The position numbers and the translations under genes are program-made. Of a stretch of DNA of 64,000 bases, positions 1 through 64,000 are shown one piece after another (within the stretch, counting starts at the first letter, position 1; the number at the start of each line of letters is the position of its first letter). The notes under the pieces are model-generated. The model ran no database searches. It saw nothing but the letters and a program-made list of their open reading frames with translations, and was not told the origin of the DNA. The DNA comes from an uncultured cyanobacterium (GTDB lineage: Bacteria; Cyanobacteriota; Cyanobacteriia; Cyanobacteriales; CAWUOF01): assembly GCA_963744145.1 (NCBI GenBank), contig CAVUSO010000001.1, positions 6,848,001 through 6,912,000 of the forward strand. Reading direction: 5' to 3'.

Positions 1-396
1 ATGTATTGTGGTAATTAGATAACTGACACTATTCTCATCATTAGGACAAACAAAAACAGATCGGATTAGGCATCGGCTGCTATCAATTTTTTCGTTTAGC
101 TCTGATAAAACTACATCATTCCACTGCTCGCTTTGTACATTAGTCACAACACGCAAAGGAATTTTTTGCGTCCCTTCAGTTTCAAACTGAAGACTATCTA
201 ACTCACCGACAATTCGAGAATTAAGACGTGGATGACGACACTGAATAATGTCTAGAGATTGTCTAATAATTTCTTGCTTGAGATGTCCTTGAATCCGACT
301 GATTGTCACTACATTATAAGCACCAGCACGGCGATTATAAACTTCCATCACCTGCTCAAGTGGAATAAGTTTTCTGTTGTCAGCCATCAATTTCAT
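1..396 (-). CDS. Condensation-domain / alcohol acetyltransferase (PapA5-like) protein, N-terminal part; runs off the window start
   Basis: Not in the ORF track. Manual translation: MKLMADNRKLIPLEQVMEVYNRRAGAYNVVTISRIQGHLKQEIIRQSLDIIQCRHPRLNSRIVG...SYLITTIH. It has an RHPxL motif and ends where an HHxxxDG motif would begin. GAGGAGG RBS upstream; alternative start at 387. Confidence 0.7.
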   Translation of the reverse strand, partial: MKLMADNRKLIPLEQVMEVYNRRAGAYNVVTISRIQGHLKQEIIRQSLDIIQCRHPRLNSRIVGELDSLQFETEGTQKIPLRVVTNVQSEQWNDVVLSELNEKIDSSRCLIRSVFVCPNDENSVSYLITTIH

Positions 397-663
397 TACC
401 TCCTCGCCTGATCCGATAGGTATTCTCTTAGTCCCCATTCATTATAGCTGTATCCGCGTAAGGATTTAGGTTGCAAGGAGTTAATTTAGTAAACTTGCGT
501 ATTGCAACGCCCATACAGCTCTAATGGTCTGGGAAACGTCCCGATTTTTGATCACCTCCAGTGTTTTTCAGGGACTACCCTCTTGTCACCCTCTGAAGAG
601 TTTTATGATAGAGTTGAATGATCGCCATAACCTGAAATCTGGATCAAAATAAGAAGTTTTATC

Positions 664-2003
664 ATGAAATTATCTAATGGACCAAAAACGCCAGCATTTT
701 GGCAGACCCTACAATGGGTTTTTAATCCTCTAGAGTCTATGGATACCTGCTTTCAACGCTATGGTGATATGTTCACCTTTTACGTGGGCAAAAAAACACC
801 CTGCGTATTTCTTGCACACCCCCAGGCTGTTAAGCAGGTTTTTACTGCTGATGTTGATCAGTTTGACAGCGGTTCATCAAACCAGATTGTCAAGCCTTTG
901 ATGGGTGAAAATTCCCTACTGTTAATGGATGGCGCAACTCACCGACGAATGCGCCATCTATTAACACCTCCGTTTCACAGTGAACAGGTACGGACATACG
1001 GGCAACTAATTAGCGATATTGCTGATCAAGTCACGAATCAGTTGCTGATCGGTAAAACATTCTCTGTGCGTGAGGTGATGCAAGAGATTTCTCTGCAGGT
1101 CATAGTGCAAACAATATTTGGTCTGTATGAGGGCGATCGCTATCAAAAGCTTATTTCCCTTCTGTCTTCCATGCTTGAGGGAACGAGTTCTGTCTGGAAG
1201 AGTAGCTTCCTATTCTTTAAAATACTCCAGCAAAATTTAGGATTGTGGGGTCCTGGGGACAATTCCTGCACATAAGGCAGCAAATTAGCGAACTACTCTA
1301 TGCTGAGATCCGGGAACGTCGCGAGAATCTAGACCATTCTGGCACAGATGTCCTTACTTTACTAATATTTGTTCGTGATGAAAATGGTCAACCATTGACC
1401 GATGCTGACTTACACGATCAGTTACTGACACTCTTGGTAGCTGGACACGAGACTACAGCCACTTCTTTAGCTTGGGCAATGTACTCGATTCACCAAGTAC
1501 CTGGGGTACTTGATAAATTGCTACAAGAACTAGGTAATCTGCCAGACAATCCAGATCCCACCAGCATTGCTAAATTACCTTATCTCTCAGCCGTTTGTCA
1601 GGAAACTTTGAGAATGTACCCAATTGTTTTTCACACCTTCGGACGGGTTGTTAAATCACCTATAGAGATTATGGGTTTCCTGTTTGAACCAGGTGTTATC
1701 CTAGCTCCTTGTATCTATTTAATTCATCGACGCAAGGATATATATCCGGAACCGGAACAGTTTAAGCCAGAGCGATTTTTAGAACGACAATTTTCACCTT
1801 ATGAGTATTTACCTTTTGGAGGTGGTAGCCGTCGCTGTCTGGGTATAACATTAGCACAATTTGAAATGAAAATTGTGCTGGCTAAGATATTATTGAAATG
1901 GCAATTAGCGCTAGCTGATAGATATATGGTAAAACCAATACGGCGTGGATTAACACTAGGAGTAACTGGTGGTGTTCCTATGGTAGCTATCAGTAAGCGT
2001 TAG
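664..2003 (+). pseudogene. Cytochrome P450 (CYP110-like), split by a 1-nt frameshift near 1252
   Basis: Two overlapping ORFs join into one P450 with AGHETT, ExxR (ETLR), PERF and the heme motif FGGGSRRCLG. Adding one base at TGGGGTCC^TGGGGA restores ...LGLWGPWGQFL... Confidence 0.85.
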
Positions 2004-2081
2004 AATTCAATTCAAACTGTAAATTATCTTACTTGCAATGGTTATTTTGCTCTAAATACTTATCTTTGGCTCTAAAGGTTT

Positions 2082-5000
2082 ATGCTTAATCAAAAAGTGG
2101 GATGCTCCCCTAGCAGCGAGAATGAAATAGAAAGAATAGCAATTATTGGCATTGGTTGTCGTTTTCCAGGCAGTGCCAATAGTCCCGAAAGTTTCTGGAA
2201 ACTACTGCGAAATGGCATAGATGCTATTACTGAAGTGCCAGCGGATCGCTGGGATTTAGACACTTTTTATGATCCAGATCCAGCCAAACCTGGGAAGATA
2301 AAAACGCGATGGGGTGGCTTCATCGAAAAAATTGACGAATTTGATGCCAATTTTTTTGGAATTTCCCCTCGTGAAGCATCTCGCATAGACCCGCAGCAAC
2401 GACTGTTGTTAGAAGTTGCATGGGAGGCGCTAGAAGATGGGGGACAGATGCCTGAACAGCTAACTGGTACAAATACTGGCGTGTTTATTGGTATCTATAC
2501 TCATGATTATGAAGCCATTCAGCTTTCTTCCCAGAATCGAGATTTGATTGACAGCTACACCAATACCGGCTGGCCTACGTGTTTTGCTGCCAACCGCATT
2601 TCCTATTTCTTCGACTTTCGCGGTCCCTCTATTGCTCTCGACACCGCATGTTCCTCATCTCTGGTTGCCGTACATTTGGCTTGCAACAGCATCTGGAATG
2701 GAGAGTCTGCTATGGCTTTGGCAGGTGGTGTAAATATCATCCTTAGACCTGAGCCTAACATTGGTTTGAGCGTCGCGTCAATGCTTGCTCCAGATGGGCG
2801 TTGTAAAACCTTTGATGCTAAGGCTAACGGTTTTGTAAGGAGTGAAGGGGCAGGAATCGTTGTCTTGAAACTATTATCCCAGGCGATCGCAGATGGCGAT
2901 CCGATTTATGCCGTGATTCGAGGCAGTGCCGTTAATCAAGACGGACGCACTAATGGTATGACAGTTCCCAGTCGGGAAGCCCAAGAAGCAATGCTCTGGG
3001 AAGTCTATCAGCGAGCTGGGATATCACCTGGACAAGTGCAGTACATTGAAACTCATGGCACAGGAACTCCCGTCGGAGATCCAATTGAAGCGAATGCACT
3101 GGGCAATGTACTGGTAACTGATCGTGCTCCAAATAATTATTGTCATATTGGCTCAGTAAAAACTAACATTGGACATTTAGAAACAGCATCAGGTATTGCT
3201 GGATTAATCAAGGTGGCACTGTCGCTGAAACATCAGGAAATTCCACCTAATTTGAATTTTTTAGAACCCAATCCCCAAATTAATTTTGAAAAATTACAGT
3301 TGCAAGTGCAACAAAAGTTAGAAACTTGGACTAATAATGAGCATTGTCCACGTATAGCCGGAGTAAATTCATTCGGGTTGGGAGGTACTAATGCTCATAC
3401 TGTTTTAGAAGAAGCCCCGCAGGTTAGCCCGCCTGTCCAAAATCGCCAAAATGTGAGTGCCAGTTTGTTAACGCTGTCTGCTCATAGTCCCGAAGCCCTT
3501 CAGACAGTGGTGCATAAATACCTTGAATTATTAGCTGGAACTGCTGGCAATGAAGTTTCGCTTCAGAATATTTGCTATACAGCCAGTTTGCGCCGAGGAC
3601 ATCACGATCACCGTTTGGTGCTTGTAGCTCATTCTCAGAAACAGTTAATTAAACAACTGGAAGCATTTCTGGTGGGTGTAAACCTACCGGGTATGTCTGC
3701 TGGTCGCAAAATTTTTAATAAACAGACGAAACTTGCCTTTGTTTTCTCTGGTATGGGTCAACAGTGGTGGGCAATGGGACGGCAACTGTGGCAAGAAGAA
3801 CCTGTATTTCAGGCAGTTATAAAACAGTGTGATGCGTTGTTGTTACAAGCCGCGAACTGGTCTTTAGTGGAAGAATTGACCGCATCAGAAGAGACTTCGC
3901 GTATTAATGAAACCGAAATAGCGCAACCGATTATCTTTGCGGTACAAGTCGCTCTAGCTGCCTTGTATCGTTCCTGGGGCATTTGTCCTGACGTTATTGT
4001 CGGTCATAGCGTTGGTGAAGTAGCAGCTGCTCATGTGGCTGGAGTTTTGAGCATTGAAGATGCTATCCAGGTGATTTTCCACCGCAGTCGCGTACAAGCA
4101 AAAATTGCTGGAACAGGAAAGATGTTAGCCGTTGGTTTGTCGTCAGAGGAGGCTGAACGCAAGTTAACAGGATACGAAGATCGCGTTTCCATAGCAGCTA
4201 TCAACAGCTCCAGATCCGTTACTATTTCTGGAGATAGCACGGCCTTAGAAGAAATTGCCAAATCCTTAGAAGCGCAACAGATTTTCAATCAATTTCTACG
4301 AGTCGAATTACCTTATCACAGCCCATTTATAGAGCCTTTAAAGCCAGATTTAGTGGAGTCGCTGCAACTCATTAATCCTCAAAAAGCTACTATTCTCCTG
4401 TTTTCCACTGTCACCGGCCAACAAGTTGAAGGTTCGGAACTGGATGCCACCTACTGGGGACAAAATATGAGGAATCCTGTTTTGTTTGCAGCAGCAATCG
4501 ATAAACTTGTGCGAGCAGGTTATGATCTCTTCTTGGAAATCAGCGCTCGTCCAGTTCTAGCCAGTTCAGTATCTGAGTCTTTTTCATCGCAAAACATACA
4601 AGGGACAGTAGTTCCTTCCTTACGGCAGGGCGAACCAGGACGAGCCACGATGCTGGAGGTGATGGGCAAACTTTACACCTTGGGATACTCCATGGACTGG
4701 CACGGACTTTATCCTGAAGGTGGTCAATTTGTGCGGCTACCGTCCTATCCTTGGCAGCGAGAGCGGTTTTGGAACGAATCGGAAGCATCTAAGGATTCGC
4801 GGTTAGCAGCCCCAATCCACCCTCTGTTAGGTCGCTCTGTGCCTGGGCTGCATCCTTCTTGGCAGCTAGAAGATCCGCTACGCTTTTCTTATCTTAAAGA
4901 CCACCAAATACAAAGTTTAACGGTTTTTCCAGGTGCCGGATATGTGGAAATGGCATTAGCTGCCACTGCTGCAAATTTTGGCAAAAACGAGGGATGGTTA

Positions 5001-8000
5001 CTTAAAGATATCAAAATCCAAAAAATGCTAGTGCTGTCGGACAAGCCGCGATCACTTATGCAAGTGCTTTTAAGCCCTGGTGAGAATGAAGAATGGTTAT
5101 TTGAAATTGCCAGCCGTCCTGAAAGCGAGAAAGATTCTTGGACAGTCCATGCCGTCGGCACACTGAGTCGTGAGAGCAGTCTTCCTGTACTAACATCAAA
5201 TTTGAGTGAAGCTCAAAAACAATGTCTAACAAGTGGATCGGTACAAGACCTCTACCGCAATTTCCTAATCATCGGGTTAGAATATGGTAAGTACTTTCAA
5301 GGGATTCAACAATTCTGGCTAGGTGATGAAGAAGCACTAGCTCAGATTGAAGTAAAACTAGATGTCAAAGATTATTGGCTTCACCCTGCCATCCTGGATG
5401 CCTGTTTCCAAACCTTGTTGCTCGCAGTACCAGGAGGACTAACCTCTACCTACCTACCAGTTAGCATAAAACAAGTAAAAATCTACGGTCAGGTAAAAAG
5501 CCCCTGCTTTGCTCATGCTATTTTGACCCAGAATGAGCAAAAAACGATTGAAGGCAATATCTTGGTGTTTGATGCCGTTGGCAACATTTTTGTGGAAATT
5601 CAAGGACTTTGCGGTCAATCTCTGGGAGAAGAAAAGAAAACACAATCCAGCAATATTGATGATTATTTCTACGAGGAATACTGGCAGGAGAAGCAATCGC
5701 CTTTTCCAAATACAAATATCATAGCAGGCCATATCCTTGCTCAAATATCGCGCTGGCAGTCAGAATTAAATTCAATCCAACAAGTTGAGGAATTTTCCTT
5801 AGAAATAGACAAACTTTGCGCTGCTTATGTGCGGAAAGCTTTTGCCAAACTAGGCTTTCAATCTTCGTTTGCAGAGGAGATAGATGTTCCCTCTCTCATG
5901 CAACAACTGAAGATTGCGCCACAACATCATCGTTTTGTGAATCGTCTATGGTCGATTGCGAAAAATACAGATTCTCTCGCCCCTGGTACTTATCCCCAGA
6001 GTCTATTTGAAAAGATTTGGAACAGCCTGCCTTTCTACCATTTGGAACTTACTATCCTCAAGCGAATTGGAGAATATCCGCTAGCGGATATTCTCCAAAA
6101 CCCAAGTTTAGCACTGCAAATTCTCTTTCAAGACGATATATTAAAAACTTGGTATGAAGTTGCGATTACTAATCGACCTCACTTACAAATGATTGCGGAA
6201 GCTTTATCTCAAGCACTAAAAAATATTTCCACCAAACGAGTCATCCGTATCTTAGAAGTAGGAGCAGGAACAGGTGCGCTCACTTCATATCTACTACCAC
6301 TACTGACTGGATATCAAGTTGAATATGTATTTACTGACATATCAGCTTCATTCTTCGTTAAAGCTAAGGAGCGATTCCGTGAGTTTTCATTTGTTAAATA
6401 TAAAACTCTCGACTTAGAAAAAGATGCTATTTCGCAAGGATATCAAAAGCATTACTTTGATATCATATTTGCCTATGATGCGCTACACACTACCAAGGAT
6501 TTGTCTGAGACATTACAACATTTACAATCCTTGCTAGTTCCTGGTGGGTGGTTAGCTGCCCTCGAGGTAACTGATTGTCCGATTTGGGTCGATATCGTAT
6601 TTGGATGTCTCGAAGGATGGTGGAGATTTGTGGATACCGATCTCCGACCGTCTCATGCAACTTTATCTCGCAAAGCATGGGAAAACCTCTTGCAAACAGT
6701 CGGATTTGTAAATATCTCAACGATTGCTAACAAACCAGAAGGTGAATCTGTTCATTCTATTCTTTTGGCACAAAAACTAGAGATAATTCCTGTTTATAAC
6801 CTAGAAAAAGATAATTCGTGGGTCATCTTTACGGATTCTCAAGGTTTAGGTAATGAGCTAGAAAATATTTTACACCAAGCCGAGCAGAAAATATTTGTTG
6901 TTTCTCGTGGAGAAAAGTTTCAAAAAAGCGATGAAACTCATTTAATACTCAGTAGCGATCACGTTAGTGATATGCAAACACTGCTAAAGGAGCTGCCTGA
7001 AGTAAGAAATATCGTTCATTTGTGGAGCTTGGACGATCCAGAATCATCTCTGATGAGTGTTGTCAACCTTGTAAAAGCCCTAATTGAGACTAATTTGTCT
7101 GAAAAAACGCATATTTGGCTAGTGACGAAGGGGGCGCAAATGGAGTGTACATTTCCAGAACAATCGCCGTTAGTGGGACTGGGAAGGACAATCGTGAACG
7201 AATGCCCAGAACTTAAGTTCACTATGGTGGATCTCGAGTCAGAAAATTCTGCTCGTACACTCTTTGATGCAATGGGGTTTGACAACAGTGAACCAGAAAT
7301 GGCATTTCGTCAGGGAGTTTGTTATGTTCCTCGACTCATTCCCACAAAGAAGGAAGAGCTTTCCCGGTCTGTTTCCTTGGATGCTCAGGAAGCATTTCGT
7401 CTAGAGATGCAAGAGCCTGGGCTAATAGATCGGTTGACATTTTGTGCTACAAAGCGAAAAAAACCGGCTTCCGGACAAGTAGAGGTTAAGGTCTTCGCTT
7501 CTGGTGTGAGCTTTAATGATGTCGTGTTCGCTCTAGGTATGCATCCAGACCCAGCTTTTCACCAGTCTTCTTCTGACATTGTCTATTCTCTTGGTAAAGA
7601 ATGTGCAGGAAAGGTTGTTGCAGTGGGTGAAGGAGTAAATGAATTTGCCGTTGGAGATGATGTAATTGCAATGGGCAGTTACTGCTTTGGCTCCTTTGTG
7701 ACCACAAGCATCGATCTGGTAATTCACAAACCAGCTCACCTAACGTATGAGGAAGCAGCGAGTATTCCAGGAATCTTTCTTACTGTTTACTACGCTTTCC
7801 ATCATTTGGCAAGGATATTACCAGGAGAGCGAGTTCTAATTCACTCTGCCGCTGGAGGTGTTGGTCAGGCAGCGATTCAGTTGGCCCAAATGATGGGAGC
7901 CGAGATTTTTGCCACGGTGGGAACATCCGAAAAACGGGCTTTTTTGCGTTACCAAGGTGTCAAACACATCATGGACTCACACACTTTATCTTGGGCTGAA

Positions 8001-10205
8001 GAGATTATGAAAATTACCAGCGGGAAAGGTGTTGATGTTGTACTCAATTCTTTGGCAGGAGAAGCCATTTCTAAAGGAATTTCGGTTCTGTCTCATTCCG
8101 GTCGTTTTTTAGAAATTGGGATTCGGGATATTTTTAACAATAGCCAAATTGGTCTTTTGCCTTTTCAGCGAAATTTATCTTTCTTCGCGATCGATCTGTA
8201 TCGCATAGCGAAAGTTCGCACGCCATTCATCAAGTCTATGTTACGAGATGTAATAGCACTATTTGAAAGCAAGCAATTAAAACCTGTTCCTATTAATCCA
8301 TTTCCGCTTTCAGATGCAGTAAACGCTTTCCGCTTTATGACACGGGGCAAGCACATCGGAAAAATTGTGCTTAATTTTCAATCGCCCCAGGAAGTTTTAT
8401 TAAATCCATCGTCTGAATTGTTCTTATCGGATGCCACTTACCTAATCACAGGAGGGTTGGGCGGTTTCGGGTTAGCATTAGTGGAATGGATGGTAGAGAA
8501 AGGAGCGCGGTATTTTGTTTTAGTAGGAAGAAGTGGTATTTGTAATAAACAAGTACATCGCACCATTCAAGGAGTAGAAAACAAAGGAGCCAAGGTTGTC
8601 GTAGCACAGGGAGATGTCAGCCAACAGCATCAGTTAGCCAGCATATTAAACAATATTGCTCAACAAAATATGCCCCCATTGCGAGGCATTTTTCATCTAG
8701 CTATGGTTCTGGACGATGATTTTATAGTCCGGTTGAATTCGGAACGCTTCCAGCAGGTTATGGCTCCAAAAGCAACTGGAGCTTGGAATTTGCACAAGCT
8801 TACTGAACAAATGCCACTGGACTTTTTTGTTCTCTTCTCCTCGTTGTCTGCATTGGCTGGTAATCCACAGCAGGCTAACTATGTAGCTGCTAGTGTCTTT
8901 CTCGATGCTCTTGCTCACCATCGTCGTCTGCAAGGGCTTGCAGGTATTTCCATCAATTGGGGAGTTTTAGCTGAAGTAGGGGCTGTTGCACGTTCCTCAA
9001 GACGTGCCAGAGTCCAAGCTGAGAAAGGATGGCTATCCTTTTCGCCACAACAAGCATTTGCGGGGCTGGAATATATCTTACGTCAGAATCCAGTCCAACA
9101 ATGTTTTATGAATATTGACTGGCAGGCTATTACTAATATTTGGGGTAAACGGGAACGATTTTCTCATTTATGTCAGGAGTTTACGGTCGAAGTTGGGGCT
9201 GCGACTGCGATCGCTAATGAGAATCAAGAAAGTTTGGAGGTACGACTTGGCAAACAGGTTGCGGTGCTTTTAGGAACTTTGGCATCCAAAATTGACATTC
9301 ACACACCACTCAACCGTCTGGGACTTGATTCTTTAATGACCTTTGAACTGAAAACATGGTTAGAAAAAAATGCTGGAATCAACGTGTCTCAACTTTACCT
9401 AATGGAAGGAGCAACTGTAGCATTACTTGCGGAAAAAATAACCCCGGATGCGTCTGAAAAGAAAGGCTGGATTGTACGTTTCCGTCCCAATCACCAGGCA
9501 CGTCTTCGCCTATTTTGCTTCCCCTATGGAGCTGGTGTTGCGTCAATTTTTGAATCTTGGCCCGATTATTTGCCGCCTGATGTAGAAGTGTGTGGAATTC
9601 AGCTTCCTGGGCGAGAAACTCTCAACGGGATACCACTTATTTCTGATATGGATCATCTTTTGCAAAGATGGTTGCCAGAGTTACTGCCACTTCTTGATGT
9701 CCCCTTCGTATTTTATGGTCATAGCCTGGGTGGATTGCTTAGTTTTGAAATGGCTCGTTGTCTTCGCAAACAGCATCAACTTAGTCCAGTTCATTTATTT
9801 GTAGGTGGAACCCCTTCACCACAAGTCTTTCCCTCTGCTTTGAAAAAAATCTTTGGGCATGAAAAATTACTAATTGAATCTATGCCTGACGAACAATGGA
9901 TGCAGATCCTTGTCAAGTCAAAAATTTTGAACAAACCCACTCTATCAATGGCATCAATCGCTCGTGCTGATATTCTGCTGGTCAGGAATGCTTATGAGCA
10001 AGAAGCGCCATTCGATTTTCCGATTACTGCATTTATTGGAGAAAAAGATGAAGTGCTCACGAATAATCAGGTAATTTTAGCTTGGGGGGAACAAACTACA
10101 AAGAGATTTTCATTGCAAACTGTTCCAGGAAATCACTTGTTTATAGACACTAATAAGGAATTGTTTTTGCCAATTTTATCAGCCGCATTAACCGATGTCT
10201 CATAA
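2082..10205 (+). CDS. Single-module type I polyketide synthase KS-AT-DH-cMT-ER-KR-ACP-TE
   Basis: KS DTACSSS/HGTGT/GHLE; AT GHSVG; DH HPLLG..DHQIQSLTVFP and LDACFQ; MT LEVGAGTG; ER LIHSAAGGVG; KR ITGGLGGFG/LDD; ACP LGLDSL; TE GHSLG. Confidence 0.95.
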   Translation: MLNQKVGCSPSSENEIERIAIIGIGCRFPGSANSPESFWKLLRNGIDAITEVPADRWDLDTFYDPDPAKPGKIKTRWGGFIEKIDEFDANFFGISPREASRIDPQQRLLLEVAWEALEDGGQMPEQLTGTNTGVFIGIYTHDYEAIQLSSQNRDLIDSYTNTGWPTCFAANRISYFFDFRGPSIALDTACSSSLVAVHLACNSIWNGESAMALAGGVNIILRPEPNIGLSVASMLAPDGRCKTFDAKANGFVRSEGAGIVVLKLLSQAIADGDPIYAVIRGSAVNQDGRTNGMTVPSREAQEAMLWEVYQRAGISPGQVQYIETHGTGTPVGDPIEANALGNVLVTDRAPNNYCHIGSVKTNIGHLETASGIAGLIKVALSLKHQEIPPNLNFLEPNPQINFEKLQLQVQQKLETWTNNEHCPRIAGVNSFGLGGTNAHTVLEEAPQVSPPVQNRQNVSASLLTLSAHSPEALQTVVHKYLELLAGTAGNEVSLQNICYTASLRRGHHDHRLVLVAHSQKQLIKQLEAFLVGVNLPGMSAGRKIFNKQTKLAFVFSGMGQQWWAMGRQLWQEEPVFQAVIKQCDALLLQAANWSLVEELTASEETSRINETEIAQPIIFAVQVALAALYRSWGICPDVIVGHSVGEVAAAHVAGVLSIEDAIQVIFHRSRVQAKIAGTGKMLAVGLSSEEAERKLTGYEDRVSIAAINSSRSVTISGDSTALEEIAKSLEAQQIFNQFLRVELPYHSPFIEPLKPDLVESLQLINPQKATILLFSTVTGQQVEGSELDATYWGQNMRNPVLFAAAIDKLVRAGYDLFLEISARPVLASSVSESFSSQNIQGTVVPSLRQGEPGRATMLEVMGKLYTLGYSMDWHGLYPEGGQFVRLPSYPWQRERFWNESEASKDSRLAAPIHPLLGRSVPGLHPSWQLEDPLRFSYLKDHQIQSLTVFPGAGYVEMALAATAANFGKNEGWLLKDIKIQKMLVLSDKPRSLMQVLLSPGENEEWLFEIASRPESEKDSWTVHAVGTLSRESSLPVLTSNLSEAQKQCLTSGSVQDLYRNFLIIGLEYGKYFQGIQQFWLGDEEALAQIEVKLDVKDYWLHPAILDACFQTLLLAVPGGLTSTYLPVSIKQVKIYGQVKSPCFAHAILTQNEQKTIEGNILVFDAVGNIFVEIQGLCGQSLGEEKKTQSSNIDDYFYEEYWQEKQSPFPNTNIIAGHILAQISRWQSELNSIQQVEEFSLEIDKLCAAYVRKAFAKLGFQSSFAEEIDVPSLMQQLKIAPQHHRFVNRLWSIAKNTDSLAPGTYPQSLFEKIWNSLPFYHLELTILKRIGEYPLADILQNPSLALQILFQDDILKTWYEVAITNRPHLQMIAEALSQALKNISTKRVIRILEVGAGTGALTSYLLPLLTGYQVEYVFTDISASFFVKAKERFREFSFVKYKTLDLEKDAISQGYQKHYFDIIFAYDALHTTKDLSETLQHLQSLLVPGGWLAALEVTDCPIWVDIVFGCLEGWWRFVDTDLRPSHATLSRKAWENLLQTVGFVNISTIANKPEGESVHSILLAQKLEIIPVYNLEKDNSWVIFTDSQGLGNELENILHQAEQKIFVVSRGEKFQKSDETHLILSSDHVSDMQTLLKELPEVRNIVHLWSLDDPESSLMSVVNLVKALIETNLSEKTHIWLVTKGAQMECTFPEQSPLVGLGRTIVNECPELKFTMVDLESENSARTLFDAMGFDNSEPEMAFRQGVCYVPRLIPTKKEELSRSVSLDAQEAFRLEMQEPGLIDRLTFCATKRKKPASGQVEVKVFASGVSFNDVVFALGMHPDPAFHQSSSDIVYSLGKECAGKVVAVGEGVNEFAVGDDVIAMGSYCFGSFVTTSIDLVIHKPAHLTYEEAASIPGIFLTVYYAFHHLARILPGERVLIHSAAGGVGQAAIQLAQMMGAEIFATVGTSEKRAFLRYQGVKHIMDSHTLSWAEEIMKITSGKGVDVVLNSLAGEAISKGISVLSHSGRFLEIGIRDIFNNSQIGLLPFQRNLSFFAIDLYRIAKVRTPFIKSMLRDVIALFESKQLKPVPINPFPLSDAVNAFRFMTRGKHIGKIVLNFQSPQEVLLNPSSELFLSDATYLITGGLGGFGLALVEWMVEKGARYFVLVGRSGICNKQVHRTIQGVENKGAKVVVAQGDVSQQHQLASILNNIAQQNMPPLRGIFHLAMVLDDDFIVRLNSERFQQVMAPKATGAWNLHKLTEQMPLDFFVLFSSLSALAGNPQQANYVAASVFLDALAHHRRLQGLAGISINWGVLAEVGAVARSSRRARVQAEKGWLSFSPQQAFAGLEYILRQNPVQQCFMNIDWQAITNIWGKRERFSHLCQEFTVEVGAATAIANENQESLEVRLGKQVAVLLGTLASKIDIHTPLNRLGLDSLMTFELKTWLEKNAGINVSQLYLMEGATVALLAEKITPDASEKKGWIVRFRPNHQARLRLFCFPYGAGVASIFESWPDYLPPDVEVCGIQLPGRETLNGIPLISDMDHLLQRWLPELLPLLDVPFVFYGHSLGGLLSFEMARCLRKQHQLSPVHLFVGGTPSPQVFPSALKKIFGHEKLLIESMPDEQWMQILVKSKILNKPTLSMASIARADILLVRNAYEQEAPFDFPITAFIGEKDEVLTNNQVILAWGEQTTKRFSLQTVPGNHLFIDTNKELFLPILSAALTDVS

Positions 10206-10463
10206 ATTGAGAAACTGCTATTGATACTGACTCTGAAACTTTCTGGAGCATTTAAATCGTCTGAGACAAGCTGTTTTCTTGGCAATAAATTAAGTTTATT
10301 GCCAAGAAAAACAAGGGCCGTTTTCTTGAGGATAAAATTATGATACCTAGATGGGTATTAAAGATGGAAAATTTAACTCTAACTCTTCGTCTAAATCTCC
10401 GTCTATGAGGGAGCGAGGCGTAGCTAAAATAATCGTAAATTGCTAATAATAAATCGTAAAAAG

Positions 10464-11402
10464 ATGACAAAAAAGATGGAAAAAAAGGCCAATAAAGAAC
10501 GTCAAACCGCCCAAGATTATACTGAGAAATTAGGGGCAATTGTGGAATTAGATATGATATCTATTCCTGGTGGTAAATTTTGGATGGGGACTCCGAAGGA
10601 AGAAATTGAAAAACTTTGTAAGGAATATAAATTAGATTATTTTAGAACAGAAAGTCCTCAACACCAAGTTACTGTGCCGGCGTTCTTTATGGGTAAATAC
10701 CAAGTCACCCAGGCACAATGGAAAGTTATAGCAGAACAAACCGATCTTAAAGTACAAATTGATTTAGATCCTGACCCATCTCATTTTAAAGAACCTTACG
10801 AAGAATACGATAGATGGACTAGACCAGTAGAACAAGTTAATTGGTATGAAATGAAAGAATTTTGCGATCGTCTTTTCAAGCTAACAAAAAGAGAATATCG
10901 CTTACCCACAGAAGCAGAATGGGAGTATGCTTGTAGGGCAGTTATTAGCGATCAGCCAGTAGCAGAATGGAATCAGAACTATCATCAACCGTTTCATTTT
11001 GGTGAAACCATCACTACAGAATTAGCTAATTATCGTGGAACTGATGTGGAGTATGAAGGTAAAGTTATACCCGGTCATTATGGAAGCGGAATAAAAGGAG
11101 AATATAGAAAAAAAACCACTCCAGTTGGCTATTTTAAGAGAACCAATGCTTTTGGACTTTACGATATGCACGCTAACATTTGGGAATGGTGCGAAGATGA
11201 TTGGCACGATAATTATGAGGGGGCATCTGCAGATGGTAGTGCTTGGTTAACAGGTGAAAAAAATGTTACAAAAGTAATACGAGGCGGTTCGTGGTTCTAT
11301 AATCCGGCGTACTGCCGCTGTGCCTTTCGCTTCGACTACAACCCCGATTCCCGCTACTACACTCTTGGGTTTCGAGTTGTGAGCGTGGCTGCGAGGACTT
11401 AA
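10464..11402 (+). CDS. Formylglycine-generating-enzyme (FGE-sulfatase/SUMF1, C-type lectin fold) family protein
   Basis: F.MG, P.H.V, YRLPTEAEWEYACRA, NAFGLYDMHANIWEW, RGGSW and GFRVV motifs. Confidence 0.9.
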   Translation: MTKKMEKKANKERQTAQDYTEKLGAIVELDMISIPGGKFWMGTPKEEIEKLCKEYKLDYFRTESPQHQVTVPAFFMGKYQVTQAQWKVIAEQTDLKVQIDLDPDPSHFKEPYEEYDRWTRPVEQVNWYEMKEFCDRLFKLTKREYRLPTEAEWEYACRAVISDQPVAEWNQNYHQPFHFGETITTELANYRGTDVEYEGKVIPGHYGSGIKGEYRKKTTPVGYFKRTNAFGLYDMHANIWEWCEDDWHDNYEGASADGSAWLTGEKNVTKVIRGGSWFYNPAYCRCAFRFDYNPDSRYYTLGFRVVSVAART

Positions 11403-11785
11403 TCTGAACTTCCCCCTGCAAATACACCTCTAATGACGAACCAGGACCGGCACAACTGGGTGCAAAGGTATATAAAAATAACTTAGTGAGAAATTAATGC
11501 TACTGTGAGAAATTTATTAAGTGCAACTTCATAGAAAAATGGTATAAGTATTGCTGAATATATTTTTCTGAGAATTCTGATTAAGATTTTACAATCAATT
11601 AAAAAAGTGAAGTTAGAAAGTATAGCTAATGCTCTCCCGTTACCGATTATTTTTTAAAGTAGAAGAAAAAAGTGCAGCGATTTCTATCATGCGCAAGAGC
11701 TATACGCCCGTACAATCTATCCTTACCAGCTCTATCTTTTAACTTCGTCAAACTGACTTTAATGAGACGTTCATCCCATCCCCCA

Positions 11786-13516
11786 TTATGTCTTGATTTG
11801 CTCGGCAGCATCCTGGGGTCGTCCCCAAATCACCCGCTCTTGTTTGTAGACTACCATCCCAGGTTTAGCACCTTTAGGTTTATAGACATATTTAGGTTGA
11901 GTATAAATAACCGGGACTTGATCACTTTGACGGGCACGACTATAAAAAGCACTCATATTTGCCGCAAATTGTAAATCCGCGTCATCAGCAACACTACCCG
12001 GTTCTAAACGTAATAATAGATGACTACCTGGTATTTCCTGAGTATGAAACCAAAGATCGTAATCCCCAGCTAGACGAAAGGTAAGTTGATCATTTTGACG
12101 ATTATTGCGACCAATTAACAATTCAAACCCACTGGGCGATCGCAGTCGATAAAAATCTGTCCCAGTTACATCACCTGGGCTCCGATAGTCTGGCTCCTCT
12201 AAATATTTTTGTCCAATTAACTCTTCGCGAATTTCCCCTAAAGCTTGCAAATCCGCAGGTTCTCGATACAACTCCAACTGAGCAATGGCAATTTCCACCT
12301 GTTCTAAATAATCAATTTCCCCTTGGACTTGAGCGAGTAAAGGTGCCACCGCAATCCGGGCCCGTTTCAGTTTTTGGTGACGACGATAGAGAGACTGGGC
12401 ATTTTGCACCGCATTCTTTTCCACATCCAAAGGAATCGTGACGGGTTGACCTGTTTCAAAATCAGCCAGAGCGATCGCACTCATCCCGGGTTTCCACACC
12501 TGGAGATGAGCCATTAACAAATCTCCATATTGACGATACTGATCAGCTTCATCCGACTGAGACAAACGTTCCTGAAAATTCCGAGCTTTCACATTTAATT
12601 TCGCCAAAACACTACTAATTTTTTGACTAAGTTGATGGCGTAATTGTTTAAATACTTGTTGATTCAGTTCATCTGTATAATAACGATTAAGTAATACTTG
12701 CACTGATGGAGCCGGATCAATTAGACCCCAATCCAGCATAGTATATCCAGTCGCAGTCAATCCTGGCTGAAATTTACCTTGCTCTAAAGCTTGTAACCAT
12801 TCTTGCCACCGTTGAAACAACTTTTCCCAATCGGTATAATTTAAACTAGCTGTAGATTGGGCTGGATCAAGACCAACTGATTGAATCATGGATTGGACAA
12901 TTGCCGAACTTAAACCACGATAAGTTTTTAACAATTGACTCAATAAAGTCCCCGGTACTAAACTAATCCGCTCTTGCCATCTAGCTTGAGATTCACTTAA
13001 AGTGGGAATCGGATTAGTCAATGCTGGAGGAACTTCATAGGGTTGACCAGTCAAAATTGGACGAACGCTAGACTGCTGGCTATTAACTTGATGGGCGACG
13101 CTAATAATAATATTTTCGTGATTAACCAGAATAACATTGCTATATTTACTCATAACTTCTACATACAAATGCCAAAGGGCTGGTTCTCCTGGACGTTTGG
13201 CAAATTGTAAGTCGAGCACTCTTTCCCAGGGAGCGATCGCGCTGATTGATACCAAAGCTAACTTGGATAATTGATGTCTTAATTGGTCGCTAAAAGTAAA
13301 TGTATCGGGCAGACGAGGAGGGGGATTACCAATACAAATACGAGCAGCTTGAGGGTGCCAAGAAATATCTAACCAACCGCGACGATCCATCGTGCGTAAC
13401 CCTAAAGCAATGGTGTAGCGATCGCGTTGATACACCTGTTCTAAACGAGATGGTAACCAACTAGCACGTAGTTCCCCACTACTAGCCATCATGGTAGTAA
13501 AATCAACAGGTTGCAT
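11786..13516 (-). CDS. rqcH: NFACT/Rqc2 (RqcH, FbpA-like) ribosome quality control protein
   Basis: N-terminal MQPVDFTT, NVIL, coiled coil, and C-terminal GRNNRQND/WFHTQEIPGSH NFACT-R domain. Confidence 0.9.
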   Translation of the reverse strand: MQPVDFTTMMASSGELRASWLPSRLEQVYQRDRYTIALGLRTMDRRGWLDISWHPQAARICIGNPPPRLPDTFTFSDQLRHQLSKLALVSISAIAPWERVLDLQFAKRPGEPALWHLYVEVMSKYSNVILVNHENIIISVAHQVNSQQSSVRPILTGQPYEVPPALTNPIPTLSESQARWQERISLVPGTLLSQLLKTYRGLSSAIVQSMIQSVGLDPAQSTASLNYTDWEKLFQRWQEWLQALEQGKFQPGLTATGYTMLDWGLIDPAPSVQVLLNRYYTDELNQQVFKQLRHQLSQKISSVLAKLNVKARNFQERLSQSDEADQYRQYGDLLMAHLQVWKPGMSAIALADFETGQPVTIPLDVEKNAVQNAQSLYRRHQKLKRARIAVAPLLAQVQGEIDYLEQVEIAIAQLELYREPADLQALGEIREELIGQKYLEEPDYRSPGDVTGTDFYRLRSPSGFELLIGRNNRQNDQLTFRLAGDYDLWFHTQEIPGSHLLLRLEPGSVADDADLQFAANMSAFYSRARQSDQVPVIYTQPKYVYKPKGAKPGMVVYKQERVIWGRPQDAAEQIKT

Positions 13517-13716
13517 TGCCGATCCGCCTCAACATTAATAACAGTTTCTTTCCATCCTGACAAATTCCCATCCCAAGTTAGCAAAATTTACCTCATCTCC
13601 CTCAAACCGTAAACCAGGATTTGGTTTTAATTTTAGCGTTCAGAATCCAAATTTTTGGCTCTAACAAAAAATTAAACCTTGATCCGCTTATTCTGGGGTA
13701 AAACCGTCAGTAGGTT

Positions 13717-13980
13717 ATGGATATAAATCTTATCAATATCGGCTTTGGTAATATTGTCTCTGCTAACCGAGTAATTGCCATTGTCAGTCCCGAGTCTGCT
13801 CCAATTAAACGGCTCATTTCCGACGCTAAAGATCGGGGACAACTGATTGATGCTACCTATGGTCGTCGGACTCGGGCAGTAATTATTACTGATTCTAGCC
13901 ACATTATTCTTTCCGCTATTCAACCAGAAACTGTTGCTCATCGCTTTATTCTGAATAAAGATGGTAGTACCGATACCTAA
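13717..13980 (+). CDS. remA: DUF370 / RemA-family protein
   Basis: [15 protein letters not shown]...[14 protein letters not shown]...[10 protein letters not shown] signature. Confidence 0.92.
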
Positions 13981-14005
13981 TGTAGTAATTAAGGAAAATA
14001 AAACT

Positions 14006-15427
14006 ATGGCTGAACAAAAGACTTATCTGGAATTATCGGAAACTGATGGAGTTTCTCATAAATTTTATGAAGTAGTTGTGAATGATACCGAAGTAACTAT
14101 TCGTTATGGTCGGATTGGTGATCAAGGACAAACTAAAAAGACTAATTATGCTACTCCCGAAAAAGCTTTAGTGGAAGCTAATAAAAAAATTAAAGAAAAG
14201 ATGAAAAAAGGTTACGAACCAGCAATTATAGGAGTCCGTCAAAAACGGGTAATTACTCGTCGTCAAGTTAATAGTACAGCATCCACAGCAAAGCGATCGC
14301 CTGTTTTATGGAAATTTGCTTCCGGTGCTAGTGCTTTTGGGATTTTTATTGATCAAAATCATTGCTGGGTAGGTAATCAATCAGGTCAAATATTTTGTCT
14401 AGATCATGACGGACAAGTTCTCAATCAATTCAAACTAGCAGAAGGGGTGAAATGTATTGTCGCTGATGATGTGTGGCTCTATGTTGGTTGTGATGATGGC
14501 AATGTTTACAATCTGAATAGTAAAGTACCTCGTCTCGCTTATGAAATTGATGAAAATGTGGATATTTATTGGTTAGATATCTATGATGGAGTTGTCGCAG
14601 TTTCTGACGCTAATGGGGGATTAACAACCGTCAATCCTGATGATGAATCCCAGTGGAATCGGTTAAGTCAAGGAAGATCTGGTTGGATGGTACGCAGTGA
14701 TCAAAATGGGATTTATCACGGTCATAGTCTAGGGGTAACCATGTATGATCGAGAAGGTAAAGTTATTTGGTATCAAAATACTGATGGTGCAGTGCTATTT
14801 GGTTGGCAAGAATTATCTACTGTTTATGCGGCAACTAGCAATAAAAAAATTCATGCTTTTACTAAAAAAGGTGAAATAATTACTGTTTATCAATGCGATA
14901 GTATTGTCTATTCTTGTGCTACGGCTGAAAATGGCAAGTATGTTTTTGCTGGAGACAATAGTTCCTCAATTTATTGCTTCGAGCAGTCCGGAACCAGACT
15001 GTGGAAATTAGCAACTGGATGTGGTTCAGCTTTATCAATGCAATTTTTGCGCGATCGCATTTATATTGTTACCACCGATGGTTCTTTAGCTTGTATTGAC
15101 GCAAGTGAAACTGCAATTAAATCTGCTCAAGCAGGTACAGTTCCGGAACCAATTAACATTAAAGCTCCTCAAATAGACCCAAATATTCTTACTAATACCC
15201 CCTTAGAAACTACTACTAATTCCAGTCAAGGCATAATTTTAGAATGCTTCAAAGAAGGTAACAAATTAAGAATGCGAGTGATTTCCCCTGGATATAACCC
15301 TAATTGGAAAGTCCAGTTTCCTAAAGATATTCGCGAAGAAAGCGCTAGATATATAGTTGCAGAAATTCGTCAATCAACAAATGGTAATTTTTATCGTGTT
15401 TATGGAGATATTAAAAAATTGATCTAG
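14006..15427 (+). CDS. WGR-domain protein with PQQ/WD40-like beta-propeller
   Basis: N-terminal SHKFYEV..IRYGRIG..KKGY (WGR) followed by repeated W-containing blade motifs; ATG at 14006 after AAGGA. Confidence 0.8.
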   Translation: MAEQKTYLELSETDGVSHKFYEVVVNDTEVTIRYGRIGDQGQTKKTNYATPEKALVEANKKIKEKMKKGYEPAIIGVRQKRVITRRQVNSTASTAKRSPVLWKFASGASAFGIFIDQNHCWVGNQSGQIFCLDHDGQVLNQFKLAEGVKCIVADDVWLYVGCDDGNVYNLNSKVPRLAYEIDENVDIYWLDIYDGVVAVSDANGGLTTVNPDDESQWNRLSQGRSGWMVRSDQNGIYHGHSLGVTMYDREGKVIWYQNTDGAVLFGWQELSTVYAATSNKKIHAFTKKGEIITVYQCDSIVYSCATAENGKYVFAGDNSSSIYCFEQSGTRLWKLATGCGSALSMQFLRDRIYIVTTDGSLACIDASETAIKSAQAGTVPEPINIKAPQIDPNILTNTPLETTTNSSQGIILECFKEGNKLRMRVISPGYNPNWKVQFPKDIREESARYIVAEIRQSTNGNFYRVYGDIKKLI

Positions 15428-15498
15428 TGGTCAAACAATTGATCTGATAGAATGAAACAGCCCTACCAGATCAATGTATAGCCGTAAAGTCTCCCTAA

Positions 15499-16536
15499 TT
15501 AAATCAGTTTATGAGCTAATTCCTTCAATCGCTCACTTCCTCCTTGCACCAGATAATTTCTTTTCTCCCCCTCTATGTAATTTAGAGTTTTTTGATCGGC
15601 CTGAAATGCTAAAATGTTATGATCAGTAATCACGGGTTGATAACGGAGATAGTTATTCTTCAGTAAACTTTTAGCTACAGAGTCAATTGCATCAGAAGAA
15701 CCATCGGAAGATACGTCAAATAGTGGAATCCCTAGGGGCAAAATATTAGTCCACTTCAATCCCCCCCAACTTTTAGCATCCTCAGGGGTAATTCTATGGG
15801 CAGCTTGACCTGTTCCAAAAGAAACGAGTAAAATATCCCCCAACGGGGTTCCTTGATCAAGCTGTTGTGAGAGCGCACATAAGCTGGGATTATTAGCAAC
15901 AACTCCTCCATCAATTAAAGGAATACCTTCTTTAGGAATTTGTCTGGGCAAGTCTCCTTCAATTTTCTCAGCATCTTCATGAGCGTCCAAAAACTGTTGC
16001 TCCTTTAAAAGATAAGCAGGAAAAGCAACAGGTGCGGCAGAAGATGAGCGACATACTTGCCAGACAGGGACTTTAGCAGATTTTGCCTCTGTACTTTTGA
16101 AGATAACAGCCTTTCTGTTATAGGCGTCATAGCTTACAACTACTGTGGGTTTAGGCAAATTTCCAAACGGTAAGTCATGAAATTCGCTGATGAGAACTTC
16201 TTCCAATCCTTGAGGAGAAAAAAGAGGGCAGGAAATATGGCGTTCGCTCAGACGCTCTAGCACTTCTTGCTCCACAAAACGAATGCTCGTCATTGTGGGA
16301 AAAATCTTTTCCCCTTTAAGTTTATACAAGGTCTGAATTTCTTTAGCACTCATGCCTTTAGCAAGTCCGCAGGCTATGATACTGCCTGTTGAAGTCCCAG
16401 CAAAAAGATCAAAGGACTTAGCAAGAGTATGATTCGGGTTAAGTTTTTGGAGTTCTTTTTCTAATTCTTCCAATAATAAAGCGGTTAGATATCCTCGAAT
16501 TCCACCGCCATCACAGGACAAAATTTTGACAGTCAT
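15499..16536 (-). CDS. Patatin-like phospholipase
   Basis: DGGGIRG, GTSTG nucleophile elbow, SSAAP and DGG motifs. Confidence 0.9.
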   Translation of the reverse strand: MTVKILSCDGGGIRGYLTALLLEELEKELQKLNPNHTLAKSFDLFAGTSTGSIIACGLAKGMSAKEIQTLYKLKGEKIFPTMTSIRFVEQEVLERLSERHISCPLFSPQGLEEVLISEFHDLPFGNLPKPTVVVSYDAYNRKAVIFKSTEAKSAKVPVWQVCRSSSAAPVAFPAYLLKEQQFLDAHEDAEKIEGDLPRQIPKEGIPLIDGGVVANNPSLCALSQQLDQGTPLGDILLVSFGTGQAAHRITPEDAKSWGGLKWTNILPLGIPLFDVSSDGSSDAIDSVAKSLLKNNYLRYQPVITDHNILAFQADQKTLNYIEGEKRNYLVQGGSERLKELAHKLI

Positions 16537-16689
16537 GCTAGTATATTTCCCTGGTGGTATATAACAAAATTCGGAAGCCACCCCAGCCCTTCAGAAATGG
16601 GGGTTCCAAGGGCATGATACCTTTTCTTGGTTACCTGATACAATATCGAAGATATTTAAAATTCACATTTTGAACTATAATTAATCTAG

Positions 16690-16726
16690 CTCCCCTCTCC
16701 TATCAGGAGAGGGGTTGGGGGAGAGG
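16690..16726. repeat. Cyanobacterial palindromic intergenic repeat (CCCCTCTCC...GGAGAGGGGTTGGGGGAGAGG type)
   Basis: Hairpin CCCCTCTCC-TATCA-GGAGAGGGG followed by TTGGGGGAGAGG, downstream of pit. Confidence 0.6.
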
Positions 16727-16743
16727 TCAAAAATTCAGATCAG

Positions 16744-18258
16744 CTACTTTAACCCCAGAACATTAAACACAACAAATAGACCAGCCGCAAAATTAGCCGC
16801 ACCTAACAAAACACACACTGGTAAAGTCAATACCCATGCTAGGAGCAGATTTCTCAGAGTATCCATTTGCAATCCTGAGCGGTTAGCAGCCATCGTTCCA
16901 GCGATACCTGAAGATAACACATGGGTAGTGCTAACAGGAAGACCTAAGTTGTCAGCCGCACCAATTGTGACCATTGCCACTAACTCAGCGGAAGCACCTT
17001 GTGCATAAGTAAGATGATCCTTACCAATTTTTTCCCCGACAGTTACCACAATTCTTTTCCACCCAATCATGGTGCCCAGACCAAGAGCAAACGCTACCGC
17101 GATTTTCACCCAGGGGGGAATAAATTCTGTTACCTGATCTAACTGATGTTTAAATTCAAGCAAAGCTTTTTTCTCATCAGGATTAGTAAACTGCTCTTTC
17201 TTATCCAGTTTGCCAATCGTTTTACTCAGCAAATAGATATCACTCCGCAAAGTACGACGTTCAGGAGTTGTGAAATCTTTGAAGCTTGTTTTTTTGGTGA
17301 GTTTATCTGTAACTGTATGGTTTTTTACAGCCAATAGAGCAAAGATATCTTCATCAATTTTACCTTTTTGTAAAAAGGTAGAAAGCTTTTGATCTATTTC
17401 TGTCTCGGGTAATGTGCCGACAATATTGTAACTTTTCGGTAGACTTCCTGGAGCAACTGTATGCTTATCCAACATTACAATAGCCGACTGAGATGCTGCC
17501 GACAATTGAGTGTAAGCTTCAATATTGGTGTCCATATCCAAAGCATAAATACCTGGAAGTAGACCGATCAGGATGAGCATGATTAATCCCATCCCTTTTT
17601 GTCCATCATTAGAACCGTGGGCAAAACTTACCCCAGTACAAGTTAACATTAACAGTAAGCGAATCCACCACGGGGGTGGTAGTTTTCCTTCTGGGGCTTG
17701 ATAAAGTTCTGGATTCTTAATCACTACCTTCATCAACATTAGTAGACCAGCAGCACAGGTAAATCCCACAATTGGGGAAACAATCAAAGAAGTAAAAACT
17801 TCTTGGACTTTAGCCCAGTTAATTCCCTCACCAAAAGCACCTCCTGTTACCAAGGAGTTAGCCAGACCCACACCCATAATTGCCCCAATTAGGGTATGGG
17901 AACTAGACGCAGGTAACCCAAGATACCAGGTACCTACGTTCCAGATAATTGCAGAAATCAGTAGTGCAAACACCATCGCAAAACCAGCACCGGAACCAGC
18001 ATTAACAACTAGCTCCACTGGTAATAAGGAAACGATACTAAATGCAACTGCTCCAGTTGACGAGAGTACACCCAATAAATTCCAGCACCCTGACCAGATT
18101 ACTGCATAGGTCGCTTTTAAAGTATTGGTATAAATAACAGTGGCAACGGCATTAGCTGTATCGTGAAACCCGTTGACAAATTCAAAGCTTAGAGCTAGAC
18201 CCAGTGCCAATATTAAAAATATGCCACTGACTAAGCTTAATTCGTTGAGAAAATCCAT
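16744..18258 (-). CDS. pitA: Inorganic phosphate transporter, PiT family
   Basis: GFHDTANAVAT, PASSSH, HGSNDGQK and PVSTTH signatures. Confidence 0.92.
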   Translation of the reverse strand: MDFLNELSLVSGIFLILALGLALSFEFVNGFHDTANAVATVIYTNTLKATYAVIWSGCWNLLGVLSSTGAVAFSIVSLLPVELVVNAGSGAGFAMVFALLISAIIWNVGTWYLGLPASSSHTLIGAIMGVGLANSLVTGGAFGEGINWAKVQEVFTSLIVSPIVGFTCAAGLLMLMKVVIKNPELYQAPEGKLPPPWWIRLLLMLTCTGVSFAHGSNDGQKGMGLIMLILIGLLPGIYALDMDTNIEAYTQLSAASQSAIVMLDKHTVAPGSLPKSYNIVGTLPETEIDQKLSTFLQKGKIDEDIFALLAVKNHTVTDKLTKKTSFKDFTTPERRTLRSDIYLLSKTIGKLDKKEQFTNPDEKKALLEFKHQLDQVTEFIPPWVKIAVAFALGLGTMIGWKRIVVTVGEKIGKDHLTYAQGASAELVAMVTIGAADNLGLPVSTTHVLSSGIAGTMAANRSGLQMDTLRNLLLAWVLTLPVCVLLGAANFAAGLFVVFNVLGLK

Positions 18259-18456
18259 TTCCAGCTCCCCAAACAGTAAGTGTTCTCAGCAAAAATTCTG
18301 GCAAATTTAACTTCGTTATAGGTCGAGATTACTCTGAGAAGTTTATGACCTGGTTAAGATTGATTAGCAATATCTCTGATTTTTGGCAATAATTCCTAAA
18401 CTTTTCTTGATGGGATTTTGGAAAAAGGCTGATCCAAAATATATTTGACGATCGAT

Positions 18457-19569
18457 TTATTTGGCATTACCCGTATTTTTGAGAAAAACTAAACCACTAT
18501 ATAACTGAAACACCGGGTCCCAGTTGCTATCTTCTTCACGGAATAAACCAATCTGGGGATTAATATGTTGTAATAAATCTGAGTATTCTAAAGCCGTTTC
18601 TGCAAAAGGTGTAAAATCAGACCAAACCTTTACTTTCGGCATTTTTTGGTTGAGTAAATTAATTAAATGATTCCATTGAATTCGGTTGGTTGTTTGGGCG
18701 ATTTGAATTCCTTTTTCCTGAGCTACAGCCAAAGTTATTCCCTGTTGAAATTCATAGCTCAAATCACAGATTCGTAAAATACAATTTCTACCTGGTAAGT
18801 GTAAGTCCCAGACTTTAGCGTAGTCGTGAGTAGTTTCTTTCCATTGTACTTTTTCTCGACGACGCGGATCGTAGGTAACTACTTCAGCAAATATAGGTAA
18901 TAATCCTTCGACTCGACCAGATATTTCTGACCAATCAAAGGAGAGAGAACCTACTTGATTAGCTTCATTTTGGCAAATTACATTGGCTTTACCATCTAAT
19001 GCGGTAAAATAATTAACTCGAAAAACTTGTATTTTCTTTAGATCAGCCACAGAACCACAAAAAACTGGAATCCCCGCTTGACGCAATTCTTCTCCATAAA
19101 CTAACAATTCACCCACGACACCACAACGGTATAGTCTCCATCCTCGACTTTGTAACAATCTCCTGGCATTATAGGGATCTATTTTCATAATCCGCGCAAA
19201 TTGTTGAGCTGCGGTTTGTCTAATTTCATTACTAATTGATTCTAAAATTAATACTCCTGGACCAGTATTGTCAGGATCAGCTTTAGCTTGAGCGATCGCC
19301 TGTTGTCTAAGTTCTTGTTCACGAGTTTGGAGTCGTTGTAATCCTTGACGTGCTTGAGCTAACAGTTTTGGAATAGTAGTATTCCGCATTACTTGTCGAT
19401 ATAAATTTTCCGCAGTTTCTGCTTTTCCATTCAATTCTTGTAACCGTCCACTATAAAATTGCACCCAAGGATCTTGAGGTGATTTTTGCAGCAGTGGTTT
19501 CAAGAGCCGAGCTGCTTCTCGATAGTCTTTACGTTCAAAAGCTTCTGTAACTTGCTCAATCTCGTTCAT
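18457..19569 (-). CDS. TPR-repeat conserved cyanobacterial protein
   Basis: N-terminal TPR-like helices (AFERKDYREAARLL..DPWVQFYSGRL). Confidence 0.7.
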   Translation of the reverse strand: MNEIEQVTEAFERKDYREAARLLKPLLQKSPQDPWVQFYSGRLQELNGKAETAENLYRQVMRNTTIPKLLAQARQGLQRLQTREQELRQQAIAQAKADPDNTGPGVLILESISNEIRQTAAQQFARIMKIDPYNARRLLQSRGWRLYRCGVVGELLVYGEELRQAGIPVFCGSVADLKKIQVFRVNYFTALDGKANVICQNEANQVGSLSFDWSEISGRVEGLLPIFAEVVTYDPRRREKVQWKETTHDYAKVWDLHLPGRNCILRICDLSYEFQQGITLAVAQEKGIQIAQTTNRIQWNHLINLLNQKMPKVKVWSDFTPFAETALEYSDLLQHINPQIGLFREEDSNWDPVFQLYSGLVFLKNTGNAK

Positions 19570-19593
19570 AATTAATCAAGGTGGCAATCATAG

Positions 19594-20355
19594 TTAGGTT
19601 AATTTAATTTGTCTCTGTTCTAAACTAGCCGATATTAAAGATAAAGCTACCACTGGAGCTGTGACAGCGCGAAGAATACGTGGACCTAAAGAAACTGGTT
19701 GAAAACCCCGAGCGATCGCACTTGCTACTTCTTGGTCTGTCCATCCTCCTTCTGGACCCGTCGCAATCACAATTGACGAGATTTGGCGATCGCTCCTAGC
19801 TAATTTCTGATCTAAATCATCTAATAAATGGCAGGTTTCGCCACGAGCTACACATATATATTGTGGATCTGAATTACTATTAATCTTCGGGCTGCTAGCT
19901 AAATAATTCAGCCATTCCTGCGGATCTAAAATAGTGGGCACAATTTGACGTTCTGATTGTTCGGTTGCTTCTTGAGCAATCCGTCGCCAACGTTGTAGTT
20001 TAGGTAAACTAGGATGGAGCAAAGTCCGAGTGCTAATAATCGGTACTAACTCAGTCACACCTAATTCTGTAGTTTGACGGATAATTTCATCAAACCCATT
20101 ACCTTTCGGCAGTGAGACCAGTAAGATTACAGGTAGTGGTAATTCAGTAGAATTATTTAGCTCTGCTAAAATCTGTCCTTGATTTTCCCACAGTAGGGCT
20201 AACCAAGACTTACCTAATCCATTAATCGCAATAAAGCGATCGCCTGAATTCAATCTTAATACCCGACTTAAATAATGATATTGTTCACTAGACAGGAAAA
20301 TTTCTGTAGCCCGAACTTGGTTGGGGGCGATCGTAACTCTTGGGAACCCAGACAT
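19594..20355 (-). CDS. rsmE: 16S rRNA m3U1498 methyltransferase
   Basis: HYLSRVLRL, TELGV, EATEQSER, GPEGG and LGPRILRAVTA motifs. Confidence 0.93.
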   Translation of the reverse strand: MSGFPRVTIAPNQVRATEIFLSSEQYHYLSRVLRLNSGDRFIAINGLGKSWLALLWENQGQILAELNNSTELPLPVILLVSLPKGNGFDEIIRQTTELGVTELVPIISTRTLLHPSLPKLQRWRRIAQEATEQSERQIVPTILDPQEWLNYLASSPKINSNSDPQYICVARGETCHLLDDLDQKLARSDRQISSIVIATGPEGGWTDQEVASAIARGFQPVSLGPRILRAVTAPVVALSLISASLEQRQIKLT

Positions 20356-20597
20356 AATGAATTAACATTATGCACTCTCCGGTGATGAATCTCAATGATT
20401 CTACTTAAAGAGAGTGCAAAATAATTTTTTTTTAAATTGTTACCTTGGGCAACAATTCCACAGTGAAAAAAAACCTAATTGTTTGAACCGAATCCAGAAA
20501 AGTCATGTTGAGTCAAGCAAAGCATCTAAACTGATCTTTCCCTTTCCCAAACATGACCATAGACCTAGCTGGGCTAGGATCTAGACGGTAATCAGTT

Positions 20598-22604
20598 TTA
20601 GGTATCTTTAGCGAGGGACTTTAAATAAGTCTCGATCGCTTCTGTAGCAAGCTGAACCACAGGTTTCCCTTGACGTTCGGCTTCTGCTTTCAGTTCACTA
20701 TAGATTTCATCACGAACGCTAATTCTACGGCGGATTTTATTAGTACCGGCTGTAGAAGATTCTTCAGGGGTAGGAACCTCGCCATTGGCGCTAGTAGTGG
20801 ATGTAACAACTGGATCGTTAGTATCAATGGTCATTGCGGTAACAGTCTCGTAATTGGCGGCAAACTGACGAATGGATTCTAGACCGACGCGATCGCAAAA
20901 ATTCCCGAAACTTTCACCTGATTGCCGTTTTTGCTGGAAATAGACAAAAATTGGCTCCAGACTGGTTTCTAAGTCATTTATGTTGAGCTTTTCCAAATAA
21001 GGAACAGCTAACCGCGTCTGGTTTGGGGCACCACCCAGCCAGATCTGATAACTATTCGGTGCGCTACCGACAAACCCCAACTCCGCCATATATGGTCTAG
21101 CGCAGCCATTAGGGCAACCCGTCATCCGCACCACAAAATGCTCTTGCTCAAGTCCGAGTTTGTCCAATAGCGCCCGAATTCGATCCAGTATACCAGGAAT
21201 AGCCCTTTCTGATTCAGTAATGGCCAAACCACAAGTTGGTAATGCTGGACAAGCCATAGAATAGCGCACTAACGGGTCAATTACATTAACTAATAAAATT
21301 CCATTCCGATCGAGAATTTCTTGAATTTCTTGCTTTTGATTCGGTAAAATCTCGTAAAGAATCACATTTTGATGTGGTGTTACCAGGATTGGGACCTGAT
21401 ATTTTTGCACGATTTCCCGCAAAGCAGTTTTTAATTGAAATTTACCTTCATCTTTAATCCGACCATTGTCGATGGAAATACCTAAAAATAATTTGCCATC
21501 TCCCTGTTCGTTCCACCCGAGAAAATCTAAATATTTCCACGGAGGTAAATCTTGAAAAGGAGCAAGGGGTTTACCAAAGTAACTGGTAACAGTCTGACGA
21601 AATTTATCAATTCCCCATTCCTGGATTAAATATTTGAGTCGAGCATGACGACGATCGGAGCGATCGCCATAATCTCTTTGAGTCGCGACGATCGCTTTTA
21701 CCAAATCATAAACATCATCTTTGGCAACAAAGCCAAGCGGATCGGCGATCCGGACAAAGGTTTCTTCTTTTCCATGAGTCCGACCTAAACCTCCACCGAC
21801 AAAGACATTAAATCCCTCTAGTTCCCCGGATGAATTAGTGATTACCACCAAGCTTAAATCTTGGGAATAAAGATCGATCGAGTTATCTTCCGGTACAGTG
21901 ACCGCAATTTTGAATTTGCGCGGCATATAATGGGTGCCATAAATCGGCTCTTCACCCTCAGTAAAAACCGTACCATGAAGATTTTGCTGTCTGGCTGCTT
22001 TGGCTTTTGGATCTTCTTCCCCACTAATCGCTAGTTCTCCATCTAGCCAAATTTCATAATAAGCGCCTGTTTGTGGTTTTAAAAAATCTGCAATCCTCTG
22101 GGCATACTGATGGGCATACTGATATTCTGGCCGATTTTTGTAGGGAGCTGGTGGAGCCATTACATTGCGATTCACATCACCACAAGCACCAAGAGTCGAT
22201 CCCATATTTTTGACGATCGCACTAATCACGGTTTTCAGATTTTTTTTCAACACCCCATGAATCTGAAATCCTTGACGGGTAGTCGCGCGAATTGTGTGAT
22301 TACCATATTCATCTGCTAGGCGATCGAGAGTAAGATAGAGTTGGGGCGCAATCAACCCTCCCGGATTGCGAGTCCGCAACATCATCTGGTAGTCCTTCTC
22401 CTGTCCTTTTACCCGATTATCCCGGTTATCCTGTTGATAAGAACCGTGAAACTTCAGGAGTTGAATCCCCTCTTCACTGAAGTGGGTCGTATCTTCAAGG
22501 ATCTCCGTCGCGATCGGTTCACGCAAAAAATTGCTCCGTTCTTTGATTCCTTCCACTTTGGATGGTTTACTAGCTGAGGAAATTGATGTGGGAGATGTAA
22601 CCAT
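20598..22604 (-). CDS. sir: Ferredoxin-dependent sulfite reductase
   Basis: [26 protein letters not shown] and GCPNGC siroheme/4Fe-4S ligands. Confidence 0.95.
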
Positions 22605-22771
22605 TGGAACTACCGTAGAATTTAGAAATAAGCGAACTGGTGAGCAAGTTAACCGACTAATTTGAATTATTTAACCGCTGATACACAGATAGTCATCAAA
22701 TTTAACATCGGTAAATTGGTCGTCATTCTGTAGAATTTATTAATTTTACCATTAAAGGTGGGACTGATTAG

Positions 22772-23701
22772 CTAGGATGACTCAATTAATAATTTTTTAA
22801 TCCAAGTTAAAATTTCCTGGTTGACTCTTTCCGGGTATTCCTCATAAAAACAATGACCAGCAGCAGCCAGTTCAATGAAAATTAAATGAGCATGACATTG
22901 AGCTATTTGTCTTCCCCAAGTTAAGGGTACAATTCGATCTTGTTCACCCCATAGCAGAAGTATGGGATGCTGTAGATTGGTCAGTAGTTCTTTGACACTG
23001 GGACAAAAATCAATTCTAGCTCGCGATCGGGCTAGTTGAGCAAATGCTTGAGCGGCTCCTCGGTCTTGGATAGGTAGAAAAAATATGGAAACTGCTTCTT
23101 CTGTCAGTGAGTCAGCATGAGCATAAGCAAACTTAGCGATCGAGCGAATGACTGATTTACGACTGAGCAATAGTTTAAATAACGGCCATAATAATAGTGG
23201 GGAAGAAAACAACCCCTCAATTTTAGCGACCAAAGGTTGCCATTGCGGTGCCAGAAAATCTTGTCTGGCGGGTGGTATAGTCAATAAAATCAATCCCCTT
23301 GTCATTTCTGGATAAGTTGATGCTGCTGTTAAAACTACCAAAGCACCAAGGGAGTGACCGATAAAAATCACTGGTTGACCAATTACTAGACGCCAAAAAT
23401 CATAAATCTGTGCTACCCATAAATCAGTTCCATATTCGGCGATCGCTTTTTGAGAAGCACCAAAACCTAATAAATCTAAAGCATAGATGGGGTGATGTTG
23501 ACTGATCGGATCAAAATTATAACGCCATTGTCCCAATCCTGAACCAAAACCATGCACAAACATTAAAGGAATGCTTGACTCTGGACTATCTGTTGTCGGA
23601 CTCCGAAAGTAAGTATAGCGGATTTTCCAACCTCTCCAAACCCAATCCCGTTGTGAACCAATTTGATTTTGCCAAGATTTAACTGATGGTTGGGCTGACA
23701 T
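22772..23701 (-). CDS. Alpha/beta hydrolase
   Basis: HGFG, DLLGFG, GHSLG, WGEQD and GHC motifs. Confidence 0.88.
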   Translation of the reverse strand: MSAQPSVKSWQNQIGSQRDWVWRGWKIRYTYFRSPTTDSPESSIPLMFVHGFGSGLGQWRYNFDPISQHHPIYALDLLGFGASQKAIAEYGTDLWVAQIYDFWRLVIGQPVIFIGHSLGALVVLTAASTYPEMTRGLILLTIPPARQDFLAPQWQPLVAKIEGLFSSPLLLWPLFKLLLSRKSVIRSIAKFAYAHADSLTEEAVSIFFLPIQDRGAAQAFAQLARSRARIDFCPSVKELLTNLQHPILLLWGEQDRIVPLTWGRQIAQCHAHLIFIELAAAGHCFYEEYPERVNQEILTWIKKLLIESS

Positions 23702-23749
23702 AAAATAATATTGATCAAGTAAATTATAAAGCGTTTACAAGCTGTCACC

Positions 23750-23800
23750 GAGAAAGCCCACCTCTGCAAGGGGTTGGGATGAATCGGATGCAGTTGGCTT
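23750..23800. mobile_element. Possible IS200/IS605-type end remnant
   Basis: GAAAGCCCACCTCTGCAAGGGGTTGGGATGAAT hairpin resembles cyanobacterial IS605-family termini; no transposase nearby. Confidence 0.35.
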
Positions 23801-24033
23801 AGGGGCAGTGAATATTAATTATAAATCTATACATATATTTTATCTAAGAAAATCAATATTCAAGTGAGGAAATTTAAAGGATTGGTCAAGGAATATTAAA
23901 GCTTTAGTAATTGCTCCTGAGTAATACCAGGGTAAACGCATCTAAATAAGTTTGACAAAAATCTTAATCTGTGCATCAAAAATCAAAGGGATTAGGCCAA
24001 TATAGTTGATGAAAAATTCTCATACAGAAATAA

Positions 24034-24061
24034 GTAGGGGCGTATTGCAATACGCCCCTAC
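24034..24061. repeat. GTAG-type REP palindrome
   Basis: Perfect 28-bp palindrome GTAGGGGCGTATTGCAATACGCCCCTAC; its core recurs at 53646-53665. Confidence 0.8.
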
Positions 24062-24205
24062 TAAATGTATCATGAGATGGAATTCCATTCGGTAATTCTA
24101 AAAAGGTTTTTAACCATTTATATTTAGCTTTGCCGTACTCTTCAATGGCTAACCAACCATCAGCACCACACAGAACTGCTAAAATAGCAATCCCCACAAT
24201 ATCAC
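24058..24205 (-). mobile_element. ISAs1-family transposase N-terminal fragment (pseudogene)
   Basis: DIVGIAILAVLCGADGWLAIEEYGKAKYKWLKTFLELPNGIPSHDTFSR is the ISAs1 transposase-associated N-terminal motif; truncated at the REP palindrome. Confidence 0.85.
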
Positions 24206-24220
24206 TTTTCTAACTTGCGC

Positions 24221-24277
24221 CGCTACTGGCATTATTTTGTTACCATTGTTTTGGGGGTATTTGTGGCGACTTTTGGC
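24221..24277 (+). repeat. Diverged partial copy of the ycf33 5' coding region (direct repeat with 33464-33520)
   Basis: 49/57 nt identical by manual alignment; encodes RYWHYFVTIVLGVFVATFG versus RYMRYFVTIILGVFVAAFG. Confidence 0.8.
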
Positions 24278-24361
24278 ATTATCCATAAAATTAACACCCT
24301 AGAGTCAGACGTATTTTTATCCCTGAAACTCCTGACTTCCTGATCGAGATAGGAATACCTC

Positions 24362-24575
24362 TCAAATCTCTACAGTTTTGAATAGAAGTGATTCAAATAA
24401 TGGATCGCCAAAGGTCATCAATCGTAAAGATGGATGCTCGTCAAAGGCAGAGAACCCATTCGAGGGCGGGTATATAAAAATCAACAATCAGGTTATCTTC
24501 ATCGCTGCCATAACCGATTTTCCAGTCGCGATCGCGCAATGAGCGAGAATTAATTTTGTACAGGCTTGGGGTCAT
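24362..24575 (-). pseudogene. Remnant of SNF2-family helicase of the DUF499/DUF1156 system (N- and C-termini only)
   Basis: ATG overlaps the vapC stop. MTPSLYKINSRSLRDRDWKIGYGSDEDNLIVDFYIPALE, then in another frame FDEHPSLRLMTFGDPLFESLL*. Both resemble, from memory, the termini of these cyanobacterial helicases. Confidence 0.6.
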
Positions 24576-24967
24576 GGTTCTAACCAATTCTCGATCCGTA
24601 AGTTGGGAATATTCTCAAAGTCACGAACATTGGCAGTAACCATGATATCTTGGCGGGATCGGGCAATGGCTGCGATCGCAGCATCTAGGATACCTGTTGG
24701 TTTACCGATACTCCTGAGTTCAGCTTGGATTTTGCCAAATTCGATCGCAGCATCCCAATCAAAATCAACGACATCGACTAAATCGATTAATTCCTCAATA
24801 GTAGCAAGGTTTTTATTGACTCTTTGGGAACAGTATGCCCCCTTATATAATTCTGCCAATACAATTGTAGAAATACAGCAATCTTCTCCTCTAGAGTCAA
24901 ACAGTGGTTTTGCTAGGGGATGATCTTGAGAAATGGCGATCGCAATATTTGTGTCTAATTGATACAT
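24572..24967 (-). CDS. vapC: VapC-family PIN toxin
   Basis: LDTN, ELYKG, DAAIAAIA and TANVRDF PIN motifs. Confidence 0.9.
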   Translation of the reverse strand: MYQLDTNIAIAISQDHPLAKPLFDSRGEDCCISTIVLAELYKGAYCSQRVNKNLATIEELIDLVDVVDFDWDAAIEFGKIQAELRSIGKPTGILDAAIAAIARSRQDIMVTANVRDFENIPNLRIENWLEP

Positions 24968-24972
24968 TTTTT

Positions 24973-25374
24973 CTAGGATTCAAAACTAACATCGACTCTA
25001 CCCAAATCAGCATGTCTTTCTTGTTCAATCTCACTAAATATTTCTAGTAGTTTAGTATCGCCCTTCCATGACTGAATTACTGAGTCGAGTTTAGCCTTTC
25101 TTTCTGCTTTAGTCAGTGCTTTTTTAGGATGTTTCCAGTATTTTTGTCGCCAAGTTCGCTCAGCATCTTTTTCAAGCTGCATCTGGGCAAAAACTTTTGT
25201 CAGGTCATCGTCGTCATTTTCTGGTTGATTGCAGGGAGACACATTTGGTAAGGAATGATCATTATTCTGTTGAACCAGATCTGGAATTTCAATTGAAATT
25301 TCCTGACCATCGGGAATGTCTAGTTCTTGTAGAAGCTCGATCGCTTGACCGCGTTTAATTCCTTTAACTATCAT
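24973..25374 (-). CDS. Putative antitoxin upstream of vapC
   Basis: N-terminal KGIKRGQAIELLQELDIPDGQEI beta-rich motif; ends 5 nt before the vapC start. Confidence 0.6.
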   Translation of the reverse strand: MIVKGIKRGQAIELLQELDIPDGQEISIEIPDLVQQNNDHSLPNVSPCNQPENDDDDLTKVFAQMQLEKDAERTWRQKYWKHPKKALTKAERKAKLDSVIQSWKGDTKLLEIFSEIEQERHADLGRVDVSFES

Positions 25375-25392
25375 AGTAATAATCCTTGTTCG

Positions 25393-26019
25393 TTAATCTA
25401 AGTTTTTCTCGCACTCTTGGAAAATGTAGTGCAATACTCCCAATAAGGTAGGCGGATCGCCTAAAGAATAAGGAGTAGATTCAAAAACTTGTCCACTTAG
25501 ATTGAGTTTATAAAATACCCATCCTTGTCCATTAGTGACTATTCCCAATATGTCTATGTGCTTTCCTGCTTGGTTGTTTTCCCATTGGCAGGCTTGCATT
25601 TCCACAAGACATTGAGCTAATCCTTGCTCAAAGTCATCACGCTTTGCTTCAACAATACACAAGAAAGGTGTATCTAGGTAATCTTGTCTTTCTGCAATCA
25701 GATAATCGGCATTACCCACTAAGACATCGCTCTCAATTTTACCACCTTTCCAAATTTTGAGTTTTTCAATACCTTCCATTGCTTCTTCACAGAAAGCATC
25801 GATCAATAATTTTTTGGATTCTTCATAGGTACGAAGGTCAAAGTTACGATGTAAGCGCTCTAGGCGTTTGGTGAAAAAGTCAGTAGGTTCAAGATTGGGG
25901 GATTGGATTACCCAAGGTAATAGAGTCTTAATACCTAGCTGTTTGTAAGCTGAGGCAAGATTAAATCCAGAAAAACTTCTCTTTTTAACTTTGGGTGTTT
26001 TTGGTGTAGTTTTTGCCAT
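25393..26019 (-). CDS. HsdR N-terminal-like PD-(D/E)xK nuclease-fold protein
   Basis: ADYLI...CIVEAKRDD..GLAQ..GIVTNG..W.F pattern. Confidence 0.7.
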   Translation of the reverse strand: MAKTTPKTPKVKKRSFSGFNLASAYKQLGIKTLLPWVIQSPNLEPTDFFTKRLERLHRNFDLRTYEESKKLLIDAFCEEAMEGIEKLKIWKGGKIESDVLVGNADYLIAERQDYLDTPFLCIVEAKRDDFEQGLAQCLVEMQACQWENNQAGKHIDILGIVTNGQGWVFYKLNLSGQVFESTPYSLGDPPTLLGVLHYIFQECEKNLD

Positions 26020-26087
26020 TTTTTAGATACTCCTATTCAGTGATGTTGAATCAAATTTAACCAATTGATCCAAGCGCGAAGCTTGCG

Positions 26088-28946
26088 CTATGGGTCTTCT
26101 TCAGCATTATCAAAATCCAAACCCATCTGACCACCTGTAAAGTCAATTTCTGGCTGGACATAAACTACTTGGGCTTTGATTTCATCCATTGCTAGCCAGA
26201 GGTCAGCGAGGGCTTTTTCTTCGGGGATGCGTTTGCGCGGATCGCTGATGTGGGGGATGACGCGCAGGGCTACTTCCCACGATCGCATAAACATCTCATT
26301 GCTGAGTAAACCTGTGGCTTTCATGAAGCGGCGGACGGGTTCGATGATTTGTTCTTCGAGGTAGATGGCGATAATGGCGTGCAGTCCATCGATGAGATAA
26401 CGGGCGGAAAATTCATTGTCAACGAGGGAGAAGGCGTGTTTTTTATAGCGTTGTTCGGGGCTGAGGAATTTGCAAGTACCGCTTTTGATGTCTAGGAGTT
26501 TGTAGGTTTTACCGAGGTCGGTAACGTTGAAACCGCCAACGGCGAGGGCTAGCTGTCGGGCATCATCAAAGGGAAATTCACGGGCACCGAAAGCATCCCA
26601 AGCAAGGAAATACCATTGCGTCAGTGGGTCAAATCCTGCGGTGTCGGTTTGGGCGAGTTTGCGGAAGCGGTAATTGGCTACGGCTTTTCGGGCTTCAGCA
26701 AAGGCAACTTCGGGGCGAACTTCTATACCCGTGCTGTCGAGGATGGGATAGTTGCGGGAAAAAACATTGAGGGCGGGACCAAAGGCGCTGAGGTAAAGAT
26801 CGATACCTTGAATCTCGTTCGCTTCAAATTCGGGGGCGCGTTGTTCGACCAGGTTGGCAACTTCGGGGCGGAGGTCATCCCACCATGCTTGTCCTGCGTT
26901 AGGGTCGCGTTTGCGGCAAACGAGCAGGACGGTACTAGAAACGCTATTTTTCTGGGCTTGGTGCAGGTTTTGCGGGTTTTCGGTACTTACTGCCCAGCTT
27001 GCAGTAATTTCAAATCCTGCGACGATCAGGGATTGGGCAAGAACATCCCATGCGCCAGAGTCTTTGTGATTAAACTGCACGGTCATTACGCCGTTATCTT
27101 TGAGAACGCGGTAATATTCACCAAATGCCATTTGCATTTTGGCTTCATAGTCTCGATCGGCGAGTTCTTTGGGGCTGACTCCCATATCTCGAAAACGTCC
27201 CTGATTGGCAATTGTTTCTCTATCTTTATCTGTAAGTTCTGTAATGAATAATTCTGGAAAAACATCTTTTAAGCTTGCATATAACCAAACATAAAAAAAG
27301 TCCGATAATTCTCCATAACGAATTGCGTCATAATAGGGAGGATCGGTAACAATTGAATCAATGCTTTGGTTAGCTAAATGAAAGAGGCTATTGGCTGAAG
27401 CTAAGTCAATTTGAAATGTTTTTTCTATATGATTTCCTAATTCTTGAAAGCTTGATGAATTTATTTTTGTAGAAAGATAATCACAGAGTTTTGTGTAATC
27501 ATCAGATGCAGATTTTGCCTGGTATTCCCACAGTCTCCCACAACCATTAGTTTCTGGATAATTCCACATTAAATTTAATGAATGAGTTCCTGAAGCAGAT
27601 TCTACTTTTGGTCCAGTAACGTTAATGTGAGCTAATCGATTATTTTTATCAACACATCGATCTAAAACCATACTGAGATATGTGGCGATCGCCTGTAATT
27701 TTTCATCGCATAATTCTTCTCTAATTTTTTCCTTAGTCTCATTGATGATCTCAACATAATTCACCAAAGTTAAAAGCTGACGAGGATTAAACATTTGATG
27801 CCAATAATGTATGCCATATAAATACATATCAGGACCACGATGAGTATTTGAAGGAATTTCTTGATGTGGTAAACATTCTAAATCTCTAAACCTTGTTCTA
27901 CTTTTTTCTAAAAAATAATTAGCTTTCTCAACACCATCTAAATCGATACTATTAGGAATACGAAAATTTAAACTACTTGATCCTTCTTTGAAAGCAACTG
28001 CGTAAAGTTGATGACCTAAACCTTCATTCTGTGCTTGCTTTTTAATGATTGCATCTTCAAGAACTGAGTCACAATTCAGACATTTTCCGACACCTCGACT
28101 AATCGTAGTAAAATCATCAGGATTATAATTACCATCGTTTGTTTGAATAGAATTACCTTTACCCTTTTTGCCTTTAATTAATTCAAAATCAATCCGTTTT
28201 TCTGCCAGATTTGGAATTGGTTTAACCGCACAAATTCCACCTTTTTTTATCGCACTCGACGATCTATCAAGCCACCAATTCGGACTAAGCGGCACTGTTG
28301 ACTGACAATTCGGACAAACTACGGTATGCGCCCAGAGATAATTTTGTACATTCTTGTTATCCTGAGACGGAAAAAACTCACTTAGTCGCTTTTCTGCCTC
28401 ATCACCAACCCACTTCACCCATTTATCAATATCCTCCTGCAACGCCCCTCCAAACTTTAATGGAAACTCGATCGCTGCCTTCATCGTCACCACCGCTACA
28501 GGATTCAGGTCAGATGCAAACACCCGCAACCCATACCGCGCCGTCTCAAAAGGTATCGACCCACCACCCGCAAACGCATCTAAAACCGCAGGAGTCTTAT
28601 CCCCCCACATCTGCTCGCAAAGCTCCTGCACCCGCTTCACCCGTTCGGGAGTTGGCGGCGTTTTGTATAACTTTGTGCGTTGGTGGCGATCGCTCTTCTC
28701 TACCTCCGTCTCGCGGCGATCGGTTCTAGCCCGATCCAACCCTAGCAAATACTCAAACTCTTCCATGCTGATATCCGCAGGTAACAACGAACCCAACACA
28801 CTTGCCCGACTAAAGGACAACGGCTTCCGCGAATACCACCGATGCAAACCCTTAAACGGATTGCCCCCATTTTCATAGTAAACCTGCTCGTTCAGCAGCT
28901 TTACAGGCATAATCTTTTCAATAAAAACTGGTTTGCGATCGGTCAT
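26088..28946 (-). CDS. DUF1156 adenine-specific DNA methyltransferase
   Basis: LHRWYSRKPL, SAM motif DAFAGGGSIP, CPNC/CLNC Zn finger and catalytic TDPPY. Confidence 0.88.
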   Translation of the reverse strand: MTDRKPVFIEKIMPVKLLNEQVYYENGGNPFKGLHRWYSRKPLSFSRASVLGSLLPADISMEEFEYLLGLDRARTDRRETEVEKSDRHQRTKLYKTPPTPERVKRVQELCEQMWGDKTPAVLDAFAGGGSIPFETARYGLRVFASDLNPVAVVTMKAAIEFPLKFGGALQEDIDKWVKWVGDEAEKRLSEFFPSQDNKNVQNYLWAHTVVCPNCQSTVPLSPNWWLDRSSSAIKKGGICAVKPIPNLAEKRIDFELIKGKKGKGNSIQTNDGNYNPDDFTTISRGVGKCLNCDSVLEDAIIKKQAQNEGLGHQLYAVAFKEGSSSLNFRIPNSIDLDGVEKANYFLEKSRTRFRDLECLPHQEIPSNTHRGPDMYLYGIHYWHQMFNPRQLLTLVNYVEIINETKEKIREELCDEKLQAIATYLSMVLDRCVDKNNRLAHINVTGPKVESASGTHSLNLMWNYPETNGCGRLWEYQAKSASDDYTKLCDYLSTKINSSSFQELGNHIEKTFQIDLASANSLFHLANQSIDSIVTDPPYYDAIRYGELSDFFYVWLYASLKDVFPELFITELTDKDRETIANQGRFRDMGVSPKELADRDYEAKMQMAFGEYYRVLKDNGVMTVQFNHKDSGAWDVLAQSLIVAGFEITASWAVSTENPQNLHQAQKNSVSSTVLLVCRKRDPNAGQAWWDDLRPEVANLVEQRAPEFEANEIQGIDLYLSAFGPALNVFSRNYPILDSTGIEVRPEVAFAEARKAVANYRFRKLAQTDTAGFDPLTQWYFLAWDAFGAREFPFDDARQLALAVGGFNVTDLGKTYKLLDIKSGTCKFLSPEQRYKKHAFSLVDNEFSARYLIDGLHAIIAIYLEEQIIEPVRRFMKATGLLSNEMFMRSWEVALRVIPHISDPRKRIPEEKALADLWLAMDEIKAQVVYVQPEIDFTGGQMGLDFDNAEEDP

Positions 28947-29033
28947 GGGAATATTACAAATAGTTATGATAAATTTTACGATAAAATGGACAAGATAAGT
29001 AAATCTTTAGATTCTTTTTTTTTATCTGCTACT

Positions 29034-29228
29034 ATGAGTCAATTACAAGGAAAACAGTGCGTTACCGTCACCATTGAAGCTTTGCATCTATGGCATAGGC
29101 AGCAAATTGAAGCACAACTGCAAAGATTCTATACTAACCGTAATTCCCATAGCCTTCAAGAAGAAGAAGAATGGGCGCAAGCAACTCAAGAGCAAGCGAT
29201 CGCTAGTTGGGAACATAAAGGATCGTAG
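29034..29228 (+). pseudogene. CopG/RHH-type antitoxin, apparently internally deleted
   Basis: MSQLQGKQCVTVTI joined directly to EALHLWHRQQIEAQL; the RHH helices expected in between are missing. Confidence 0.45.
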
Positions 29229-29231
29229 CGC

Positions 29232-29288
29232 ATGAGCGATTTGCCGCAGCAAGGCAAAATCTATTTAGCCGTGATGGTGCTAGCATAA
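29232..29288 (+). pseudogene. PemK/MazF toxin N-terminal stub
   Basis: MSDLPQQGKIYLA (PxxGxIY start typical of MazF) directly after the antitoxin, then an early stop. Confidence 0.4.
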
Positions 29289-29360
29289 CATTATCGTTAT
29301 TACAAATTGTATTAACATATATGATTGTTATCTGTGGAACCCTGAGTTGAAACTCTTGCA

Positions 29361-32300
29361 TTAATAACTTACCCTCGCAGTTAGAGATAGGCGATCGACA
29401 GGATTACGCAGTAAAGCTTGTTGTAAAATTACCAACTCGTTACTATCTGTCGCGATCGCAGGTTCAAAGGTAAATGTTAATTTGAGACTCACATTGGCTC
29501 TGACTCCTTCAGTATGTAGCAAAGCATTTATAGGAGTAGCAAAACCTTGAAAACTACGCAATCCACCTTGATAGTCGAAACGCACAAACTGCTTGTCTAT
29601 CTGAATTGTTGCCTTTTGATCGATCTCAACGTTCAGTTTACCTAGTAACGGGAAAGAAGTTGTAATCTTGCGATAGTCAATGATTTGATCGACAGTAATT
29701 TCTATGCTCTTAATGCTGGTAACTTTGGCTGTCGGTTCAGAACAGCGATCGCTAAACTCTGTAAAAGCAGCATTGACAGTTCCCGATATATCAATTGTTT
29801 CAGGCTTAAGATTAAAAATTGACGGTTGATCCTGTACGCTATTCCCTTGCATTGGACTGGAGGAATAGTTAATAATCTTTGCTTGAGTTTCCTGCTCTGC
29901 GGTTTCCCCATTACCATAGTCAGCCACAATTTTAAAAGTCGTGGTTTGCCTAATTTGTACCTGATGATTATCACTAGGTAAAAATTCACCATCGATCGGC
30001 ATCCCATCTTGATAAATCCTTACTGATAACGCACCTGGCGATCGCCAGCGTAAATTCACAGTTTTAGCTAATTCGCTACTGGGCATAACCTGAACATTTA
30101 ACTCAATCACCCGTGGCTCTGGGGGTTTGAGGATACCCCTGCGATATAATTCCATGCGATCGGAAAACTCAATTGTGTCTGGTAGACTTGGCAATTTCCC
30201 ATCATCACCACGAATATAAACCTTAGTCCCAATCTTTAAATCCCATTGACCTGACCGTATACCTTCACGGACAGTTTCTCTTAGTTTGGAAATATCCGCA
30301 TCAAGCAACATCTGTAACCCTAGATTTTTGGAAAACTCTTCTTTTAAAGCTTTTGTTGTCCAGTAGTCTATACCCGCTAACCAGACCTTTTGCAGAATGT
30401 AAGCAGGTGCAAATGCACCCGCATCTTCAGCACGAATTTTTTGGCAATCCTTTAAAGACTTGAGAATCACATCCTGTTGGTTTTTATTGCCTTTTACCTC
30501 ACCTGATGAGTCGGCAGGCAATGTAAAATGGAGCAATCCTTTCGGCGCTTTAGCAGGATCGTTAGTTGGATAAAAGAGATGGCGATAAGCTTTTATTAAA
30601 GCAATTCTTACTTCTAAGTCCTTTTGATAGCCGCGTTCCTTCAGTTGTTGACGCTGATTTTCTGATAAGTCCTCTTGTCGATTTGGAGACTTCATAATAT
30701 TTTGGAATGGCAAGATGCTCTTTAGTAAGATCGATCGCCCGCTCTAATTCCTGTTTATTTGCCACTAAAAACAGCAACCGATTCCGAAATATGCGGAACT
30801 TTCCCAACTCTCCCGTATTATTAAAAATTTGCTCAACCAGATTAGGTGCAATATCGGTTGAAGCGTTTACGGTTTCTTCGTCAAAGTCAATTATACAAAG
30901 AGCAATATCATCAGGTTTATCGTCAACATCGCCCGAACTCTCAGGACTAGCAACTAAGGTAAATACTTTGTTAGCGAAGATACTATCGCGCCGATTTCGC
31001 AAATGGTCTTTCGCTGTGAGATTGCCAATCTGCTCTTTCTCTTCTACAATAATTTTGTTGATCGACGGCTCTTCTTTAAAACGTGCGATCGTCGTAATCG
31101 GATCGATATCCAGATACCATGCTACAGAAGTTAATCGATTTAACACAGGTTCAATATAACCAATCTCAACCTTGGGCATTAGCAAAGCTAAATTTAGCTC
31201 GGCTCGGCGGATACCTGCGGATGTACCTTGATTAATTGAATGCAAAAAGATTGTTCTGGCTACCCATGTCGCAAAGGGTGGTTTACCTGCGGCTTGCCAC
31301 TCTTGATCGTATAGTTGGGCATGGGCAAGCTTCCCATCAGTATTAAAAATATCTGCCTGAATTGGGCTTCGCATCAATGGACGCTCTAATCGTGACGTAA
31401 ATTCACTGGTCACACCTTCATCTAAACCAATCGGAATGTGATGCAGATGAATCATTGGTATCCACTGCGACATATCTTGCCAGAGATGTCTTACCACCAT
31501 TGCCAATAATCGCAATGCTCCCCTTGTCCTTTGAAAGTTAGGAATAGAGGCAATTTTTTTGGTTAGTAAGTCAAATAGTTCTGGCGAGAAGGGATAGCTA
31601 TACTTCAATACTTGAGCATAGTTCGCATCTTTGCACCCATCAGGTAGATTTAGCCGACTGGATTTATAAACGCTTAAATAATCCTTGGTAGCAATACCAG
31701 CAGCTTGATCGTCAATACTCTTAAAAATTCGTCTCTTAACAATGTTGTAAATTTCTAAATCTGTACTCGGACTAAGTACCCTTTCTTGTCGAGCCGATAT
31801 TTGTAATGCTTCCTTTAATTCAGAGGTTTCTGCGCCAAAGGTATTGGATTCCGATGCTAGAGTGTAGACAAATACGATATTGTTACAAGCAGCAGTTAAT
31901 TCCGTCAGTGCAAATAGAAATGCCACGACTTGTTTGGATAGATCGCTATTCCCCACTGCGATCGCTTTAGCACGGCGCAAATACTGAGCAATTTCATCAA
32001 GAATGATTACCGTCGGTGCTTTTTTGGTGAGATTTTCGATGACAACTGTTCCTGGACTAACTTTCTGCTCATCCGAACCTCTCAGCAAACTATATCCTTC
32101 TACCCGACCAATTTGATAAGCGATTTCACCCCACAGTGTATTGTATGTACTCTTATCCCCGACTCTTGATGCAAAACACCATTTACAGGATCAAGGTCTT
32201 GACAAGCGATCGCGGCAACTTGAATTGGGCGATCTGGAATAATGTTAAGATCACTGACAAACCGATCTAACCCGCTGATTAGTCTTCCATTTTTGGCAAT

Positions 32301-32591
32301 ATGCCAAATTGCGATTTCATCGTGGGTTTTACCACCTCCAAAACTTGTCTCTAATCTGATCACTGGTGAACCCGTATCCATACCTGTTAAACGCCCAAAT
32401 ACTTCTGAAATAAGCGTCTTTAGCCCATTGGTAGGAAATGTATTGGCAAAAAATGTATTTGGGTCTTGATAAACCGAGGGTGCATTACCATCTACAACCT
32501 GTTTAAGTTTAGCAGCAAAAACATCCTCTGATAAGTTGCCACCAAGGACTTCATCGCGTGGTACACAGGTTTTTAAAATCGATTCCAACAT
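29361..32591 (-). pseudogene. DUF499 AAA+ ATPase, split by two frameshifts
   Basis: Walker A ETSFGGGKTH, Walker B IILDE, YPFSPEL and FQRTRGALR. Frameshifts are a 5-bp duplication at 32137-32146 and a +1 C near 30705. Confidence 0.88.
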
Positions 32592-32641
32592 AGTTTCAAT
32601 TCTTTAAGTTTTTTTAAATTGAAGGCTTACCCATAACTATA

Positions 32642-33274
32642 TTATTTTTCTAACTTGTGCCGCAACTCTCGCATGATCACACTAATAGTGCGATCGCGGG
32701 ACATTTCCCAGCATTCTGCTACAATTTCTGATACATTAAAATTGGGTAAATAGCGACTAACTGAACTTTCGATATATTGATTATTTTGTAAGGAGTAAAT
32801 TCTGAGCCTATTATTTTTGAATAGCCATACTTCTGGAACTCGGTAAGGCAAATAATCATCTAAATCAGTGTAGCTAGTTACATCAATTTCAATCACTAAA
32901 TCGGGCGGTGGTTCAATCCCCCAAGCAATTCGATCTTTACCTAATATGGCTGGATAATTATCAATATAAAAACAATAATCTGGTTCAATCCCTCTTACCT
33001 CTGGTAAATCCATCGTAATGGGAGTAAATGCTTCATAGTCTTGACCCGATACATCTAGCAGAACGATCGCTACCATTGCAATAATATGAGCTTGTTTTCC
33101 ATGTATGGGTAAAGGTGACATTAATAAAATCTCTCCTGGACGATATTTAATACGTGGGATCTGGCGATCGCCCAATTGTTCCACAAGCGTTTGGTATTGA
33201 TTCCAAGTTCCCAGAAATTTCACAAGTGTTCCGGGGGGTAAATGAATTTTTTCTGGTGTAATCACTGCAAACAT
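32642..33274 (-). CDS. Uma2 (DUF820) family endonuclease-like protein
   Basis: EPDYCFY, PPDLVIEID and VPEVW motifs. Confidence 0.9.
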   Translation of the reverse strand: MFAVITPEKIHLPPGTLVKFLGTWNQYQTLVEQLGDRQIPRIKYRPGEILLMSPLPIHGKQAHIIAMVAIVLLDVSGQDYEAFTPITMDLPEVRGIEPDYCFYIDNYPAILGKDRIAWGIEPPPDLVIEIDVTSYTDLDDYLPYRVPEVWLFKNNRLRIYSLQNNQYIESSVSRYLPNFNVSEIVAECWEMSRDRTISVIMRELRHKLEK

Positions 33275-33433
33275 AAAATTTATAGCTTAATCAGAAGTTA
33301 CCAGGACTTCTGAAATTTTACCATGTTATTGGTCAGTCCTTGCTGGTAAGTCGTAAACAGTGCTTGTCTAAACAGCAAATAAATGGTAACAGTTAAAAGG
33401 TAATAGCAGCTCGTTATATAGGTAAAAATCGAT

Positions 33434-33640
33434 ATGTTTGATGACTTTTGGCAAAATGTAACTCGCTACATGCGTTATTTTGTTACCATTATCCTCGGGG
33501 TATTTGTGGCGGCTTTTGGCTGGTTAGCACCCTTGTTCAAGCGTCCCATCACCGCGATCGCCCTAGTCACCTTTTTGGTATCCGGATTAATTTTCATCAG
33601 CTTGACCCTCCGTGCTATGTTGCAGTTAAGTCCGGTCTAA
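33434..33640 (+). CDS. ycf33: DUF751 / Ycf33 membrane protein
   Basis: FWQNVTRY.RYF...TLRAML; conserved position upstream of rbfA. Confidence 0.88.
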   Translation: MFDDFWQNVTRYMRYFVTIILGVFVAAFGWLAPLFKRPITAIALVTFLVSGLIFISLTLRAMLQLSPV

Positions 33641-33716
33641 ACTAAAAGAACAGAGATTTGCGTCAGGCTAAATCTCATATCTTGCATTAGAAAGTGATTG
33701 AAGGAGCTGAGTAGTT

Positions 33717-34118
33717 ATGGCTACAGATCGTCGAGTTTCCCGTGTTGCTTCACAAATCAAACGGGAAATTAGCCAAATGTTGCTCCACGGGATTAAAGAT
33801 GACCGTGTCGGAGCAGGAATGGTCAGTATTACTGATGTGGATGTTTCTGGAGACCTTCAGCATGCCAAAGTATTTGTCAGTATCTATGGTACAGATCAGG
33901 CTAAAGAAGAAACAATGGCTGGGTTAGAAGCAGCGACTGGTTATATTCGGAGTGAGCTTGGTCATCGAGTCCGTTTACGTCGAACTCCAGAAGTCATGTT
34001 TCTGGAAGACCAGTCTCTAGAACGAGGTGATCGGATTCTCTCCCTGCTCAATCGTCTCGAACGAGAAAGGGAAAATACTGAACTTCACTCCAACCCGGAG
34101 ATTGAACCTGAAGCATAA
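33717..34118 (+). CDS. rbfA: Ribosome-binding factor A
   Basis: [23 protein letters not shown] and LRRTPE motifs. Confidence 0.95.
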
Positions 34119-34261
34119 CTGGATGGAATTGATCAGTTAACTAGAACTAAACTGCAATTTTGGTGCATTTAATTTGCAGTAAAATAATTGGGGTATTGGA
34201 GAAAAGCTCAATTCAATCAGTACCCCTAATTAGCGAAAATTATAGTAAATTGTAAATTTAG

Positions 34262-35375
34262 ATGTTAGAAACTTTACCAGCGATCGAAACTCTCTCGCTT
34301 AAAGAACAAATCGCTCAATTATTTATATGCGGGGTAGATTCTCATTTAGATTTACCAGTTTTACTCCATAGTCATTCACGTTTAACTGCTATTGAGTTAC
34401 CACCTTTTCAAGCAGCGATCGCGAATGGGGTGGATACAATCATGAGCGCTCACTTACTTATTCCTAGTTGGGATGAGGAAAAACCTGCCACTTGATCACC
34501 AGATATTTTAACCGGAAAACTACGGCAAATGTTGGGTTTTCAAGGATTAATCGTCACTGATGCTTTAGTCATGGGCGCGATCGCTAAACTTTACGATCAG
34601 AACGCAGCACCTATTCTGGCATTAATAGCTGGTGCTGATCTAATCATGATGCCCGTAGATCCTGAAGGTGCAATTAATGCAGTGTATGACGCTGCAACGA
34701 CTGGAAGGATTTCTGTGGCGCGAATTCGGGAGTCGGTCGAACGGATTTGGCAAGCTAAATCAAGAGTTTTTTCGCAATCTAAATTAGAGCAAGCTACCAA
34801 TTATCCATTAATTTTTCTTAACAAAATGGCTCAACCTTCAGCCCGGTCTTTAGCTAGGGAAATCATGAAAAATTCTCTGCAAATTTACGGACCGGTACCT
34901 ATACCAAAAGAGACAATTGAACCAGGAAAAATTTATCGCCATCTAATTTTAGTGGATCAGGCAATTGGCTGTGATTTTTTACCCCCAAATGCACCAGCGA
35001 TCGCCTGGTCTAAACAACTGGGATATCAAAATTTATTATGATTCAATTTGTCAAAATAATCTAATTCTAGCAGAACCAGAGCTACCAACTGTGGTACAGT
35101 TATTTGTGAGAGGAAATCCTTTCCGGAGTAGCACTGGGACTACTCAATTAGCCCAGAATTGGGTTAAGAAATTGTTAAAAAATGGTAATTTAGTAGCCTT
35201 AACGATCTACGGTAGTCCTTATGTTCTTGAGCAGTTTCTGGCTGCACTGCCTGAACATATTCCTTGTATTTTTGCCTAGGTCCAGCTACCAGAGGCACAA
35301 GCGATCGTCCTAGAACAGTTATTTGGCTTTTCTCTGCCGACAGAACCGTTTTCCGAAACGCTTAGACCTCAATGA
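34262..35375 (+). pseudogene. Glycoside hydrolase family 3 (NagZ/beta-glucosidase-like), inactivated
   Basis: SLKEQIAQL fused directly to DSHLDLP (large deletion removing the KHFPGHG region). In-frame TGA at 34493, frameshift near 35035 and in-frame TAG at 35277. GLIVTDAL retained. Confidence 0.85.
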
Positions 35376-35857
35376 TAGAACTGCCAACAGGTAATTAGCA
35401 TTTGCAAGAGGATTAATTGTGACCGCCAACGACGTGAGCAGATCGGCGGAATTCTCCATCTGATGATTTAGTCCTCTAGGCTCTGTTCAGCCATTAGCTA
35501 AGTAAAAAAGCAGAAATTTAAAGAGTGTATTTAGTGGCACTCCTCTACTTTTTCTACTCACCTCTTTCCTGACAAAGGTCTTTAGATAATTGGACTGTTG
35601 CACCAATCGCTGGCCCCAATACTTCTAGTTAGTTAAGTAAATGGGAAATATTACCATTAAGGGAATATCTAGCGACCCCTGGGCCGAAATGGGGGTCTCG
35701 ATCTGGGACAACAAAACCAAGCTGGAAGACTTTTGAAATTTTTATGAAGATAAGGAAAAAGTTTGTATCTAGCTATACTGAACAATTTTTACTTTCCAGC
35801 TAGGCAATTTTCGATTATACTAATGAAAGCTCTGTTAGTTTCTGAGCAAAAACCATT

Positions 35858-36088
35858 ATGCTGAACATAATTCAATCTCTCCAATACTCCCTAGACATCA
35901 TCCAAGACGAAGCTCGTCAACTCGTACATAAGGGAGTTGTGAGTCGTCAGCAACCGATTTACACTCTTTGCCAACATATTCCGGCGCGGGAATGGGCTTG
36001 TGTAGAACGGGAATTAGAAAAAAATAACTTTTTGCTGAGAGATCGCATTGGTGATCTCATGGGCGTAGAAGTGTGGGACAGTGACTAA
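35858..36088 (+). CDS. DUF4327 family protein
   Basis: YSLDIIQDEARQLV.KG.VSRQQPIY...DRIGDL..E.W.D. Confidence 0.85.
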   Translation: MLNIIQSLQYSLDIIQDEARQLVHKGVVSRQQPIYTLCQHIPAREWACVERELEKNNFLLRDRIGDLMGVEVWDSD

Positions 36089-36693
36089 ATTGGCCAAATT
36101 TCCACTTTTTTAGATATTGAGCAAATATTAATGCTCTAGAAATAAATTGGTGATAAAAAGGGTTGGGTAGTGGCAAAATTTTGCTACTACTCAATTTTAT
36201 TGGCTTAATTTTCTGGCTAGTCTTGACCTGATTTACCATCACCTCCTTTAACTTATTGTTATCATATCTTGACATTTCGGCGAACAAAAAGGGGGCATCT
36301 GTGACAAAAATTGACATAATTTGCGGCTAATCCTCGAATATTGTTAAGAAATCATGACATAGCGATCCCGCTCGGTCTTGTAAATGCGTATATGTGCCTA
36401 TAATTAGCTAAAAATACCCCTTGATTTTCCCAAGGATTTTCTGCAACATAAAATTACAAAAGCAATCCCGCTAATCCAAAAAAAGTTATTTTTTGTAAAG
36501 TCATAGGCCAAAAAAATCCAACCAAATCGAGGTAAGGGAATCGACCAAGCATAAAAAAGTAAAAGATTGCAAGCAAAAGTTAACCACGAAAACGCCGTTT
36601 AGGGAAAAATCAGCAAGACCTAAGCCCAATTACGAAATCATTTGGTCGCACTAGACAAACTGAGTGCTGTCCAAACAACTGGAGACCATATAC

Positions 36694-38631
36694 ATGGCTA
36701 AAGAAAGACCACCTTTAGAAGAGATGACCTTACGTCAGCTACGCAAAGTGGCTAGTGAATGTGGAGTCTCTCGTTACAGCCGAATGCGGAAATCGCAATT
36801 GTTAGCCACAATTCAGGAAATCCAAAATACCAAAGTTTCTATTATTGGCTCTACTACAGAGGAGGCTCAAGAACAAGTGGAAGCAGCAAAATTTAATCTA
36901 GGACAAGAAGATCGGACTGGTGGCTCTCTGTCATCTGTAGATGAAGGAATTGCCGATTTACCTTCTGGGTACGGTCAAAGTTGCATCGTTTTAATGCCGC
37001 GGGACCCTCAATGGGCTTATACCTATTGGGATGTACCCAATGAAAGCAAAGAAGATTTACGCCGTAAAGGTGGGCAGCAACTTTCAATTAGACTATATGA
37101 TGTTACTGATATTAACTTAGAATACCAACGCGCCCATAGTATTCAAGAATATCCCTGTGATGAACTAGCCAGAGAATGGTACTTACCAATTCCTGTTAGC
37201 GATCGCGACTACCTAGTTGATATCGGGTATCGTTGTGCTGATGGTCGCTGGCTCATTCTAGCCCGCTCAACGGCAGTTCATGTTCCCCCTGTATATCCAA
37301 GCGACTGGATTGAAGATCAATTTATTACCGTTAATTGGGATGAAAATCTGCGTGGTAAGACCTTCTTAGAACTGGTTCCCCCCACCAAGAAAATTGTCGG
37401 TGGAGTCAATCCAATCTACGATCAAGTCTTTGGTTTAGCTGAATCTGCCGAATCAGCGCGGGTAGCTGGCTCAATATTTGGCTCAATGCAACAAGTAGCA
37501 GGTTCGGTCCAGCACGTCGCAGGTTCAGTTCAGCACGTCGCAGGTTCAGTTCAGCACGTCGCAGGTTCAGTTCAGCACGTAACAGGTTCAGTCCAGCACG
37601 TCGCAGGTTCAGTTCAGCACGTCGCAGGTTCAGTTCAGCACGTCGCAGGTTCAGTTCAGCACGTCGCAGGTTCAGTTCAGCACGTCGCAGGTTCAGTTCA
37701 GCACGTCGCAGGTTCAGTTCAGCACGTCGCAGGTTCAGTTCAGCACGTCGCAGGTTCAGTTCAGCACGTCGCAGGTTCAGTCCAGCACGTCACAGGTTCT
37801 ATCCCACACATCGCAGGTTCAGTTCAGCACGTCGCAGGTTCAGTTCAGCACGTCGCAGGTTCGGTCCAGCACATCGCAGGTTCCATCCCACACATCGCAG
37901 GTTCGGTCCAGCACATCGCAGGTTCGGTCCAGCACATCGCAGGTTCGGTCCAGCACATCGCAGGTTCGGTCCAGCACATCGCAGGTTCCATCCCACACAT
38001 CGCAGGTTCCATCCCACACATCGCAGGTTCGGTCCAGCACATCGCAGGTTCAGTCCAGCACATCGCAGGTTCCATCCCACACATCGCAGGTTCGGTCCAG
38101 CACATCGCAGGTTCGGTCCAGCACATCGCAGGCTCCATCCCACACATCGCAGGTTCGGTCCAGCACATGGCCGCATCAATTCAGCACGTACCTGGTTCAA
38201 TGATTGGTGTACAAGCCATCAGCTCCTACATCTTCCCATCCGGGGTAGGTATGTGGGCAATTCCTACCGAGTCGGGTTTAATTGGTTCTATGTCAGGAAT
38301 CGGACTAACTGCATCAGGGATTGGCTTCTCAGCTTCTGTACCGGTCAATCGTCCCCGTCAATTCTGGTTAGTTGCTGATGCTGAACTGATCGTCTATGGT
38401 GCTACTGAACCAGATGCAACTGTCACCATCGGTGGTCAGCCAATCAAATTAAATCCCGATGGGACTTTCCGGTTCCAAATGTCCTTCCAAGATGGATTAA
38501 TTGATTATCCAATTATGGCGGTTGCTGTCGATGGAGAACAAACTCGCTCGATTCACATGAAATTTAACCGCGAAACTCCTTCTCGTCATACCAACACGAA
38601 GGAAGAAGCTGTCCAGGAATGGCTAGCTTAA
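36694..38631 (+). CDS. Rho-N / DUF4912 domain protein with expanded heptad repeat
   Basis: LEEMTLRQLRKVA (Rho-N), PRDPQWAYTYWD (DUF4912) and C-terminal FWLVADAELIVYGATEP; GGAG RBS before ATG 36694. Confidence 0.9.
   Translation: MAKERPPLEEMTLRQLRKVASECGVSRYSRMRKSQLLATIQEIQNTKVSIIGSTTEEAQEQVEAAKFNLGQEDRTGGSLSSVDEGIADLPSGYGQSCIVLMPRDPQWAYTYWDVPNESKEDLRRKGGQQLSIRLYDVTDINLEYQRAHSIQEYPCDELAREWYLPIPVSDRDYLVDIGYRCADGRWLILARSTAVHVPPVYPSDWIEDQFITVNWDENLRGKTFLELVPPTKKIVGGVNPIYDQVFGLAESAESARVAGSIFGSMQQVAGSVQHVAGSVQHVAGSVQHVAGSVQHVTGSVQHVAGSVQHVAGSVQHVAGSVQHVAGSVQHVAGSVQHVAGSVQHVAGSVQHVAGSVQHVAGSVQHVTGSIPHIAGSVQHVAGSVQHVAGSVQHIAGSIPHIAGSVQHIAGSVQHIAGSVQHIAGSVQHIAGSIPHIAGSIPHIAGSVQHIAGSVQHIAGSIPHIAGSVQHIAGSVQHIAGSIPHIAGSVQHMAASIQHVPGSMIGVQAISSYIFPSGVGMWAIPTESGLIGSMSGIGLTASGIGFSASVPVNRPRQFWLVADAELIVYGATEPDATVTIGGQPIKLNPDGTFRFQMSFQDGLIDYPIMAVAVDGEQTRSIHMKFNRETPSRHTNTKEEAVQEWLA
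37480..38193 (+). repeat. Intragenic tandem repeat, 34 x 21 bp (GSVQHVA / GSVQHIA / GSIPHIA)
   Basis: Consensus GGTTCAGTTCAGCACGTCGCA; 714 nt = 34 units, all in frame. Confidence 0.95.
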
Positions 38632-38703
38632 GACATAAAAAAACCAAAGCGGCAAATTTTGGATAGACTAATTAAAATTTCGGTTTTCATCTTCAGTAAT
38701 AAT

Positions 38704-38733
38704 TTCCCCTGGTTTAGCCAGGGGATTTTTATT
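38704..38733 (+). terminator. Intrinsic terminator after the DUF4912 gene
   Basis: CCCCTGG-TTTAG-CCAGGGG then ATTTTTATT. Confidence 0.65.
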
Positions 38734-39019
38734 GTAGGGACTTTCCGGGAACGTCTTCTTCTTTCGGTGGAACTTAAGCCAACAGAAAAATCCGCACCAA
38801 CGGAAAAAAGTGATCTAGATAACATCAAGAGTTACTATTGGTGATGTAAGATAACATTAGGAGTTTTTTTCTATAATTTCTTCACTAATCCAAACAATAG
38901 GATAAAAACCTTGATTGTTTTGGCCGCTATCTAATAAGCTAAAAAACTTTTTTTCATTAAGCAATAAACGCTATCATTTTTAAGCTATGTCTGCCCAGTA
39001 AGCAACAGTTAAGAAAAAC

Positions 39020-39535
39020 ATGCTAAAGGCTATTAGTGTCATCTGGTTACTCCTATGTCTTGGGGACTTCATCTCCACATTTTTCTACCATATTCCCGAA
39101 CATATCTTTGGGAGTCTTCACCTCCAAACTCATCATTCTTCCAAGAAAACCTTTCGCCACTATGCCATCCTTACGCTCAACATTAGTGTTCTGCTTGATG
39201 GTATACTAGGAGCTTTACCCTACTTATTAATAGGCATTATTCTGTGGAGATTTTCGCCAACAGGGGTAATCTGTGGGTTAGTTTTAGGTCAGGTTCATGT
39301 CTGGTGGAGACATATAACTATTCTTGGTTGGCAAAGTCCTAAACCAGTTCTAGTTTTGTGCAAGATTTTGGGAATTACTACCCCAGAAAGACATTGGCTT
39401 CATCATCAAAACCCTTCCGTCGCTTATGGTGATATTTTCAGCTTCTTCGAGCAACCAGCTAAAGTTTGGTTACGTTGGTTACGTTTACTCAGAATATATT
39501 TGCGCCATACTTTTCCCAAGCAACAAGCAAGTTAG
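39020..39535 (+). CDS. Sterol desaturase / fatty acid hydroxylase family membrane protein
   Basis: His boxes HIPEH, HLQTHH, HVWWRH and HWLHH. Confidence 0.75.
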   Translation: MLKAISVIWLLLCLGDFISTFFYHIPEHIFGSLHLQTHHSSKKTFRHYAILTLNISVLLDGILGALPYLLIGIILWRFSPTGVICGLVLGQVHVWWRHITILGWQSPKPVLVLCKILGITTPERHWLHHQNPSVAYGDIFSFFEQPAKVWLRWLRLLRIYLRHTFPKQQAS

Positions 39536-39608
39536 CTTGGTTAAAGCTACATGGAACTGAGAAAATCTTGTTTGCTTGTGCTGACGGAAAACTTGACCAA
39601 GTAAACTA

Positions 39609-39637
39609 TTGACAAAAATCTTTTAATCAGAGATGAT
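39609..39637 (+). promoter_or_regulatory. Putative sigma70-type promoter for rplU-rpmA
   Basis: TTGACA-N17-GATGAT. Confidence 0.5.
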
Positions 39638-39801
39638 GAGAGATCGTCTATGTATCCATGCTCGGATCAGGTTGAGAGAGCAAAGGCTGTCGATCGATTT
39701 AGTAGTCGGAGGAATGGGATTAGTTTAATCTGGCATCACAAAGAATTAGTAAATCTGATCACCAATACAGCTACCTGTACGGCAAATTTTAGGGCAATTC
39801 C

Positions 39802-40335
39802 ATGACTTATGCAATTATTGAAACCGGTGGTAAGCAACTACGCGTAGAGCCGGGACGTTTTTACGATGTAGAGCTACTGCCGATCGCTGCGGAAGAAACA
39901 ATCACCATTGAAAAAGTTTTGTTAGTTCAGCACAATGGGACGGTAACAATTGGTCAGCCCCTAGTTGCTGGGGCGACGGTTGAGGGTCAGATTTTGCGAC
40001 ATCTGCGCGATCGCAAAATCATCGTCTATAAGATGAAACCGAAAAAGAAAACCCGCAAAAAACAAGGACATCGCCAGGAAATTACTCGTCTGTTGATTAA
40101 TTCGATCAGCCTCAATGGTGTGGTATTAGGGGACGAGGAAACTCCAGCCGTAGTAACTACCACGTTGACAGAAACGCCAACGGTGGAAACTACCCCTGAT
40201 CCTGAAGTGACAGTAGAAACGACCGTGATTGAGGAAACATCAACTCCGGTAATATCTCCAGAAAATACCACAGAAACGACCGTGATTGAAGAAACGCCAA
40301 CTTCGGCAATATCTCCCGAAGATCCCGCAGAATAG
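39802..40335 (+). CDS. rplU: 50S ribosomal protein L21 with Thr/Glu-rich C-terminal extension
   Basis: [10 protein letters not shown]...[12 protein letters not shown]. Confidence 0.96.
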
Positions 40336-40364
40336 TTAACCATTTCAAGACAGTTGAGGAAATT

Positions 40365-40658
40365 ATGGCTCATAAGAAAGGTACTGGTAGTACGCGTAAC
40401 GGTCGCGATTCTAATGCCCAGCGTTTAGGTGTAAAGCGTTTTGGTGGTCAAGTGGTACGAGCAGGTAATATCCTCGTCCGTCAACGTGGCACTAAATTTC
40501 ACCCAGGTCAGAATGTGGGAATTGGTAGCGATGATACCCTTTTTGCTTTGATTGATGGCATCGTCACTTTTGAAAGAAAAGGTAAAACTCGCAAAAAAGT
40601 CAGCGTTTATCCCCCTGTCACCACAGTTGACCCCACACCAGTAGCAGTGACAGCTTAA
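40365..40658 (+). CDS. rpmA: 50S ribosomal protein L27
   Basis: [24 protein letters not shown]. Confidence 0.97.
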
Positions 40659-40665
40659 ATTTCTA

Positions 40666-40697
40666 AAAGCCTGCTTGAGCAGGCTTTGTTCTTTTTA
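40666..40697 (+). terminator. Intrinsic terminator after rpmA
   Basis: AAAGCCTGC-TTGA-GCAGGCTTT followed by a T-rich tract. Confidence 0.7.
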
Positions 40698-40736
40698 TTA
40701 TTTGCCGTGATTTTTACAGGAAGTTAAAGTAAAACC

Positions 40737-41720
40737 ATGTTTCCAATTCAGCGTGCTGGTCGTTTACATACCCATCCTCAGTTACGTCGGATGGTACGTG
40801 AAACAGTTCTCACTACCGCCGATTTAATCTATCCCTTGTTTGCTGTACCTGGTAATAGTATTGCCAAAGAAGTTAAATCGATGCCAGGAGTGTATCAACT
40901 TTCCGTAGATAAAATTGTTGAAGAAGCTAAAGAAGTTTATGATCTAGGCATACCTGGGATTATTTTATTTGGCATTCCTAGTGATAAAGATGTTGATGCA
41001 ACTGGGGCTTGGCACGATTGTGGCATTGTGCAACAAGCTGCTACCGCAGTCAAACAAGCAGTTCCCGATTTAATGGTGATTGCTGATACCTGTTTATGTG
41101 AATATACCAATCATGGTCATTGTGGGTACTTACAAGTTGGTGATTTAACTGGACGAGTATTAAATGACCCAACTTTAGAGTTATTAAAGAAAACGGCGGT
41201 ATCCCAGGTTAAAGCAGGTGCAGATATTATTGCACCTTCCGGGATGATGGATGGTTTTGTCCAGGCAATTCGGATCGGTTTAGATGAAGCTGGTTATGAA
41301 GATATACCCATTCTGTCCTACGCAGCTAAATATGCTTCTGCTTATTATGGACCGTTTCGGGATGCGGCAGATTCGGCACCCCAATTTGGCGATCGCCGCA
41401 CTTACCAAATGGACCCTGCTAATAGTCGGGAAGCTTTAAAAGAAATTGCTTTGGATGTGGCTGAAGGTGCTGATCTACTTATGGTTAAACCAGCACTAGC
41501 TTATATGGATATAATCTGGCAAGTTAAACAACTCACGAATTTACCAGTAGCCGCCTATAATGTTTCTGGCGAATATTCGATGGTTAAAGCTGCGGCCCTG
41601 AATGGCTGGATCGACGAAGAAAGAGTAGTTCTGGAAACTTTAATTGGTTTTAAACGTGCTGGTGCGGATCTGATTTTAACTTATCACGCTAAAGATGCTG
41701 CCCGTTGGTTATCCACCTAA
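40737..41720 (+). CDS. hemB: Porphobilinogen synthase (ALA dehydratase)
   Basis: [32 protein letters not shown] and YNVSGEY. Confidence 0.97.
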
Positions 41721-42100
41721 ACCAGAGCATCTTGCGATCGGTGGTTGCCAGTATTAATTTTGAGTATCTGATGCTGGCAACATCATGATCTATTCCGATC
41801 TTGTCCAACTAGCAAATGTCAGGAAATTTAGATAAAAAAGCTATGAAGAAATAGCAAGAAATTTAGAAAAGTTTTATATTAAAAATTAATCTCAAGGCAT
41901 TAGAATAAATCTGAAACGCGCTTACCAACTAAATAATAATAATCTAGTTTTTCGCTAGCAAAAGGCGGTAGCAGGTCAATCTAGGCTAGAGATTAGCTTT
42001 TTCGTCAGAAAAGCTAGGACGAGAAGAAACTTAAGACAAAGATCATCGTCTTCATGAAAAACAGTTAATAACTCAGTAGACAGATAAGGAAATCAATAAA

Positions 42101-42571
42101 ATGGATCATCGGAAAATTCAATTTTGCGATCGGGCTGCGGACATAGATCTCAACCAACTTAAAGAACTCTTTTACATCACAGCATTTTGGGGAAAAGATC
42201 GAAAAATTGAGGATTTAGCCATCGCGATCGCCAATTCGGAACCAGTGATTAGTGTGTGGGATGGAGACCGAATGATTGGATTTGCTCGTGCTACTTCCGA
42301 TGGGATCTATCGTGCTGCTATTTGGGATGTAATTATTCACCCAGACTATCAAGGTAGAGGATTGGGACGGAAATTAATACATACGGTTTTAAGTCATCCC
42401 AGGATGAGTAAAGTTGAGCGCATTTATTTAACGACAACTTATCAACAGCGCTTCTACGAACAGATTGGATTTGAATATAATTCTAGTACCACAATGGTAT
42501 TGTACAATAAACCCATTATCAGTCCACTTAATGTTCAGGCACCAGTAGTGGAAGCGAGCATTGCACCCTAG
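42101..42571 (+). CDS. GNAT N-acetyltransferase
   Basis: GFARATSDG..WDVIIHPDYQGRGLG..FYEQIGF. Confidence 0.9.
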   Translation: MDHRKIQFCDRAADIDLNQLKELFYITAFWGKDRKIEDLAIAIANSEPVISVWDGDRMIGFARATSDGIYRAAIWDVIIHPDYQGRGLGRKLIHTVLSHPRMSKVERIYLTTTYQQRFYEQIGFEYNSSTTMVLYNKPIISPLNVQAPVVEASIAP

Positions 42572-43367
42572 TAAAATTGGCTAATCCTTCCTTAGCAGGA
42601 ACATCTAGGAATTCTAAATGCCCATTCATCATTTCCAAAATGTTCTGGTTCATTAATAACATCATCCCTGGAGAGAGACGTAGTTTTTCGGGAAAATTTT
42701 CATCTAGAGGTGAAACAGATTTCAATAAATCTAAAGGCTCACTCCAGGGATTAACAGCACTTTCATCATCCAGCCAAATATAGGCTGTTTCAGTTGTCAA
42801 TGAGGAGGAAGCGGAAAGAGTAATTCCTCCTTCTTTCATGGGCACGATTGCTGTATCAATTAAACTGAGTAAAACTTGTTTCAGACGACGTGGTTCAGCC
42901 AACACATAAATATCAGGATCGGGGGATATTACCGTGAAGGGGATATTACGATTTGCTGCTAATAGATAGGTTAATTGATAAACTGTTTGGAAAATATTTG
43001 CCAATCCCACCGGCTGAATATCTACATTAACCGTACCATGTTCGGCTTTAGAAACATCAATAATTTCATCAAGCATATGCACCATTTTCAAAGCTGAAGC
43101 ATGGGCTTTAGCGACAAAGTCGCGTTCTTCGGCGGGATCATCGCATAAATCAGAAAGAATTAACTGATGAGCACCAATCAGTCCATTCAGGGGCGATCGT
43201 AACTCATGGGCAATCCGGGCCAAAAAACCTCCTTTAAACTGGCTCATCTGAGCAGCCATCTGGTAAGCAAGCTGGGTTTGTTTGAGTTTTTCCGTGAGAA
43301 TTTGCACTTCCTGATGCAAATCTGGGGAGATCACAGAGCGCTCACATTGTTCTTTTGACTGATTCAT
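42528..43367 (-). CDS. Histidine kinase-like protein (HisKA with degenerate HATPase)
   Basis: FLARIAHELRSPL H-box; N and G boxes poorly conserved. Confidence 0.75.
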   Translation of the reverse strand: MNQSKEQCERSVISPDLHQEVQILTEKLKQTQLAYQMAAQMSQFKGGFLARIAHELRSPLNGLIGAHQLILSDLCDDPAEERDFVAKAHASALKMVHMLDEIIDVSKAEHGTVNVDIQPVGLANIFQTVYQLTYLLAANRNIPFTVISPDPDIYVLAEPRRLKQVLLSLIDTAIVPMKEGGITLSASSSLTTETAYIWLDDESAVNPWSEPLDLLKSVSPLDENFPEKLRLSPGMMLLMNQNILEMMNGHLEFLDVPAKEGLANFTRVQCSLPLLVPEH

Positions 43368-43368
43368 G

Positions 43369-43986
43369 CTAATCATCTCCTGCGCCAATCTCTGCATCTG
43401 ATTCTAACTTTACTGTACCTGGTCGCAGAATGACAAAACCCTTTCCTGTCCATTGAGCTACGGTTGATGGTAGTCCTACTTCTTGGTTGATCTTTTCTGA
43501 TTCAGTAGTCGCTAAGGTAAACACCTCAGAAAATTCTGCGGCAATTTCTGCCATCGACAGCAAAGGAGGTTGACCACTGCGATTGGCACTTGTGGTCGCT
43601 AATGGACCAGTAGCCGCTAAAATCTGCTGGGCGATCGCTGATTTCGGCACCCTCACACCAATACTACCAGGAGTGAGGGGATTCATGGCTCGGGGCAAGC
43701 GATCGCTTGCTGGTAAAACCAAGGTCAAAGCTCCGGGCCAATATTTGTGAGTTAGCTCTTGCCAAAACTGCATTTCCGCTGCACTACCTTGAATATAAGG
43801 CCAAAGATCATCTGTTGCTGCTGCCATGAGAATTAATGGCTTATCGAGACTACGTTTTTTGGCTGCAAAAATTAATTGAGCCTGATCGGGGCGAACTGCT
43901 AAAGCTGGGACAGTATCGGTAGGAAAACTCACTAAAAATCCTGATTTAGCCTTCGCAATCAGTACATCTAGGAAAACTTGAGTCAT
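43369..43986 (-). CDS. tsaC: L-threonylcarbamoyladenylate synthase (Sua5/YrdC)
   Basis: FPTDTV, K.R..DKPL, WPGALT and TSANRSG. Confidence 0.92.
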   Translation of the reverse strand: MTQVFLDVLIAKAKSGFLVSFPTDTVPALAVRPDQAQLIFAAKKRSLDKPLILMAAATDDLWPYIQGSAAEMQFWQELTHKYWPGALTLVLPASDRLPRAMNPLTPGSIGVRVPKSAIAQQILAATGPLATTSANRSGQPPLLSMAEIAAEFSEVFTLATTESEKINQEVGLPSTVAQWTGKGFVILRPGTVKLESDAEIGAGDD

Positions 43987-44021
43987 CTGACAGGGAGTAA
44001 ATTACAGCAATAGATCGCAAT

Positions 44022-44912
44022 TTAAAGTTTGCGAGCGATCGCAAACCGCTCAATTCCAGCTAAATCCGGGAGGATTTTAATTTCACTATAGCTACCCTGA
44101 GCATGAAGTAAATCAGCCACGATTTGAGCTTGTCCAATCATCATTTCAATTAGCCAAACTCCACCGGATTGTAAATAAAGTGGTGCTGTAGTAATTAGAT
44201 GCCGAATACAGTCTAACCCATCCGGACCGCCATCAAGGGCCAGATGAGGTTCATGCTGACATACTTCCGGTGGCAAAGTGGGAATCATGGCGCTGGGAAT
44301 ATAGGGGGGGTTGGAGACTATCCCACTTAGTTTTCCCTTTAGGCAGTTGAGCGGTTCAAACCATGAACCCTGATAAAACTTAATTTGATTAGTAAATCCT
44401 AATTTTTCGGCATTTACTCGGGCAATGTCTAATGCCTGTTGACTGCAATCTATAGCATAAATTGTGGCATCTGTCAACGCTGCTGCTAATCCCAGAGCGA
44501 TCGCACCGCTTCCTGTACCCAGATCAGCCCAGGCTCCTGTCGGTCGATCGGCTACTTCTACTACTAAATCAATGAGAGACTCCGTTTCTGGACGGGGAAC
44601 TAGGACCGCCGGAGAAACCTTCAAAGAGAAATGACGCCAAGTCGTAGTACCGACCAGGTATTGGACTGGCCATCGGTCCTGCAAACGCTGTTGCCACAAC
44701 TGAGTTAAATGTTCTAAGGAAAACTGCAAATCAATCTGAGGATAGTTTTTAAAAGACTCTAAGCGCAAAGCTAATTTATCTAAACTAGAGACCGTTTGCA
44801 ATAACCAGTCTAATTCGTTCACAGACACATTAGCTGCGATCGCGGCTGTTTGGGCTTTTGTTCGCCATTGCCACAGTTCTAATCCTGAAACCACACTGAT
44901 TTTAGCCACCAT
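44022..44912 (-). CDS. prmC: Release factor glutamine methyltransferase
   Basis: VLVPRPETE, DLGTGSG, SNPPY and ALDGGPDGL. Confidence 0.95.
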   Translation of the reverse strand: MVAKISVVSGLELWQWRTKAQTAAIAANVSVNELDWLLQTVSSLDKLALRLESFKNYPQIDLQFSLEHLTQLWQQRLQDRWPVQYLVGTTTWRHFSLKVSPAVLVPRPETESLIDLVVEVADRPTGAWADLGTGSGAIALGLAAALTDATIYAIDCSQQALDIARVNAEKLGFTNQIKFYQGSWFEPLNCLKGKLSGIVSNPPYIPSAMIPTLPPEVCQHEPHLALDGGPDGLDCIRHLITTAPLYLQSGGVWLIEMMIGQAQIVADLLHAQGSYSEIKILPDLAGIERFAIARKL

Positions 44913-44963
44913 CCATGTTCAGCCCAGACTATTACTGATTAATTTTATTGACGACAATCACAG

Positions 44964-45818
44964 TTAATGCTGTACTGCCGGGGCTGGATTAAGATTAGGA
45001 GCTGAATTAGACGAGGCTGGATTAAGATTAGGAGCTGGGCTAGATGCAGAGGGTTGGAGACAATAAAACGGCTTTGTGGTGACACCAATTGAGCTTAACA
45101 CCTGACAGGAGGGCAATAATTCAATTTTGGCCAGTTGGGGGTTATCGTTACTGTATAATTGTTGTAAAATGCCTTCTAAAGGGACAACCTGAATATTAAC
45201 CGAGGTAACTAGGTCTGGTTGTTGCTTTTTCACCTGCTCTAGCAGATTTTGTAAATCTTCCTTGACAAAAAAGAAAGGAATAACTGACTCATTTCCTTTA
45301 GAAATGGTTAAAAAGCCTTTATTTGGACCAAAGTTAGCGACAAACAGGGGTACTCCAAAGTCTTTTGTGTTTACAGGGTTACCATTTATTTGGAGTAATT
45401 CTCCTGCTAATTTCATTTCCTGTTGCACCGGAATAAAGGAAAACGTTAATTTATCTGGTTTCTTTTGATTTTCTTCTGCTGATTTATAAATTTCGCCTAG
45501 GGAAATTAAGATTACGTGCATATCTTTCCCCAGGTCAGGATTTTTCTGTTTTAGTTGAGTTAAAAAATCCTCAGCATCTTGCTGACTGATAAAAACTCGA
45601 GTTATTTTGGCGGTTACATGAGTGTTTGGATCAGTAACTTCATGTATTGGTGACTCACCTTTGTCATTAACTATGGTAAATACTGGGACCCGGAGTTTTT
45701 CTAAAACTTGGTTATCTGGTAAAGCCAGGACAGGCATTATTCCCATCAAACCAGAACCAATCAGAGTTCCACCAATTAAACCTAAAGCCAAGCCCCAATT
45801 CCTAAAGGATTTCATCAT
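44964..45818 (-). CDS. Tic22 family periplasmic chaperone
   Basis: Signal peptide, LEKL.VPVFTI, GVPLF and IPFFF.KEDL; adjacent to prmC. Confidence 0.85.
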   Translation of the reverse strand: MMKSFRNWGLALGLIGGTLIGSGLMGIMPVLALPDNQVLEKLRVPVFTIVNDKGESPIHEVTDPNTHVTAKITRVFISQQDAEDFLTQLKQKNPDLGKDMHVILISLGEIYKSAEENQKKPDKLTFSFIPVQQEMKLAGELLQINGNPVNTKDFGVPLFVANFGPNKGFLTISKGNESVIPFFFVKEDLQNLLEQVKKQQPDLVTSVNIQVVPLEGILQQLYSNDNPQLAKIELLPSCQVLSSIGVTTKPFYCLQPSASSPAPNLNPASSNSAPNLNPAPAVQH

Positions 45819-46172
45819 AATTCCTGTGATTAATGCGGTTATCATGCTAGATAAATAACGAGACATTTTTTACGACTTTGATTTTGATAGTTGACTGAAA
45901 TTTTTTCAAGCAGGTACTGATGACTATATAGTAAGCTAAATTTTTACCTGCCTATGGTTGGTTAAGACTTGGCTAGATTGATAATAGTTCCCCCGCTTCT
46001 TGTCCAAAGGTGAGGACTGGGCAGAATGCTACCCCAATTATTTAAAGGCCAAGGATGTTCATTTAGTTAGGATCTTAACATGATCCTAAAGTTCTAATGA
46101 GGGTAATCAGATAGAAATTATACTTACTGGGCAAATGGGTTTTGGAGAGGAGGTAAAATTGGACAACTGAAA

Positions 46173-46246
46173 TCGGGATGACAGGATTCGAACCTGCGAC
46201 CCCCGCATCCCAAATGCGGTGCGCTACCAAACTGCGCTACATCCCG
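46173..46246 (-). tRNA. trnP: tRNA-Pro (UGG)
   Basis: CGGGATG acceptor stem, TAGCGCAGTTTGGTAGCGC D-arm, CCGCA-TTTGGGA-TGCGG anticodon arm, GGTTCGAATCC T-loop; CCA not encoded. Confidence 0.97.
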
Positions 46247-46515
46247 TGGCTCTTATTTATAGCCCATAAATTATGCACTTGTCAATCTTTTTTTTGATTT
46301 TCGTACAAATAATTTTGTTAAACCAAAAATTGGTTTAGGGGTGGAAGAGAGAAGAGATTGGACCGCTTTTACGCGATCGGGCGGATTCGGGTAAACCAGA
46401 AAGATAGTATGATCACTAAACTATGATATTGGTCAAACTGGGGATAGAGAGATAGACAGGCAATGCCGAGGTAATTGCCCGCCGGAAGTTAATCAAGCTG
46501 ACGAGATCAAAGAGA

Positions 46516-47067
46516 CTAGCTCGGATACCAAAACATCCCCTTAATCCCTTCGGGATCGGACATAAAACCCATACTGCGGTAAAAATCTACTACATGAGGG
46601 TCAGCAAATAGAGTAATGTTGCTGATGTCCTCACTGCGTAGTTTTTTAATCATCTGCTTCATCAGCGCTTTGCCCAAACCTTTCCCTTGAAAGTCTGGAT
46701 GGACTACAACATCCCAAATCGTAGCATTAAAAGCGTGGTCGGATGTGGCCCGAGAAAAACCAACGAGACGACGCTGAGTACCTCTAACTTCCCACATCGA
46801 AACTACAAGGAAACTATGCTGAATTGCTTTTTTTACTTTCCGCAACGGGCGTCGAGACCAACCGACGGCATCACAGAGTTCTTCGAGTTCATAGAGATCA
46901 ATATCCCGATCGGTACTAAAAAAGATGCGAGTAACACTACCCGTGCGATCGCCAAAAGTCTGATGCAGGGACTCATTAGTCCCTTCCCGCGGATAATCCC
47001 CAGAACGCGGTGTTTTAGGCGCTGAGGAAGTGTCAGAACCGCTAAAAAAACTTTTCCAAAAACCCAT
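46516..47067 (-). CDS. GNAT acetyltransferase, Ycf52/NSI-like
   Basis: [29 protein letters not shown] and PEGIKGMFW. Confidence 0.88.
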
Positions 47068-47252
47068 GCAGGCGTGGTTAAGGTAGTAGAAGTTGGATAA
47101 ATGTACTAGCTAGTATATCTCCCATGACCGACCCAAGCGATTTTTCCCCTTGCTTAGATCAAACATATTTGTCAGCAAATTTACCTGAATTGGGTAGATC
47201 AGAGGACAGGACTCGATAGAAAATCTAGATAGCGAGATGAATAGACAAGAAA

Positions 47253-47356
47253 GCCAAAATAATTAGGACAGTCAAGATGCCAAAATAATTAGGACAGTCA
47301 AGATGCCAAAATAATTAGGACAGTCAAGATGCCAAAATAATTAGGACAGTCAAGAT
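47253..47356 (+). repeat. Tandem repeat, 4 x 26 bp, derived from a MITE/REP end
   Basis: GCCAAAATAATTAGGACAGTCAAGAT x4, preceded by TAGACAAGAAA and followed by GACTGTCCCAC; homologous to the left half of the element at 63299. Confidence 0.9.
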
Positions 47357-47431
47357 GACTGTCCCACACTGGGCACTTCAGAATTGGTCTCATCTGTGCT
47401 TTTAACCTGCAAGCGAGTTTCCCCCCCCAAT

Positions 47432-48157
47432 ATGGCTACGGGTTTAAAATCATCTACATTGGAACTCCTCAAGCGCTTTAATCGGGCGTTTCCTCAATTT
47501 TATGAGCAATTTGTTAGTAGTGAAATCCAATTACAAAACCTGAGATTAGCCTATCAGCTATATAAAACCAGGCAAGCTGTGATTGAACTCAAACCAGAGG
47601 GGAGTAAAAGTGCCCTCCATTTTGCTTACCGCAATCAATCTTTTCTGCTGAGTGATATTTTTGGCGTTTTAGCTGCTTATGGATTAACCATCCATAGTCT
47701 CAGTTTATATGGCCAAATTAACCCTCCCATGTTGGTATTTATCAAATTGATAGTTTCTCGTGGGGGTAAAACTCTCACCGACAAAACCGCAGAAAACGTT
47801 TGTCGGGCGATCCGGGAAGCATTGGCGGGACATTTTGAAGTTGAGGAAATGTTAGCGGTAGAATTTAACCTTGATGCTGGCTTAGAGGAGGTAGAAACTG
47901 AATTTTACGTTGATCCAGTTTTTCACCTACCAGCTTTATTAATTGAGGCCGATAACCAACCCGGTTTATTTTATAAAGTTATGTATGCGATCTGGCAAGA
48001 GGATTTATTAGTAGTAAATGCTAACTTGCTCGTCTGGCGAGGTAGAACTCGGTTAATTCTCTATTTGCTCGGTCCGAATGAAAGCTTAATTCCCGAATAT
48101 CTTGGTCAAAAAATTTCTGAAGGTATGCGACAGAGATTACTTGGTCGAAGATTTTAA
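47432..48157 (+). CDS. ACT-domain-like conserved cyanobacterial protein
   Basis: Two ACT-like segments (NQSFLLSDIFGVLAAYGL; ADNQPGLFYKV). Confidence 0.65.
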   Translation: MATGLKSSTLELLKRFNRAFPQFYEQFVSSEIQLQNLRLAYQLYKTRQAVIELKPEGSKSALHFAYRNQSFLLSDIFGVLAAYGLTIHSLSLYGQINPPMLVFIKLIVSRGGKTLTDKTAENVCRAIREALAGHFEVEEMLAVEFNLDAGLEEVETEFYVDPVFHLPALLIEADNQPGLFYKVMYAIWQEDLLVVNANLLVWRGRTRLILYLLGPNESLIPEYLGQKISEGMRQRLLGRRF

Positions 48158-48197
48158 TCGCAGCCAGGCCGATCACAGTTGGCGATATGATAAAGAT

Positions 48198-49115
48198 ATG
48201 GCAATGATCGTGATTCGGGGAGTTCCGCATACCTACGAGTTGACAGCAGCAACTGTTTCTGGCCAGGTTCTGGTTTTTATCCACGGCTGGCTGTTAAGTA
48301 GTCGCTATTGGCAACCTCTGCTAGAGAGATTGGCACCAGATTATCGGTGTTTAGTTTATGATTTGCGAGGGTTTGGTAATTCTCAACCTGACCAAAAACT
48401 GGCCTTCTCTCCGACCTGTACTTGGTCAAATTTAAGCTCAGATCCCATGGAACTGGTTGATTCAGATCAACCTACTCCTCGTTACACCCCCTCGGCTTAT
48501 GCTCAAGATTTGGCCATTTTGCTGGAGGCTTTGCAGATTTCTAGTGCTTGGCTAATTGGCCATTCCTTGGGTGGTAGTATCGCTTTGTGGGGAGCGTCTA
48601 AATTGCCGCAAGTAGTTAAAGGGGCTGTTTGTGTCAATTCTGGTGGTGGGATTTATCTGAAAGAAGAATTTGAGCGCTTTCGGACTATGGGGCAGAAGTT
48701 ATTAAAATTACGCCCACGTTGGCTGAGTCAAATGCCTTTTCTAAATCTCCTATTTACTAGAGATAGTGTAGCTCATCCGATCGCACGTCATTGGGGTCGT
48801 CAACGGGTGATTGATTTGGTGATGGCTCATCCAGAAGCAGCTTTAGGAACTTTGCTCGATTCCACCACAGAAACAGAAGTACATTTGTTACCCCAGTTGG
48901 TAGCGAAATTACAACAACCTGTTTATTTTATTGCTGGGGCAAACGATTCGGTAATGGAGCCGAAATATGTGCGACATTTGGCTAGTTTTCACCCCATGTT
49001 TCAATCTATTGGGGAAAATGTGATTGAAATTCCTAATTGTGGACATATGTCGATGGTAGAACAACCAGACGCTGTCGCTCAGGAAATTCGCCAGATTCTC
49101 GCTCAATATGATTAA
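48198..49115 (+). CDS. Alpha/beta hydrolase
   Basis: HGWLLS, YDLRGFG, GHSLGG and CGHMSM. Confidence 0.88.
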   Translation: MAMIVIRGVPHTYELTAATVSGQVLVFIHGWLLSSRYWQPLLERLAPDYRCLVYDLRGFGNSQPDQKLAFSPTCTWSNLSSDPMELVDSDQPTPRYTPSAYAQDLAILLEALQISSAWLIGHSLGGSIALWGASKLPQVVKGAVCVNSGGGIYLKEEFERFRTMGQKLLKLRPRWLSQMPFLNLLFTRDSVAHPIARHWGRQRVIDLVMAHPEAALGTLLDSTTETEVHLLPQLVAKLQQPVYFIAGANDSVMEPKYVRHLASFHPMFQSIGENVIEIPNCGHMSMVEQPDAVAQEIRQILAQYD

Positions 49116-50155
49116 GATTTGTATAGCTTCATGACATCTTCGATCGCCATCCGGGATTGAACTCCTAGAGTTAAAGGAGAAGTGTGTCCTCGTTCTAGAT
49201 GTTCAACCGCAGCACAAGCAATCATAGCTGCGTTGTCGGTGCAAAATTTTAGGGCTGGAAGTAAGATGCGAAAATGATTAGCTGTTCCTGCTGTTTGTAA
49301 ATGATTTCGCAAACTGCGGTTAGCTGCAACTCCTCCACCCACAGCAATGGTTTTGAGTCCATAATCACGGGCACAAGCGATCGCCCGACGGGTTAAGCTT
49401 TTGGCTACAGTATCCTGAAAACTAGCTGCTAGATCAGCAATAGGAAGTGGTTCTGTTGCTGTCGCTAATTTTTTGACTAATTTCAGGACTGCTGTTTTTA
49501 AACCACTAAAACTAGAATCATATCGATGATAACCACCACCAGGAAGGGAAACATTTCCTTCTGGTAAGGGAAAAGCACTACTATCACCAAGAGCCGCTAA
49601 TCGATCTATTTCTGGTCCACCTGGATATCCTAATTGTAACAAGCGGGCGACTTTATCAAATGCTTCTCCGGCTGCATCATCGCGGGTTTGACCTAGGGTT
49701 TCATAAACACCACATTCTTTAACATAAATCAAGCTCGTATGTCCGCCCGAAACCAATAAACACAGAAATGGTGGTTCTAACTCTGGATCGGTTAAATAAT
49801 TAGCATAAATATGTCCTTCCAGATGATGAACACCCAAAAATGGTTTTTGGTGCAACATAGCCAAACTTTTTCCTGCGGTGAGTCCGACTAATAAAGCTCC
49901 AACTAAACCTGGGGTACAGGTAGCAGCTACACCATCAATTTCTGTCCAACCAAGATCAGATTCAATTAATGCTTGGGCGATCGCATCATTAATTATTTCT
50001 AAATGGTGACGAGAAGCTACTTCTGGTACAACTCCTCCATACTGTCGATGTACCAAAATTTGGGAAGCTGTTACATTACTTAAAACTTTACGATTCTTAA
50101 CAAGAGCAACGCTAGTTTCGTCACAACTTGTTTCAATTGCTAAAACTGTTGTCAT
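49112..50155 (-). CDS. tsaD: tRNA N6-threonylcarbamoyltransferase
   Basis: IETSCDET, HHLEGH, VSGGHT, DDAAGEAFDK and TDNAAMI. Confidence 0.97.
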   Translation of the reverse strand: MTTVLAIETSCDETSVALVKNRKVLSNVTASQILVHRQYGGVVPEVASRHHLEIINDAIAQALIESDLGWTEIDGVAATCTPGLVGALLVGLTAGKSLAMLHQKPFLGVHHLEGHIYANYLTDPELEPPFLCLLVSGGHTSLIYVKECGVYETLGQTRDDAAGEAFDKVARLLQLGYPGGPEIDRLAALGDSSAFPLPEGNVSLPGGGYHRYDSSFSGLKTAVLKLVKKLATATEPLPIADLAASFQDTVAKSLTRRAIACARDYGLKTIAVGGGVAANRSLRNHLQTAGTANHFRILLPALKFCTDNAAMIACAAVEHLERGHTSPLTLGVQSRMAIEDVMKLYKS

Positions 50156-50494
50156 GCACTGATAATTTGATTAAATGAGTTAGTTAGTAGGGATATTAGC
50201 TTAAACTTATCTTTAGATAAGTTAACAGCAGCAATTTGATCTAAACTTTTCCCAAGGCTAATTGAAGAGCCTCCACCTAGTTCGTGTGACTAAACACGCA
50301 AGTGGTGAAGAACTTTGAGGAAAATTTTCTCCCCCAGTGGGATGATCAGGGCCAGTTAAAAAAACTTTGCGTTAGTCAAAGTTTTTTAGCGTAAATGAGC
50401 CAGTACAATTACTTTAAAGTTCCACAATCTAGGCTGCACGAGCAGCTTAATTGGATAGCAAACTTAGTGTTTCGTAACAAAAGGAAACAATTTC

Positions 50495-50992
50495 ATGCGC
50501 CGATTGTTTGCCCTGATTATTGCTCTTTTTCTGTGCTTCACTTTTGTCCCCTCGGCGTCAGCCACAGAGATTTCTGGTTTAGTACCTTGTCGGGAATCCG
50601 CAGCTTTCCAAGAAAGAGCTAAAGATGCTCGTCCTACTACCGCTGATCCAGACTCAGGTAAAAAACGGTTTGAGCGTTATGCTGATGCTCTTTGTGGTGC
50701 CGAAGGACTGCCTCATTTAATTGTGGATGGTCGTTTGAGCCATGCTGGTGATTTCCTAATTCCTAGCATTGCCTTCCTCTATATTACTGGTGCCATTGGT
50801 TGGGCTGGTCGGAGCTATTTACAGGCAATCAAAAAAGGTCCAGATCCAGAACAAAAGGAAATTATTCTGGATGTACCTTTAGCAGTTTCCAGCATGATTG
50901 GCGCTGCCGCTTGGCCTTTGGCCGCTTTAGGGGAACTTTCTAGTGGGAAATTAACAGCCGATGATCACGAAATCACTGTTTCGCCACGCTAG
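50495..50992 (+). CDS. psaF: Photosystem I subunit III
   Basis: [31 protein letters not shown] and ITVSPR. Confidence 0.96.
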
Positions 50993-51032
50993 TTGATTGC
51001 TCGCATAGTTGATTTAATTGGGAGAATTTCTC

Positions 51033-51161
51033 ATGCAATATTTCCTCAAATTTCTTTCTCTTTCGCCAGTAATCCTCTTTGTTTGGCTGTCGATTACAGC
51101 GGTGTGGTTAATTGTGTTTAACTACTATTTTCCCGATCTACTTTTTCATCCCTTACCCTAA
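51033..51161 (+). CDS. psaJ: Photosystem I subunit IX
   Basis: Not in the ORF track: MQYFLKFLSLSPVILFVWLSITAVWLIVFNYYFPDLLFHPLP, with GGAG RBS, directly after psaF. Confidence 0.93.
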   Translation: MQYFLKFLSLSPVILFVWLSITAVWLIVFNYYFPDLLFHPLP

Positions 51162-51315
51162 ATTTTGAAATTTTGCTTTCCGATCGCTCGGAAAAGTAAA
51201 AACCCGATCCGAATTGCTACAAGTATGGCGATCGAGCAAAAATTCCGTCCTAATCTTGATTTAGGGCGGTTCATTTCCAAACAGCCAATCAGCGTGTTAT
51301 TGATGGGAGAAAAAT

Positions 51316-51792
51316 ATGTCCGACCATTATAGCTTTGTCAGACCAGCCGATGGTGATCCACAAATTGGCAATCTAGAAACCCCAATTAACTCTTCAGCGT
51401 TTAGCAAAGCTTTTCTGAATAATTTGCCAGCTTACCGGAAAGGGTTATCACCCCTATTACGGGGCTTAGAAATTGGGTTAGCTCATGGTTATTTTCTAAT
51501 TGGACCTTGGGTTAAACTTGGGCCATTAAGGGATTCAGATTCAGCTTATTTGGGTGCATTAATTTCCGCAGTGGCTTTGATTATCATTGCTACTGGTGCT
51601 TTAGCAGCTTACGGGATTGTCAGTTTCCAAAAAGATGATGGTAAAAGCACTGACTTACAAAGCTCTCAAGGTTGGAGCCAATTTACCGCTGGCTTTTTCA
51701 TTGGTGGTACTGGTGGTGTTTATGTCGCTTATTCCATTTTGCAAAATCTGGATGTGATTAAAGGAATCCTGAGTGGTGCCTTTAACAGCTAA
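51316..51792 (+). CDS. psaL: Photosystem I subunit XI
   Basis: GNLETPIN, NLPAYRKGLSP, GLEIGLAHGYFL and GPLRD. Confidence 0.96.
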   Translation: MSDHYSFVRPADGDPQIGNLETPINSSAFSKAFLNNLPAYRKGLSPLLRGLEIGLAHGYFLIGPWVKLGPLRDSDSAYLGALISAVALIIIATGALAAYGIVSFQKDDGKSTDLQSSQGWSQFTAGFFIGGTGGVYVAYSILQNLDVIKGILSGAFNS

Positions 51793-51824
51793 TCGTTGAT
51801 TTAATTTAACAAAATTGCCTCATC

Positions 51825-51849
51825 GGGCGTCCATGTGGACGCCTTTTTT
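51825..51849 (+). terminator. Terminator between psaL and gmk
   Basis: GGCGTCC-ATGT-GGACGCC followed by TTTTTT. Confidence 0.7.
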
Positions 51850-52426
51850 AATGGTAAGCAAAAATTGCGGTTTCAATCAAACTTAAAGCTTGTTCTAACT
51901 CATCGTTAACTATTTGCAGATCAAATTCATTAGCCGCAGCAATTTCATCATAAGCGCGTTGGAGACGACAAATAATCGCAGTTTCTGAATCTTGAGCCCG
52001 ACTACGGAGCCGTCTTTCTAATTCCGTCTCCGAAGGTGGTAGGATAAAAATTTGCAGTGCCGATGGAAAAGTTTCCCGAATTTGTCGCGCTCCTTCTAAT
52101 TCAATTTCTAAGATTACAATCCGTCCTTGTTGGATTTTTTCTTCCACTTGGGCTCGGGGAGTGCCATAAAAATTACCAGCAAATTCTGCCCATTCTAGTA
52201 ATTGATGGTTAGCAATCATTTCCGCAAACTCTTGACGGGTCACAAAATAATAATGCTGTCCGTGGACTTCATCGACCCGAGGAGAACGAGTAGTGACCGA
52301 GAGCGACAAATATAATTCCGGGTAACGTTTGAGGAGCGATCGCAACAAAGTTCCTTTGCCCACTCCACTTGGACCGGTGAACACAATTAATTTACCTGGG
52401 TGAGAAGTGGGTGATTGATGTATCAT
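51848..52426 (-). CDS. gmk: Guanylate kinase
   Basis: GPSGVGKGT, TTRSPR, YGTP and LEIELEGA. Confidence 0.96.
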   Translation of the reverse strand: MIHQSPTSHPGKLIVFTGPSGVGKGTLLRSLLKRYPELYLSLSVTTRSPRVDEVHGQHYYFVTRQEFAEMIANHQLLEWAEFAGNFYGTPRAQVEEKIQQGRIVILEIELEGARQIRETFPSALQIFILPPSETELERRLRSRAQDSETAIICRLQRAYDEIAAANEFDLQIVNDELEQALSLIETAIFAYH

Positions 52427-52545
52427 ATAAATAATAGGTAGATAGTAATTTTTAAGTAATTACTCTATCAAAAATAATACGGGAGGGTAAGAACTCCTCG
52501 CTTTTAAGCCTATCCATTAGTCACATCTTTATAACCATCCTAAAA

Positions 52546-53109
52546 CTATTGCCTCATTTTCAACCAGCCAAATACTTGATTGACCGTGAGGGTTAGCTCT
52601 AGATCGGGTAAAACTGGGAGAACATGATTTCCCTGACAGATGATGGGTTGTTGTTGAGGTAGCAAAACTAGAATACTCAGATCATCTGGATCTACAAACC
52701 ATCCCAAAAGACTTCCTTGCTCTAGACAATGTAGCAGATTCCCTAATACTTTGTTAGGCTTTTGTTCAGGGGAAAGAATTTCGATCGCCCAATCTGGTGG
52801 TAAGTCAAAGTGATCCGGAACATCACCTGGTGGTGTAAACGGGATGCGATTCCATCGAAAGACAGCTACATCCGGAACAATCGATCGCCCACCAAAACTA
52901 CATCTTAATTCTGGGAAAGCATAGGCAATTTTTGGGTCTTCTGTGATTTGATTGATAACTGCACAAAATTTTCCTTGTAAACGGCTATGTCGTCCTTTGG
53001 GCATGGGTTTTTGACTAATTTCACCATTGACATATTCACTTGCGGGTTTGGTTTCTGGTAATTGCAGAAATTCCGACAGTGTGAGCGGTTTGGATAGTGC
53101 TTGTGCCAT
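52546..53109 (-). CDS. Uma2 family endonuclease-like protein
   Basis: FLQLPETKPASEY, VPDVAV and PDWAIEILSP. Confidence 0.9.
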   Translation of the reverse strand: MAQALSKPLTLSEFLQLPETKPASEYVNGEISQKPMPKGRHSRLQGKFCAVINQITEDPKIAYAFPELRCSFGGRSIVPDVAVFRWNRIPFTPPGDVPDHFDLPPDWAIEILSPEQKPNKVLGNLLHCLEQGSLLGWFVDPDDLSILVLLPQQQPIICQGNHVLPVLPDLELTLTVNQVFGWLKMRQ

Positions 53110-53302
53110 GAAAATCCTCAGCAAAACAAGTTCCACATTATATTCTAACTACTCAAACAATCGGAGAATCCCTATCAATGCGAGAATCAGACTTTTACGA
53201 ATTATTTGCATATTGGCTATAATCAAATAGCTCTAATCTATATCCAGTATGAGATTAATCGGATATCTCCAGGATTATTTCAGCCTATAACTGGTAAAAC
53301 TT

Positions 53303-53887
53303 ATGTCTCTAGTAGCAACAGAACCAAAAAGAAAGAAATTTACAGTAGAGGAATATCACCAACTGGGTGAATTAGGGATAATCAGACCTGATGAACGGAC
53401 AGAACTAATTGATGGGGATATTATTCTTATGGCACCAATGGGTAGTCGTCATTTTGGTTGTTTAATTGGGCTAAGTGAAATTTTCCCCAAGCTTTTAAAT
53501 AATCGTGCTTTTGTCGTAATGCAAGGCCCTGTCAGGCTAAACAACGGATTTGAACCAGAACCCGATCTATCAATTTTGAGGCGACGTGAAGATCGTTACA
53601 GACATCAGCTCCCACAACCTCAAGACGTATATCTATTGATTGAAGGGGCGTATTGCAATACGCCCGTACATACGACCATTAACAACGACCGTAATGTGAA
53701 GTCAGTCCACTACAGCCAAGCTGGGATTATTGAACTTTGGATCGTAGACATTAGGGCCGAATTAGTAGAGGTCGATCGTAACCCTGGTCCCAATGGTTAT
53801 GAAAGTGTCCAACAATTCAGACGAGGCGAAAGTATCTCACCTCTTGCCTTCCCAGATTTAGTAATCAGCGTTGATGTCATTTTGTAG
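53303..53887 (+). CDS. Uma2 family protein carrying an in-frame REP insertion
   Basis: FTVEEYHQL, ELIDG, EPEPDL and GI.E.WIVD; LIE is followed by the REP-encoded GAYCNTPVH. Confidence 0.8.
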   Translation: MSLVATEPKRKKFTVEEYHQLGELGIIRPDERTELIDGDIILMAPMGSRHFGCLIGLSEIFPKLLNNRAFVVMQGPVRLNNGFEPEPDLSILRRREDRYRHQLPQPQDVYLLIEGAYCNTPVHTTINNDRNVKSVHYSQAGIIELWIVDIRAELVEVDRNPGPNGYESVQQFRRGESISPLAFPDLVISVDVIL

Positions 53888-54002
53888 AAAATTATTTATC
53901 TGATTATTCATAATATAACTAAAATTAGGCTTCATCATCATTTGCCAAACGCTCTTTTCTAAGACTTTCTGCAATCTCATGAATAATCCCGATTGAGGCT
54001 AA

Positions 54003-55157
54003 ATGCACAAGCTCAGAAATCTCAAAAAATACCTGTCTTTGGTAGCGATCGCGACAGTTATTTCTCTGCTAACTATTTTGATACCGATCTGGCTAGGAAA
54101 AAATCATCAGCCGATCGCCCAATCAACAGAAATAACTAGGACATCAGCGCTCGAATCCGTATTTTCTGATCAAGATATTGAATTTTCTTTTGTAGTAATT
54201 GGTTGTAATCGAGTTGAAAAGACTGATATTAAATCTACTCTTCCTAGCACCGCTAATATCGAACAACTCCAACGTACATTTACAGAAATTGCAGCCCTAT
54301 CTCCAGCACCAAAATTTTTATTTTTCGCAGGAGACATGGTTTACGGCTACAACTCTGATCCCAATGTATTAGAAAGTGAGCTAAAGGGTTGGCGAGAACT
54401 TTATGAAAAGTCTCCCCTAGCATCAACTCCAACCACATTAATTACTATTCCTGGTAATCATGAAGTTCAGAATGAGAAAAAAGTTGCTTACTTAGAAGCC
54501 GAAAAAACTTGGTTAAATGTAATGGCACCTTATTTGCAGTATGCGGGTAATGGACCAAAAGCTGGAGGACCAGATAATTTAAAAACTGATCAAAGTTCTC
54601 TGACATATTCCTTTGAATATAACAATACTCATTTTCTGATCTTGAATACAGATCCAGTTGGCAAAGATTGGAGTGTCCCACTTAACTGGATTAATCAAGA
54701 TTTAGATGAAGCAACAAAAAACCAGGTAGAACATATTTTCGCGATCGGACATAAACCAGCATATACTTATCCGCTCAATCTTTATCGTCCCGCTGAAAAA
54801 TTAGAAGATGGACTGGGTAGATTATATCCACAAGAACGAGATCAATTCTGGGATTTATTAGTAAAAAGCCGTAGTGAGGCAATGTTAACAGCTCATAATC
54901 ATCTCTATTATCGCACTAAAGGGCCAAAAGGTAATACTTGGCAAATTATTGCTGGTAATGGTGGAAGTCAACTCGACTCAGTAGCTGATCAAAAAAGCGT
55001 TAACTTCTTTGGGTTTACGGTGATCAATGTTCTCAAAAATGGACATATTACCCTGACTAGTTATGGAAGGGATGTTCCTACCCAGGGTTATCTAGCACCA
55101 AGTTCAGCTCATCCAACTACAGTTAGAGATCAAGCTGATCTAACTTGGATTGATTAA
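54003..55157 (+). CDS. Secreted or membrane-anchored calcineurin-like metallophosphoesterase
   Basis: N-terminal hydrophobic segment; GDMV, PGNHE, GHKP and AHNH motifs. Confidence 0.8.
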   Translation: MHKLRNLKKYLSLVAIATVISLLTILIPIWLGKNHQPIAQSTEITRTSALESVFSDQDIEFSFVVIGCNRVEKTDIKSTLPSTANIEQLQRTFTEIAALSPAPKFLFFAGDMVYGYNSDPNVLESELKGWRELYEKSPLASTPTTLITIPGNHEVQNEKKVAYLEAEKTWLNVMAPYLQYAGNGPKAGGPDNLKTDQSSLTYSFEYNNTHFLILNTDPVGKDWSVPLNWINQDLDEATKNQVEHIFAIGHKPAYTYPLNLYRPAEKLEDGLGRLYPQERDQFWDLLVKSRSEAMLTAHNHLYYRTKGPKGNTWQIIAGNGGSQLDSVADQKSVNFFGFTVINVLKNGHITLTSYGRDVPTQGYLAPSSAHPTTVRDQADLTWID

Positions 55158-55173
55158 AAGCGGACCACATCAA

Positions 55174-55653
55174 TCACTCACCAGCAAACCACCAACCGGA
55201 ATTGACAATTTTATCTCCTGCCGCATTAAAATAGAGAAAATCATGATAACCCCGCCACTGATAAATTAGAAATTGATTGGTATCTGGAATCGTTTTATTG
55301 ATGAGGGAATCGTTTTGGATCAGGTAGAAAAGCGGATCATCTTTAACAGCAATGTGATCAGGAGATCCGAGTAATTGAATAATCTCGGATCTTTGATATT
55401 TTCCTGTACCTAAGCAAAACCCGATCTGATTCATAATTTGATGTTTGCGCCCATGCCATCCATCTATATCATTATTCCATCTACCATTATTACTATGTCC
55501 AGGAATAGTGCGGATTGTCTGAAAATCAGTTGCTAAGGTTTTGATTGGACATTCTGGTGGGGATAAATTATCTGCTTGAGCAGGATTAAAATTGCCGATC
55601 AGCAGCAATCCGAAAATAAGCAAAAGCCGACTTTGGTATGATTGGTAATTCAT
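55174..55653 (-). CDS. Hypothetical secreted protein
   Basis: Signal-peptide-like N-terminus (AQA), LLGSPD and YQWRGYHDFLYF. Confidence 0.6.
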   Translation of the reverse strand: MNYQSYQSRLLLIFGLLLIGNFNPAQADNLSPPECPIKTLATDFQTIRTIPGHSNNGRWNNDIDGWHGRKHQIMNQIGFCLGTGKYQRSEIIQLLGSPDHIAVKDDPLFYLIQNDSLINKTIPDTNQFLIYQWRGYHDFLYFNAAGDKIVNSGWWFAGE

Positions 55654-55872
55654 AGAGTGTCCAGAGCTAATGCAACTGCTGTGATCATCATAAGTAGGGA
55701 TGGGCAGCATAGACTTTTATCTATTATCATAAAGCCAATTTGATCTTTGAGCCAAGGGTTGATTTTTTCTCACTAAAGAATTAGGAATTTATTAATATTA
55801 CCAAAATTTTTGCCAAAATAGGTATAAATAAATAGGGAAATATCCATCCAAGTAAAATTAGGATTAATCTTT

Positions 55873-58521
55873 ATGCAGTCCCAGCAATTTCCTAAGTTAT
55901 ATTCTCGTCAACTACTAAGCTCTAAACCTTCTCTCCAAAGACAAATTTTGATTATAGTATCAAGTCTCTTGTTAATTGCGTTATTACCAACGATTGCACT
56001 GTTGACTTGGACAGCAAGACAAGCAATGCTAGAGCGTACCCGAGCAGATGGAGTTCGGATTGCCCAAATTTTAGCTCAAAGTGCTGGTGTGGTTGAACAA
56101 TTACCCCAAGATGTAGAAAAAGTTATTGGTGAACAAATGATTGTCTCCGCTACAACTTTGGCTCATCTTGTGAGTGTAGCTGAAGCTAATAATTTGACTC
56201 CCAACCAAATGAATCAACGATTGAAGGAGATCGTGAATAGTACCGTCCTTGATGAAATTTGGATTACTGATGAAAAGGGTAAAGCATATCTAAACACTCT
56301 CGATCTTGATTTTACTTTTTTGCCCGATCGCCAAAAACAACCCCAAGCTTATATTTTTTGGGAATTATTAAATGGTCGAAAAAAGACTGTAGTTCAAGAA
56401 GCAAGAAAACGCGAAATAGATAATCGGATCTTTAAATATGTTGGTGTAGCCGGAGTTGATAAACCACGGATTGTTGAAGTAGGTTATAATGCTGAATTTC
56501 TCGAAAAGATTCGCGAAAAAATTGGAGTTAAATCCCTAATTAATCAGTTGCTTAATGGAGAAGATGTTAAAGCAATTTGGGTAGTTGACAATAATTTAAA
56601 AGTCTTAGCTGCTAGTCAAGATCAAAAGTCACTGATTGCTTCAGAGATAGACACAGTAGATCGATCTAATATTTCCCAAGTAATTGCTCAAAGACGAGTT
56701 TTTAGTGAAATCAACGGCAATTTTCTCAAAGTTGCAGCACCTTTGCTCAATCAAACAGGTGAGATTCGCGGTGCTGCTTTAGTTTATTTATCTTTAGACT
56801 CGGTCTATGCTACCTTAAAGGGTCAATTAGAATTAGCATTGTTTGTTACTGTGATTGTTTTAACTATTGGACTGTTAGCTTCTTATTATCTATCTCGGTG
56901 GATTACTCAACCAATTTGTTATCTAAGTAAAGCATCTAAATTACTTTCTGATGGTCAATGGCACCAACCAGTAGAGATCAAACGAGCTGATGAATTAGGA
57001 GAATTAGCTAATTCATTTAATTTTATGGCACAGCAATTGTATGAGTCGTTTCAGTCTTTAGAAACCAAGAATGAAGATTTAGAAAACCGTGTAAAAGAAC
57101 GGACTGTAGAACTAGAACAAGCTAAACAAAAAGCTGAGGTTGCCAATCAAGCTAAAAGTGAATTTCTGGCGAATATGAGTCATGAATTACGCACACCTCT
57201 CAATGGAATTCTTGGTTATGCTCAAATTATGCAACGTGCTGCTGATCTTAATCAATATCGTAAAGGTGTGCTGATTATTGAACAAGCAGGTACTCATTTA
57301 CTTGCTCTGATTAATGATATTTTGGATCTGGCGAAAATTGAAGCAAGGAAAATGGAATTATTACCCAAGGATTTTCATTTTCTTTCCTTTCTAGTTGGGG
57401 TAGCTGAAATTACTAGAGTCCGGGCAGATCATAAAGATATTTTGTTCGATTTTATTCAATCAGAAAACCTCCCATCGGGGGTAGTTGCTGATGAAAAACG
57501 TCTTCGTCAAGTATTGATGAATTTATTAGGGAATGCGATTAAATTTACCGATCGCGGTAGTGTAACATTTAAAGTTGAATTGGTATCTACTAATTATCAT
57601 GCTGGAGTAAATATTCATAAAGTTCGATTTAGTATTCAAGATACAGGAGTAGGAATGACTTCTGAACAATTAGAAAAAATATTTTTACCTTTTGAACAAG
57701 TTGGTTCTAGTTCGCAACGTGCAGAAGGTTCTGGGTTAGGATTAGCTATTTCTCGTGAAATTGTCACAATGATGGGAAGTCAAATACAAGTTATTAGTAA
57801 TTTAGGAATGGGTAGCATTTTTTGGTTTGAAGTAGATTTACCACTCTCAAATCAATGGATGAATACTGCTACTTTATCCTCCCAAGGTCAGATTATTGGT
57901 TATAGCGGTGAACGAAAGAAAATTCTGATCGTTGATGATAAACCAGTGAATCGAATTGTCATTGCAGAAGTTTTAAATCCGTTAGGGTTTATGATTGCTG
58001 AAGCGGAAAATGGGCAAGATGGATTAAATCAGACTAAGGAATTTCAACCGGATTTAATTATTACTGATATTGCGATGCCCGAGATGAATGGTTATGAATT
58101 CGCTCGTTGTATTCGCCAGACTTATTCTGCTACTTTAGCAATGATCGCCGCTAGTGCAAGTGTATCACAATCAGATCAAAGTTTAGCGATCGCTGCTGGT
58201 TGTAATGATTTTATCGAAAAACCTTTAGATCTGGAAAAGTTACTCAGAATAGTCCAAAAATATCTCAATATTGAATGGATTTATGCTGAACATCAAGGGG
58301 AAATAGAATCAAGGTCACAAGAGATTATTTTCCCCACGTTAGCGGAGTTAAATAATCTTTACCAAGCGGTTAAAATTGGGGATATTGCTTTAGTCGAAAT
58401 GATTGCTAAACAACTAGTAGCAACTAATTCCCAATATCAGGCATTTTCCGATCGCATTTTAACTTTAGCCGCAGAATTTGATGAGGGTGGTATAATTGAG
58501 TTGATTGAAGCTAGAACATAG
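55873..58521 (+). CDS. Hybrid sensor histidine kinase/response regulator (TM-periplasmic-HAMP-HisKA-HATPase-REC)
   Basis: DELGELA (HAMP), SHELRTPL, NAIKFT, DTGVG, GSGLGL and ILIVDD..DLIITD..P. Confidence 0.93.
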   Translation: MQSQQFPKLYSRQLLSSKPSLQRQILIIVSSLLLIALLPTIALLTWTARQAMLERTRADGVRIAQILAQSAGVVEQLPQDVEKVIGEQMIVSATTLAHLVSVAEANNLTPNQMNQRLKEIVNSTVLDEIWITDEKGKAYLNTLDLDFTFLPDRQKQPQAYIFWELLNGRKKTVVQEARKREIDNRIFKYVGVAGVDKPRIVEVGYNAEFLEKIREKIGVKSLINQLLNGEDVKAIWVVDNNLKVLAASQDQKSLIASEIDTVDRSNISQVIAQRRVFSEINGNFLKVAAPLLNQTGEIRGAALVYLSLDSVYATLKGQLELALFVTVIVLTIGLLASYYLSRWITQPICYLSKASKLLSDGQWHQPVEIKRADELGELANSFNFMAQQLYESFQSLETKNEDLENRVKERTVELEQAKQKAEVANQAKSEFLANMSHELRTPLNGILGYAQIMQRAADLNQYRKGVLIIEQAGTHLLALINDILDLAKIEARKMELLPKDFHFLSFLVGVAEITRVRADHKDILFDFIQSENLPSGVVADEKRLRQVLMNLLGNAIKFTDRGSVTFKVELVSTNYHAGVNIHKVRFSIQDTGVGMTSEQLEKIFLPFEQVGSSSQRAEGSGLGLAISREIVTMMGSQIQVISNLGMGSIFWFEVDLPLSNQWMNTATLSSQGQIIGYSGERKKILIVDDKPVNRIVIAEVLNPLGFMIAEAENGQDGLNQTKEFQPDLIITDIAMPEMNGYEFARCIRQTYSATLAMIAASASVSQSDQSLAIAAGCNDFIEKPLDLEKLLRIVQKYLNIEWIYAEHQGEIESRSQEIIFPTLAELNNLYQAVKIGDIALVEMIAKQLVATNSQYQAFSDRILTLAAEFDEGGIIELIEART

Positions 58522-58581
58522 TGATACCAATTCACGCTGAAAATACATTAAATATTAGATTGAGTTGACTCTGATGTTTTA

Positions 58582-59121
58582 CTAATATAATGGTACAGCA
58601 GGATCAATTTCACGACTCCAAGCATTAATTCCTCCTTTAAGATTCATACCTTCAATTCCTGCTTTTTTCAAAATTACTAACGCTTTTGCACTTCTAACTC
58701 CAACTTTACAATGAGCAATTAATTTTCGTCCTTTTAGCAAAGATTTGATTTTAGTAATACCCTCACCTGCTTCAATTTCTGGTAAAGGAATAAGAACTGA
58801 TCCAGGAATTCTAGCAATTTCATATTCTGCTATTTCCCGGACATCAACTAACAAAAAATCTTCGGTTTTATGGTCGATCAATTGTTTTAACTGTTGCACG
58901 GTAATTGCGGGAACTTCTGCTTGCTGGATCGCATTACCAATCAATGGTAAATTAGCAGCTAAATGTAAAGGAATACCTAATTTAATTAAGGGTCTGAGCA
59001 GATCTGGATTATAAATAATTCCAGCGATCGCAATCATCCCTAATCCTACCATACCTCCCCATATTTCTAACCTGAGTCTTGGTCTGGGTTTTTGCTCTGT
59101 GATTTTGCTCGTATTATCCAT
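58582..59121 (-). CDS. Membrane-anchored rhodanese domain protein (MoeB C-terminal-like)
   Basis: LVDVRE..EY, HCKVGVRS and LKGGINAW..IDP.VP.Y. Confidence 0.85.
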   Translation of the reverse strand: MDNTSKITEQKPRPRLRLEIWGGMVGLGMIAIAGIIYNPDLLRPLIKLGIPLHLAANLPLIGNAIQQAEVPAITVQQLKQLIDHKTEDFLLVDVREIAEYEIARIPGSVLIPLPEIEAGEGITKIKSLLKGRKLIAHCKVGVRSAKALVILKKAGIEGMNLKGGINAWSREIDPAVPLY

Positions 59122-59239
59122 AAATTTTGCTCCCAATTTTCTTAGGTAAGATCGAAGTAGCTCTAATTCTAGTTTAGTGCGATCGCTATCTACTTTCTTA
59201 GTGATCGTGATCATGATTAACCTAAATTATGATCGGATA

Positions 59240-59812
59240 TTATTGCATTTCTTCTGTTCCCTCAGCACAAACAACTTGATCATTTTTGATAATTGGATCA
59301 GCAGGAATAATTTTACCAGGAGAAATTGTGCCACAAGCACCAGCTAAACTATTTCCTTTTGATGTTATAAAAACTATACCCACAAAACTTTTCAGATTAG
59401 AATCTAGAGGAATTGCATAGATAAAAACAGCTTGATCACCTATATTTTTCATGGCATAATGAAAGTTGTTTGATTGAGTGGGAATACCGATGTTTAACTG
59501 ATCAAATGTCCGGGCAAAAGTTGGATTCTCTAAGCGATAAGCTTGTTGAGCTCTATTACTTGCACCAATAAAAGACTTCCCCTCACTTTGTCTAGGTTTG
59601 GCACCACAACCAAGATTAGATGAAACAAAAAAAACTCCTCCTGTTCCGAATACCAAGCAGGAAATACAAAAAACAATTACGTTATGTTTTTTAGTAATTA
59701 TCTCCAAATAAGTCTTTAAAAAGCTTTTTTTATTTGCAGGAAAATCTAAATTCGGTCGAGGATTTTTAATTAGTAAATATTTCATCCATTTAGTGATAAA
59801 ATTGATATACAT
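59240..59812 (-). CDS. Type IV pilin-like G/H family protein
   Basis: QSEGKSFIGASNRAQQAYRLE..F and LKSFVG with C-terminal Cys pair. Confidence 0.8.
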   Translation of the reverse strand: MYINFITKWMKYLLIKNPRPNLDFPANKKSFLKTYLEIITKKHNVIVFCISCLVFGTGGVFFVSSNLGCGAKPRQSEGKSFIGASNRAQQAYRLENPTFARTFDQLNIGIPTQSNNFHYAMKNIGDQAVFIYAIPLDSNLKSFVGIVFITSKGNSLAGACGTISPGKIIPADPIIKNDQVVCAEGTEEMQ

Positions 59813-59898
59813 ATTTTTTACTAACTCCTGATTTGTCTTAAATAAAGGCGATCGCAATTCTCTAACCTAAACCTAATATCTAGACTGACTATTCCTAG

Positions 59899-60021
59899 TA
59901 TACCTCTTGCAAAAGTCATGTTGATCAATTTACTGGACAGGCAAGATGCCTGTCCCACAACCAAAAAAACTTTTGTGGGACAGGCATCTTGCCTGTCCTA
60001 GTTATTTTTGCAAGAAGTCTA
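59899..60021. mobile_element. MITE/REPIN-like element
   Basis: Terminal inverted repeats TATACCTCTTGCAAAA / TTTTGCAAGAAGTCTA enclose an inverted pair of GGACAGGCAAGATGCCTGTCCCAC units. Confidence 0.8.
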
Positions 60022-60476
60022 GTCTAATCTCAATTTCGGTTTTCCTAATAGAGCTTTGTTACTTTATATTAATACCTACGCGAATTTGAGTTCTCGATGG
60101 AGTTATTTGAGAACTCATCGACTTTTGATTGAGTTTGGATCGACTTTGGAGTTCTGGTCAAAGTGACAAAAACCTCACTGACTTTTTTTCTGATTTGGAT
60201 TAGTGTGATCGCAGTCACACCCAATTTCTAGTTTTATCCCACGTAATTTCTGTAAAAAAATGCTATCATCAAGTAAATTTATCAATATTTCTGGTAAGTC
60301 ATTATGCCCTATGCTAGAAGTTCGTGAATTTGCTGAAAAAATCAACCTCTTATCTCTTGAGGATAAACAATGGTTACTACAACAAGTCAACAAATTGCTA
60401 CTTCTCCCCTGACTGATCTGAATGATACCGATACAACCCCTCTTTATGCTTTAGTAGATTTCTAATCGAGTTTCTT

Positions 60477-61220
60477 ATGAACAAAGTTTATTTTTCCTTT
60501 TATGCAGAACTAAAACACTTTTTATCACCTCCTCGTCAAGAACTAAGTTTTGCTCATCAATTTAATGGTCGTGTATCAATCAAAGACATGATCGAATCTT
60601 TCGGAGTTCCTCATACAGAAGTAGATCAGATTATAGTTAATGGTAATGTAGTCGATTTTTCCTATATTGTTCAGCATGGTGATCAGTGTAATATTTATCC
60701 AGTTTCTGTCGATCAAAAAATCGGTCACAATCAACAACAGCAATTACCTGGTTTCGTCTTAGATGTACATTTAGGAAAACTAGCTAATCATCTCAGAATG
60801 CTAGGGTTTGACACCCTCTATCGTAATGATTATGCTGATGAAGAATTAGCATATATTTCTAGTAATGAAGAACGGATTTTACTCACTAGGGATCTGGGAG
60901 TGCTGAAACGTAGTATAGTTAAGCTTGGCTATTATGTGAGAGAAACAAATCCCCAGCGTCAGTTAGTTGAAGTATTACAGCGGTTTGATTTGTTTGATCA
61001 AATTAGACCATTTTTTCGTTGTATCCAATGCAATATTTCGCTAAAAACAGTTGCTAAAGAGACAATTATTGAAAAATTACCACCAAAAGTTAGAGAACAC
61101 TATCAGGAGTTTCGTCAGTGTCCATCCTGTGAACAAATTTTTTGGAAAGGAAGTCATTTTCACAAAATGCAAGAGTTTGTCGTTGAGATAATGAAGCATC
61201 GAGCGATCGCGAAGGAATGA
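60477..61220 (+). CDS. Mut7-C RNase domain protein with ubiquitin-like N-terminal domain
   Basis: SIKDMIESFGVPHTEV, DVHLGKLA..LRMLGFD, LTRD, RCIQCN and CPSC...WKGSH. Confidence 0.9.
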   Translation: MNKVYFSFYAELKHFLSPPRQELSFAHQFNGRVSIKDMIESFGVPHTEVDQIIVNGNVVDFSYIVQHGDQCNIYPVSVDQKIGHNQQQQLPGFVLDVHLGKLANHLRMLGFDTLYRNDYADEELAYISSNEERILLTRDLGVLKRSIVKLGYYVRETNPQRQLVEVLQRFDLFDQIRPFFRCIQCNISLKTVAKETIIEKLPPKVREHYQEFRQCPSCEQIFWKGSHFHKMQEFVVEIMKHRAIAKE

Positions 61221-61262
61221 AAATAGATAATTTCCTATTTCCTCCGCAAATAGTCAGGTTAT

Positions 61263-61958
61263 TTAAGAATTATCCGGACTGTAACTTATGCGTAAAAGCT
61301 GATTTCCTCCTCGTTGAAACTCATAGTTAACTGGTTGGATTTCTAGCTGATAACCTTGGTTTTTCAGAGTATTGATGACAGGAATTACATAAGGAGATGG
61401 TTCACAGGAGAGATTTAAAAGTGGAAAAATTCGCACTTCCCGTGCAACTCGACAAAGTTCTGCGATCGATTGAAGATGAAATTGTTCTGAAAAGTGATCA
61501 GAATATAGAAAAAGAAAATGGGAACAGAGAGCTAAATCAAATGTACCAGTGGGAAAAGGTAAAGATGGTAATTCTGCGATCGCATAGCGTCCTGTAGATA
61601 ATCCGACAGGAAAATCTTCTAAAAATAGTCGGATGGTTTCTGTTCTACTCTCTCCCAACTCAGTCGGAGATGCAAATTCCTTCCAAATATATTGATCTAA
61701 ATTAGCAGTTAGACCATCAATAATTAAAGGATAAGTTTCTTGAAAACGCTGGAAAATTTCAGCTCCAGAAAATTGATATACCGGATCGCAGGAAATGACA
61801 TGATATCCTTGTTTAGTCATCTCGGTATTAAAGCTAGCTGGACCACCTGCACAATCAAGAATTTTTAACTTTAAATCCTCAGCATTTAAGTTAAACATTT
61901 TGATGTAAGTATTGAGCGATCGACCGAGAGGAACTACTTTTTCTAACTTTAAACCCAT
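61263..61958 (-). CDS. SAM-dependent methyltransferase-like protein
   Basis: ILDCAGGPASF, FDLALCSHFLFLY and EVRIFPL. Confidence 0.8.
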   Translation of the reverse strand: MGLKLEKVVPLGRSLNTYIKMFNLNAEDLKLKILDCAGGPASFNTEMTKQGYHVISCDPVYQFSGAEIFQRFQETYPLIIDGLTANLDQYIWKEFASPTELGESRTETIRLFLEDFPVGLSTGRYAIAELPSLPFPTGTFDLALCSHFLFLYSDHFSEQFHLQSIAELCRVAREVRIFPLLNLSCEPSPYVIPVINTLKNQGYQLEIQPVNYEFQRGGNQLLRISYSPDNS

Positions 61959-61989
61959 TTTTTTTCACCAATATCAATTGAGCCAATGA

Positions 61990-62023
61990 AATGTAGTTGT
62001 AATTTAGCCAGTACAACTACATT
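61990..62023. repeat. Inverted repeat (REP-like or terminator) downstream of aroF
   Basis: AATGTAGTTGTA-N10-TACAACTACATT, perfect 12-bp arms. Confidence 0.6.
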
Positions 62024-62039
62024 CCTGGGAAAACTAAAG

Positions 62040-62885
62040 TTAAACTAGACACTTTTCCTTGATCTGGATTTGTCGTCCCACTGCGATCGCGATCGGTTGT
62101 AAAGTGCGTACTAAATCTACCATTTCTGATAATGACAGTGCTTGTCTAGCATCAGAAACAGACTTTTCTGGTTCAGGGTGACACTCAATCATAATTCCAT
62201 CAGCTCCAGCTGCGATCGCTGCTTTAGCTAAACCTCCCACAAGTTCACTTTTTCCAGCAGCATGGGAAGGATCGACAATAATGGGTAAATGTGTCAACTG
62301 TTTTAATGCTACTACTGCCCCTAAATCTAGGACATTACGGGTATAATTATCGAAACTACGAATACCCCTTTCACATAAAATTACATCTGGATTTCCATGA
62401 CTAAGAATATATTCTGCGGCAAAAATGAATTCTTCGATCGTCGCAGCTAATCCTCGTTTTAACATCACAGGTTTTCCTGCTTGTCCTACGGCTTTTAGTA
62501 AGTCAAAGTTTTGCATATTGCGGCTACCTATTTGTAAGATATCTGCATGAGCAACCACTGGTTCAATTTGGCTAATTGACATTACTTCCGTGATCACTGG
62601 AATATTGTAAGTATGACGAATCTGATTTAAAATTTCTAATCCTGCTACACCTAATCCTTGGAAAGAATAAGGAGATGTGCGCGGTTTGTATACACCACCT
62701 CGGATAATTTGCACTGAAGTATGAGCTAAATGACTAGCTACCTGCTCCATCTGGGTTAAATTTTCCACAGCACAAGGTCCACCAATAATCACAATATCTT
62801 GATCACCAATACTGACTTGAGAGGATATTTTGATAATGCTCTGGTGTTCTGGGTGAATTTTGCTGACAAGTTTAGCGTTTAACAT
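62040..62885 (-). CDS. aroF: DAHP synthase (type I-beta), catalytic barrel only
   Basis: GPCAVE, KPRTSPYSFQG, QIGSRNMQN, LKRG, CERG, DPSH and SDARQ; 281 aa with no N-terminal regulatory domain. Confidence 0.93.
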   Translation of the reverse strand: MLNAKLVSKIHPEHQSIIKISSQVSIGDQDIVIIGGPCAVENLTQMEQVASHLAHTSVQIIRGGVYKPRTSPYSFQGLGVAGLEILNQIRHTYNIPVITEVMSISQIEPVVAHADILQIGSRNMQNFDLLKAVGQAGKPVMLKRGLAATIEEFIFAAEYILSHGNPDVILCERGIRSFDNYTRNVLDLGAVVALKQLTHLPIIVDPSHAAGKSELVGGLAKAAIAAGADGIMIECHPEPEKSVSDARQALSLSEMVDLVRTLQPIAIAVGRQIQIKEKCLV

Positions 62886-62912
62886 TTGGTACTCCGATGG
62901 AAAGTAATATGG

Positions 62913-62949
62913 TTAATAAAAAAGCCCAGAACTTTAAAAGTTCCGGGCT
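62913..62949 (-). terminator. Attenuator terminator 2 (proximal to aroF)
   Basis: Minus strand AGCCCGGAACTT-TTA-AAGTTCTGGGCT-TTTTTATT; its G.U pair only works on the minus strand. Confidence 0.85.
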
Positions 62950-62975
62950 GAGGTGACAAGCGACATAGCAATTAC

Positions 62976-63041
62976 CTACCCAGAACTGTTTCTGAGCCAA
63001 TAGTAAAAGCTAAAAAACCAATGATTGAGATTTGTGGTCAT
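62976..63041 (-). CDS. Aromatic amino acid leader peptide 2, MTTNLNHWFFSFYYWLRNSSG
   Basis: 7 of 8 consecutive codons are aromatic; contains AGTTCTGGG, identical to the terminator 3' arm. Confidence 0.8.
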   Translation of the reverse strand: MTTNLNHWFFSFYYWLRNSSG

Positions 63042-63071
63042 GTTCGCTCGTAGTTTTGAGGACTGTAGACT

Positions 63072-63106
63072 AAAAAACGAAAAACCGCAGAGTTGCTTCT
63101 GCGGTT
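63072..63106 (-). terminator. Attenuator terminator 1 (distal)
   Basis: Minus strand AACCGCAGA-AGCAAC-TCTGCGGTT-TTTCGTTTTTT. Confidence 0.85.
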
Positions 63107-63134
63107 CACTTGGGTATCCAATCCAAATCTGGAT

Positions 63135-63191
63135 TCACTCCCTGTGAACCGATCTATGCCAAAAGTAAAAGTAATAATTGCTGGTGGGCAT
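63135..63191 (-). CDS. Aromatic amino acid leader peptide 1, MPTSNYYFYFWHRSVHRE
   Basis: 6 consecutive aromatic codons; contains CGGTTCAC, complementary to GTGAACCG, which overlaps the terminator 5' arm. Confidence 0.8.
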   Translation of the reverse strand: MPTSNYYFYFWHRSVHRE

Positions 63192-63237
63192 GAGCTTGTT
63201 TTTGCGGTTGAACGCTTAGTTTATCGTTAGGCTTATA

Positions 63238-63266
63238 TATATATCAAGTAATCAGGGATTTGTCAA
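63238..63266 (-). promoter_or_regulatory. Putative sigma70 promoter for the leader-aroF transcript
   Basis: TTGACA-N17-TATATA with an extended -10 TG, about 46 nt upstream of the leader 1 ATG. Confidence 0.65.
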
Positions 63267-63298
63267 CTATCTAGGGAAAATTAGTCCTAAAATACCAT

Positions 63299-63424
63299 TA
63301 GACAAGAAAGCAAAAATAAATAGGACAGGCAAGATGCCTGTCCCACAAAAGTGATTTTTTCTGGTGGGACAGGCATCTTGCCTGTCAATAAATAGATCAA
63401 TAAGGACTTTTGCTTTCTTGTCTA
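63299..63424. mobile_element. MITE/REPIN-like element
   Basis: Perfect 17-bp TIR TAGACAAGAAAGCAAAA / TTTTGCTTTCTTGTCTA around an inverted pair of GACAGGCAAGATGCCTGTCCCAC units. Confidence 0.85.
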
Positions 63425-63906
63425 TTGATGTTTGCGCGATCGCATTTTCCTGGGTTAGTCAAGTCCTGGGGATGCGATCGGCATTTCATCCAATTGGCCA
63501 AATCTGAGTAGTGGTGGCGATAGTGGCACCAAGGTTTAATCTTGAGTTTTAGTTGAGCGATCGCCATTTCACAAGGGGAAATTTAGCTGTGATCGCCAAT
63601 CACACGCCACCACCAAAACAGACCGGGAAAAACTCTAATTTTCCAGAGAAACTGCAAAATATTCAAAATCTCACCAAATATCAATCGACCTAAACGCTAT
63701 ACTGGACTTAAATAAAGGTAATTTAGCTCCTTGGATGTCCTTAAAAGAAGAAGACAAAAATGGGCGATTGTACCTGTGAATGCTTCGGTCAAATTCAAGT
63801 TTGTAATGAGTTTCATTTTGTATTTCGGGAGGATGCTGTATTGCAAGATCCCTACTTATTCAAGAACTTAAGCACAAAGTTACGAAGCGAGCAGAGTAAT
63901 AACATC

Positions 63907-64000
63907 ATGACTTCAATTCAATCTCCTCCCCAACTCTCCTTAGCAGATTTCCTAAAACTACCAGAAACTAAACCAGCAAGTGAATATATCAACGGTCAAA
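63907..64000 (+). CDS. Uma2 family protein, N-terminus (runs off the window end)
   Basis: MTSIQSPPQLSLADFLKLPETKPASEYINGQ, a paralog of 52546-53109. Confidence 0.8.
   Translation, partial: MTSIQSPPQLSLADFLKLPETKPASEYINGQ

Follow-up and report, generated by a model that had tools for sequence, protein, structure and literature searches.

Two putative leader-peptide attenuators in series upstream of a cyanobacterial DAHP synthase gene

Organization of the locus

The window, that is, the whole stretch of DNA analysed, comprises 64,000 nucleotides from the genome of an uncultured cyanobacterium and has a G+C content of 40.9%. In it, a gene for 3-deoxy-7-phosphoheptulonate (DAHP) synthase is preceded by a leader with two short upstream open reading frames, uORF1 and uORF2, each followed by an intrinsic terminator. 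The elements of this leader had been reported in an earlier sequence-only reading, and all of them are confirmed on the minus strand. They are listed below in the direction of transcription.

63238..63266, minus strand: promoter-like element; -35 TTGACA (63266-63261), 17-nt spacer with a terminal TGA, -10 TATATA (63243-63238)
63135..63191, minus strand: uORF1, 18 codons and TGA stop, MPTSNYYFYFWHRSVHRE
63140..63150, minus strand: antiterminator 1, 5' arm GGTTCACAGGG, within the 3' end of uORF1; partner 63114-63103 in the minimum free energy (MFE) fold
63119..63134, minus strand: central hairpin enclosed by antiterminator 1 in the MFE fold
63103..63114, minus strand: antiterminator 1, 3' arm CCCAAGTGAACC, overlapping the 5' arm of terminator 1
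63072..63107, minus strand: intrinsic terminator 1, stem-loop 63107-63082 (10 pairs including G-U) and T-rich tail TTCGTTTTTT
62976..63041, minus strand: uORF2, 21 codons and TAG stop, MTTNLNHWFFSFYYWLRNSSG
62979..62987, minus strand: antiterminator 2, 5' arm AGTTCTGGG, the final three sense codons of uORF2
62913..62949, minus strand: intrinsic terminator 2, stem-loop 62949-62923 (12 pairs) and T-rich tail TTTTTATTAA
62892..62895, minus strand: GGAG candidate ribosome-binding site, 6 nt upstream of the gene ATG at 62885
62040..62885, minus strand: type I-beta DAHP synthase, 281 amino acid residues, catalytic barrel only

Both reading frames are present as claimed, at 63191-63135 and 63041-62976, respectively. 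The aromatic run of uORF1 extends from Y6 to W11 (63176-63159), and Phe, Tyr and Trp account for 6 of its 18 residues; in uORF2 the run W8-W15 is found at 63020-62997, with 7 aromatic residues out of 21. No obvious Shine-Dalgarno sequence is located ahead of either uORF in the window. The GGAG site proposed for the gene itself is read at 62895-62892 and is free of terminator 2 pairing.

In each unit the tail of the uORF can pair with the terminator 5' arm. The complementarity described for unit 1 was found between CGGTTCAC (63151-63144) and GTGAACCG (63109-63102). In unit 2, the antiterminator arm at 62987-62979 is indeed an exact copy of the terminator 2 3' arm at 62933-62925, and its partner is the segment CCCGGAACT (62947-62939) in the terminator 2 5' arm. 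The two terminators, each predicted as a stem with a U-tract, were also located, the first with 10 pairs when G-U pairs are counted and the second with its 12-bp stem at 62949-62923. The MFE of the 361-nt leader is -92 kcal/mol (z = -2.95), and none of 100 shuffled sequences is as stable. The region 61900-64000 contains 3 terminator-like sites, compared with 1.2 +/- 1.0 in shuffled sequences. The third of these sites is a dispersed palindromic repeat.

The promoter proposed earlier, TTGACA-N17-TATATA, stands as far as its sequence and coordinates are concerned, and its position is conserved in the orthologues, where TTGAC(A/G/T)-N17-TAnnnT is found at the matching place with a score of at least 9.5 in 41 of 80 cases. 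However, the element of the window is omitted from the list given by the promoter scan, because its -10 hexamer has no T at position 6. The distance from the end of the -10 hexamer to the ATG of uORF1 is 47-49 nt in the orthologues and 46 nt in the window. There is a single positionally conserved promoter, upstream of uORF1; promoter-like sites were found between the two units in 0 of 74 leaders, and none directly before the gene.

The gene had been called aroF. It does code for a DAHP synthase, but one of type I-beta (NCBIfam NF006421) and not of the E. coli AroF type. The product scores 394.9 bits against NF006421 (cut-off 335) and 358 bits against TIGR01361 (cut-off 267.75), and residues 18-261 match the Pfam family DAHP_synth_1 (PF00793) with 267 bits. 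It is important to compare this protein with the second DAHP synthase encoded by the same genome, which has a chain of 352 residues. In alignment to the structure 1rzm, the protein from the window covers residues 70-337, while the longer paralogue covers residues 1-330. The N-terminal regulatory domain of the 1rzm type, about 70 residues long, is missing from the 281-residue protein and present in the 352-residue paralogue. In type I-beta DAHP synthases of the Thermotoga maritima type (1rzm) this N-terminal domain carries feedback inhibition. Since the 281-residue enzyme lacks the allosteric domain of its housekeeping paralogue, it is probably a feedback-insensitive back-up enzyme, which would be made only on aromatic starvation. 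A downstream gene for a methyltransferase-like protein of 231 residues was considered as a conserved operon partner and rejected, being kept in only 3 other loci out of 109 (flanks of 1.2-1.5 kb).

Conservation of the leader among orthologues

The leader was compared in 90 orthologous cyanobacterial loci with at least 500 nt of upstream sequence. Carriers of the locus include numerous strains of Nostoc, Calothrix and Tolypothrix. Both uORF families are found in 85 of them. Four leaders have a single unit (unit 1 only in L012; unit 2 only in L014, L105 and L108), and one, L094, has none. The uORF1 family (..YFYFW..VHRE and stop) occurs in 86 of the 90 leaders, 85 of these with an ATG start, and the uORF2 family (..WFYGFYFWPR.SSG and stop) in 88. 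A terminator follows uORF1 in 84 of 86 leaders, starting 18-32 nt past the stop codon, and uORF2 in 83 of 88.

The N-termini of the uORFs vary freely, and conservation is confined to the aromatic run and to the tail that pairs as RNA. All three residues Phe, Tyr and Trp are present in 85 of 86 members of the uORF1 family and in all 88 members of the uORF2 family, with mean numbers per uORF of 3.2 Phe, 2.3 Tyr and 1.1 Trp in the former and 3.8, 2.6 and 1.7 in the latter. The four positions ahead of the uORF1 Trp are aromatic in 332 of 340 codons. The codons of the run vary synonymously or by exchange of Tyr and Phe; the ratio of TAT to TAC for tyrosine is 116:84 and 109:121 in the two families. 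In the tails the amino acids themselves change (RE, RG, WE, LE, PE and others), with the pairing to the terminator arm retained. The distance from the last Trp codon to the stop codon is 24 nt in 71 leaders for unit 1 and 21 nt in 72 leaders for unit 2.

Pairing was counted in alignments of 84 and 82 sequences. For the two terminators and the two antiterminators, the share of alignment cells that are paired is 86-94%. The antiterminator 1 helix is paired in 94.3% of cells, with double changes in 6 of its 11 pairs, and the central hairpin in 77.3%, with double changes in 5 of 6 pairs; together they give 88.3% of cells paired and 81 double-change cells. The corresponding values are 93.5% and 19 for terminator 1, 91.3% and 14 for antiterminator 2, and 85.6% and 44 for terminator 2. 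For each helix, 0 of 500 shuffles match the observed number of cells paired, double-change cells and covariation score; the aligned sequences are related, and therefore these counts are not probabilities. All slid registers are beaten as well, in a comparison that is biased in favour of the helices, as they were drawn from the same sequences on which they were tested. In several leaders (L104, L097, L110 and L098/99/102) the compensation is three-way, a change in the terminator 5' arm being matched in the uORF tail. The conserved aromatic uORFs and covarying stems that the sequence-only reading proposed to look for upstream of orthologous genes are thus found, at 85 of 90 loci and with compensatory changes.

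The leaders were also examined for a hairpin of the classical region 1:2 type (an anti-antiterminator or pause structure), and its conservation is unsupported in either unit. In unit 2 the candidate region-1 helix pairs in 75.5% of cells, a value reached by 316 of 500 shuffles, and its central position lacks a base pair in 68 of 82 sequences. In unit 1 a local hairpin is pairable in 97.2% of cells, with zero double changes. The perfect 7-bp CUCAGAA/UUCUGGG hairpin of the window is lineage-specific. The region 1:2 hairpin is a feature of the trp type and is not needed for leader-peptide attenuation in general. With no such hairpin conserved, the units appear to have a design of three regions, not four as in trp.

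Folding with a ribosome footprint

The leaders were folded with a ribosome footprint of 13 nt in a kinetic window, that is, before the terminator 3' arm exists. A switch was scored when the terminator 5' arm was captured with the ribosome on the aromatic codons and free with the ribosome at the stop codon. Such a switch is predicted in 79 of 84 leaders for unit 1 and in 80 of 83 for unit 2, in agreement with the behaviour expected from the sequence-only reading. Mean capture in the cyanobacterial units is 0.77 and 0.90 for the stalled ribosome and 0.30 and 0.22 for the ribosome at the stop. The same script shows like behaviour for E. coli trpL and pheL, with 0.83 and 0.73 stalled and 0 and 0 at the stop, respectively.

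When the calculation is run at equilibrium with the complete terminator, no more than 40 of 84 leaders switch for unit 1 and 23 of 83 for unit 2. The terminator usually prevails at equilibrium, even with the ribosome placed on the aromatic codons, so that the model needs capture to occur kinetically, during transcription. Classical attenuators depend on such capture likewise. When the ribosome is omitted, capture is 0.96 and 0.83 in the cyanobacterial units, so that untranslated RNA is predicted to be read through, whereas the values for E. coli trpL and pheL are 0.27 and 0.05 (termination). It is important to note that a ribosome at the Trp codon of uORF1 hides part of the antiterminator 1 arm; capture falls to 0.43 in the window, and the median is also 0.43. 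Because of this overlap of the Trp-stalled footprint with the arm, unit 1 may be a poor sensor of Trp.

Proposed mechanism and alternative explanations

Conservation, covariation, codon constraint and footprint folding agree with the reading of the leader as a tandem leader-peptide attenuator, and two such attenuators in series are supported by the comparative and modelling evidence. We consider it very likely that one transcript from the TTGACA/TATATA promoter passes two independent ribosome-mediated attenuators before the DAHP synthase gene, where translation, stalling and termination are the steps that we infer. With Phe-, Tyr- and Trp-tRNAs in the charged state, translation would continue to the uORF stop codon, where the ribosome would mask the last 9-11 nt of the uORF, which form the antiterminator 5' arm. 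With this arm masked the terminator would form, and transcription would end near 63075 in unit 1 or near 62915 in unit 2. If any aromatic tRNA is scarce, the ribosome would stall in the aromatic run, the end of which lies about 12 nt upstream of the antiterminator arm. The exposed arm could then capture the terminator 5' arm before the 3' arm is made, allowing the polymerase to read through.

For read-through into the gene both units would have to open, and therefore the two probabilities would multiply, which would keep basal expression low and make the response steeper. An AND-like or sharpened switch that reports the charging of all three aromatic tRNAs had been suggested earlier. Each uORF has all three kinds of aromatic codons, and each unit would therefore resemble an OR gate over shortage of Phe, Tyr or Trp. 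The multiplicative, AND-like logic looks like a property of the relation between the two units and not of that between the three amino acids; the AND-like part of the earlier suggestion is retained between units, while within a unit the codon content points to OR.

Among the alternatives, it is unlikely that the uORFs are not the sensors and that the terminator/antiterminator switches respond instead to a protein that binds the RNA, to uncharged tRNA, to a small molecule or the like. The terminator stems are unusually conserved in sequence from a Gloeobacterales MAG to the Nostocales (GAACCGCAG..., CCCGGAAC...) and could contain a binding site; however, the overlapping constraints of coding, antiterminator and terminator can also explain this conservation. 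The in-frame changes, synonymous or between Tyr and Phe, indicate that the codons are decoded rather than recognised as sequence. In addition, the antiterminator arm sits at a fixed distance of about 12 nt past the last Trp codon and extends as far as the stop codon, which is the geometry that a ribosome footprint would need. A search of Rfam at E<=10 over 62000-64000 gave 27 matches, none of which reaches its gathering score; no T-box, riboswitch, protein-binding leader or amino-acid leader family (Trp_leader, Bacteroid-trp and others) is therefore recognised. The best match in the leader is the trpB motif, with 25.7 bits against a gathering score of 59; Bacteroid-trp (24.9 against 49) matches the other strand, at the palindromic repeat.

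The possibility that the units are two independent genes for small proteins or sRNAs, each with its own terminator and merely adjoining the DAHP synthase gene, is quite improbable. Each unit does look like a small gene of its own, with its start, its stop and a terminator, and conserved cyanobacterial peptide genes once annotated as sRNAs exist, for example ncl0160 as described in PMC4734099. Against this explanation, the N-termini are free to vary, and the tails exchange amino acids yet keep their complementarity to the terminator arm. The absence of promoter-like sites between the units (0 of 74 leaders) and before the gene also argues against it, as does the location of both elements, which were found only ahead of the DAHP synthase gene. 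Covariance models, searched in 151 genomes under the stricter filters of Infernal, place unit 2 at 20 true sites and unit 1 at 21, all adjoining this DAHP synthase gene. Three weak matches of the unit 2 model (L132-L134) were rejected as ordinary gene-end terminators. In the organism's own genome, nhmmer profiles of both units give no copy beyond the locus in the window.

A third explanation, in which the uORFs encode TnaC-like peptides whose arrest responds to free aromatic amino acids within the ribosome, so that excess and not shortage causes stalling, is very improbable. The order Y-F-Y-F-W is stricter than a run of hungry codons needs, which hints at a constraint on the nascent peptide or on the RNA. 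However, in the footprint model arrest within the aromatic codons leaves the antiterminator arm exposed, which would switch the gene on, and it makes no regulatory sense for an excess of the end product to induce the first enzyme of its biosynthesis. Nor was a constant distance to a Pro-stop, as in TnaC, observed, and the tails vary in amino acid sequence.

The idea that AT-rich sequence, T-runs and hairpins came together here by chance can be practically dismissed: at 40.9% G+C, short ORFs rich in TTT and TAT and T-tracts are common, but only 125 of the 102,074 ATG ORFs of 8-38 residues in the 7.7 Mb genome have at least six Phe, Tyr or Trp within 9 residues, only uORF1 and uORF2 combine such a run with a terminator and a downstream gene, and conservation with covariation at 85 of 90 orthologous loci already refutes it. 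The genome-wide leader scan, which covered 23 residue classes and ATG starts only and is blind to GTG and TTG starts and to weak terminators, gave 41 rows of ORF, terminator and downstream gene for all residue classes. The two uORFs are the only aromatic rows, and in this crude scan no convincing leader for another amino acid is found among the remaining ones.

The reading as two ribosome-mediated attenuators in series is thus preferred. The element was found in 22 of the 151 genomes sampled across the phylum, all 22 within the class, and ranges from a Gloeobacterales MAG to the Nostocales; under the stricter Infernal filters, the sampled families of other classes gave no match. It appears moderately probable that this is the first case of ribosome-mediated attenuation in Cyanobacteria, old and class-wide, in which a minimal three-region switch without superattenuation, used twice in series, lets a feedback-insensitive DAHP synthase feed the shikimate pathway only under starvation. 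If true, this would account for the way in which a DAHP synthase with no allosteric domain is restrained. To our knowledge, Cyanobacteria are a phylum without Rho. The mechanism would also mean that translation and transcription are coupled closely enough in this Rho-less phylum to act as a sensor. It would further supply the engineering of shikimate flux in cyanobacterial cell factories with a small natural part that responds to aromatic amino acids and comes in a single and a double form, and the tandem layout with its natural single-unit variants (L012, L014, G071) offers a system for studying the dose response of serial attenuators.

Comparison with known systems

Leader-peptide attenuation is a textbook mechanism. 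The sequence-only reading knew of no characterised case of its ribosome-mediated form in cyanobacteria, and we found no report of one, nor any description of a tandem aromatic leader element, in the open-access literature or bioRxiv; papers under subscription could describe the element. A 2016 article by specialists in its comparative genomics states that there is 'no reliable data' for this form of attenuation in cyanobacteria (PMC4833913). The string 'attenuat' has no occurrence in recent work on cyanobacterial termination (PMC12642595), the table of attenuators in PMC1173090 includes no cyanobacterium, and 'cyanobacteri' does not occur in PMC2965389. The candidate ncl0160 (Brenes-Alvarez et al. 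2016, PMC4734099) was rejected as a prior description, since its peptide logo has no aromatic run and the gene is also found in Synechocystis; the six supplements contain no DAHP-related words. Another small ORF before a cyanobacterial shikimate-pathway gene is Sml0012, upstream of aroQ in Synechocystis (10.64898/2025.12.20.695498). It is a protein of 45 residues detected by western blot, and the proposal concerns aroQ translation. Unlike the element in the window, the accessible text describes no terminator/antiterminator or aromatic codon run for it.

The leader aroR before the aroF operon of Corynebacterium glutamicum (Neshat et al. 2014) is similar in being a ribosome-mediated attenuator with a mixed aromatic leader peptide (Phe-Tyr-Phe in AroR) and a DAHP synthase as target. 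According to the account in PMC11802643, it responds to limitation of Phe and not of Tyr. The comparison is by description: aroR is a single attenuator from the Actinobacteria, whereas the cyanobacterial leader has two units, each with Phe, Tyr and Trp codons. The enzyme, of the I-beta class without the regulatory domain, also sets the cyanobacterial system apart from the aroF system as described.

The pairs trpL-trpE and pheL-pheA of E. coli have the same general arrangement of an ORF with regulatory codons, a terminator 50-70 nt past its stop and an antiterminator exposed by a stalled ribosome. However, they are single units for one amino acid each, with four regions, and their untranslated RNA terminates. 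The leader in the window has two units with three kinds of aromatic codons in each, no conserved region 1 and predicted read-through.

Besides aroR-aroF, the closest known system is the Salmonella leader mgtCBR with its tandem attenuators mgtM and mgtP, which answer to ATP and proline-tRNA and are called 'a singular example' by the authors (Lee and Groisman 2012, PMC3641672). There too, two short ORFs in one leader each belong to an independent attenuator acting on the same genes. In that account the mgtCBR units answer different signals, while those of the window share one codon class and each has a canonical intrinsic terminator. With the same codon class in both uORFs, the cyanobacterial tandem would make the response to a single signal sharper instead of combining two signals. 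Tandem riboswitches and T-boxes are serial termination switches for one ligand class, with a steeper or tighter response. These sense the metabolite or tRNA directly through RNA, whereas the element described here would sense it through the translating ribosome.

Organization of the leader

The DAHP synthase gene of the window (62040-62885, minus strand) is very likely preceded by two ribosome-mediated attenuators in series, as judged from sequence comparison. Each unit consists of a uORF, an antiterminator, in which the 3' tail of the uORF pairs with the 5' arm of the terminator, and the terminator itself.

Elements of the double leader, read from the sequence (the hairpins also by consensus scan, uORF2 also from the ORF listing)
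63266-63261 and 63243-63238, minus: promoter-like element, TTGACA and TATATA, with a 17-nt spacer ending in TGA
63191-63135, minus: uORF1, MPTSNYYFYFWHRSVHRE, then stop
63151-63144, minus: unit 1, CGGTTCAC, complementary to GTGAACCG at 63109-63102
63107-63082, minus: terminator-like hairpin 1, then TTCGTTTTTT
63041-62976, minus: uORF2, MTTNLNHWFFSFYYWLRNSSG, then stop
62987-62979, minus: unit 2, AGTTCTGGG, an exact repeat of 62933-62925
62949-62923, minus: terminator-like hairpin 2, 12 pairs, then TTTTTATTAA
62895-62892, minus: GGAG
62885, minus: start of the DAHP synthase gene

All of these had been placed here by the sequence-only reading, and each was found in its place, the unit 1 complementarity and the unit 2 copy included. 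Both leader hairpins were scored terminator-like in the consensus scan, which gave three such sites between 61900 and 64000 (1.2 +/- 1.0 in shuffled sequence), the remaining one being a palindromic repeat. For the 361-nt leader the folding energy is -92 kcal/mol (z = -2.95; 0/100 shuffles as low), and a long-range GGUUCAC/GUGAACC helix is part of its minimum-energy structure. The TTGACA/TATATA promoter is absent from the list of the scan because its -10 element has no final T.

The palindromic repeat (core GGGACAGGCATCTTGCCTGTCC) is dispersed, with 279 genome matches at up to 2 substitutions, both strands counted. It forms inverted pairs at 63323/63366 and 59935/59977 (spans 63320-63400 and 59935-59998) and occurs also at 47344-47365. 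The pair at 63320-63400, directly upstream of the attenuator promoter, scores terminator-like and may insulate the leader against upstream transcription. The window has a G+C content of 40.9% and contains 57 copies of the octamer GCGATCGC (HIP1), a cyanobacterial hallmark, versus about 0.4 expected from base composition.

Conservation and specificity

Orthologues of the DAHP synthase (67-77% identity) are present in 14 of 41 related genomes, the source genome counted. Among named cyanobacteria, the best 80 of 572 confirmed relatives extend from Nostoc, Calothrix, Tolypothrix, Laspinema, Coleofasciculus, Leptolyngbya and Stenomitos to a Gloeobacterales MAG. Leaders were compared at the 90 of 94 loci with at least 500 nt upstream; the uORF2 variants of loci L104 and L109, missed by the pattern, were included by hand. 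Both uORF families occur in 85 of the 90 leaders. Locus L012 has the uORF1 family only (..YFYFW..VHRE, stop), loci L014, L105 and L108 the uORF2 family only (..WFYGFYFWPR.SSG, stop), and L094 neither. A hairpin with T-tract begins 18-32 nt past the uORF1 stop in 84/86 leaders and 13-30 nt past the uORF2 stop in 83/88. Phe, Tyr and Trp are all present in 85/86 uORF1 and 88/88 uORF2 sequences.

The 7.7-Mb source genome was scanned for ATG-started ORFs of 8-38 codons. Of 102,074 such ORFs, 125 are rich in aromatic residues (at least 6 F/Y/W within a 9-residue window). With two further conditions, a hairpin and T-tract no more than 60 nt away and a gene of 120 aa or longer no more than 350 nt away, 41 rows survived across all 23 residue classes, and the only F/Y/W rows among them are uORF1 and uORF2, 150 nt apart. 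A sequence-profile search of this genome found no second copy of either unit. The only other row resembling an amino-acid leader, MFTAFACTTTTTTTINHYHSGMFTDKWTSHY, lies outside the window (G000 C1:2132998-2133093, minus strand); its seven successive Thr codons are accompanied by a weak hairpin (-9.6 kcal/mol) and, 271 nt downstream, by a gene for 372 aa; it is probably noise.

A TTGAC(A/G/T)-N17-TAnnnT element scoring at least 9.5 occurs in 41/80 leaders. The end of the conserved -10 element lies 47-49 nt upstream of the uORF1 ATG (46 nt in the window), and no promoter-like site scoring at least 10 was found between the units in 74 leaders. Covariance models of each unit, run on 151 genomes sampled across the phylum, matched unit 2 in 23 genomes and unit 1 in 21. 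This DAHP synthase adjoins 20/23 and 21/21 of these matches, respectively; the three other unit-2 matches are ordinary gene-end terminators and were rejected as leaders. All true matches fall within the class of the window organism, and the sampled families of other classes gave none. Genome G071 carries a single-unit version of the leader. At a decayed locus in genome G083 (L155, G083:C49:72517-75667), unit 1 is intact as far as the terminator 5' arm and is fused to a DAHP synthase fragment containing residues 46-104 only.

Pairing and codon constraint

The proposed helices were counted in alignments of 84 distinct unit-1 and 82 distinct unit-2 sequences; it is important to note that the helices in the following counts were drawn from these same, mutually related sequences.

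Cells paired and double-change cells in the four helices
Antiterminator 1 with enclosed hairpin: 88.3% (antiterminator helix alone 94.3%); 81
Terminator 1: 93.5%; 19
Antiterminator 2 (uORF tail with terminator 5' arm): 91.3%; 14
Terminator 2: 85.6%; 44

For all four helices, 0/500 shuffles matched the observed paired cells, double-change cells and covariation score, and slid registers all scored far below the proposed one. Three-way compensation is seen in L104, L097, L110 and L098/99/102, where the uORF tail mirrors changes in the terminator 5' arm; at some of these loci the 3' arm is changed to match too. The alignment across cyanobacteria that the first reading had suggested thus reveals conserved aromatic uORFs and covarying stems. 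For a region 1:2 hairpin of the trp kind these alignments give no support: in unit 2 it is no better than shuffles, with the central pair unpaired in 68/82, and in unit 1 a local hairpin is pairable in 97.2% of cells with no double changes.

In the four positions preceding the uORF1 Trp, 332/340 codons are aromatic, and substitutions are nearly all Tyr-Phe exchanges or synonymous; the Trp column anchors this count and is invariant by construction. Tyr codons TAT:TAC number 116:84 in uORF1 and 109:121 in uORF2. In the last three uORF codons the amino acids vary while the pairing nucleotides are retained. The constraint on the run is thus at the codon level and that on the tail at the RNA level, as would be expected of a leader peptide but not of a small protein with a function of its own. 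From the last Trp codon to the stop downstream of it, the distance is 24 nt in 71 leaders (uORF1) and 21 nt in 72 (uORF2); the antiterminator arm therefore runs from about 12 nt past the first base of the Trp codon to 0 or 2 nt before the stop.

Folding with a ribosome and proposed mechanism

Folding with and without a ribosome footprint, proposed earlier as a check, was run in two ways. The ribosome was taken to mask 13 nt, counted from the start of the A-site codon. At equilibrium the complete terminator mostly wins, and a switch is predicted in just 40/84 (unit 1) and 23/83 (unit 2) leaders. When one asks whether the terminator 5' arm is paired upstream before the 3' arm is made (switch: above 0.5 when stalled, below 0.5 at the stop), the numbers are 79/84 and 80/83. 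For E. coli trpL and pheL (annotated K-12 record), the same script gave values of 0.83 and 0.73, respectively, with a stalled ribosome, 0 for both with the ribosome at the stop, and 0.27 and 0.05 with no ribosome. The cyanobacterial units with no ribosome average 0.96 (unit 1) and 0.83 (unit 2); read-through is therefore the prediction for an untranslated leader, in agreement with a design of three regions. With the ribosome stalled on the uORF1 Trp codon of the window, arm capture is partial (0.43), and thus unit 1 may respond mainly to Tyr and Phe, although this hinges on the assumed footprint length.

The leader-peptide attenuator proposed by the sequence-only reading is backed by the conserved uORFs, the covarying helices and the codon pattern. 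Beyond the leader anatomy, we infer the following steps. With aromatic tRNAs charged, the ribosome would reach the stop codon and hide the antiterminator arm, and the terminator would form. With any of them scarce, it would stall in the aromatic run, the free arm would pair with the terminator 5' arm and transcription would read through. All three aromatic codon kinds occur in each unit, so each would act as an OR gate over Phe, Tyr and Trp. The "AND-like" switch suggested before holds in that units in series would multiply two read-through probabilities, but not for the amino acids sensed within a unit. That leaders with a single unit occur naturally (L012, L014, G071) speaks for each unit being able to work alone.

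The putatively regulated enzyme

The gene product is a 281-aa DAHP synthase (NCBIfam NF006421, 394.9 bits, cut-off 335; TIGR01361, 358; Pfam DAHP_synth_1 over residues 18-261). It is of type I-beta and therefore differs in type from E. coli AroF, which is I-alpha. The same genome encodes another DAHP synthase, 352 aa long (G000 C1:3531922-3532977, minus strand; locus L111:423-1478), at which the genome-wide ORF scan gave no aromatic leader ORF. This paralogue can be aligned to residues 1-330 of Thermotoga 1rzm, the 281-aa enzyme to residues 70-337 only, and the latter has the length of the domain-less archaeal 1zco and 1vs1; by alignment, it therefore is without the N-terminal domain present in the paralogue. 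The Thermotoga enzyme is feedback-inhibited by Tyr and Phe via this domain. The missing regulatory domain suggests that the target is a feedback-insensitive enzyme, kept off unless aromatic amino acids are scarce.

A 231-aa gene (61263-61958, minus) follows 81 nt downstream. Its Methyltransf_11 match is below threshold (19.2 vs 21.2 bits), and it has no NCBIfam family. Such a methyltransferase-like gene is downstream in just 3/109 other loci, therefore a conserved operon partner is not evident. Convergent with this pair is a gene at 60477-61220 (plus), whose 247-aa product has a ubiquitin-like Ub-Mut7C domain at its N-terminus (PF14451, 98.3 bits) and a Mut7-C RNase domain (PF01927, 168.6 bits).

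Comparison with known systems

Rfam 15 has no family matching the leader. Full-text searches of the open-access literature, including bioRxiv, gave no account of it or of ribosome-mediated attenuation in cyanobacteria, in line with the sequence-only reading; a description in a subscription journal is possible. For cyanobacterial attenuation, PMC4833913 speaks of "no reliable data". A Synechocystis Ribo-seq preprint mentions Sml0012 as an aroQ attenuator peptide in speculation only (10.64898/2025.12.20.695498), and in a preprint on cyanobacterial termination the word attenuation is absent (PMC12642595). The element ncl0160 (PMC4734099) is a different one and was rejected as a prior description.

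E. coli trpL and pheL are among the closest known systems; their capture with no ribosome is low, while here it is high. Another is the C. glutamicum aroR-aroF attenuator, a single unit with Phe-Tyr-Phe as summarised in PMC11802643, whereas two units are found here. The closest tandem layout is that of Salmonella mgtCBR, but its two units answer different signals (PMC3641672). The cyanobacterial leader would thus extend a known mechanism to a new phylum, in which it has three regions and a conserved tandem arrangement.
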